From positions 1 through 35,975 of IMG/VR virus record IMGVR_UViG_3300025635_000081: a DNA stretch of 35,975 bases. One strand, written 5' to 3'. The stretch comes from a virus. Taxonomy: Duplodnaviria; Caudoviricetes. The position numbers were made by a program, and so were the translations under genes. Shown here piece by piece: positions 1 through 35,975 of this stretch. The stretch's first letter is position 1; the number at the start of each line of letters is the position of its first letter. The notes under the pieces were generated by a model. It made no database searches. It was not told the DNA's origin and saw nothing but the letters and a program-made list of their open reading frames with translations.

Positions 1-710
1 TTGGCACGCCCGCCCGCCTTGCGGACGCCTGCGCCCTCTTCGCGAGCCTGCTGGCGCTGACGCTCCATCTCGCGGCGCATGCGCTCCTGATCCGCAGCAG
101 AAGGCGTTTCGTTGGCGTCCTTCTGGGTCGAGTAGCCGCCGTTGTTGCGACCCGCGCGACCTTTCAGAAGCGCGTGGATCATCTTTCCTTCGCGACCACC
201 AATCTTCTGGCGCGAACTGGCAATCGCTTTGTCAACAGATTCCTTGCTGTAGGTCGGGCGAGAGACGTTTTCAGGCTTGTCGGTACGCATGCCTGCGGGC
301 GGCGGGGTCATCGGCATGTCGTCAGCCTTGCCGCCATCGGCCTTCTTCGCAACGCCGCCCTTTTTCATTCCACCAACATGCTTGATGCCCTCGCGCTCTT
401 CGTTGGCGTCCTTCACATTGCGATTGATCTTGGCGTTCATCCATTCCTTCGCTTCGGCCTTCTCGCTCTCGACCTTGCCGCCCTTCTTGCGCGGCTTGCG
501 ATCGGCGCGCGGCGCGCAGGCCTCGCCTTCGACCTTGCCGCCCGTCTTGTACGTGCGGCGCGAGACCGGGCGCATGCCCGTCTGGACGTCGGCGTTAAGC
601 GGCTCGGCGGGCGACCAGTCGCTGCTGTCCGTCTTGCTGTCCTTCTGCGAGGACATGGCCTTTGCCTTCGCCCTCATTTTGGCCCTGAGGCCCTTTGCCA
701 TCTCACTCAT
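1..710 (-). CDS. Basic, low-complexity putative internal virion protein with repeated xxxGG motifs (3' end runs off the window)
   Basis: Not in the ORF track because it has no stop in the window. ATG at 710 with GGAG upstream; reads MSEMAKGLRAKMRAKAKAMSSQKDSKTDSSDW...YKTGGKV...RKKGGKV...MKKGGVAKKADGGK...RNNGGY...RKAGGRA, open to position 1. Confidence 0.8.
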   Translation of the reverse strand, partial: MSEMAKGLRAKMRAKAKAMSSQKDSKTDSSDWSPAEPLNADVQTGMRPVSRRTYKTGGKVEGEACAPRADRKPRKKGGKVESEKAEAKEWMNAKINRNVKDANEEREGIKHVGGMKKGGVAKKADGGKADDMPMTPPPAGMRTDKPENVSRPTYSKESVDKAIASSRQKIGGREGKMIHALLKGRAGRNNGGYSTQKDANETPSAADQERMRREMERQRQQAREEGAGVRKAGGRA

Positions 711-760
711 TGCGCGCTCCTTGTAACGGGCGTCCCCGCTGCCACTTATGAAGGGGGTGA

Positions 761-2233
761 TTACATCCCGTGGCCCGGATGCATGTCCATATTACCATAA
801 ACCGCGCCGCCTCGCTCGTACCGGCGTTTGGTCGTCACAAGCTTATCATCGAAGACGACGTAGTTGCGGGAACCTTCGCCAGCAGAGCGAGAGGCTTGGT
901 CGAGGTATTTGATACCGGGGATGCCCAACTCTCTGAATAAATCAGTGGCTTTGGCATTTTGTTTGTCGATTTGAGAAACCGCGCGCCATAAGTCCTCCCC
1001 CTTTTGCGTCAATTGACGGTGGGGTGGATATTTTTCTGGATTACGCTCTTCGTCATCTAGTTTCTCTAAAAGATAACCAAGTTTTATTTTAGCTCGTTCT
1101 TCGCTCGGCTTAGAAAGTCTGTCGTATTCCTGCCAAAGCGGATGAGACGGTTCGTAATCAATAACTCTTCCGTTCTCAACCATGTCAGAATTTAATTTGT
1201 CCCAATTTGAATATGCATCTCTTACTTCTCTTTCACCGCCAAACTTGTTTAGAACATTTGACAATATATTTTTTTGATCTCTTAAAGGCTTGTCCCAATC
1301 AATAAAATGATCTGGATGAGCATTTATTTTGACTTCATACATATGGCCTTTATGAGGAACGGCTTGTGCAGATTTTGCAGCATACAGCTTTTCTAAATCA
1401 CGATTGATCTTGTCAGCATTTTCAGGCTGGGACTCCAGAAGGCCGGACGCCCTCTCTATTGCATTATCAATGTTTTTATACGCGGCGTTTCTAAGATTCA
1501 TATGTTCAAGATTGTAGGGATCAAATATTTCTCCAGCTGATGTCTTATATGTACCAGACGACAATTTGTCTCGATAGCCTAACGCGACAGGCTCTGCCTC
1601 TGCGAAATACAACCCATGACCATAAGATTGCGCACCTTCGCCAGTGCCGATCTTAGAAATGTCGAACTGATCAAACTCATGAGGCGACCCATGATAGGCC
1701 GTAATGCCTTGATCTTCGTCGTCCACCGTGCCGCCTTCGGCTTTGGTTATCTCAGGATTGTTGGGATCAAACGTGCCTTGATTGCCGGTGGCGGATTTGA
1801 TTTGCTCAGGATGAAATGCAACATACTCTTTTACTTTATCTTTTGTTCCATAATCGAGAACTACTCCGTCATAACCTGCATCAATTAATCGATTTCTAAA
1901 GTCATCAGCAGCGAACGGGTCTTCCATGAGGGCGTTCTTTATGGCCGTCTTGTGCTCCGGTGTTGCATAAAACGGGTTCTTCAACGCCAAATGAACCGGC
2001 ATGACATTCGGGGACTTGCCGGGTTTGATCATTGAATAACTGTTTGCCAGAGACGGGCTATTCGTGAAATAGAAACCGCGACCTAACCAGCCAGCGTCTT
2101 TTTTGTTGGCGCTGTGAAGTCGAAACTCAGAAAAGTCGTCTGCGGTGCCGTGGTACAGGCGAAGAGGATCGCCCGCCTCATCAACAGCATGACTGTCTCG
2201 TATAAAGGATCTGAGGTTCTCTTCACGCGACAT
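761..2233 (-). CDS. Polyvalent-type protein with two tandem ADP-ribosyltransferase-like (ART-PolyVal-like) domains
   Basis: Domain 1: LYHGT...GRGFYFT...GYDGV...EYVAFHPEQIKSATGNQGTFD. Domain 2: AYHGSPH.FDQF...GTGEGAQSYGHGLYFAE...GIPGIKYLD...NYVVFDD. ATG at 2233 overlaps the upstream stop (TGATG). Confidence 0.75.
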   Translation of the reverse strand: MSREENLRSFIRDSHAVDEAGDPLRLYHGTADDFSEFRLHSANKKDAGWLGRGFYFTNSPSLANSYSMIKPGKSPNVMPVHLALKNPFYATPEHKTAIKNALMEDPFAADDFRNRLIDAGYDGVVLDYGTKDKVKEYVAFHPEQIKSATGNQGTFDPNNPEITKAEGGTVDDEDQGITAYHGSPHEFDQFDISKIGTGEGAQSYGHGLYFAEAEPVALGYRDKLSSGTYKTSAGEIFDPYNLEHMNLRNAAYKNIDNAIERASGLLESQPENADKINRDLEKLYAAKSAQAVPHKGHMYEVKINAHPDHFIDWDKPLRDQKNILSNVLNKFGGEREVRDAYSNWDKLNSDMVENGRVIDYEPSHPLWQEYDRLSKPSEERAKIKLGYLLEKLDDEERNPEKYPPHRQLTQKGEDLWRAVSQIDKQNAKATDLFRELGIPGIKYLDQASRSAGEGSRNYVVFDDKLVTTKRRYERGGAVYGNMDMHPGHGM

Positions 2234-4035
2234 CACCGTTCTCCCGTGAAGAACGGATCACCTGCCTCCGAAGTGACGATGTGAATGCCGGGGACCTTGT
2301 GAGCGGGATGCGAGCCGAAGGCTACTTGACCTCGCCGCCCTCCTTCTTGTGCGGCTTTTGAAGATGACGAGGTAAATCCGCCTCGTGCTCGGCGGTCCAT
2401 TCCTTCGGAGGGTTCCCCATATGGGACAGCTCCAGATAGGTTTCCCGGTTCACCGGAACCTTGAGACGGTGCATCAGGCTGACCAGCGGATCCGTCTCTG
2501 TACCATGATGGCGGTCTGAGGCCATTGCTCGCTCCTGCGATTTCGAATGTCTGTTTGACTGCTTGGTCACGATTAATTCTCCCTGCACGATATTGATCCC
2601 AAATTTGATCGACCCTATCGACGTTTTTGCCTCTCTTGAACGTATCAGGGAACAGGCTCCTGACAGCTTCCCAAGTTATAGACTGCATTTGCCGGGGCAG
2701 CAATCCGCGCTCCTGAGCTGCCCGTCGATAAGCCTCGGCAAAGATCGGATAGGTTCCGCGAATGCCGGTCACATCAGAGCCGCCCGCGCCGGGCGTACCC
2801 TTGGGTGGGCTGGTGTCGAGATTGTGCGCAACTTCCAATGATGACCCGGACAACGGGCGCAGCAGCCCTGCCGCCACTGCATGCGTATCCATCGTAACGT
2901 CGCCGTGCTTTGAATAGGGCGAGATAATATTGTTATAGAAGTTGCGGACCTTGTGCTTCTCGCCCATGAGTTGTGACAACTCAGATGGATCCTGCGCCTC
3001 GACCGAGCGGATAGCCTTGGCAATCTCAACCAAGGAACCCCAGCCAGCGCCTTTATCCGTCCCGCTGTTGGTCTTCACGTTGTCAGCGAAGTCGCCTTCG
3101 GGCGTGATTATCTTGTGCGCTGGAGAATTGTGCGCCTCGTCATACAGGCGGATCCACATCGCCTTGGCCACAGCCTTCTCTTTCGGCGGCAGGGGCAGTT
3201 TGTCGAGATCGCCAAGAGACTTGCCAGAAAGCATCGCATAGACAGGCTTGTAGACATCTTTGTTCAGCGAATAGGGAACACCCTTATCGTTCACGCTGTT
3301 AAAGCGCGCGTCCATCTCCGGGCTGAACTTGAACTGATTGTAGAAGTCCTCATGCCCGTGCGGCTTGATCGCCAACTGGCCATTGCCGCGCAGAGCGTCA
3401 AGCACGCGCTCGGCGCGCGAAACGTTCGCGTACCAATCCGTCTGCGGCGACAAAGCGGCAATCGCACCGGCCACCGAGTAATTCGGTACGCCGTACTTCT
3501 GCGACCAATCATCGGAAATTCTGCGACCGCCGTCGTACCAGAGCTTGCTGCGATCCCGAATGTGTTCCGGAACTGCGTCGTGCAGTGTCAACAGGTTGTC
3601 TTTTACATGATTGATGAAGTGTTCCATTACTTCATCATCACTTGCGCCAACCATGCTTTCTGGCATGTTCTTGTAGGTACGGAGCACGTCGGCCTGCTTC
3701 GAATAGAGCTTAGGCGTACTGCGCAGCGTCTCCATGTCGACCTTGGGCCGGTCGTTCGGATCGCGCTTGCGCCCGGCCTTCTCAGCCAGCAGGCGCTGCG
3801 GAATCCAAGCCGGATGGTCTTCCAGCTCAAGTCCCATTGATGGCTGCGGGTTATCCTGAGCCGGTTTTGCCCGACCACCCTTGGCCATATGCTGCTGGTG
3901 CATCCCGTACACTTGGCCGGCAAGTTTGCGCCATTCATCCATCGCGTCATACAGCGGCGCGGTCTTTCCACCCTCCGCCCTGCGAGGACGCACTGACTGC
4001 ATGACCTGTTTGGCAAGGCGAACGGTGTAATCCAT
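2233..4035 (-). CDS. Putative virion effector with a probable HhH-GPD/glycosylase-like (DUF7178-like) domain
   Basis: Motifs WYD...AGAIAALSPQ.DW..N, KVRNFYNN, VTMDTHAV, MQSITWE. Start moved to ATG 4035 (MDYTVRLAK), just past the stop of the preceding gene. Confidence 0.6.
   Translation of the reverse strand: MDYTVRLAKQVMQSVRPRRAEGGKTAPLYDAMDEWRKLAGQVYGMHQQHMAKGGRAKPAQDNPQPSMGLELEDHPAWIPQRLLAEKAGRKRDPNDRPKVDMETLRSTPKLYSKQADVLRTYKNMPESMVGASDDEVMEHFINHVKDNLLTLHDAVPEHIRDRSKLWYDGGRRISDDWSQKYGVPNYSVAGAIAALSPQTDWYANVSRAERVLDALRGNGQLAIKPHGHEDFYNQFKFSPEMDARFNSVNDKGVPYSLNKDVYKPVYAMLSGKSLGDLDKLPLPPKEKAVAKAMWIRLYDEAHNSPAHKIITPEGDFADNVKTNSGTDKGAGWGSLVEIAKAIRSVEAQDPSELSQLMGEKHKVRNFYNNIISPYSKHGDVTMDTHAVAAGLLRPLSGSSLEVAHNLDTSPPKGTPGAGGSDVTGIRGTYPIFAEAYRRAAQERGLLPRQMQSITWEAVRSLFPDTFKRGKNVDRVDQIWDQYRAGRINRDQAVKQTFEIAGASNGLRPPSWYRDGSAGQPDAPSQGSGEPGNLSGAVPYGEPSEGMDRRARGGFTSSSSKAAQEGGRRGQVAFGSHPAHKVPGIHIVTSEAGDPFFTGER
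2322..2525 (-). CDS. Nested (overprinted) 67-aa protein inside the 3' end of the 2233-4035 gene
   Basis: AGGAG 6 nt before ATG 2525; MASDRHHGTETDPLVSLMHRLKVPVNRETYLELSHMGNPPKEWTAEHEADLPRHLQKPHKKEGGEVK is protein-like and ends in the xxxGG motif. Confidence 0.65.
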   Translation of the reverse strand: MASDRHHGTETDPLVSLMHRLKVPVNRETYLELSHMGNPPKEWTAEHEADLPRHLQKPHKKEGGEVK

Positions 4036-4036
4036 A

Positions 4037-4957
4037 TCAGCGTCCGTGAACGAGAAGGTGGTGGATGATCTCAAGCGCCTTATGGACGGGGTCCGGCTTC
4101 GGCGCACCCTTGGCCTTGATCGTGCCGCCATCAGCCTCTTGCTGACGCTCAGGCATGTTGGCCTGCATCAAGGCACTAGCACGAACAAAATCCGCTGCAC
4201 TGCCTGTTTCGTTGTAACGGGTCCAAGCGTCCCGCACTGCATTTGTGCGCGCGGCCATTGTTGCTTCTGCAGCTGGCGGCTGCGGTGCAAGGCTATCCGG
4301 GCGCTGAGGAGGTAGCGGCACGCCGGCAGCCTGACGCGCAACCTGAACGGCGCGAGCGGCGGGGGAAGGCGCAGGCATGCGATCATACCCGCCCACCGGC
4401 TGCCCCACAGGAGGTACTTCCCGCATGCGGTCGTAGCCGCCTACAGGCTCACCAATCGGACCTTCGCCTTGCGCAGATGTTTGAACCGGCGCTGCCGCAG
4501 CGGGTGGAACAACCGACGGGGCAGAAGCAGGAGCGGCTTGCGCGGGGGCATTATTGCCCATTATTAACCGGGCAATATCTATTGCCGGCGGCTCTTGTAC
4601 GTTAGCGGCCCGGCCAATCTGATCTTCAATATAACGCTGATAAAGCGGATGCTCTAAACGTCTTTCCGCCTCTCCCATTGCGGCTTCAGAAGCGCGAGCC
4701 CGTGAAATCGGATTAACTTGACGAGCACCATATCCCATCAAAGTCTGAAACCCGGGACGACGCGTCTGGATCTCCTGAAGACGCTGCTGATTGCGCGCTT
4801 GCGCAACAAGCCTTTCAATCTCGGCTCGTTGAACTGCTGCCAATTCTTCCGGGTCAAGCGGTCTCTCTACCATCTCCGGGCGAGTTGGCGTCAAGATACG
4901 CAACATTTCGCTTGTGACTTCAGGGCGATAAAAATAATAACGTGGATTATCAACCAT
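4037..4957 (-). CDS. Pro/Ala-rich hypothetical internal virion protein
   Basis: Coupled to the portal stop (TGATG); internal duplication PVGGYDRM x2; C-terminal EADGGTI...VHKALEII. Confidence 0.75.
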   Translation of the reverse strand: MVDNPRYYFYRPEVTSEMLRILTPTRPEMVERPLDPEELAAVQRAEIERLVAQARNQQRLQEIQTRRPGFQTLMGYGARQVNPISRARASEAAMGEAERRLEHPLYQRYIEDQIGRAANVQEPPAIDIARLIMGNNAPAQAAPASAPSVVPPAAAAPVQTSAQGEGPIGEPVGGYDRMREVPPVGQPVGGYDRMPAPSPAARAVQVARQAAGVPLPPQRPDSLAPQPPAAEATMAARTNAVRDAWTRYNETGSAADFVRASALMQANMPERQQEADGGTIKAKGAPKPDPVHKALEIIHHLLVHGR

Positions 4958-7239
4958 CACTGACCTCCCGGTCCTGCGGGCGGCATCAGGCCCGGTTGTG
5001 CTTCTTGCTCTGACCGCGCGATGTCTTCCATCGTCGGACGAATCAACGGATCAACGATCTCCGCGCTATAGGGATGCACGGCAAGGTTCTGCGCCAAATC
5101 CACAAGCTGAATACGCTCACGAGACGCGCGATCGGCTGCGCGGCTTTCAAGCTCGCGCTGCGCAATCTCCATCTCATTCTGCGCCTTCATCATATCAATC
5201 TGCGCCTTCATCATGTCGGTCTCGCCCTTCACCTGCGAGAGATGCTGGCGAGACTGAGCATCCATCATGGATGCGTTGGCCTTCATGCTGTCAGCTTGAG
5301 ACTTCGCTTGCTTCTCCAAAAGCTCGGGCGGCGGATTACCCATCGTCTGCGGAGGCACCATGAACTGCTGCGGGTTGCTCCAACCCATCGCCTGCAAGGC
5401 AGCCGTGTCGATGGCAATCGGGTCGTACATCGAGGGATTGCCCGCCTGCAATTGCTTCAGGCCCATGATCTTCATCATGCGCTGCGTTTGAGACGCCGTA
5501 TTCGGATCAGCCTGCGGCACTAGGTCGCAGTCATTCAAAGCCTGAAGGAACGTCTGCTGATCCCACTGATACGCAGGGCACCGATTACGTTGCCAGAAGG
5601 CTTCCGGGTTCTCCTTAAAACACTCAACCAGAAGCCTGAACTCCTCGGCCTGCGCCGCGTGCATGCGCTTGTGGACGCTGTTCAGGATTTTCGTCGCCTG
5701 ATCGATCAGCGCCAGCGTCGTGCCCACCGGGGCATCTGACTTGCCCTCACCGACAGCCATCTCAGCCGTGCCGCCCACGCGCTGGCCGGTCTCGGCCATG
5801 TTCTGCACAAGGTTCATCAGCGCGCCGCCCGGCTCCTTGTACGGCAGGGGCATGATGGCCTGATTGATCGGCAGGCCGCCCGTCTTCACAGGCGCACCGC
5901 CGCCCGGAGGCACGCGGAAGATGTTGGTATTCTGGCGCAGCCCGCTGTCGGCGATCAAGAAGCCGGGGAAGTTGGCAAACATGCCGGCGTCAAGCATCTC
6001 GCGCCATGCCGCCGTGATGGCATTCGTCGTGTTGCCCAGAATGTGCAGCAAGCCAATGTCGTAGAACCCAAGGCCCGGCACGAACGTGTATTTCACGAAG
6101 GTCTTGCGCGCTTCAGGCAGGGGGCTGGCGCACTCCTCGGTCGGTTCCTCGTAATTGCGCACGATGCTCAGAATCTCGCGCGAAGACACGTCGATCGTCA
6201 CGCGGTACGGGATCTCAAGCCCCGTCTCCTTGCCCTTGAACTTGTGCTCGAAGCCCCGAATATCCAGCTCGCAATAGCACTCGTAAATCTCGCGGTCGCG
6301 GTCCTCTGGCCGGAAACTACCCTGCGAAATGCCCTGCTGGTCCTTCTTGGCGCGCTGCGCGGCGTCTTCCTTGGCCTCCATCGGCGTCGTCAGGTCGATG
6401 TCGCGATAAACCCCAAGAATCTGAAGCCTCTTCACCGTCGAGGGCTTCATGAACACTCGATGCGTCACGCGCTTGGCGTTATCGAGGTCCGTGGCCGAAT
6501 TGTTTACAATCAAGTCATCGGCGTCGACCGTCTCGCTCACCGGCCTGTTGCGCAGCGGGCAGAAGTAAACCTTCTTGAACGCTGTCCCGCCGAACCCAAG
6601 CATAAACAGCATGCGGTCGGTATCAGGATAATACTCGCTCGCTGTCGTCGTGAGATAGTGATTCAGGTCGCGCTGCAGGGCATTGGCAAGCTGATCTTCC
6701 TGCAAATTCGCATTGTTATTGTCGTTGCGGATCTTTACCGGCCCATCTGTCGGCAGCAGCTCAGACCGGGCATTGGCTTGGAAACGGAGGACCGCCTCGA
6801 GAAGCAGCGGGTGGCGTACGCGAGACATTCCCTCCACCGGAGCCCCGTCAGGCGTTCCCCCGAGCCCCGGAATCTCAATTTTGAGACCCAAAAGCTTGAT
6901 CCCTTGCGCGCGATCATCAACCCACTCGGTACGCGACTGCACGTCGTCGTCGATGCCGTTCAGCAGCTCCTCGGCGATCCGGCTCAACTCGCCGCTGTCG
7001 ATGTCCTCGACAAGATTATCGTACCAGCCCTCCGGCCCGCGCTCGTCCCCGTCCCGCAGAGGCTTACCGTCAATCGAGATCGTGATCGACCCGTCGTCAT
7101 GCTCGATGCGCATGATTTCGCCGTTGTCGTTGGCCCTCTCCTTGTCCTCGCCGGGGATCAGTTGCACGACCGGCATAACGTCCAGTTCCTCTTGCGGGAT
7201 CTGGCGAATGTTCGGCACGAGGCCCGGCGTCATGGGCAT
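4957..7239 (-). CDS. Portal protein (podovirus/P22-like)
   Basis: 760 aa downstream of terL; HPLLLEAVLRFQANARSELLP, GTAFKKVY, GFYDIGLLH, VGTTLALI, and a coiled-coil C-terminal barrel. Confidence 0.9.
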   Translation of the reverse strand: MPMTPGLVPNIRQIPQEELDVMPVVQLIPGEDKERANDNGEIMRIEHDDGSITISIDGKPLRDGDERGPEGWYDNLVEDIDSGELSRIAEELLNGIDDDVQSRTEWVDDRAQGIKLLGLKIEIPGLGGTPDGAPVEGMSRVRHPLLLEAVLRFQANARSELLPTDGPVKIRNDNNNANLQEDQLANALQRDLNHYLTTTASEYYPDTDRMLFMLGFGGTAFKKVYFCPLRNRPVSETVDADDLIVNNSATDLDNAKRVTHRVFMKPSTVKRLQILGVYRDIDLTTPMEAKEDAAQRAKKDQQGISQGSFRPEDRDREIYECYCELDIRGFEHKFKGKETGLEIPYRVTIDVSSREILSIVRNYEEPTEECASPLPEARKTFVKYTFVPGLGFYDIGLLHILGNTTNAITAAWREMLDAGMFANFPGFLIADSGLRQNTNIFRVPPGGGAPVKTGGLPINQAIMPLPYKEPGGALMNLVQNMAETGQRVGGTAEMAVGEGKSDAPVGTTLALIDQATKILNSVHKRMHAAQAEEFRLLVECFKENPEAFWQRNRCPAYQWDQQTFLQALNDCDLVPQADPNTASQTQRMMKIMGLKQLQAGNPSMYDPIAIDTAALQAMGWSNPQQFMVPPQTMGNPPPELLEKQAKSQADSMKANASMMDAQSRQHLSQVKGETDMMKAQIDMMKAQNEMEIAQRELESRAADRASRERIQLVDLAQNLAVHPYSAEIVDPLIRPTMEDIARSEQEAQPGLMPPAGPGGQ

Positions 7240-7241
7240 GG

Positions 7242-7454
7242 TCAGCCTTTCTCAGCAATCAAAGCTTCGATCTCTTCGACAAAGCGCCGAAGGCCCTCCT
7301 GAGCGGCCATTGTATCAGATGCCGCCTGAATAGTGTAGATGCGGACGAAGTCGTGGGGCTCCTTGCCCCAAACCTCAACCCGAAAACGCCCGAGGCGCAC
7401 CGGCGTGGCGGCCAGTTCAACGTCGACAGTGGCGTTGGCGAGTATGCGAGACAT
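7242..7454 (-). CDS. Hypothetical protein between terL and portal
   Basis: 70-aa ORF with GAGG RBS, tightly packed in the operon. Confidence 0.7.
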   Translation of the reverse strand: MSRILANATVDVELAATPVRLGRFRVEVWGKEPHDFVRIYTIQAASDTMAAQEGLRRFVEEIEALIAEKG

Positions 7455-7461
7455 GATTTCC

Positions 7462-9168
7462 TCAGACTGAATACAGCGGCTCCAAAGGCTTGCCGCGATG
7501 CTGCCGCCCGGTGTCGATCTCCGCGATCCGCTCCGGCTGGCGCACCAGTATACCTGTTTCTCGCAGATATTTCAGCGCCATGCTGGTCGTATCGACCAAG
7601 TCGTCGTGCTTCCCCTTCGGGAAAACCTCGCACTGGTGAATGACCTGATCCGCCCACCGAAGGTCCGGCGCATAAATCATCCCCTCGCTGAACAGATGCT
7701 GGACGCTGTACAGCCGCGCCAGCTTGTCGATCGCCCCCGGATTGACGAGCTGTACGCCCCAGTCCTCATGCCCGTACAGCCGCCGGATTTCCTGCCCGAC
7801 GCTGATGCCCGACGCCTTGTTCTCAATCAGCAGATGATCGACCTTCATCCGCCGGCAGGACTTGGCAACCTTCTCAATCAGCTCAGGCAATTCCAGACGT
7901 TCCGCCCACGCATACATCAGCATGATCCGGGGCGTGCTCTCGGGGTTGTCGGGCAGCATATTGCCGATGCGCGTCATTTCGTCAAAACGCGCGGCCTCTT
8001 TCTCTGCATTCTTGAGTTTGCTTGATCGGGCGACGAAGTTGTTCGCCATCATTGGCGTGACGTCGCCGGAGAAGACGCCCCAGACCGTCAGGGCGCTGGG
8101 GTCGTTCTCTTGCTTCGTCGTGTAGGCGGTGTCGAGACTTGCCACCACGAAGTCAAACGGCGGGAAGCTCTCGCCCTCCCAAAGCTGCCACCAATCGCGC
8201 TTGATGACGCCGCCGCCTCTCGGGCTCGGCTCCTGTTGGTGCTGCCCGGCGGTCGCGTACGGCCCCATCGCGTTCTCGTCGCGATCTACGACATGCTCGG
8301 GGAAACGCTGCGGGAACAACAGCTCGCCCTCTTCGCTGCGCGGATCTTCCAGACCCAGCTTCGTCGGCGCTGCCCGCAACGGGTCGTATCGCATCGGCAG
8401 CATGATGTGGTCGTAGCCCAGCTCCTTCTCGATGATGACGCCGGAGACGTCCTCCTGATGCAGGCGCTGCATGATGACGACGATCGATGACTTAATAGGG
8501 TCATTGAGGCGGGTCGGGATGGCCTCAAGGAAGGTCGTCACTTCGCTCTCGCGCATGGCCTCAGACGCCGCGCTATCGACGCTGTGCGGGTCGTCGATGA
8601 TCACCCGGTCGCCACGGATACCCGTCAGGCTGCTGATCGCCGTCGCCATGCGGAATCCGCCGGCGGTGTTCTGAAAGTTCAACTTTTCATTCTGGTCGGC
8701 TGTCAGGTTGACCTTGTCGCCCCAGCGCTCCTGATACCATTCGCTCGTGATGAGCTGACGCATGCGACGGCTGTCGCGAGCAGACAGGTTCTCAACCTTG
8801 TGCGCCGCGCAGACGTAGCGCAGGTGCGGCTTGCCCTTCGGCCCCCACTCCCACGCCGGCCAGAAGACGTTCGTCAGCAGCGACTTCATCGTGCCGGGCG
8901 GAATGTTGATCAGCAGGCGATTGTAGATGCCGCCGCCCTCAAGCCGGATCTCGTTTGTGATGGCCTCAAGATGCGCGCAGATGAAATCGATATGCCAGCC
9001 GTGGACATAGGGTTGACCGGGCTCAACGACGCTCCACGCCTGCTTCACGAAGGTCGCGAGGCTCTTTCCGCAAAGTATCTTGTCAACCTCGATCTTGGCC
9101 TGCTCGAGGCTGCCAAACTCGGCAGCGAACTTGTCGTAGAGGCCAAGGACTGCTTCGCGTTTTGTCAT
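7462..9168 (-). CDS. terL: Terminase large subunit
   Basis: Walker A PPGTMKS, Walker B IIDDPH, IMQRLH motif, C-terminal RNase H-like nuclease (SLDTA, IENKASG, FPKGKHDDLVD). Confidence 0.95.
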   Translation of the reverse strand: MTKREAVLGLYDKFAAEFGSLEQAKIEVDKILCGKSLATFVKQAWSVVEPGQPYVHGWHIDFICAHLEAITNEIRLEGGGIYNRLLINIPPGTMKSLLTNVFWPAWEWGPKGKPHLRYVCAAHKVENLSARDSRRMRQLITSEWYQERWGDKVNLTADQNEKLNFQNTAGGFRMATAISSLTGIRGDRVIIDDPHSVDSAASEAMRESEVTTFLEAIPTRLNDPIKSSIVVIMQRLHQEDVSGVIIEKELGYDHIMLPMRYDPLRAAPTKLGLEDPRSEEGELLFPQRFPEHVVDRDENAMGPYATAGQHQQEPSPRGGGVIKRDWWQLWEGESFPPFDFVVASLDTAYTTKQENDPSALTVWGVFSGDVTPMMANNFVARSSKLKNAEKEAARFDEMTRIGNMLPDNPESTPRIMLMYAWAERLELPELIEKVAKSCRRMKVDHLLIENKASGISVGQEIRRLYGHEDWGVQLVNPGAIDKLARLYSVQHLFSEGMIYAPDLRWADQVIHQCEVFPKGKHDDLVDTTSMALKYLRETGILVRQPERIAEIDTGRQHRGKPLEPLYSV

Positions 9169-9398
9169 CGCACAAATCTAGGGTTCGGCATCGGAGCCTT
9201 CGAGACGGACATATAAAACTCGCCTTCAGGCGTCAGCCAGACACACAGGCGCAGGTTCTTCTTGTGCCTAGGGTTGTCTGTGTAAACCAGATCTCCGTCC
9301 GGCTCTTCGTAGCAGTAGCCGTGCTCGCAATCCATTTCGGGACGACGCAGCCAGCCTGCCTGCCAATGCCAGATGGTGTTGATGATCTTGTCCGTCAT
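9165..9398 (-). CDS. Hypothetical protein
   Basis: 77-aa ORF with GAGG RBS and ATGA overlap with terL. Confidence 0.65.
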   Translation of the reverse strand: MTDKIINTIWHWQAGWLRRPEMDCEHGYCYEEPDGDLVYTDNPRHKKNLRLCVWLTPEGEFYMSVSKAPMPNPRFVR

Positions 9399-9509
9399 TT
9401 GCGCCTCACCTGATAGCCGAAAAGCGCGTCAGCCGCGACGGCAGCATACCATATGTTTGGGCGCGAGGCATGATCGTGAATGAACTCAAGAGCGTGCTCA
9501 AGCTCCTCA

Positions 9510-10046
9510 TCATTGCTCAGTCTTATGCTCGAGCGCCAGTCGCAGCGCCTGCTCGATCTGCTCGAGCGTCTCATCGTCCATATCATCGAGTTTAATCGTC
9601 CGCTTGGCCTCCAGTTGAATCGGCGCGCCATTTGCGCCGGTTATTTCTGTCGTAGTGCGATCACCGTAAATGCGCGGAGCCATCTTCATCGCGCGCCACT
9701 GCTTCGTCGAAATCTTCACCTTCATGCTGTTGACGTTGTCTTCGTTTGTCTCTCGCGCAAGCTCCTCGATTTCATCAACCAAAAAGTCAGCAAGACCTTC
9801 TCTCGCGCGCGCGCACCTTGTACGAAATTCTGGGTGCGCTTCCATCCAATCATAAACAGTCACGCGCGACGGCATGTGATCATCCTTGCAGATTTTCACG
9901 AGGCTTTCCCCGTTGATCATCCGATGACAGATTTCTGTTGCTGTTTGCTCATTGTATCCAGACGGTCGCCCGACCTTTCGCGGCGGGATAATTTCCGTAG
10001 GCTCGATTGGCTCTGCGTCGGGCTCTGCCTTTTTACCGCGCGACAT
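9510..10046 (-). CDS. terS: Terminase small subunit
   Basis: GRPSGYNEQTATEICHRMINGESLVKICKDDHMPSRVTVYDW is a typical Sf6-like TerS N-terminal HTH. Start moved to ATG 10046 (GAGG upstream); lies upstream of terL. Confidence 0.85.
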   Translation of the reverse strand: MSRGKKAEPDAEPIEPTEIIPPRKVGRPSGYNEQTATEICHRMINGESLVKICKDDHMPSRVTVYDWMEAHPEFRTRCARAREGLADFLVDEIEELARETNEDNVNSMKVKISTKQWRAMKMAPRIYGDRTTTEITGANGAPIQLEAKRTIKLDDMDDETLEQIEQALRLALEHKTEQ

Positions 10047-10248
10047 GTGTGTCCTCGTAGTTTTGGACGATTTGCAAAACGCGCTGGCGCGTGAGCCCGG
10101 AGGCTTTGCTGATCGTACCGAGGGACGCGCCGGCGCGCCGCAGACCGAGGATATGGGCTGCGCGTTCGGCCTTGAGGGTCTTGAGCTGGCGATCAAGCGC
10201 GGTGATCTGCGACGATAGCTGCGCGACGAGGGTTTCGGGCGATGTCAT
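10033..10248 (-). CDS. Small HTH DNA-binding protein (sigma70 region 4-like)
   Basis: RRAGASLGTISKASGLTRQRVLQIV helix-turn-helix; TGATG coupling to the upstream acidic ORF. Confidence 0.7.
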   Translation of the reverse strand: MTSPETLVAQLSSQITALDRQLKTLKAERAAHILGLRRAGASLGTISKASGLTRQRVLQIVQNYEDTHVAR

Positions 10249-10415
10249 CAATCATCCTTATCCATCGCGTGCCAATACGCTTCGGCAGTTTCTCCGTCCA
10301 TGTCGTCTTCAAGCTCTGAATCTCCGTTTGGAAATTCCTCTTCAAAATCAAGCTGTTGAAGAAATTCTCGCATTTCTTCGGCTTCGATTTCGGCGATAAA
10401 ATCGTCATTTTCCAT
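10248..10415 (-). CDS. Highly acidic 55-aa protein (not in ORF track)
   Basis: MENDDFIAEIEAEEMREFLQQLDFEEEFPNGDSELEDDMDGETAEAYWHAMDKDD; TAATG overlap with the gapR stop and TGATG overlap with the next start. Confidence 0.7.
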   Translation of the reverse strand: MENDDFIAEIEAEEMREFLQQLDFEEEFPNGDSELEDDMDGETAEAYWHAMDKDD

Positions 10416-10687
10416 TATTCGAACTCCCTTTCGATGGCTGCGCGACCCAGCGGCAGGTCGGCGAGCATGCCGAGCGCGCTCATGTAAGTGGCGAGGACGG
10501 CCTGCTCTTCGGCGCGTTTGGCGGCGTCCTTTTTGCGCAGGCTGATGACCTGCTTGAGGACTTTGGCGTCGAACCCATTGCCCTTGGCTTCAGTGTAGAC
10601 TTCTTTGATATCGTTGGCGATTGCAGCCTTTTCCTCTTCGAGCTTTTCGATGCGCTCGACGATGGATTGCAGTTGATTATTGGTCAT
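10415..10687 (-). CDS. gapR: GapR-like nucleoid-associated protein (DUF2312/UPF0335)
   Basis: QLQSIVERIEKLEEEKAAIANDIKEVYTEAKGNGFDAKVLKQVISLRK...YMSALGM matches the GapR signature. Confidence 0.9.
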   Translation of the reverse strand: MTNNQLQSIVERIEKLEEEKAAIANDIKEVYTEAKGNGFDAKVLKQVISLRKKDAAKRAEEQAVLATYMSALGMLADLPLGRAAIEREFE

Positions 10688-11094
10688 TTGCCCTTCCTGT
10701 GAACTTTTTTAGAATAATTGGCGTCAACCCTGTTGACAAGAGGGCGCTGTGAAAAACGCTTATTACGCATATTCTCAGCGTGAGAGACACATCTTAAATT
10801 ACTGATTTTATTATTGGACCGGGCACCGTCAATATGGTCGACTATGTCGACCGGGTCTTGGCCTGTATGCAACTTCCAAACAATTCGATGGGCCCCGTAA
10901 TAGACGCCATCTATGCACACGCTAATGTAGCCTTCGCGGTTAACATAACCAGCTTCGTCACCGACTTTGATCCGTTTTACAGGCGGGATTCGCCAAAGAA
11001 GACGCCCGTCGTCGTAACAGAAGAGATCGGCTAGACGCTCAACCGGCGGCAATTGCCGCCACCGAAATTTAATCTTATTTTGTGCGTCAGTCAT
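10684..11094 (-). CDS. HNH homing endonuclease
   Basis: YGAHRIVWKL...VDHIDGARSNNKISNLRCVSHAEN; start at ATG 11094 with AGGAG RBS. Confidence 0.85.
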   Translation of the reverse strand: MTDAQNKIKFRWRQLPPVERLADLFCYDDGRLLWRIPPVKRIKVGDEAGYVNREGYISVCIDGVYYGAHRIVWKLHTGQDPVDIVDHIDGARSNNKISNLRCVSHAENMRNKRFSQRPLVNRVDANYSKKVHRKGK

Positions 11095-11213
11095 CGTCGA
11101 AGCTCCTTTCGACCGATTGATGAGAGGGGTCGGATCGCGCCAACGATCTGGCCCCTTGTTTTCCAAACTTAACTGATTATAGCATCGAAATCAAAATTTT
11201 TCTGTCAAAGCTC

Positions 11214-11280
11214 TTTACACCGGAATTTTTTTCCGATATAACTGATTCACGGTCGCAGCGACCGGCTACTTGGAGACCAT
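11214..11280 (+). promoter_or_regulatory. Early sigma70-like promoter P1 with palindromic spacer and leader hairpin
   Basis: TTTACA(11214)-17 nt-TATAAC(11237); spacer contains CGGAA-N5-TTCCG; then CGGTCGCAGCGACCG hairpin and GGAG. Confidence 0.7.
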
Positions 11281-11599
11281 GACCATGAAATTCGCCAACC
11301 ACTTTGGATACTCTGACGTGAACCCCTTCGAAGTCGTGCGCGAGGTCAGCGGCAAGACCTTGGAGATCCGTGCGATGGATGCAGTGCGCTCCAATCCCGA
11401 GAACAGCCTCGGCTTCGCACCGGGCGGCTTCTTCGGCCACTGCTCGCGTCAGGACGAGCAGGAATGGATCATTACCTCGAACCCCGCAAATCGCACAATC
11501 CGCATTCGCCTCAACAAGCGTGGCCAATGGAAAGACAAGTGGGGCAACCCCTACGGCCTCGCCGACAAGCCCCGCAAGTTTCACGATTACAACTTTTGA
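11279..11599 (+). CDS. Hypothetical early protein
   Basis: First gene after P1; GGAG RBS; start may be 11285. Confidence 0.8.
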   Translation: MTMKFANHFGYSDVNPFEVVREVSGKTLEIRAMDAVRSNPENSLGFAPGGFFGHCSRQDEQEWIITSNPANRTIRIRLNKRGQWKDKWGNPYGLADKPRKFHDYNF

Positions 11600-11606
11600 C
11601 CCAACC

Positions 11607-11622
11607 GGGGGCTTCGGCCCCC
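11607..11622 (+). terminator. GGGGGC-TTCG-GCCCCC hairpin (cUUCGg tetraloop)
   Basis: Perfect 6-bp stem just after a stop codon; no U-tract, so it may be a stabiliser or weak terminator. Confidence 0.5.
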
Positions 11623-11640
11623 ACTATCTCACAGGAGACC

Positions 11641-11925
11641 ATGACCATGATCGATTATCGTTTTGAAGACATCGAAATCACTGTTGGCGACGCCGACTAT
11701 TGGGCGAGCGGCAGCGTCCATGTAGACACTGTGGACGTCGCGCGCTCCGCCTCTGTCGGCGAGCCCGGCGGCGTCGAGGTGACCGGCTATGGCCGCATGG
11801 ACGTCGTCCTGATCTCGGTCGAGGACGGCTCCGCATCAGCAGACCTGATCCTGCGCGCCGGCAATCCGATCTTCGACGCGATCATCGCGCAGGTCGCAAA
11901 CCACATCGACGAAACCGTAAACTGA
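11641..11925 (+). CDS. Hypothetical early protein (acidic)
   Basis: AGGAG RBS; MTMIDYRFEDIEITVGD...; corresponds to the 3' part of track ORF 11464..11925. Confidence 0.75.
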   Translation: MTMIDYRFEDIEITVGDADYWASGSVHVDTVDVARSASVGEPGGVEVTGYGRMDVVLISVEDGSASADLILRAGNPIFDAIIAQVANHIDETVN

Positions 11926-11936
11926 GAGAAACGACC

Positions 11937-12299
11937 ATGACCTATCTCGTAAAAACTTTTTTCACCTTCACGCCCACCGAATGGGAGATTTTTGTGGATC
12001 GGTTGGAGGGAGCGCCGGACGCGATCATGGAGGTGCTGGATTGCGAATCAGACCTGATCGGTAGCATCGAGATCCACGACGTCACATCGAACCGGGTGAC
12101 GATTTTCTGTCCCATCGATGCCCGCCCCGTCCTCGTGGACGCGCTTGAGGGGTCCACCTATCTGGCGCGCTGCGCCGACGCCGCCGAGTACGGAGAAATA
12201 ACACCGGGCAAACTGAAGCGACTCCGGGCGGCAGCCCGGAGCGCCGTCGACAAGCTGCGCGACGCGGGCATCCCCTGCGACGACGTCCCATTTTCCTGA
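11937..12299 (+). CDS. Hypothetical early protein
   Basis: MTYLVKTFFTFTPTEWE...; GACCATGACC start context shared with neighbouring genes. Confidence 0.7.
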   Translation: MTYLVKTFFTFTPTEWEIFVDRLEGAPDAIMEVLDCESDLIGSIEIHDVTSNRVTIFCPIDARPVLVDALEGSTYLARCADAAEYGEITPGKLKRLRAAARSAVDKLRDAGIPCDDVPFS

Positions 12300-12316
12300 A
12301 AATTCGCCGGATTATT

Positions 12317-12442
12317 CGCCGCGATTTTATTCGCGGCGTTTTTTGGCGATTTATTTGACAAGAGTGTTGACACCGGAAATCTTTTCCGGTTATAAATATT
12401 CACGGTCGCTGGTGACCGTTACTTTTGGAGATGATCATGACC
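12317..12442 (+). promoter_or_regulatory. Repeated terminator-promoter-leader-RBS cassette P2
   Basis: CGCCGCGA-N6-TCGCGGCG+T6; TTGACA x2 (12355, 12367); ACCGGAA-N5-TTCCGGT; TATAAA(12391); ACGGTC-N6-GACCGT hairpin; GGAG. Confidence 0.8.
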
Positions 12443-13237
12443 GCGACTTACGACAACGCCGGCTACCGCATCGACCCCACCTTCCGCGAGAACTGCGTGA
12501 AGTGCGGCGGGCGCGGCCACTTCATCGCGTGGTCTGGCCGCAACCTCGGCAAGTGCTTCGCCTGCGACGGCGCGGGTTTCAAGACCTACAAGACCGACGC
12601 CGCCACCCGCGCGGGCAACCGCGCCAAGGCCGCCCAGAAGAAGATCGACGCCGCCACCAAGAACGAGGCGTGGGTGGCCGAGGCGCACCCGGCGCAGTAT
12701 GCGTGGCTGCTGGCCAAGGCCCCGACCTTCGCTTTCGCCCAATCCCTCCTCGACGCCGCGCGCAAGTACGGTGAACTGACCGATGGGCAGGTGGCGGCGA
12801 TCGACAAGTGCCTCGCCCGTGACGCGGAGCGTGCGGCTGCTGCTCAGGCTCGCGCGGAGGCCGCCCCCGTGGTGGCCACCGACAAGCTCTTTGCCGCCTT
12901 CGACAAGGCCAAGGGCGCGGGCCTGAAGTACCCCAAGCTGCACCTGCAGGATCTAACGATCTCGCCCGCCGGCGCGAACAGCAAGAACGCTGGGGCGCTC
13001 TACGTCAAGAGCGGAGAGACCTACCTCGGCAAGATCACCAGCGACCGTTTTTTCGCCTCGCGTGACTGCAACGACGCTGCCGCGCAAACGGTCGCCAGTG
13101 TCATCGCCGACCCTCTGGCCGCCGCCGTGGCTACTGGTAAGCTCACGGGGCGCTGCTGCTGCTGTGGTCGGGAATTGACGGACCCCACGTCCGTCGAGCG
13201 CGGCATCGGCCCCATCTGCGAGGCCAACTGGTTCTGA
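12437..13237 (+). CDS. Zn-finger protein with DnaJ-type CxxCxGxG repeats and a C-terminal DUF6011-like domain
   Basis: CVKCGGRG...CFACDGAG at the N-terminus; GRCCCCGRELTDPTSVERGIGPIC at the C-terminus. Confidence 0.8.
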   Translation: MTATYDNAGYRIDPTFRENCVKCGGRGHFIAWSGRNLGKCFACDGAGFKTYKTDAATRAGNRAKAAQKKIDAATKNEAWVAEAHPAQYAWLLAKAPTFAFAQSLLDAARKYGELTDGQVAAIDKCLARDAERAAAAQARAEAAPVVATDKLFAAFDKAKGAGLKYPKLHLQDLTISPAGANSKNAGALYVKSGETYLGKITSDRFFASRDCNDAAAQTVASVIADPLAAAVATGKLTGRCCCCGRELTDPTSVERGIGPICEANWF

Positions 13238-13256
13238 GGGGCTTCGGCCCCTTCTT
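13237..13256 (+). terminator. AGGGGC-TTCG-GCCCCT hairpin
   Basis: cUUCGg tetraloop stem at the stop codon, followed by TCTT. Confidence 0.55.
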
Positions 13257-13260
13257 AAAT

Positions 13261-13388
13261 CGCCGCGATTTAATTCGCGGCAATTTTTTTGCGATTTATT
13301 TGACAAGAGTGTTGACACCGGAAATCTTTTCCGCTTATAACTATCTCACGGTCGCTGGTGACCGTTACTTCTGGAGATGATCATGACC
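13261..13388 (+). promoter_or_regulatory. Repeated terminator-promoter-leader-RBS cassette P3 (near-identical to P2)
   Basis: GCCGCGA-N6-TCGCGGC+T-tract; GCGATTTATTTGACAAGAGTGTTGACACCGGAAATCTTTTCCG identical to P2; TATAAC(13336); CACGGTCGCTGGTGACCGTTACTT; GGAGATGATCATGACC. Confidence 0.8.
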
Positions 13389-13676
13389 AACAATTTCGCA
13401 GCTCTTTCCCTCGCCGACCGCTACGCCATCCTCAAGGCCGACATCGACACGCTCACCAAGCAGCTTGACGCCGTCAAGGCCGAGATCATCGCCTCCGGCG
13501 TCGAGACCATCACTGGCGATCAGGCCGTTGTGACCGTCGCCCTCTCCGAACGTACCACGCTCGACAGCGCGGCTGCCAAGGCGCTCCTGACCGCCGAGCA
13601 GGTCGCAGCGTGCTCCAAGACCTCTCTGGTCCCCACGCTCCGCGTCAAGCCCCGCACCGCAACGGTCCTCGCGTAA
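13383..13676 (+). CDS. Hypothetical early protein (N-terminal coiled coil)
   Basis: First gene after P3; GGAG RBS. Confidence 0.8.
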   Translation: MTNNFAALSLADRYAILKADIDTLTKQLDAVKAEIIASGVETITGDQAVVTVALSERTTLDSAAAKALLTAEQVAACSKTSLVPTLRVKPRTATVLA

Positions 13677-13717
13677 GCGAGGGCCATCCCCTCTCATCCC
13701 CTCTCAGGAGATCTACC

Positions 13718-13948
13718 ATGTCCATCGTAGTCCACACCGTCACCGTCACCCACACTGGGGGCACCGACCACACCTACGCCTTCACCGGCATCCCTGCCGC
13801 TCGCGACTTCGCCCAGATCGTTCGCGAACGCGGCCTGCCGGCCAAGCCCGGCTCCGTCACCGTCTACTCATACGATGACAACCTCGTCGCGTTCGAAGCC
13901 ATTGAGCGCGCTCTCAACCCAAAAAACACTTTGGGAGATGTAGCATGA
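13718..13948 (+). CDS. Hypothetical early protein
   Basis: AGGAG RBS; MSIVVHTVTVTHTGG... Confidence 0.75.
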   Translation: MSIVVHTVTVTHTGGTDHTYAFTGIPAARDFAQIVRERGLPAKPGSVTVYSYDDNLVAFEAIERALNPKNTLGDVA

Positions 13949-14154
13949 GCGACTGGGACAAGTGGTTTGAAGAGATTGCCGCTGAGACCCGGCGGAAATC
14001 CATAGCCTCAGAACCCGGCGCGAAGGCCAAATCTGAAGCCGAACGCCGCCGCGACATTGAACTGGGGTGGATCACTGAAGACGGCGAGCCCGGCCCCAAC
14101 GCCCCGCAAGACGACGAAAACGAAGACGAGGACGAGGAGGACAACGACCAATGA
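13945..14154 (+). CDS. Hypothetical protein with acidic tail
   Basis: GGGAG RBS; ATGA overlaps on both sides; ends [14 protein letters not shown]. Confidence 0.7.
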
Positions 14155-14333
14155 CCCAGAGCCCCATCCAATTCGAGAAGTCGCCCGACGGCACATACGA
14201 GCTGACCTACTTCGGCAAGGTCTGCGGCTGGGCTCGCAAGGCCGTGTACCCCACGCGCCCCGGCGAGGTGCTGTACCGGGTCGTCTCCGTGCATGGCGAC
14301 GTCCGCCATGTCCGTTCCCTCAACGCCGCCTGA
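14151..14333 (+). CDS. Hypothetical early protein
   Basis: GGAGG RBS; 60 aa. Confidence 0.7.
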
Positions 14334-14353
14334 TGAGTCCATGGGAGAATAGG

Positions 14354-14749
14354 ATGGAGATCAACGGCTATAAAATTGGACCGGGAGCGGACCTCTATAG
14401 GGCGAACCTCGAAGGGGCGGACCTCTATAGGGCGGACCTCGAAGGGGCGAACCTCTATAGGGCGGACCTCGAAGGGGCGAACCTCGAAGGGGCGGACCTC
14501 GAAGGGGCGAACCTCGCCTGTACCTGCCTTGTCGATGGCGGGCAGCGCAGCGACGGTTACCGCTTCGTGGGCTGGGTCAGGAATGGCGTGCTGCAAATCC
14601 GTGCCGGGTGCCGCGACTTCTCGATTACCGAAGCGCGCAAGCATTGGCAGGAGACCAGGGGCGGCACGCCGCTCGGCAGCGAAACCATGGCCATCCTCGA
14701 CCATATCGAGGCCGTCGCCCGCACCCGCGAGCTTATCAAGGGAGAATGA
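14354..14749 (+). CDS. Pentapeptide-repeat protein
   Basis: A(D/N)L(YR/EG) repeated about 9 times, then a phage-type C-terminal domain (RSDGYRF...[17 protein letters not shown]); GGGAG RBS. Confidence 0.85.
14387..14515 (+). repeat. 15-bp tandem repeat (8 full units plus a partial unit) encoding the pentapeptides
   Basis: GCG(G/A)ACCTC(TATAGG/GAAGGG) units. Confidence 0.9.
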
Positions 14750-14752
14750 GAG

Positions 14753-15034
14753 ATGAAATTCAGACGCACGACGCAAGAGCGCTACTGGGACATGCTGGGC
14801 TGTGTCCCGCCAGCGGCGCAAACCGGAGCCGGCTTCCTTGTCGGGGAGGCCATGGACCATGGTGGGCCGGACGGCCACGCCCGTTATTCCGCCTTCTTCG
14901 AGAAGCGCGGCGATGACTTTGACCGCTTCATGGGGCGGGAGACCGGCTTCTATGAAGCCTGTGAACCAATGACCGTGGCCGAGTTCAAGGCAACACGGAT
15001 CCCCGACGTTCTGGCAAACCTTGTGGAGGGTTGA
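14753..15034 (+). CDS. Hypothetical protein (DUF1419-like)
   Basis: ERYWDMLGCVPP...FLVGEAMDH...YSAFF resembles the DUF1419 pattern as recalled. Confidence 0.65.
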   Translation: MKFRRTTQERYWDMLGCVPPAAQTGAGFLVGEAMDHGGPDGHARYSAFFEKRGDDFDRFMGRETGFYEACEPMTVAEFKATRIPDVLANLVEG

Positions 15035-15198
15035 GCGATCCCTTTTTGTGGCTGTTGTACTGCGTCGCAGCCGACAGGGAATTGTCTTTCCCCCCCCCAA
15101 GGACCAATCGCCAAGCGAGTATGACTGTTTGATGTATTTCTTGCAGGGGTTCGCGCTTGGCCGGCTGATAAAAATCATGACAGAAAAGGAAGGCTGCA

Positions 15199-15816
15199 GT
15201 GTCCAATAACCAAAACACATCCCACGCCGTCATGGCGCAGCGGCACGAGCCCGCAGATTCGCTCGATGACTTCCCGACACCGCCGTGGGCTACGCGAGCC
15301 TTGTCACATTTTTTGTTAACCAACGGTCTGATCGAGATTGGTGATCTTGTGAAAGAGCCTGCATGCAATCGTGGCCACATGGTACGGCCCTTAAAAGAAT
15401 TTTTCGTGGTGGCGGGATCTGACATCCACGACTATGGATGCGGGTTTCAAGTTCAGGATTATCTTACCTCGATCAAAATTCTGGTGCCGTGGACCATAAC
15501 TAATCCGCCTTTTCGATTGGCAGAGGCGTTTTATAAAACAGCACGAGAGCGGTCGATGAAAGGTGTCGCGTTTTTTGTGCGGACTGCATTCTTGGAATCG
15601 GTAGGCCGGTATAACGGGATCTTTGCCAATGATCGGCCATCCCACATCCTGCAATTTTCAGAGCGGGTGGTAATTCACAAAGGCAAACTGGCCCCCAAGG
15701 GCAGTACCGCGACGGCATATTGCTGGGTAATCTGGACGGGGAAACCAAGATATACACTATTCCACTGGATACCCCCCTGCCGCAAAGATTTGGAGTACCC
15801 CCATGACTACATCTGA
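15199..15816 (+). CDS. Orphan amino (probably N6-adenine) DNA methyltransferase
   Basis: DDFPTPPWAT, SAM-binding EPACNRGHM, SDIHDYG, catalytic ITNPPF. Confidence 0.85.
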   Translation: MSNNQNTSHAVMAQRHEPADSLDDFPTPPWATRALSHFLLTNGLIEIGDLVKEPACNRGHMVRPLKEFFVVAGSDIHDYGCGFQVQDYLTSIKILVPWTITNPPFRLAEAFYKTARERSMKGVAFFVRTAFLESVGRYNGIFANDRPSHILQFSERVVIHKGKLAPKGSTATAYCWVIWTGKPRYTLFHWIPPCRKDLEYPHDYI

Positions 15817-16033
15817 TGACCTCCGCTCGTGGCTGAAGCGCCACGGCCTCGTGCAGTCCGACCTCGCCCTGATCTGCGGCGTGACGGAGCGTTGCGTGCG
15901 CATGTGGGTATCCGGCTGCACCGCCATCCCCAAGACCCTCCTGCTGCTCATGCAGGCCGTGGATGACGGCAAGATCGACATCGCGTGGCTGGCGCAGGTT
16001 GTCAGCCAGCAAACAGAAAGGACGGCGGCCTAG
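15803..16033 (+). CDS. XRE-like HTH transcription regulator
   Basis: LRSWLKRHGLVQSDLALICGVTERCVRMWVSG; GGAG RBS. Confidence 0.8.
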   Translation: MTTSDDLRSWLKRHGLVQSDLALICGVTERCVRMWVSGCTAIPKTLLLLMQAVDDGKIDIAWLAQVVSQQTERTAA

Positions 16034-16051
16034 AGCCGCCGTTTTCTTTTT
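16022..16051 (+). terminator. Rho-independent terminator ending the early/MTase transcript
   Basis: ACGGCGGC-CTAGA-GCCGCCGT followed by TTTCTTTTT. Confidence 0.75.
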
Positions 16052-16317
16052 GGGGCTCAAAAGGGGCGTTGGGGCGCAGGGGCGCAAAGAATTTACCTCG
16101 GCTACCATATATATTAAATTTTTTTTTATTTGTAAATTTGCTTTACATTACCGCCTGTTTACATAAAATTTTTCTCATACGGAGTTCTTATATATTTTTA
16201 AGCACCATAAGCCCCAAAATAAAATAAAATATTGTTTTATAAAGAAAAAACCTTGGGGCGTAAAAAAGGGGCGCAAAGTTTTTCCCGCGCCCCTTTACCA
16301 TGTTTTAAGCCCCTAAA
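16052..16317. other. AT-rich non-coding region flanked by GGGGCG repeats; candidate replication origin
   Basis: GGGGCG at about 16063, 16071, 16079, 16255, 16268 and inverted CGCCCC at about 16288, around an A/T-rich core; abuts the primase 3' end. Confidence 0.5.
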
Positions 16318-18834
16318 TCAAAATGGAGTATCAGAAAAATCCCTGTCACCATCGTGGTGCTCGCGAATCAGCTTTTTTGCCTCGCTGTCGGTCAACTTGT
16401 TGCGATTGTACCAAACGTAATGGTTGACCCTGCTTTTAAGCTTCATGCGCCGCCCTTCGATCGGTGTAAGGCCCATGTCCGACAAGAGATGCGCAAGCTG
16501 CTTGCGGGTCGGAAGGCTCTTGCCGTCGAACAAGGCCGCCTTGCCCAGCTCTGTGACATCGAGAAGGTCGCGAGAGATGATCGGCGAGCTGTAATCCTCG
16601 ATCGCGGCCTCAAGGTCGTCGCGCTCCTCGGAGACATTCAAGCTGCGCATCGACGACAGGCCATCGGTTTCAGGTGCCCGCCCCTCCGGGTCGAAACCAG
16701 CATCAACTTTCCAGTCCAACAGAAACCGGCCAATGGCGTCTGCGCGCCGCGCGGTCTCGGCGAACAGCTTCCTGAAATACTCCGCCGTCGCCTCCGGGCC
16801 ACCAAGATGCGCCAGAAGCTCCTCCTTGCGCGTGTAGCGGGTCGTGATCACGCAGTAGCGCCGGTCGTTGTCCGAAACTGGAATGGCGTCGGCGTGATTT
16901 GTGGACATCATGTAGGAGGCAAAGTTGGGAACGGACCGCTCGTCCTTGCCCTTGAAGATGACCGAGATCGTGTCGTCCGAGATCATGGGCTTCATCTTGT
17001 CGAGGATCGCATACTTGTTCGTCCCTGCGATGCGGATCTCGTCGATGTTGATCAGCAGCGCGTTGGCCGCCCAGCCGGTAAACTCGGAATTGATAGCCGT
17101 CGTGCCGACCGTCTTGGCGTTGTGGCCGTACAGGCGCTGCATGACCGTAAAGCAGTAGGTCTTGCCCGCCCCCTCGATGCCGTGCATTAGCAGCGCCCAG
17201 CGCACTCTCTTGCCGGGGTTCTGGTACACATAGGCCATGAAGTTAAGGACGATGCGGCGCTCCCGCTCTGAGGGGATCAGGTTGTTCAGGTGGCCCAAGA
17301 ACAGGTCCACCACCGCCTGCCCGTCAGCATCGCCCTCGAGCGTCGCGCAGGGCTCGACGCCGCTCTCCTCGTAGGTGTTCAGATAGCGCAGGCCCCGGTG
17401 CTCGAAGAACGTCCCCGCGCCCGGCCAGAACATCAAGTCGGCGACCTTGGGGATATGACAGACGTTAAGGGCGAAGCTGGCCGCGTCCGTCTCCGCCATT
17501 TGCACTTCGCCTTTCCCGCCGTAGCTGGCCTTGAAGGCGGCGGGAATGATCGAATGCCGTACCGAGATGCGCTCGAACGTGTTATCGGCCTCACAGAAGG
17601 CCCAGTCCGATAGCCAGTCGGGTCCAGAGAACGGCCCTTCCACCATCCCCGCCTCTGAACCCGACTGCTCCCCCACTGCGCCCGGCCCCCTCCGCCGGGC
17701 GGGTCGAAAATCCCGCTTAACTTCCCCCTTCGACATGCCCCCACTCTTGCCGAAGCTCTCGAAGGCCGCCAGCGCCAAGGCCGAGCGCATAGCCACAGGT
17801 AGGGCGGTCTCGCTCATCGCGCGAACCCGGTCGCGCAGGGCGATGTAGGAGCCCATGTCGGCCAAACCCCTCGCCTCCGCCTCCAGAGCCACGAACGTGT
17901 CGCCGGCAGGCTCCAGCTCCAGAGCCTGCCGCAAGCCACCAACATGCTTGATGATTGAGGCCATCGTCTTCGGTCGAGCCCGGCCACCGAAGGAGCGGTA
18001 CTTCGTGCGCATCTCGCGCGAGTTGTGCTTGGGCGACTTTTCGGACCACGATACCCAGCGCCTATAACCCTCGTCCGAGCCCTCGAACTGGTGATAGAGC
18101 GCCATGCCGACTTCAGCCCAGCCGTCGTAGTCAAGCGGTTCCGCTGGCCAACGCTCGAGAATGTTATCCACAGCCTCCGGCGTCAGGTCGAGCGGGCGTT
18201 GGGCAAGGGCAAATTCGAGATCATCCACGCCTCCCGATCCGAAATCGTCATTTGGGATGTTGGACGACTGCTCAGTTGTCCAAGTCTTCGCTGTCACGAA
18301 ATCCTCAACCGAAAGAGGCTGATTGTCGATCGTCAGGGACCACGGCTCGACGCCCTGCTGATGCGACGGCAGAAACATGAGTTGCGCCCAGACATAAGAA
18401 CAAGCATCGATCTCGCCGATCGGCTTGAGGATTTCCGCAATTCTCTCCACTATGGCTTTGTGTTCGGCCTGATCGACGGGGCGCGAAAGTAGAATACATA
18501 TCCTGATGCGCGGCTTGTCAGGCGTGTGCCGAAAGGTTGAGTAAGCAACAAAAGACCACGGCAAATTCATACGCAGAAAAAGTTCAACCTCAACAATATC
18601 GACAAAGACTGCATCCATGTCGGCGATGACAGTCGTGCGCGAGGCAATGTTATCATCGGCACGATTACGCTTCGGGTCTTTGAGTGGACCGCCAATAAAC
18701 GCCCCTCTCGCCTTCGAAGCCTCTTTGTTTGGATACTCGATAGACCGCGTCAATGTGTCGCGGAACTTTTCCCAAGGCAATGAACGCAACTGTGCAGTGG
18801 CAAAGTTTGGGCAGTAGGTGAAATCCACCATCAT
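16318..18834 (-). CDS. Primase-helicase (primase domain, PriCT-2, DUF5906/SF3-like P-loop helicase)
   Basis: ADMD, YSTFRHT..PRIR; PriCT-2-like YDGWAEVGMAL...W.SWS.KS.K; Walker A GIEGAGKT, Walker B INIDE, MSTNH.DAI. Confidence 0.9.
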   Translation of the reverse strand: MMVDFTYCPNFATAQLRSLPWEKFRDTLTRSIEYPNKEASKARGAFIGGPLKDPKRNRADDNIASRTTVIADMDAVFVDIVEVELFLRMNLPWSFVAYSTFRHTPDKPRIRICILLSRPVDQAEHKAIVERIAEILKPIGEIDACSYVWAQLMFLPSHQQGVEPWSLTIDNQPLSVEDFVTAKTWTTEQSSNIPNDDFGSGGVDDLEFALAQRPLDLTPEAVDNILERWPAEPLDYDGWAEVGMALYHQFEGSDEGYRRWVSWSEKSPKHNSREMRTKYRSFGGRARPKTMASIIKHVGGLRQALELEPAGDTFVALEAEARGLADMGSYIALRDRVRAMSETALPVAMRSALALAAFESFGKSGGMSKGEVKRDFRPARRRGPGAVGEQSGSEAGMVEGPFSGPDWLSDWAFCEADNTFERISVRHSIIPAAFKASYGGKGEVQMAETDAASFALNVCHIPKVADLMFWPGAGTFFEHRGLRYLNTYEESGVEPCATLEGDADGQAVVDLFLGHLNNLIPSERERRIVLNFMAYVYQNPGKRVRWALLMHGIEGAGKTYCFTVMQRLYGHNAKTVGTTAINSEFTGWAANALLINIDEIRIAGTNKYAILDKMKPMISDDTISVIFKGKDERSVPNFASYMMSTNHADAIPVSDNDRRYCVITTRYTRKEELLAHLGGPEATAEYFRKLFAETARRADAIGRFLLDWKVDAGFDPEGRAPETDGLSSMRSLNVSEERDDLEAAIEDYSSPIISRDLLDVTELGKAALFDGKSLPTRKQLAHLLSDMGLTPIEGRRMKLKSRVNHYVWYNRNKLTDSEAKKLIREHHDGDRDFSDTPF

Positions 18835-19049
18835 TGCACTCCCCCATCGATTTTCTTTTCGTCTGTCGTCTGGTTTTCTTTTTCGATTTCAGTGAGTTCG
18901 CCTGACAGTGCCGATTTGACATCCTCAAGATCAAAACGTCGATGCCCGGACGGGAGCAGCACAAACGGAATATGGCCGCTTTTGGCCAGCCTGTTGACAG
19001 TCGTCTTGGTTAACCCAAGCGCCTTGCCGAGTTTTGTGGATGTAAGCAT
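18831..19049 (-). CDS. MerR/excisionase-like HTH DNA-binding protein
   Basis: MLTSTKLGKALGLTKTTVNRLAKSGHIPFVLLPSGHRRFDLEDV; ATGA-coupled to the primase. Confidence 0.8.
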   Translation of the reverse strand: MLTSTKLGKALGLTKTTVNRLAKSGHIPFVLLPSGHRRFDLEDVKSALSGELTEIEKENQTTDEKKIDGGVQ

Positions 19050-19067
19050 GGTTTTCTCAGGGAGAAT

Positions 19068-19096
19068 TTGACACAAATCGGACAATAACGTATCTA
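19068..19096 (+). promoter_or_regulatory. Putative sigma70 promoter for the rightward replication operon
   Basis: TTGACA-17 nt-TATCTA. Confidence 0.45.
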
Positions 19097-19106
19097 AACG
19101 AAGCAG

Positions 19107-19184
19107 GCAAGCCTGTAGAGCAAGCCTGTAGAGCAAGCCTGTAGAGCAAGTCTGTAGAGCAAGCCTGTAGAGCAAGCCTGTAGA
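19107..19184 (+). repeat. Tandem repeat, 6 x 13 bp (GCAAGCCTGTAGA)
   Basis: Six contiguous copies, one with a C>T change, in the divergent intergenic region. Confidence 0.95.
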
Positions 19185-19212
19185 AATGAAACACAAACGG
19201 AGACGATAGAAG

Positions 19213-19677
19213 ATGATCGAAGACGCGATTAACCGCCTCGCTGCGGCAATTGAAGCACAAAATCTAATTCAAGCCGAGAATCAGCGCCTCTTTGCGGAAT
19301 TGGTAGCAGCGGGCCGACCGGTGACACCCGCCGCCGCTGTTGTAATTGAGAACGCACCCAAAGCCGAGCAGAAAGTTGAGCGCAAGTCAAAGAAACCCCC
19401 GGAAGTAATTTCCGCTAAGGAACCCGTTGCGGAACCCGTTGCGGAACCTGAAACAAACACGCGCACCATCACCCGCAAAGATTTGACGGACTTTGCTCTC
19501 AGTCTTTCGCGTCAGGACAGCACGTTCGGCGCACGGATCAAGGCTGTGCTTGCGATTTACGGGGCGAAGACCATTTCGGTGCTGGACGAGGACAAGATAG
19601 GAATTGTTTTTGCCGAGCTGAACAATATGGCGCAGGAATTGGCGCGCGAGCCGGGCGAGGAGGGCGAGGAGGGCTGA
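19213..19677 (+). CDS. Hypothetical protein heading the replication module
   Basis: GGAG RBS; occupies the usual position upstream of DUF2800; internal EPVA repeat. Confidence 0.8.
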   Translation: MIEDAINRLAAAIEAQNLIQAENQRLFAELVAAGRPVTPAAAVVIENAPKAEQKVERKSKKPPEVISAKEPVAEPVAEPETNTRTITRKDLTDFALSLSRQDSTFGARIKAVLAIYGAKTISVLDEDKIGIVFAELNNMAQELAREPGEEGEEG

Positions 19678-20786
19678 TGACCCTTCACGCCAAACTTAGC
19701 GCCAGCGGCGCGCATCGCTGGATGAACTGTCCGGGTTCGGTTGCCGCAGAAGATGGCATTCCTGATCGCACGTCGTCTTTCGCTGAGGAGGGCACACTGG
19801 CGCACGACATTGTCGAACGTGCGCTCAGACTAGGGTTCAATTGCGATACGATTTGCGATCGGCCCGATATGGCCGAGCCGGCGCAAGTCTACGTTGACTA
19901 TGTTCGCGCCCTGCCCGGCCAACATCGCTTCATCGAAACGCGCGTCAGTTTCGAAGAGTGGGTGCCGGGCGGTTTTGGAACAGCGGACAGTATTGTTATC
20001 GACGAAAGCACACGAACTCTTCACATCAGTGACCTGAAGTTTGGCAAAGGGGTTAGGGTCGATGCCGAACACAATCCGCAGGCGCTCCTGTACGCCCTCG
20101 GAGCCTATCATGCCTTCGGTTTCATTCACGACATTGAACGTGTCAAGATCGCTATCATTCAGCCGCGTATTGATCACATCAGTGAGTGGGAAATCACCAT
20201 TACTGATCTGTTAAAGTGGGGCGAGATCGCGCGCACAGCGGCAGAAGAAACAACAAAGGCCAATGCGCCACGAGTACCCGGCGACAAACAGTGTCGCTTC
20301 TGCAAAGCCAAGGCAACTTGCCCCGCCCTCTGGGAGAAGACGCAGAAGGCGTTGATGTCCGAGTTTGAAGACTTGGACATCAAGCCTGTTAATAAACTCA
20401 CCGACAACCAATTGCGCATGGCGCTTGAGGCGAAGCCCCTGATTGAGGCTTGGTTAAGTGCCGTTGAACGCCTTGTTACCGAACGCATAGCCGAGGGTAA
20501 AGATTTTCCCGGCTTCAAGATTGTCGAGGGACGCAGCATCAGGCAGTGGAAGGACCAAGACGTTGGGTCGACCCTAGAATTTCTTTTGGGGGATGACGCC
20601 TACGTTAGGAAGCTGATTAGTCCATCACAGGCTGAGAAACTATTGGGCAGGGCTCACAAAGACAAGATCGAACCTTATGTGATCAAGCCACGGGGCAAAC
20701 CAACACTGACAAGCGATAAAGATCCCCGCCCCGCAATCACCATAAGCGCAAGCGATTTTGATGTAAGTGTGGACACAGAAGAATAA
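19677..20786 (+). CDS. DUF2800 Cas4-like PD-(D/E)xK exonuclease
   Basis: HAKLSASGAHRWMNCPGS, EEGTLAH, GFGTAD, DLKFGKG, NPQ..LYALGA, QPR, CRFCKAKATC. Confidence 0.9.
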   Translation: MTLHAKLSASGAHRWMNCPGSVAAEDGIPDRTSSFAEEGTLAHDIVERALRLGFNCDTICDRPDMAEPAQVYVDYVRALPGQHRFIETRVSFEEWVPGGFGTADSIVIDESTRTLHISDLKFGKGVRVDAEHNPQALLYALGAYHAFGFIHDIERVKIAIIQPRIDHISEWEITITDLLKWGEIARTAAEETTKANAPRVPGDKQCRFCKAKATCPALWEKTQKALMSEFEDLDIKPVNKLTDNQLRMALEAKPLIEAWLSAVERLVTERIAEGKDFPGFKIVEGRSIRQWKDQDVGSTLEFLLGDDAYVRKLISPSQAEKLLGRAHKDKIEPYVIKPRGKPTLTSDKDPRPAITISASDFDVSVDTEE

Positions 20787-20869
20787 AGTTTGCGGAAAGA
20801 GTATTTTCGTGCAAACTTTAAGACGCCCAATCACGGGCAATAAACGCAGAGAGTAAAAGGAAACGTAAA

Positions 20870-21400
20870 ATGGCAAAAATCAAACTGAACAACGTGCGCC
20901 TCTCGTTCCCGAACCTGTTCAAGAAGGCAGTGTTCTCCGGTGAAGAGACCAAGTACGAAGCCACTTTTCTCCTCGACAAGAAGCAGCACGCTGATCTGAT
21001 CAAACAGATCGATGGGGAGATCGCTGCGGCTGTTAAGGAGAAGTGGCAGGGTAAAGTCAAAAATGTGCCCGCCGACAAGCTGTTTATGAAGGACGGCGAT
21101 AACTTTGAATACGCTGGCTACGCTGGCAATATGTCGGTCAAGGCTTCGAGCAAAACGCGCCCGATCTGTGTTGATCGTGATCGTTCGCCGATTACCGAGG
21201 ACGACAATAAGTTGTACGCCGGCTGCTACGTCAACGGTATCATTGAGATCTGGGTGCAGGACAACAGCTACGGCAAGCGTGTGAACGCGAACCTGCTGGG
21301 CGTCCAGTTCTTCAAGGATGGCGAGCCCTTCGCGGATGGTGTTAAGGCCAGTGTAGACGACTTTGACGCCTTCGAAAACGAGGTCGATGACTTCGTGTGA
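20870..21400 (+). CDS. DUF2815 ssDNA-binding protein (T7 gp2.5-like)
   Basis: NVRLSFPNLF, KYEATFL, KDGD, YAGCYVN, LLGVQFFKDGEPF, acidic C-tail. Confidence 0.9.
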   Translation: MAKIKLNNVRLSFPNLFKKAVFSGEETKYEATFLLDKKQHADLIKQIDGEIAAAVKEKWQGKVKNVPADKLFMKDGDNFEYAGYAGNMSVKASSKTRPICVDRDRSPITEDDNKLYAGCYVNGIIEIWVQDNSYGKRVNANLLGVQFFKDGEPFADGVKASVDDFDAFENEVDDFV

Positions 21401-21438
21401 TAGTTAGCGGCGTTCGATAGCTCCAACGCCGTAAGAGG

Positions 21439-21476
21439 AGCCGCCCAAAGTTGTGACATTCTTTGGGCGGCTTTTT
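21439..21476 (+). terminator. Intra-operon terminator between SSB and polymerase
   Basis: AGCCGCCCAAAG-N10-CTTTGGGCGGCT+TTTT. Confidence 0.7.
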
Positions 21477-21502
21477 ACTAAACTTACCCGAGGCTACTCC
21501 TC

Positions 21503-23281
21503 ATGCTGATCGTTGACGTTGAAGTCTACCGCAATTACTTTTTGTGCATGTTCAAGGACATCGAGACCGGCAAATCTGCCGCTTTCGAGATGTTCGACGG
21601 GCAGCCATTCAACGCAAGTCGCGTGTCAGAGTTGATGCGCGGTCATGTGACGATCGGCTTCAACAGCAACAGCTATGACCTGTTCCTGATTGCCGCCGCC
21701 ATCAGTGGATGGTCCTGCGCCAAACTGAAGGCGCTCTCCGACGAGATCATCAAGAGCAACTTCCCGACGTGGCGCATTGCGAGAGATCGGCAGGTGCGAA
21801 TATCCCCGCAATGGGATCACATCGATCTCATTGAAGTTGCACCGGGTCAGGCCAGCCTCAAGATCTACGGCGGTCGCCTGCATTGCCCGACGATGCAGGA
21901 GCTGCCCATTGAGCCGGACGCCGACATCAAACCGGCGCAGCGACAGGGGCTGCGCGCCTACTGCAAGAACGATCTTGATACAACAGAGAGCCTTTTTAGA
22001 AAGCTGGAGGCAGCCATCAAGCTGCGCGTAGAGATGGGCAAGCAATATGGCGGTATTGATCTGCGCAGCAAGAGTGACGCGCAGATCGCCGAGGCGGTGA
22101 TCAAGCATGAACTGAGCGAGATGACGGGAAAAGAGTACCGCCCGCCCAAGGCCGACATAGGCGGCGTCGTCAGCTATGTGAACCCGAAGATCGTGGCGTT
22201 CGAAGGCGCAGACCTGAACGAGACATTCATGCGCATCCTGAAGACCGGCTTCCCTATCGGGCTGAACGGCTCGGTGAAGATGCCGGACTGGCTGGCCAAG
22301 AAGCGCATCCGCATCGGCAAGACGGACTACCAGATGGGCATCGGCGGCCTGCACTCTTGCGAGAAGTGTCAGAGCATCGTGGCCGGCCCTGACGAGATTC
22401 TCGCCGATTTTGACGTAGCCAGCTACTACCCGAGCATCATCCTGAAGCTGCGCCTCGCGCCGCCGAAGATGGGCGATGACTTCCTGAAGGTCTATCAGGG
22501 CATCGTCACGCGCCGACTAAAAGCAAAACAAGGTGGTGACAAGCTCACCGCTGACACGTTGAAGATCGTCGTGAACGGATCGTTCGGAAAGCTAGGGAGC
22601 ATGTACAGCGCACTCTACGCGCCGGAGCTGATGATCCAGACCACGATCACCGGGCAGCTCTGCCTGCTGATGCTGATCGAGCGGCTGGAGGTGGCAGGCA
22701 TCCGCGTCGTGAGCGCGAACACTGACGGCATCGTCGTGCATTGCCACAAGGACATGGCCGTCGATCTGGAGGGCATCACGTTCGACTGGATGCTCGACAC
22801 CAGCTTCGAGCTGGAGCGCGCCGACTATCGCGCCATCCACAGCCGCGACGTGAACAATTACATCGCCGTCAAGAAGGACGGCTCGACCAAGCGCAAGGGC
22901 GTCTACGCCGAGCCGGCCCTGTCGAAGAACCCCGAGTTCACGATCGTGGCCGACGCAATTGCTGAGTTCTTGAGTAAGGGAATGCCGGTCGGGCGCACTA
23001 TCGAAAACTGTCGAGATTTGACGAAGTTTGTTTCAATTCGTCGCGTTGAAGGTGGTGGCATTTGGCGCGGTGCGTATCTTGGTAAATCAGTGCGTTTCTA
23101 TTACTCGACTGAGGTCAATCCAGATGAGCAGATTTCTTACGCCAAGAATAAAAACAAAGTGCCTAAGACAGACGGCGCACGTCCAATGATGACGTTGCCG
23201 ACAGAGTTTCCCGCAGATGTCGACTTTGGCAGATACATCACTCTTGCGCGCGAGGGGTTGAAGGATATGGGGGCCTTGTGA
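21503..23281 (+). CDS. Family B DNA polymerase with N-terminal 3'-5' exonuclease
   Basis: Exo DVEVY, GFNSNSYD, YCKNDL; motif A DFDVASYYPSII, motif B KIVVNGSFGK, motif C ANTDG. Confidence 0.9.
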   Translation: MLIVDVEVYRNYFLCMFKDIETGKSAAFEMFDGQPFNASRVSELMRGHVTIGFNSNSYDLFLIAAAISGWSCAKLKALSDEIIKSNFPTWRIARDRQVRISPQWDHIDLIEVAPGQASLKIYGGRLHCPTMQELPIEPDADIKPAQRQGLRAYCKNDLDTTESLFRKLEAAIKLRVEMGKQYGGIDLRSKSDAQIAEAVIKHELSEMTGKEYRPPKADIGGVVSYVNPKIVAFEGADLNETFMRILKTGFPIGLNGSVKMPDWLAKKRIRIGKTDYQMGIGGLHSCEKCQSIVAGPDEILADFDVASYYPSIILKLRLAPPKMGDDFLKVYQGIVTRRLKAKQGGDKLTADTLKIVVNGSFGKLGSMYSALYAPELMIQTTITGQLCLLMLIERLEVAGIRVVSANTDGIVVHCHKDMAVDLEGITFDWMLDTSFELERADYRAIHSRDVNNYIAVKKDGSTKRKGVYAEPALSKNPEFTIVADAIAEFLSKGMPVGRTIENCRDLTKFVSIRRVEGGGIWRGAYLGKSVRFYYSTEVNPDEQISYAKNKNKVPKTDGARPMMTLPTEFPADVDFGRYITLAREGLKDMGAL

Positions 23282-23282
23282 T

Positions 23283-23816
23283 ATGAAAACGTATCTCTAT
23301 AGGCATTTTAATGCGGACAATGAGCTTCTTTATGTTGGCATATCTCTCAGCGCATTAAACCGTCTTGGGCAGCACAGAGACAATTCGCATTGGTTCGACA
23401 CAATATCCCGTGTCGATATTCAAAAATTTGATACTAAAGAAGAAGCTCTCAGTGCTGAAACATTGGCTATTCGCGAAGAAAAGCCGAGGCACAACATAAA
23501 GAAACAGGGGGACATAAAAGAAGAAGAAAAAATGCAAAGAAAAACAATTATAAACGCTGAATTTTCGCGCAAAGATCTTACAAGTAAAATTGTATATTTC
23601 AACGTGATCTACACGCATCAAGAGGTTGCGCGCATCCTCAAAATATCGACTTCTGCTGTGAAATTATTGATCCATGAGAAGAAACTTGGATCAATAATCT
23701 TGCCCCCAAGAAAAAATGGAATGACTTCTCATGGTACACCACACAAACCAAAAGAAGTTATCAGTGGATGGCAGTTGATAACCTACCTTGAGACATTGCA
23801 TGAGGGGACGTTTTAA
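23283..23816 (+). CDS. GIY-YIG-family endonuclease with C-terminal HTH
   Basis: YLYRHFNADNELLYVGIS...R..QH...E..AI..EKP.HN; visibly AT-rich relative to its flanks. Confidence 0.8.
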   Translation: MKTYLYRHFNADNELLYVGISLSALNRLGQHRDNSHWFDTISRVDIQKFDTKEEALSAETLAIREEKPRHNIKKQGDIKEEEKMQRKTIINAEFSRKDLTSKIVYFNVIYTHQEVARILKISTSAVKLLIHEKKLGSIILPPRKNGMTSHGTPHKPKEVISGWQLITYLETLHEGTF

Positions 23817-24082
23817 TGCGTGAGAAGCAAATAGAACAGGCTTTGGTCTACCGCGTGAAGGAGCTGGGCGGCTTGTGCGAGAAGTTCGTGTCGCCCGGTC
23901 GCCGCAGCGTGCCCGACCGGCTGGTGACGCTCCCCGGCGGCAAGATCATCTTCGTCGAGCTGAAAGCTCCCGGCAACAAGCCGACCGAGGCGCAGCGTCG
24001 TGACCATGAGCGTCGCCGCGCGCTGGGCTGCGAGGTGCGCGTGATCGATAACATGGACGATGTGCATGCTTTCCCGTACTGA
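23816..24082 (+). CDS. VRR-NUC nuclease
   Basis: MREKQIEQAL...GGLCEKFVSPG..SVPDRLV..PGG...FVELKAPG.KPT..Q. Confidence 0.9.
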   Translation: MREKQIEQALVYRVKELGGLCEKFVSPGRRSVPDRLVTLPGGKIIFVELKAPGNKPTEAQRRDHERRRALGCEVRVIDNMDDVHAFPY

Positions 24083-25403
24083 CCTGCACGACTATCAGAA
24101 CCGCTCGGTCGACTTCATCATCAAACGGCAACGCTGCGGCCTGTTCCTAGAGATGGGACTTGGGAAGACCGCCTCGACGCTCACCGCCATCGCCGACCTG
24201 ACCGGCGGCGCGGTCGTGAACAAGGCGCTCGTCATCGCCCCGCTGCGCGTCGCCAACAGCGTCTGGGCGCAGGAGGCTCTGAAGTGGCGGCACCTGAAGC
24301 ACTTGCGCGTCAGCGTCTGCACCGGTAGTGAGAAACAACGTCTTGCGGCACTACAGACCGAGGCTGATGTTTACGTCATAAATCGCGAGAACGTGGACTG
24401 GCTGGTTGATTTTTACAAGACCAAGTGGCCTTTCGACATGGTCATTATCGATGAAAGCTCGTCCTTCAAAAACCCTTCGTCGAAGCGTTTCCGCGCCATG
24501 CGCAAGGTGCTGCCCTACACTAACTACATGGTGCTCCTAACCGGCACGCCGTCACCGAACGGGCTCCTCGACGTGTGGGCGCAGATGTACATGGTGGACT
24601 TCGGGCAGGCGCTGGGGCGCACGATGACGGCCTACAAACAGCGGTTTTTCGAAAGCGATTACATGGGCTATAAATGGACGCCGCGCGAAGGTTCCGCGCA
24701 GAAGATCCACGACCTTATGACGCCGCATGTGATCCACATGAGCGCAGAAGACTATCTGGAGCTTCCTGACCGGATTGACCTGATTGAGCGCGTCGAGATG
24801 CCTGCGACGGCATTGTCGGCTTATAAAATGTTCGAAAGGAGTCTCTTGGCGGAACTGCCGGACGGCGAGGTTGTGGAGGCAATGACGGCGGCGGTACTCG
24901 CCAACAAGCTCTTGCAATACGCCAATGGCGGAATGTACACTGACGAGAACCACAACTGGTCAGAAATCCACGCCGAGAAACTTGATCGCCTTGCTGAGAT
25001 CATTGAAGACAATCCGAACGAAAATTTGCTGATCGCTTATAATTACAAGTTTGATCTGGAGCGACTGTTGAAGCGTTTTCCGCAGGGGCGTGTTCTCGAC
25101 AAGGAACAACAAACCATTGATGACTGGAATGCCGGCAAGATTAAATTGTTATTTGCGCATCCTGCCTCCGCCGGCCACGGTTTGAATCTTCAGCTTGGAG
25201 GCAATGTCATTATCTGGTTCGGATTGACGTGGTCACTGGAGTTGTACCAGCAATTCAATGCACGCCTGCATCGACAGGGACAAATGAATGCCGTTCGGGT
25301 TGTCCACATCATCTCACGCGGAACGATTGATGAGCGTGTTTTGGCAGTGCTTAACATGAAAGAGAAGACACAAAACATTCTTCTAAAGGCCCTAAAACCC
25401 TAA
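24066..25403 (+). CDS. SNF2-family helicase
   Basis: LHDYQ, LEMGLGKT, IIDESS, LTGTPSPN, HPASAGHGLNLQ, QFNARLHRQGQ. Confidence 0.92.
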   Translation: MLSRTDLHDYQNRSVDFIIKRQRCGLFLEMGLGKTASTLTAIADLTGGAVVNKALVIAPLRVANSVWAQEALKWRHLKHLRVSVCTGSEKQRLAALQTEADVYVINRENVDWLVDFYKTKWPFDMVIIDESSSFKNPSSKRFRAMRKVLPYTNYMVLLTGTPSPNGLLDVWAQMYMVDFGQALGRTMTAYKQRFFESDYMGYKWTPREGSAQKIHDLMTPHVIHMSAEDYLELPDRIDLIERVEMPATALSAYKMFERSLLAELPDGEVVEAMTAAVLANKLLQYANGGMYTDENHNWSEIHAEKLDRLAEIIEDNPNENLLIAYNYKFDLERLLKRFPQGRVLDKEQQTIDDWNAGKIKLLFAHPASAGHGLNLQLGGNVIIWFGLTWSLELYQQFNARLHRQGQMNAVRVVHIISRGTIDERVLAVLNMKEKTQNILLKALKP

Positions 25404-25469
25404 AAGTAAAGCCACTTGACGTAGGGTCTTTTTTTTGAAATTGTCGGGTGGCTTAGAAATGGAGACACA

Positions 25470-25712
25470 ATGAAGTTTATCATCACAATGAACATGCCTG
25501 TCAGGACCAAAGACAAGGCAAATCTGCAACAGCTTGTGCATCAGGTTATCGCAGAGCACCCAGCCAAAAGTCTTGAAGAATTTTTGGAGATCGCTCAAAG
25601 CAATGATTTCATCATTGTCGAGGAGCTATACAAAGACGATTCTGGGTACTTCTCGGTCGGGAAGACAATGCTAAACCATGCACACATTGGAAAAGTAAAA
25701 GTCGCACAGTAG
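25470..25712 (+). CDS. Hypothetical protein
   Basis: GGAG RBS; 80 aa. Confidence 0.75.
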   Translation: MKFIITMNMPVRTKDKANLQQLVHQVIAEHPAKSLEEFLEIAQSNDFIIVEELYKDDSGYFSVGKTMLNHAHIGKVKVAQ

Positions 25713-25715
25713 GAG

Positions 25716-26081
25716 ATGATCATGAGAAAGTCAGTAGATGAGATCTTGAGGCAACGCCAGACGACACACGGGGAGTATTCTGATCAGGCGCTGATCGCGC
25801 AGAACCTGAAGGATATTATTCGTTCATCATCCGGCTACCTGAAAATGAACCCAGCAATGCGCGAAGGCGTTGAGATGATCGCGCACAAGATTGCGCGATG
25901 CTGTGCCGGCGATCCTTATGAGGCTGACCATTGGCTTGATGTTCAGGGTTACGCTGCTCTTGTCCATGCTCGTGTTGCAAAGCCAGAGAACGCCGTTGAG
26001 GATGACGTGAAGTCTATGGTCTCACGTTTGCCTTTAGACATTGTTCCCCGCGAATCGCCTGAAGATGACCCCCGGAACTAA
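25716..26081 (+). CDS. DUF6378-like protein
   Basis: L..R...HG.Y...EMIAHKIAR..AGDP...DHWLDVQGYAAL pattern. Confidence 0.75.
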   Translation: MIMRKSVDEILRQRQTTHGEYSDQALIAQNLKDIIRSSSGYLKMNPAMREGVEMIAHKIARCCAGDPYEADHWLDVQGYAALVHARVAKPENAVEDDVKSMVSRLPLDIVPRESPEDDPRN

Positions 26082-26157
26082 CGACACAGGCTGCGCCATC
26101 GTCACACTGATCGCACTCATTGCGGCGGTGGCGTTTATTATATCGAGGATGACATGA
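26065..26157 (+). CDS. Possible 30-aa single-TM membrane peptide (not in ORF track)
   Basis: MTPGTNDTGCAIVTLIALIAAVAFIISRMT; its stop overlaps the next ATG (ATGA). Confidence 0.45.
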   Translation: MTPGTNDTGCAIVTLIALIAAVAFIISRMT

Positions 26158-26420
26158 GCGATATCCGCACCCGCGTCATAACTGCGCTAGAAGGCGCGCG
26201 CTTTGAAGATGAAGCGCAGCGCGAGAAGGTATTTGCGCAAGTCGAAGCCGCATTCCGCGCCATCCAATCCGACGCGCGAGAGAGCGCGATACGGGAGGCG
26301 GCTGTTGTCGCAAAGGTTGGCTGGCTGCACTGCGAATATGGCGAGCTTGCCGACGCCGACTGCATGTGCGCGCTGTCCGAACACACGGAAGCAGCCATCC
26401 TCGCGCTCATTGAGAAGTAA
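26154..26420 (+). CDS. Hypothetical protein
   Basis: GAGG RBS; 88 aa. Confidence 0.65.
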   Translation: MSDIRTRVITALEGARFEDEAQREKVFAQVEAAFRAIQSDARESAIREAAVVAKVGWLHCEYGELADADCMCALSEHTEAAILALIEK

Positions 26421-26423
26421 TAG

Positions 26424-26840
26424 ATGATGGGCAACATATCTTGTTCAGAATGCGGGATAGTGTTCGGCGTTCCAGATGGCTGGCACGAATCGCGCCGCAA
26501 TGATGGAAAGTCTTTCTATTGCCCAAATGGGCATGGCCAGCATTACCCGAAAGGCGAAAGCGAAAAAGAAAAGCTGCGACGCGAACGCGACTTGCTTGCA
26601 CAGCGAGTTGCCCAGCGCGACGACGAAATCAAACGCCAGCGCGAATTGAAGGAAGCCGCCGAGCGCCGCGAAGCCGTACAGAAGGCAAACGTCACCAAGC
26701 TGAAAAAACGCGCTGGCGCTGGCATATGCCCATGCTGCAATCGAACGGTTCTCGCCCTTCAACGGCACATGGCGTCCAAGCATCCCGGATTCCAGAAGGA
26801 ACAGGGGTTGAATATCATACCCATGCGCAAGCCAGCCTGA
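26424..26840 (+). CDS. Zn-finger/coiled-coil protein
   Basis: CSECG...FYCPNGH, coiled coil, CPCCNR...LQRHMASKH (C2H2-like). Confidence 0.75.
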   Translation: MMGNISCSECGIVFGVPDGWHESRRNDGKSFYCPNGHGQHYPKGESEKEKLRRERDLLAQRVAQRDDEIKRQRELKEAAERREAVQKANVTKLKKRAGAGICPCCNRTVLALQRHMASKHPGFQKEQGLNIIPMRKPA

Positions 26841-26902
26841 GCCCTCGCCATGATAACCCCGGAAGCAGCGGCACGGCGACCACTCACTATGGACGAGGCC
26901 GC

Positions 26903-26959
26903 ATGAGCACCCGCGCCGCCAAAGTCACTCAAGCCGATGTCGCCCTCGCAATCCGCTAG
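26903..26959 (+). pseudogene. Truncated small phage gene MSTRAAKVTQADVALAIR
   Basis: GAGG RBS; resembles the start of the alphaproteobacterial prophage MS.R.A..TQADV.RA proteins, but stops after 18 aa. Confidence 0.4.
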
Positions 26960-26969
26960 GGCGGGCTCC

Positions 26970-27545
26970 TTATTTCCGTTTCCGTGAACGCGCGGCCTTG
27001 CTTTCCGCAGCAATAGCCAGAGCCAGCTTCTTCCGCCCGCCTTTGGCAATCGACGCCAGCGCCGTTGACCGAGGCCAGCCGGTACGCGCCACGCATTCAT
27101 CGTCCGATATGGCGAGGTTGCCCCACACAAGCCGCGCGTCCTCGTCGCTCATGCGTCCCGCCGTGCGCTTGATCTTTGCCGCCCGCGCCATTGCCGCCGC
27201 GCGCTTGGCTGTCATGCCGCGCTGCTGCGCGTGGACGATAGACAAAGCCCTGTCGAGCATAGCTGCGCCTGTCCCGGCGATGTTGCCGGTTTCGATTTCC
27301 ACAACGTCTGCGCCCTGCGCCTGAATGTGTTTGACGAATGCGAGCATTTCGCCGCGCGTCTTCCCGGCCACAGTCAGATCACGCACCGCGACAAACTTTC
27401 CCGAACGGGATTTCCATTCGGAATAGTGTTCGCCCTTCGTCGCCGCGCATCGAACGTCCTTCGTGGGGATGCCGCACGCCTTCGCCATATCAGCGCGGTC
27501 GGCTTCGGTCGCTACATAGGCGCGGTCTATTTTTGGGATTTCCAC
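26970..27545 (-). CDS. Hypothetical protein with remote, degenerate serine-recombinase-like fold and HTH
   Basis: RAYV...VAVRDLTVAGKTRGEMLAFVKHIQAQGADVVEIETG echoes the resolvase pattern but lacks the YxRVS and DRLxR motifs; probable GTG start at 27545. Confidence 0.5.
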   Translation of the reverse strand: MEIPKIDRAYVATEADRADMAKACGIPTKDVRCAATKGEHYSEWKSRSGKFVAVRDLTVAGKTRGEMLAFVKHIQAQGADVVEIETGNIAGTGAAMLDRALSIVHAQQRGMTAKRAAAMARAAKIKRTAGRMSDEDARLVWGNLAISDDECVARTGWPRSTALASIAKGGRKKLALAIAAESKAARSRKRK

Positions 27546-27728
27546 TGCGTCACCAATGCGAATGTCAGATTTTGAATCTAACGCATCTGGACAAGTGAAG
27601 CAAGAGAGCGTATTTTGTAATTCTGGGCTGGGCGACAAGAGCTGTAGGCTTGCCAGCCGGGAGCATTTAGATGTGCTGGATAGCGCCAGCGCCGCCGCCC
27701 GGACGCCCAATTGAGAAAGGCCAGAAAA

Positions 27729-28004
27729 ATGAGGAAATCATTTCGAGACAACATTCGCGTTGAAGTGACACCCGCGTCACCGTTCTTTGGTGAGTTCACC
27801 GAAGAAAAACAAATGACAGCTTCCAGAGATATAGAACGGTCGATCAAGCGGCACATTGACGGCATTGGGACCATTGCGGTCGTGTATGACATTGTTGGCG
27901 TCTGCTCGCACTGTGGCTCAAAATGGACAGAAGCCAGCGACAGTTACAACGGCGGCTGCTGCGAGGGCGACGAGGCCAATAATCCGCAACCCGCAGCAGC
28001 GTAG
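27729..28004 (+). CDS. Hypothetical Cys-rich protein
   Basis: CSHCG...GGCC; starts in the 18-bp element. Confidence 0.7.
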   Translation: MRKSFRDNIRVEVTPASPFFGEFTEEKQMTASRDIERSIKRHIDGIGTIAVVYDIVGVCSHCGSKWTEASDSYNGGCCEGDEANNPQPAAA

Positions 28005-28020
28005 AAGAAAGGCCAGAAAA

Positions 28021-28461
28021 ATGAGTTTGGATGTTTATCTGAGAGGGGCGCAGCCAATGCCGCGAGGCAGCGGGATATTTGTGCGCCGCGATGGCCGCCG
28101 CGAAGAAATTTCCCGCGCTGATTGGGATGCTGCGTTTCCCGGTCGCGAGCCGGTAATTGCTGTGGCAGAGCCGGTAGAATGCTATTCCGCGAACATCACA
28201 CACAACCTCGGCAGGATGGCTGGTGAAGCCGGTATCTACAAGGCTCTCTGGCGACCGGAGGAAATTGGGATTGATACTGCCAAGCAGCTTATTAATCCAC
28301 TATCCGCAGGTCTCGTTCTATTGAAGGCGAAGCCAGATCACTTCAAGCAATTCAACCCTGAAAATGGATGGGGTACATACGAAGGGCTTGTCAATTTCGT
28401 GTCCGAATATCTTGACGCCTGTAAAGCCTATCCAGAGGCTTCCGTGAGCGTTTCGCGATAA
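28021..28461 (+). CDS. Hypothetical phage protein
   Basis: MSLDVYL...ANITHNLGRMA...NPENGWGTYEGLVNFV..YL.AC; starts in the 18-bp element. Confidence 0.8.
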   Translation: MSLDVYLRGAQPMPRGSGIFVRRDGRREEISRADWDAAFPGREPVIAVAEPVECYSANITHNLGRMAGEAGIYKALWRPEEIGIDTAKQLINPLSAGLVLLKAKPDHFKQFNPENGWGTYEGLVNFVSEYLDACKAYPEASVSVSR

Positions 28462-28482
28462 CCCGCAAGAAAGGCCAGAAAA

Positions 28483-28893
28483 ATGCTCCGAGTCTACACC
28501 GCCAGCAAGTTGAAGCACGCGCCAAAGTGGCGAGACCTATGCGCCTCCACTCCGGGCATTCAGGCTCATGCCCGATGGCTCAAGCACAACGTCATCGGCA
28601 CGCCAGATAGCCCGGAACACGCGGCGGAGTTTTGGCTGCAAGATGAGCAAGACGTTCGCGATGCGGATGCAGTGCTGGTCTATGGGGAAGGCGACGACAA
28701 GATTCGCGGCGCTCTTGTCGAAGCGGGGATGGCCATTGCCTGCGGCATCCCGGTTGTCGTTGTTGGGAGCCACCCAGATTATGGGACGTGGCAGTTTCAC
28801 CCCGGCGTTACCCAAATGCCTGACATCGAGTCTGCCGTCGCATTTATTCGTTCATTGGAGCCGAGATACCGCCGTATCTCACGCGCAGCATAA
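28483..28893 (+). CDS. Nucleoside 2-deoxyribosyltransferase/N-glycosidase-like protein
   Basis: RVYTAS...DEQDVRDADAVLVY...GALVEAGMAIACGIPVVVVG. Confidence 0.75.
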   Translation: MLRVYTASKLKHAPKWRDLCASTPGIQAHARWLKHNVIGTPDSPEHAAEFWLQDEQDVRDADAVLVYGEGDDKIRGALVEAGMAIACGIPVVVVGSHPDYGTWQFHPGVTQMPDIESAVAFIRSLEPRYRRISRAA

Positions 28894-28934
28894 AAGGCCG
28901 CTTACAAAAATCAAGATAACCATAGGAGCACACC

Positions 28935-29513
28935 TTGAGGAAAACACTTTTTGTTCTGACTTTCTTGGCCTTCTTGCCGCCGCGACCCGCCGCCGCAGAG
29001 ATGTCCGCAGCGGAATACTTTGCTAGAGACAGGTCCAGCAATTGGACAGGCCCGCTAGTCAATGATGTCTACACTCCCTACGGGAAATTACCAAAAACCT
29101 ATGCGCCGGCAGATCGGCAATACGTTGCTCGCATCGTCGAGCGGCATGCGCGGATGCGGCTGGGCGAGCGTTGGGTCAGCACGGCGCTGCGCCTGACCCG
29201 GCTGGAGAGCGGATTCCGCTGCGGTGCTCAGGGGCCTCGCGTAAAGTCTCACGGTGGCGCGAGGGCGCAGGGTGCGCTGCAAGTCATGCCGCGCACAGCC
29301 ATTGCGATGGGTCTGGATTCGCGCAGGCTGACCGAGTGCGAGTACGGCATCGCTGCCGGGATCATGCACATGGAGCGTTGCATCGCCGCCGGAGTCCGCA
29401 CGCACAATCAGATGGCTGCATGTCATGTTGCAGGCTGGGGCGGCTGGAACAAGCGCCTTGCCACACGCCCTGAGCAGTACAAACAGAAGTACATCCGCAT
29501 GGCGATGCGGTAA
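28935..29513 (+). CDS. Lytic transglycosylase (SLT) with signal peptide
   Basis: LESGF catalytic motif, AQGALQVMPRTA; N-terminal MRKTLFVLTFLAFLPPRPAAA; TTG start with AGGAG RBS. Confidence 0.85.
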   Translation: MRKTLFVLTFLAFLPPRPAAAEMSAAEYFARDRSSNWTGPLVNDVYTPYGKLPKTYAPADRQYVARIVERHARMRLGERWVSTALRLTRLESGFRCGAQGPRVKSHGGARAQGALQVMPRTAIAMGLDSRRLTECEYGIAAGIMHMERCIAAGVRTHNQMAACHVAGWGGWNKRLATRPEQYKQKYIRMAMR

Positions 29514-29528
29514 AAGAAAGGCCCTGCA

Positions 29529-29651
29529 ATGGATTACTTAATATTCATGCTGGCGATATCTTTGACACTCGTCAACGTAGGCTTGGCGGCTTTGGTTGTC
29601 TGGCTTATCAATGAATTGTTGCCCGACGTTATAAGAAAATGGAGGAAATAA
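29529..29651 (+). CDS. 40-aa single-TM membrane protein (not in ORF track)
   Basis: MDYLIFMLAISLTLVNVGLAALVVWLINELLPDVIRKWRK; fills the gap exactly up to the next ATG. Confidence 0.6.
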   Translation: MDYLIFMLAISLTLVNVGLAALVVWLINELLPDVIRKWRK

Positions 29652-29993
29652 ATGCAGACGATAGAAGAGTTACGGGCGCATTATAAAGCAGTCAAAGCGC
29701 GCCTGAATGCTGGCCCCAAAAAAGAGTTAGTCGTTACGATTCCAAGGCTGGTTACTAAAGGTGAGCGGATATTGATGGAAGTCGCAGCGAAACATGAGAT
29801 CAAATTGATTGACTTAAGGTCTCACTCTCGCGGGAGGAGGATATCTGCGGCAAGATGGGAGTGTATGTATAGACTCAGGACAGAATTAAATCTATCGTTA
29901 TCTTCTATTGGCAAGTTTATGAATAAGGATCACACATCCGTTTTATATGGCATTCGCAAGTATGAAAAAACCCACCTGCAAGAGGTGGGTTAA
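29652..29993 (+). CDS. Stand-alone DnaA C-terminal (domain IV)-like DNA-binding protein
   Basis: ILMEVAAKHEI...DLRSHSRGRRISAARWECMYRLR.ELNLSLSSIGKFMNKDHTSVLYGIRK. Confidence 0.85.
   Translation: MQTIEELRAHYKAVKARLNAGPKKELVVTIPRLVTKGERILMEVAAKHEIKLIDLRSHSRGRRISAARWECMYRLRTELNLSLSSIGKFMNKDHTSVLYGIRKYEKTHLQEVG
29965..29991 (-). terminator. Possible minus-strand terminator
   Basis: AACCCACCT-GCAAG-AGGTGGGTT with an A-run on the + strand (U-tail on the - strand). Confidence 0.4.
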
Positions 29994-30047
29994 GTTGGGT
30001 TTTGGGACGCCCGATTGAACCAGATTAACAATCAGACGGAGACGACT

Positions 30048-30503
30048 ATGAGCCAGAGTGAAGAATTAAACAATAAGATTATCGTCATGTGGAATGCAAA
30101 AATGATATCATCGGAGATTGCAACAGCTCTGCATGTTACGCGAAGCGTTGTCATGGGGCGCATCTTTCGTCTTCGTAAAAAGGGCGTGTATCTGCGCTCT
30201 CCTGACAAGAAAAAACTTACGCCGATAATTAAACGTGAAGTCAAAACGCGCAAGGGTTGGGTTCTAAAAAGCACGCCAAAAGTCAAGACCACGCCCAATA
30301 TATCATTAGAACAACTTTTTCTTAATATACCGGAGCCATCTGCGACCATTAGTATTATGGATCTTACCAATAAATCATGCAGGTATATAATTGATTCAGA
30401 TCGGCGTCGAGGCGCAATTTATTGCGGCTCTCCAAAGCAATACAAGTCATACTGCAAGGCCCATGCAGACTTGTGCTACGTTCCTCTTAGGTCATCAGTC
30501 TAA
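30048..30503 (+). CDS. gcrA: GcrA-like cell-cycle regulator
   Basis: N-terminal HTH W...SSEIATALHVTRSVVMGRIFRL; C-terminal IMDLTNKSCRYII...YCG.P...SYCKAHADLCY; ATG 30048 with GGAG. Confidence 0.85.
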   Translation: MSQSEELNNKIIVMWNAKMISSEIATALHVTRSVVMGRIFRLRKKGVYLRSPDKKKLTPIIKREVKTRKGWVLKSTPKVKTTPNISLEQLFLNIPEPSATISIMDLTNKSCRYIIDSDRRRGAIYCGSPKQYKSYCKAHADLCYVPLRSSV

Positions 30504-30799
30504 TTTTCAATTCTTGGAATAGTATTCTGTCGAGCAGAAACGAGAGCGGCAATCAAGTTGCTCTCGTTATTCGCCTTAACCATTTCGTTACGAAACGATT
30601 CAGTTGCCGCCGCCCCTTGGCGCGTCTCTTTTGCGACTTCGATCTGAAGTAACGGAAGAGCTGCAATGGCGCAGATCCACTCGTCTATTTCTTGCCCCGT
30701 GTTCGGATTTGTGCCACGCAAGCAGGTAAACCACGCGCACCTCATTTGCACGCAGTCCTTTTTTATAAGAGGACAGAACTCACCATTTTTAAGCTGCAT
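30500..30799 (-). CDS. Cys-rich protein downstream of the tail fibre
   Basis: CPLIKKDC...CAWF..RGTNPNTGQEIDEWICAI...AAATESFRNEMV. Confidence 0.75.
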   Translation of the reverse strand: MQLKNGEFCPLIKKDCVQMRCAWFTCLRGTNPNTGQEIDEWICAIAALPLLQIEVAKETRQGAAATESFRNEMVKANNESNLIAALVSARQNTIPRIEN

Positions 30800-30801
30800 G
30801 G

Positions 30802-31698
30802 TTAATCCTTAGTCGCTATAATTAGGTCAACATACTGCACCGCAAAGTCCATTGCGGTCCCGCTTCCCGTGTTGCCTATCGTGATTCCAGTAGTTGCAGC
30901 AGCAAGCTGTTCTCCTACTGTATTAGATGGTGTAGCACCCGTGAATGTATAATTATTGTTATTCGCATTTGCGAGAGCAAATCCACCAGTACCATTGATA
31001 AAATCAGAAGCATTTGACGATATGCGCGTGAGATGTCCATGACCGGGGTCAGTCACACCATGCGTATGTGATGGAAGATTGGCTACATCAATCGTGCGAG
31101 ACGTAAAAACATCCGTGAACGCCGTCGACCCGCCACTGCCGGCGGCTCCAGAGACAACACGCAGCGCCTTGTTGTTGTGTGTCGTGTCTTTAGTCCAGCC
31201 AGTTGGAGCAGCAGTCTGTTGGAATAGCATTTTGGTTCCAGAAGGAACTATTGGGTCCGGTATCGAAACACGATCATCTGCAATTGCTATGTTTGTACCA
31301 TCACTATAAATAATTGTTCTCTTGCCCTGAGTGCAAGCAACAGACGTCCCGCCACCAGAAATTGGCGAAATCGTAACTGTAAAGCTGCCGCTCGTATTAT
31401 TGTAAACAATCCACTGGCCGCCCACAATTGCCGTTGCGGAGGTGTTCTGTGGCAGCGTGTAAATGGCGTTCCCCGTCATCACGCCCGTGACCGTGATGAT
31501 CAGGTTGCGGGTCTGCGTGATGGTCAGATTGACGGTTCCGACAGAGCCTGTGGCATTGAGTGAAAGGCCGCCACCGAACGCCGTGTCGATGGCGTCCCAA
31601 TCATCGTTGACCGGCCCCGACCAGCCCGTAGGATTGGCAGCGTAGTCGTTGTAGGCAGGCTTCTCCAAAGATTTATTACTCGTGTAAGACGAAGCCAT
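30802..31698 (-). CDS. Tail fibre protein with collar-like domain
   Basis: Thr/Gly-rich; VPSGTKMLFQQTAAPTGWTK, LPSHTHGVTDPGHGH, QYVDLIIATKD; ATG 31698. Confidence 0.85.
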   Translation of the reverse strand: MASSYTSNKSLEKPAYNDYAANPTGWSGPVNDDWDAIDTAFGGGLSLNATGSVGTVNLTITQTRNLIITVTGVMTGNAIYTLPQNTSATAIVGGQWIVYNNTSGSFTVTISPISGGGTSVACTQGKRTIIYSDGTNIAIADDRVSIPDPIVPSGTKMLFQQTAAPTGWTKDTTHNNKALRVVSGAAGSGGSTAFTDVFTSRTIDVANLPSHTHGVTDPGHGHLTRISSNASDFINGTGGFALANANNNNYTFTGATPSNTVGEQLAAATTGITIGNTGSGTAMDFAVQYVDLIIATKD

Positions 31699-31708
31699 TT
31701 TGTAGCCC

Positions 31709-33955
31709 TCAGATGTGACGGTTTGCGACTTCAAGCGCCTTTACGACATGCTCGTCCGGCGTTTGCAGGAGATCTTCAGTGCTCTTGGTGACAGCCTTGC
31801 GCGCGGAATTGGCGAGCGCCCGCAAGTTCACCGCGCCACCCGTGGCGCGTTGGGGGCGTTCTCCGGCAGGTTTCTGCGGCTCAGTTACAGCAACAGGTGC
31901 TGCCCTGCGCGATGTTGTAATGAGCTTGTTCATAAAAGAACGAGCTTCTTGATTTTTTGCCATCAACTCGCCAAGTCGCGACCAAGAATTTGGGTCTGCC
32001 GCTTGTCGAATAATTTCTTCAGCTATTCGACGCTCTCTCGCCGTGTATATTCCTTTTGCCGTTGACGCCAATAGAGCGCCTGCAATCATTGATGGACTGA
32101 CGTTGAAGGCCAATGCATTTTGCAATGCAAATTCACCGCCGCGAGCAATTGTTGCGAGAACTTCAGCACCAACGCCACCAGCCGCCGCCGCCCCCCAATA
32201 TCCGCTGGAAGAAGGAGCGCCGGCGAGTTCTTTGACTTTGCTGTTCAGAAACTGTGCATTCGCTCTGGCAATCATCTGATTTGCCATTTCATTGCCAAGG
32301 GCGAATTGCGCCTTGCGTATTTCAAGAGGTGCATTCTTTCCTGTAAAAAGACCAAGCGCCGCAGAAGGATTTTTATCAAGCATATCCCGATATGCTCCAG
32401 CATATCCGTATGCAAAATCCGCTCTTTGCTCTGGCGTAAGTTTATTAGAAGCAAAGTTCTGTTTCGAATTTAGGCTCTTTGATGCTTTATCGCCAAAGTA
32501 TCTATAACCCGCATCCATAGCGTTTCGAGCGCCGTACAATTCAGCGCCTTCAAAACGAATCTTTGGATATTCAGTTACAATTTTATCAAGAGGATCTGTA
32601 ATTGACTTTTTCAGCGCCTGAAGAGTGCTTATTTCACTACCGGTTCCGGGCTTTGGAGCTTTTGTTACAGGATCGTAAAGCTTATTGATGCTGTCGTCGA
32701 CATACTGTTTTGCTTCGTCCCAGAATTTCAAATTTGCACCAGTTGGAGCAATTTTAAAATCGCGACCAGTCTGTATAAGGCCAACGGAAGAGGGACTTTC
32801 TCCGCGTGCAATCATGCTACGGCCAATGTCATTGACAAACTGATCGCCAAACATAGTGCGAAGTCTTGTCTCAGCAGAAGCTATAGCGGCTGGGGCTATA
32901 ACCTGCGCCTCTGGGAGAGCCATTACTCTGGCATAATTTCTGTTGTTGACGTCTCTCACGCGACTGGCAAGAGAATCCATTTCAGCCAATGCGTTTACCG
33001 GAGTTCCACGGCCAACAATCTCATCAATATGAGACTGCAACTTAGGAACAGCTTGAGATCGGAAATCCTGTATTGCTTGATTAAAAGCGCCTTGAGTTGC
33101 CTCGCTTGCGCGGCCAGACGCTTCTCTTATCAATTTCTGCGTCTGTGTTCCGGCAAGAGCAGCGGGCGGCAAACCTTCTTCGATTGCAGCCGGAATTTGA
33201 CCTCGTGCAGTTGCTGCAGTCACATCACGAGACATTGTTTGGCCAAGCCGCTCAGATGCAGCGGTAGATGGAGACAATAAAGACTTTCCGGCACCAGCAA
33301 CTTTTCCATAAAGACCAGAGCCAGCCATGCCTCCCGCGAGGGCGGCACCAAGCTGCCCTGCGGTTTGATAACCTGTTCCTTCAAGGGGCGTCTTTTCTAG
33401 AAATTGTTCTACGCCTCGTGAAGCCAACCCCGCGCCCACAGCTCCAGCGGCGCGCGCGCCAAGACCAAGTGCGCCTCCGGGTATGACAGCCGCTGGCAAA
33501 AATTCTGCTCCACTTTTTATATATTTTGCCAGTTCACCTTGAGGTTTATATTGAGTTGTTTCTTGAATTGATGGAAAAGCCTTTTCAGCACCAGAAATAA
33601 CCTGCGCCCCTGTTGGAAGAGCGGACTCGGCACCAACATTATAGCCAAGTTTTCTGAGACCAAGCCTGCCAAGAGTTTCTATGTCGCCCGGAAGCCCAGC
33701 AAGGCTTAATGCGCCGCGAGCCGCGCCTGCTTGGGCAGCACGCTTGATATCTTCGCCAAATGGGACTTGCGGAGCGGCAGTTTGGGAAGGTGCAGCAACT
33801 GATTCAAGACTAGGAAGATTTTTGAAATAATCTTCTTCAGCCTGATGAGTAGTTTGCGTACTAGGATTAGGCGAAGCAAGATTAAGAGAAGGAAGAGACT
33901 TGAAGTACTCTTCTTCTTTGTCAATCAAGCCGGGAGAAGTTTGTGGATTTGCCAT
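31709..33955 (-). CDS. Large internal/ejection virion protein
   Basis: 748 aa, Ala/Gly-rich hydrophobic segments, position upstream of the tail fibre; C-terminal QRATGGAV...VVKALEVA. Confidence 0.7.
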   Translation of the reverse strand: MANPQTSPGLIDKEEEYFKSLPSLNLASPNPSTQTTHQAEEDYFKNLPSLESVAAPSQTAAPQVPFGEDIKRAAQAGAARGALSLAGLPGDIETLGRLGLRKLGYNVGAESALPTGAQVISGAEKAFPSIQETTQYKPQGELAKYIKSGAEFLPAAVIPGGALGLGARAAGAVGAGLASRGVEQFLEKTPLEGTGYQTAGQLGAALAGGMAGSGLYGKVAGAGKSLLSPSTAASERLGQTMSRDVTAATARGQIPAAIEEGLPPAALAGTQTQKLIREASGRASEATQGAFNQAIQDFRSQAVPKLQSHIDEIVGRGTPVNALAEMDSLASRVRDVNNRNYARVMALPEAQVIAPAAIASAETRLRTMFGDQFVNDIGRSMIARGESPSSVGLIQTGRDFKIAPTGANLKFWDEAKQYVDDSINKLYDPVTKAPKPGTGSEISTLQALKKSITDPLDKIVTEYPKIRFEGAELYGARNAMDAGYRYFGDKASKSLNSKQNFASNKLTPEQRADFAYGYAGAYRDMLDKNPSAALGLFTGKNAPLEIRKAQFALGNEMANQMIARANAQFLNSKVKELAGAPSSSGYWGAAAAGGVGAEVLATIARGGEFALQNALAFNVSPSMIAGALLASTAKGIYTARERRIAEEIIRQAADPNSWSRLGELMAKNQEARSFMNKLITTSRRAAPVAVTEPQKPAGERPQRATGGAVNLRALANSARKAVTKSTEDLLQTPDEHVVKALEVANRHI

Positions 33956-33964
33956 TAACTTCTC

Positions 33965-35974
33965 CTATTGATTTTCGACATACCGACGGAAGCCAACTCG
34001 ACCGACAGCCCTGTCGCTATAATAGGATGGAACCTTATTAGGTCCGTAATAATCCAACCATATTGGCTTTCCAGTGCGAGGGTTGATGGTGCGCATCAAG
34101 GCTTCCATCTTTTTCTGGTCAATAGAGTATTGGCTGCTCGGATTATCATCAACAAAAGCCCGTTCAGCGTTCTGAGCCAAATAGTAATCTGGATTTGTCG
34201 GCATCCTATTTCTTGCTGCTTGTATGTAGTCCCTTAAATATTTAGCGCGATCAATATCGCGCTGCACATCAGCCTTTGAACTGGCAAGCACTTGGACAAT
34301 GCCTTCCTTTGTCATGCTTGTATTTGGCACAACAGAAAGGGCAGTTTTAAGAGCTTCTACAGATTGAGATCCGCGAGCCATTTGCAGAGCACCAGATACC
34401 TTTCTTGCAGCCTCATTTGTACCTATATCTTGAGGATTTAGCCAAAAATCTTTTGGAATATTAAATATTTTCATAACTTCATTGGCGTATGTTTGTATTG
34501 CAACCCCAGCAGGATTTGACGGACCGGGAGCAGACAAGCCCGTCTCAGGAAGAGACAAAATCTTAGTAGCAAGCTGGTTAAGCTGCGCATTAACGTCCGT
34601 AGAAGAAGCTCCCGTAGAAATAATTTTCCTCTCCACGTCATTGGAAATTGTTTTTTGAGACCCCATTGCACTTGGATTTAAGACAAATGCATTTATGTCA
34701 TTTGTCAGATAATTTTTAGAACTATCTCCGAGAAGTGTATATGGATTTGGTCTGCCCGGCACAATCTTGGGATTTTCTGTAAACACATGGACAGGAGCAA
34801 TAGGCTGACCGGGAGCCGGTACGCCAGCGGGAGGTGTTCCGGTAGAAGGTTCGCCGGTTTGAGGTGTTTGAGCTGTCTCCCCGCCCGGAGGCTGAATCTT
34901 TGGTTTATACGGGCCGAAGACATCCGGGGTGATTGGAGTCGCGCCCGGAATTTGCTCAATAGCGCGTCGAGCCTGAGCGCCAGCCAGAGGCTCGCCATAC
35001 TTTGAAGGATCAAGATTATAAATACTGAGCCTGACAGGGCCTTTAGCCGTGAGTACATAATCTTGACCATCAGGCCCTTTGAACATTGCGTCTCGAGCCG
35101 CAAGCAGCCACCTACGAGCTGTTTCACCCTGCTGCGTTCTAGTCAGTTCTTGAGTCTGGGCGACCTCAGCTTGCTGCTTCTCAAGGTTCGCGTAGGACTG
35201 AGCGCCCGCGCCAAGACCCTGAAGTATAGCAGATCCAAGATAGCGGCTGGGCGACGAAGCCATCGCACCCAATCCGCTCAAAATTGGGATCAAAGTCTGC
35301 TTCCAATTGATGCTTTCTTCGCCGGTCGCACTCTTCGTAGTTGGCAAAATTGCTCGGGCAACAGCTCCAAGACCGCCTTCTTCAGGCTGACCCTTCTGCG
35401 CCGCCGGATTTACAAATTGACCAGCGCCGGGGCGCTGAAGCTGCGCCTCTTGCGCGCCTTCGGCGGGATAATCGCCGGGATTTAATCCAAGGAACTGCGC
35501 GCCAATTTGACGATGCCGCGCCATTTGCGGGCTCGCAAGCTTCTGAGCAACAGTGGTACCCATATCAAGTGCGCCAAGTCGGCCAACAGTACCTGCGTTT
35601 ATTGCGGAATAAATTTCCGGTAGACCCATACCGGGTCTTACACCTCGGTCTCGTAGATATTGACCGACAGCCTGCATCTGTTGACCCACAGGCATGTCTT
35701 CGGTGATACCGTATTGTTGCCGTTGGGGCTCTCCCCATTGGATCAGACCTCGATGCTGCCCGTGGCGCGTCGTCAGCCCCCGCTGCCAAGGGTCAAACGT
35801 CCCGCCCGTTTCATAAGAAATGGCTGTCGCAAGATCGAGGGGATTGAGACCATATTCACTGGCAGTCCTCCTGATCGCAGCGGGGAGCAAGTCAGTACTG
35901 TAACCAGTACCCTCTCCACCATCTTCTGGATTACCACCCCCCTGATACCCAGAACGAGGCACCAGCCCGCCGTA
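33965..35974 (-). CDS. Internal/ejection virion protein with lysozyme-like domain (5' end outside the window)
   Basis: Frame open to the window edge (YGGLVPRSGYQGGG...); LATAISYETGGTFDP...GLIQWG muramidase-like motif; ILSGLGAMASSPSRYLGSAILQGLGAG. Confidence 0.7.
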   Translation of the reverse strand, partial: YGGLVPRSGYQGGGNPEDGGEGTGYSTDLLPAAIRRTASEYGLNPLDLATAISYETGGTFDPWQRGLTTRHGQHRGLIQWGEPQRQQYGITEDMPVGQQMQAVGQYLRDRGVRPGMGLPEIYSAINAGTVGRLGALDMGTTVAQKLASPQMARHRQIGAQFLGLNPGDYPAEGAQEAQLQRPGAGQFVNPAAQKGQPEEGGLGAVARAILPTTKSATGEESINWKQTLIPILSGLGAMASSPSRYLGSAILQGLGAGAQSYANLEKQQAEVAQTQELTRTQQGETARRWLLAARDAMFKGPDGQDYVLTAKGPVRLSIYNLDPSKYGEPLAGAQARRAIEQIPGATPITPDVFGPYKPKIQPPGGETAQTPQTGEPSTGTPPAGVPAPGQPIAPVHVFTENPKIVPGRPNPYTLLGDSSKNYLTNDINAFVLNPSAMGSQKTISNDVERKIISTGASSTDVNAQLNQLATKILSLPETGLSAPGPSNPAGVAIQTYANEVMKIFNIPKDFWLNPQDIGTNEAARKVSGALQMARGSQSVEALKTALSVVPNTSMTKEGIVQVLASSKADVQRDIDRAKYLRDYIQAARNRMPTNPDYYLAQNAERAFVDDNPSSQYSIDQKKMEALMRTINPRTGKPIWLDYYGPNKVPSYYSDRAVGRVGFRRYVENQ

Positions 35975-35975
35975 G

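What the first reader, a model, noticed from the sequence alone, without database searches (positions are those of the whole stretch)
2322..2525. Overprinted gene nested in the effector's 3' end, with its own RBS and its own xxxGG tag
Seen: inside the 2233-4035 gene a second same-strand frame has AGGAG-N6-ATG and encodes a 67-aa protein (DPLVSLMHRLKVPVNRETYLELSHMGNPPKEWTAEHEADLPRHLQ). Over the same bases the host frame turns into Gly/Pro/Ser-rich linker. The nested product ends KKEGGEVK, and the host frame carries RARGG in the overlap. Inference: a co-packaged partner, such as an inhibitor/immunity protein or cofactor of the enzyme, kept genetically inseparable from it. Standard gene callers would drop it.
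Basis: partly seen in the sequence, partly recalled or inferred. Interest (0 to 1): 0.72.

Follow-up and report, generated by a model that had tools for sequence, protein, structure and literature searches.

The report
Hidden partner inside phage glycosylase gene
A small gene hidden in a second reading frame at the end of a phage DNA-glycosylase-like gene is conserved across many related viruses, and its protein is predicted to bind that enzyme, likely keeping it switched off until the enzyme is delivered into a newly infected cell.

Summary
The nested gene is real. The 67-codon +1-frame ORF (2525-2322, minus strand, AGGAG-N6-ATG) is under purifying selection (pN/pS 0.17-0.41), while the host frame over it is not (1.15-1.73). 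It belongs to an unnamed family: 1,114 clusters, with no Pfam, PHROG or PDB match. It sits at the end of the long-form DUF7178 domain in 81 of 86 non-redundant loci fetched by the host. All 80 viral loci fetched by the small protein have that domain beside it. One free-standing copy and one opposite-strand copy, each with its own ribosome site, show it is a separate gene and not a frameshift tail. The host domain's model matches HhH-superfamily DNA glycosylases (top 22 hits; best Z 9.1) and has invariant Lys/Asp. The pair co-folds (0.75 against best control 0.01), and paired sequences co-vary at the predicted contacts. Best reading: a dedicated inhibitor (safety cap) of a virion-delivered glycosylase; an accessory subunit is the main rival. 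The 'xxxGG tag' is not a family feature, and RARGG is mostly a by-product of the small gene's codons. Two complete phage genomes lack the partner. Translation, binding and activity are untested.

The parts
2322..2525 (-). Small partner gene, 67 aa; conserved core residues 12-56, three helices (13-20, 27-34, 45-50); acidic family
2532..2536 (-). Shine-Dalgarno AGGAG of the small gene, written into host codons Ala-Gly-Ala; ATG formed by host codons Asn-Gly
2334..2348 (-). KKEGG of the small protein; lineage-specific, not a family feature
2233..4035 (-). Host gene, 600 aa, long-form DUF7178, two genes downstream of the portal gene
2500..3822 (-). HhH-superfamily glycosylase-like domain (residues 72-512)
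2990..3378 (-). Helical insert (about residues 220-345; limits approximate), absent from the one short DUF7178 examined; carries most predicted contacts to the small protein
3442..3450 (-). S-P-Q motif (196-198; S and P invariant, Q in 87 of 97); Gln by motif analogy like the void-filling Gln41 of endonuclease III; predicted contact to the partner
2950..2952 (-). Invariant Lys362, candidate catalytic lysine
   Evidence: 97 of 97 hosts
2883..2889 (-). Invariant D-T-H motif start (Asp383, candidate catalytic aspartate; Thr384 is a predicted contact to the partner)
2322..2499 (-). Host-frame read-through linker over the small gene, not under purifying selection; contains RARGG at 2391-2377
2233..2321 (-). 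Conserved host tail after the small gene's stop (HPAHKVPGIHIV...), pN/pS 0.19 against L003, which shows selection on the host frame beyond the overlap
761..2236 (-). Next gene, ART-PolyVal (polyvalent-protein ADP-ribosyltransferase) domains; context only

Best explanation
The nested ORF is a conserved +1-frame gene with its own ribosome-binding site, whose small acidic protein is predicted to bind the glycosylase-fold DUF7178 domain encoded just upstream and likely acts as its dedicated inhibitor. Shown: the gene is conserved and selected in this frame; it is tied to the long-form DUF7178 domain; its start signal is written into the last codons of that domain; the host frame often reads on through it as a free linker to further domains (up to about 1,660 more codons). 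Predicted: a 1:1 complex on the enzyme's helical insert and the rim of the cleft (SPQ, DTH and 396-408 region of the 600-aa protein). Inferred: both proteins are made from the same late mRNA, so the base-excising domain is capped while the phage replicates and packages its DNA. The domain travels in the head as part of a polyvalent/ejection protein, loses the cap when it is ejected into the next cell, and acts on DNA there before new cap is made. Because the partner gene is pinned to the domain's 3' edge, the two move between polyvalent proteins as one module.
For: Selection in the small frame only: pN/pS 0.17, 0.28, 0.41 against 1.64, 1.73, 1.15 in the host frame; over 48 nested loci, amino-acid identity 0.48 against 0.26. 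Linkage: 81 of 86 non-redundant host-fetched loci, and 2 of the other 5 have weak +1 matches; 80 of 80 partner-fetched viral loci (78 in +1, 1 free-standing, 1 opposite strand). Independent initiation: L089 AAGGAG-N5-ATG downstream of the host stop, L195 GGAGG-N7-GTG on the opposite strand; start plus SD in 62 of 76. Host fold: ranks 1-22 of 48,161 chains are all HhH-superfamily glycosylases or their queuine-salvage relative (Tm1821 Z 9.1, rmsd 3.9, 185 aligned); Lys/Asp invariant in 97 of 97. Complex: score 0.75, best of 3 controls 0.01; the mark was reached by 116 of 157 solved and 2 of 215 mismatched pairs; the runs agree in at least 93% of contacts; partner pLDDT at least 80. Covariation in 93 paired loci (not given paired to the model): the top pair of 380 x 45 is host 197 / partner 21, a predicted contact (Z 6.2, large-small swaps such as A-F and L-A); 19 testable of 25 listed contacts have mean Z 1.34 against 0.49 re-paired, p 0.0002. 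The partner core is net negative in 95% of 130 members (median -4), and near-invariant Glu46 is in the interface. Polyvalent context: ART-PolyVal, LPD22, LPD38, RadC and methyltransferase domains in host proteins.
Against: Two complete phage genomes (MZ892992.1 CRP-738; OL791268.1 zth2-2, flagged unverified) keep the catalytic motifs but show no partner (the only hit in CRP-738 is a weak one in the portal gene), nor do L090/L158 and L178 (L090's record is 48% complete). So the domain can be carried without it. The most confident contacts are on the insert, and Lys362, Asp383 and His385 are not among the listed contacts; I could not view coordinates, so blocking of the DNA site is inferred. Interface columns are no more conserved than the rest (0.63 against 0.60). 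The fold Z of 9.1 is modest for a helical protein; Foldseek gave no PDB hit at E below 0.001 and sequence-profile searches of the PDB gave none. The best fold matches are repair enzymes, which need no inhibitor. Shared ancestry can inflate the covariation. There is no evidence here of translation, packaging, toxicity or activity.
Confidence: 0.55

Rival explanations
1. Accessory subunit: the small protein binds the same domain but completes, stabilises or activates it (folding aid for the insert, or a substrate-selecting subunit) and travels with it in the virion, for example to repair or strip altered guanines from incoming phage DNA.
For: The same linkage, complex and covariation results. 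Contacts centre on the insert that the one short, partner-less DUF7178 lacks. The closest folds are 8-oxoguanine repair enzymes. Co-translation from one mRNA suits a subunit as well as an inhibitor.
Against: A permanent subunit next to its enzyme might be expected to fuse with it. No in-frame fusion was seen in 138 contexts, and none of the 18 longer representatives read by eye among the best 150 shows the host motifs. Partner-less hosts keep both insert and catalytic motifs. The protein is acidic and predicted to touch SPQ and DTH. One copy is on the opposite strand.
Confidence: 0.3
2. One reading: the partner is co-packaged into the head through its own C-terminal xxxGG signal.
For: KKEGG/RKEGG in the window, L003 and P0004; similar motifs recur in neighbouring head-module proteins (5 in the 236-aa ORF at 1-710).
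Against: GG is near the C-terminus in only 5 of 115 loci and 6 of 130 representatives, and is absent in the next-closest relatives L004 and L011. The same loose pattern also hits the polymerase and helicase. What the motif does is unknown.
Confidence: 0.06
3. Programmed +1 frameshift: the small ORF is an alternative C-terminal cap of the enzyme, not a separate protein.
For: The offset is +1 in 138 of 138 overlapping contexts; 14 of 76 loci lack a start with an SD in the tested window; a GGAGG-like run often lies just upstream.
Against: Free-standing and opposite-strand copies exist with their own SD. The only possible shift window (between the +1 stop five codons before the Trp and the earliest host stop) has no common slippery codon pair. 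Start plus SD is strongly enriched. A start inside host codons explains the fixed frame.
Confidence: 0.05
4. Chance ORF, or a neighbour with no functional link.
For: Long +1 ORFs are common in this gene (48 of 96).
Against: Purifying selection, 1,114 clusters, reciprocal linkage, complex and covariation.
Confidence: 0.04

Closest known systems
MuF polymorphic toxin-immunity pairs of temperate phages (PMC5576092; passages read)
   Same: Enzyme domain on a head-module protein near the portal gene, followed by a small ORF with no known domain (89.4% of 191 muf toxin genes in that paper).
   Different: No MuF domain was found in the host or in the ten related host proteins scanned. The enzyme has a glycosylase fold. 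The small gene usually lies inside the host gene, and the domain is often internal, not C-terminal. Toxicity is untested.
Ung inhibitors Ugi, p56, SAUGI (PMC10303552 abstract; listing)
   Same: Small viral proteins that block a DNA glycosylase's DNA-binding cleft (acidic character recalled); the model here is analogous.
   Different: They inhibit the host's Ung-family enzyme. This one is predicted to bind the phage's own HhH-superfamily domain, has a three-helix model with no PDB match above Z 2.6, and is encoded within its target's gene.
Polyvalent proteins of phages (PMC5512222; passages read)
   Same: Host proteins carry ART-PolyVal, LPD22, LPD38 and RadC domains; the paper proposes capsid packaging and injection.
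   Different: The word 'glycosylase' does not occur in that paper's main text and 'overlap' has no hit; no nested partner gene turned up in the passages seen.
OGG2/AGOG 8-oxoguanine glycosylases and endonuclease III (HhH superfamily)
   Same: Fold match (3n0u Z 9.1; 1xqp Z 7.8; 2abk Z 5.8). Invariant Lys and Asp are 21 residues apart, against Lys120/Asp138 of endonuclease III (PMC5924532 passages).
   Different: About 10% identity, an insert of over 100 residues, a place in virion-module proteins, and a dedicated partner. The substrate is unknown.
Viral overlapping genes with de novo linkers or extensions (phiX174 A and C extensions; hepatitis B polymerase spacer; PMC8227390 passages)
   Same: One frame is constrained; the other is a flexible linker or extension.
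   Different: Here the two overlapping products are predicted binding partners, and nested and terminal states have switched repeatedly.

Membership tests
Real overlapping protein-coding gene | Purifying selection in the alternative frame | tested here: met
Real overlapping protein-coding gene | Own start codon and SD, above control windows | tested here: met
Real overlapping protein-coding gene | Translation observed | not testable with these tools
   needs ribosome profiling or mass spectrometry
De novo overprinted gene (small frame younger than host frame) | Small frame narrower in distribution and less constrained than the frame it overlaps | tested here: not met
   The small frame is the conserved one; the host frame there is variable, with stops in 15 of 23 non-nested loci. 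The order of origin is not resolved.
HhH-superfamily DNA glycosylase (host domain) | HhH glycosylase fold | tested here: met
   ranks 1-22; modest Z; Foldseek only weak
HhH-superfamily DNA glycosylase (host domain) | Catalytic Lys and Asp in equivalent structural positions | tested here: inconclusive
   Invariant K362 and D383; no residue-level superposition was available, and the profile search gave no glycosylase hit
HhH-superfamily DNA glycosylase (host domain) | Base excision activity | not testable with these tools
   bench assay needed
Effector-immunity pair (MuF-like) | Small gene tightly linked to the effector domain | tested here: met
   exceptions
Effector-immunity pair (MuF-like) | Direct binding | tested here: inconclusive
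   Supported by model and covariation only
Effector-immunity pair (MuF-like) | Toxicity and its neutralisation | not testable with these tools
   bench assay needed
MuF toxin family proper | N-terminal MuF domain | tested here: not met
   no MuF Pfam or PHROG hit
Ugi/p56/SAUGI-type Ung inhibitors | Sequence or fold relationship | tested here: inconclusive
   none listed
xxxGG-tagged protein | Motif conserved across the family | tested here: not met
   5 of 115 and 6 of 130
Programmed +1 frameshift product | Conserved slippery site and dependence on the upstream frame | tested here: not met

The most novel reading that the evidence does not exclude
A widespread phage weapon module: a virion-injected base-excision enzyme that attacks host or rival DNA, paired with a protein inhibitor of an HhH-superfamily glycosylase (my searches found none described), whose gene is written inside the effector's own coding sequence. 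The safety cap would then travel with the domain whenever it is shuffled into a new polyvalent protein, and would be stripped only at ejection.
Probability: 0.35. Interest if true: 0.85.

Novelty: new variant of a known kind. Interest (0 to 1): 0.7.

Why it matters
It adds a large, unnamed small-protein family that annotation hides when it is nested, and gives it a specific, testable partner. If it is an inhibitor, it implies that the DUF7178 domain is dangerous to the phage's own DNA or cell, which argues against simple repair. It would also supply the reagent needed to clone and assay the enzyme, and it would be a natural blocker for a glycosylase superfamily that includes OGG1, MutY and endonuclease III. 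It shows how a domain inside a giant multi-domain protein can keep its own partner gene: by nesting it under a disposable linker. Other internal enzyme domains of polyvalent proteins could be screened for the same arrangement.

Tried and rejected
Family look-ups for the small protein gave nothing: Pfam, PHROGs, PADLOC, PDB by profile, Foldseek, VIA-align best Z 2.6, and ESM Atlas only unnamed clusters below 0.8. The word-index search found one relative. tblastn of one family member against annotated phages found none, though the profile later found one. P0012 and P0040 among the profile hits are long repeats that look spurious by eye. No promoter-like or terminator-like site in 2200-3200. No RNA holder listed. 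The host profile found no NCBIfam family or PDB glycosylase sequence. Literature: 'DUF7178' gave 0 papers; searches listed nothing describing this pair (listings only; subscription journals and supplements not seen). The frameshift, own-tag and chance readings were rejected as above. The direction of origin was not resolved: the quick tree needs 8 changes of the terminal state (at least 5 forced by well-supported branches), with long-branch warnings, and the careful search did not finish. Rows dropped or faulty: 7 of 138 loci had no anchor and about 9 were mis-anchored; 107 were kept and reduced to 48 + 23; 76 non-redundant were kept; 6 of 162 contig-cut loci were left out; the L257 column was out of frame and ignored (read instead); the Lys-Asp spacing count returned empty; two of the three alignments were of wrong frames. 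Only the best 80 of 370 viral and 80 of 498 or more metagenome host loci, and 80 of 163 partner loci, were returned, so distant relatives are under-sampled. Only one short-form DUF7178 locus was examined.

Full report
Observation. The window is a 35,975-base virus record, estimated 65% complete. On the minus strand the order is terminase, portal, a 307-aa gene, the 600-aa gene 4035-2233, and an ART-PolyVal gene. The 600-aa protein matches DUF7178 (E 5.5e-26). Inside its 3' end, AGGAG-N6-ATG opens a 67-codon ORF in the +1 frame. Two viral contigs carry the identical 67-aa ORF and the same host protein, so it is not an assembly error. The ORF's length is unremarkable, since 48 of 96 related hosts have an ATG ORF of 55 aa or more in the +1 frame inside the enzyme domain.

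It is a selected gene. Against three relatives, pN/pS over 56 codons is 0.17, 0.28 and 0.41 in the small frame and 1.64, 1.73 and 1.15 in the host frame. Upstream, the host frame gives 0.09 and 0.16, and the host tail after the small gene's stop gives 0.19. Over 48 non-redundant nested loci the most variable base is the small frame's third position, and amino-acid identity is 0.48 in the small frame against 0.26 in the host frame. Where the host stops earlier, 15 of 23 loci have stops in the host frame over the same 21 codons. So the small protein is the constrained product and the host frame is a linker kept open to reach a conserved tail or further domains (0 to about 1,660 codons). A five-sequence profile finds 1,114 clusters at E up to 0.001. 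The best 150 are mostly 40-150 aa, with consensus D-x5-M-x4-I-P-x-T-R-E-N-Y-L-x-L-A-Y-x-G-x-P-P-x-E-L-x-A-E-x-E-A-x-L-P. No Pfam, PHROG or PDB family was matched. The model has three helices, with mean pLDDT 76.

It is tied to one domain. Of 162 loci fetched with the host domain, 6 were cut by contig ends. Of the 86 non-redundant remainder, 81 have the partner at E up to 0.01; L129 and L177 have weak +1-frame matches; L090, L158 and L178 have none. Of 80 viral loci fetched with the small protein, all 80 have the host domain adjacent. Among 147 distinct junctions, 138 have the partner overlapping, always in +1; of 131 anchored, 93 are fully nested and 38 overlap only the end. These counts include close relatives and only the best-scoring loci. 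On a quick tree the nested and terminal states alternate (8 changes, at least 5 forced), and the ancestral state is unresolved. Among three GenBank phages with the domain, LS06-2018-MD07 has a divergent nested copy (E 1.7e-6) that its annotation omits; CRP-738 and zth2-2 have none. The one short-form DUF7178 found lacks both the insert and the partner.

It is initiated on its own. The fixed +1 offset raised the idea of a frameshift. Against it, L089 has the gene free-standing after an extended host, with AAGGAG-N5-ATG and a different offset, and L195 has it on the opposite strand, convergent, with GGAGG-N7-GTG. A start with an SD-like motif lies 8-36 codons before the core in 62 of 76 loci (37 with a five-base SD), against 1-15 (0-13) in six upstream +1 windows and 0 in the +2 frame. 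The start has moved among several host codons (Asp-Glu, Asn-Glu, Asn-Gly and others), and no slippery site is shared. Fourteen loci lack such a start in the tested window.

The host domain. The model (pLDDT 92, pTM 0.89) had no significant Foldseek PDB match. VIA-align ranked HhH-superfamily glycosylases and their queuine-salvage relative at 1-22 (Tm1821 OGG Z 9.1, rmsd 3.9, 185 residues). Ser196-Pro197, Lys362, Asp383 and His385 are invariant in 97 hosts, and Gln198 is present in 87. In endonuclease III, Lys120 and Asp138 are catalytic and Gln41 fills the gap left by the flipped base (PMC5924532, passages). The correspondence is by motif order and spacing, not by superposition. Earlier scan notes reached the same fold call for other genomes, and their summaries mention no partner. 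Host proteins carry polyvalent-protein domains, which PMC5512222 proposes are packaged and injected (passages). Packaging here is inferred. A hypermodification transferase of this fold also appears weakly (8z2m, Z 3.9), so the chemistry is not settled.

The pair. The co-fold scored 0.75 in three runs, best of three controls 0.01; 116 of 157 solved and 2 of 215 mismatched pairs reach that mark, counts that hold only roughly with my own alignments; the runs agree in at least 93% of contacts and partner pLDDT is at least 80. No like complex is known to me for the model to recall. Contacts fall mainly on the insert (domain numbering 184-229, 261-268; add 71 for the full protein) and also on Pro126-Gln127, Thr313 and 325-337. 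The two alignments given were not paired by locus, so I tested covariation separately in 93 paired loci (effective number 71). The strongest of 380 x 45 pairs is 197/21, a predicted contact, with size swaps. The 19 testable contacts average Z 1.34 against 0.49 when re-paired (p 0.0002). Kinship can inflate this. Against an active-site plug: the catalytic residues themselves are not listed contacts, and interface columns are not specially conserved.

The xxxGG claims. GG lies in the last 15 residues of 5 of 115 unique partners and 6 of 130 representatives. RAxGG in the host frame is as common where that frame closes early (3 of 34) as where it reads through (6 of 81), and it is the -1 reading of the partner's E-x-E-A-D/E codons. 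Neither supports co-packaging.

Mechanism and verdict. Shown: a conserved, separately started gene pinned to the end of a glycosylase-fold domain. Predicted: direct binding. Inferred: inhibition during late infection, and release on ejection (0.55); an accessory subunit is the main rival (0.30). It works like an effector-immunity pair of the MuF type (PMC5576092, passages) and like the Ung inhibitors (PMC10303552, abstract), but is a member of neither. Searches listed no description of this pair; supplements and subscription papers were not seen. Novelty: new variant of a known kind; interest 0.7.

Noticed in passing
window 1-710, 761-2236, 2233-4035, 4037-4960, 31709-33955 (all minus): Five-residue motifs ending in GG (MAKGG, KAEGG, KADGG, YERGG, RATGG) recur in the head-module proteins, 5 in the 236-aa ORF; a loose pattern also hits polymerase and helicase. 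Possibly protease or packaging sites; function unknown.
   Followed up: partly
window 761-2236 versus L003 5260-6072: The window's gene has two ART-PolyVal-like stretches separated by KAEGG; in L003 the gene begins just after the equivalent point and lacks the first domain, suggesting module exchange at the GG motif.
   Followed up: no
window 2233-2321; L003, L004, L011: A short conserved C-terminal peptide (HP-x-H-x-I/V-PGIHIV...G-x-P-x-F-x-G) under purifying selection ends the host protein; no family known to me.
   Followed up: partly
P0131: The small domain forms the N-terminus of a 364-aa protein with a Zeta-toxin kinase domain; may be a read-through into the next gene.
   Followed up: partly
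P0010, P0075, P0021, P0044: Some family members hold two copies, or one and a partial copy, of the small domain.
   Followed up: no
L257 2690-5197 and L258: In two cultured marine phages the glycosylase-like domain follows a methyltransferase (Pfam hit in L258; motif by eye only in partner-less L257), which hints at a methylation-linked function or alternative self-protection.
   Followed up: partly
L089 2399-2840: The host gained a C-terminal extension of about 145 aa that looks ART-like by eye (no Pfam hit), and the partner gene stands free after it.
   Followed up: partly
L035 and L046: One 138-kb viral contig carries two copies of the host-partner module about 69 kb apart.
   Followed up: no
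host domains generally: The +1 frame is often open inside the enzyme domain (48 of 96 against 4 of 96 for +2), a ready substrate for new overlaps.
   Followed up: partly
window 14057-14749 (+), 15199-15816 (+), 10684-11166 (-): By eye: a pentapeptide-repeat protein, a DNA methyltransferase-like protein and an HNH-like protein.
   Followed up: no
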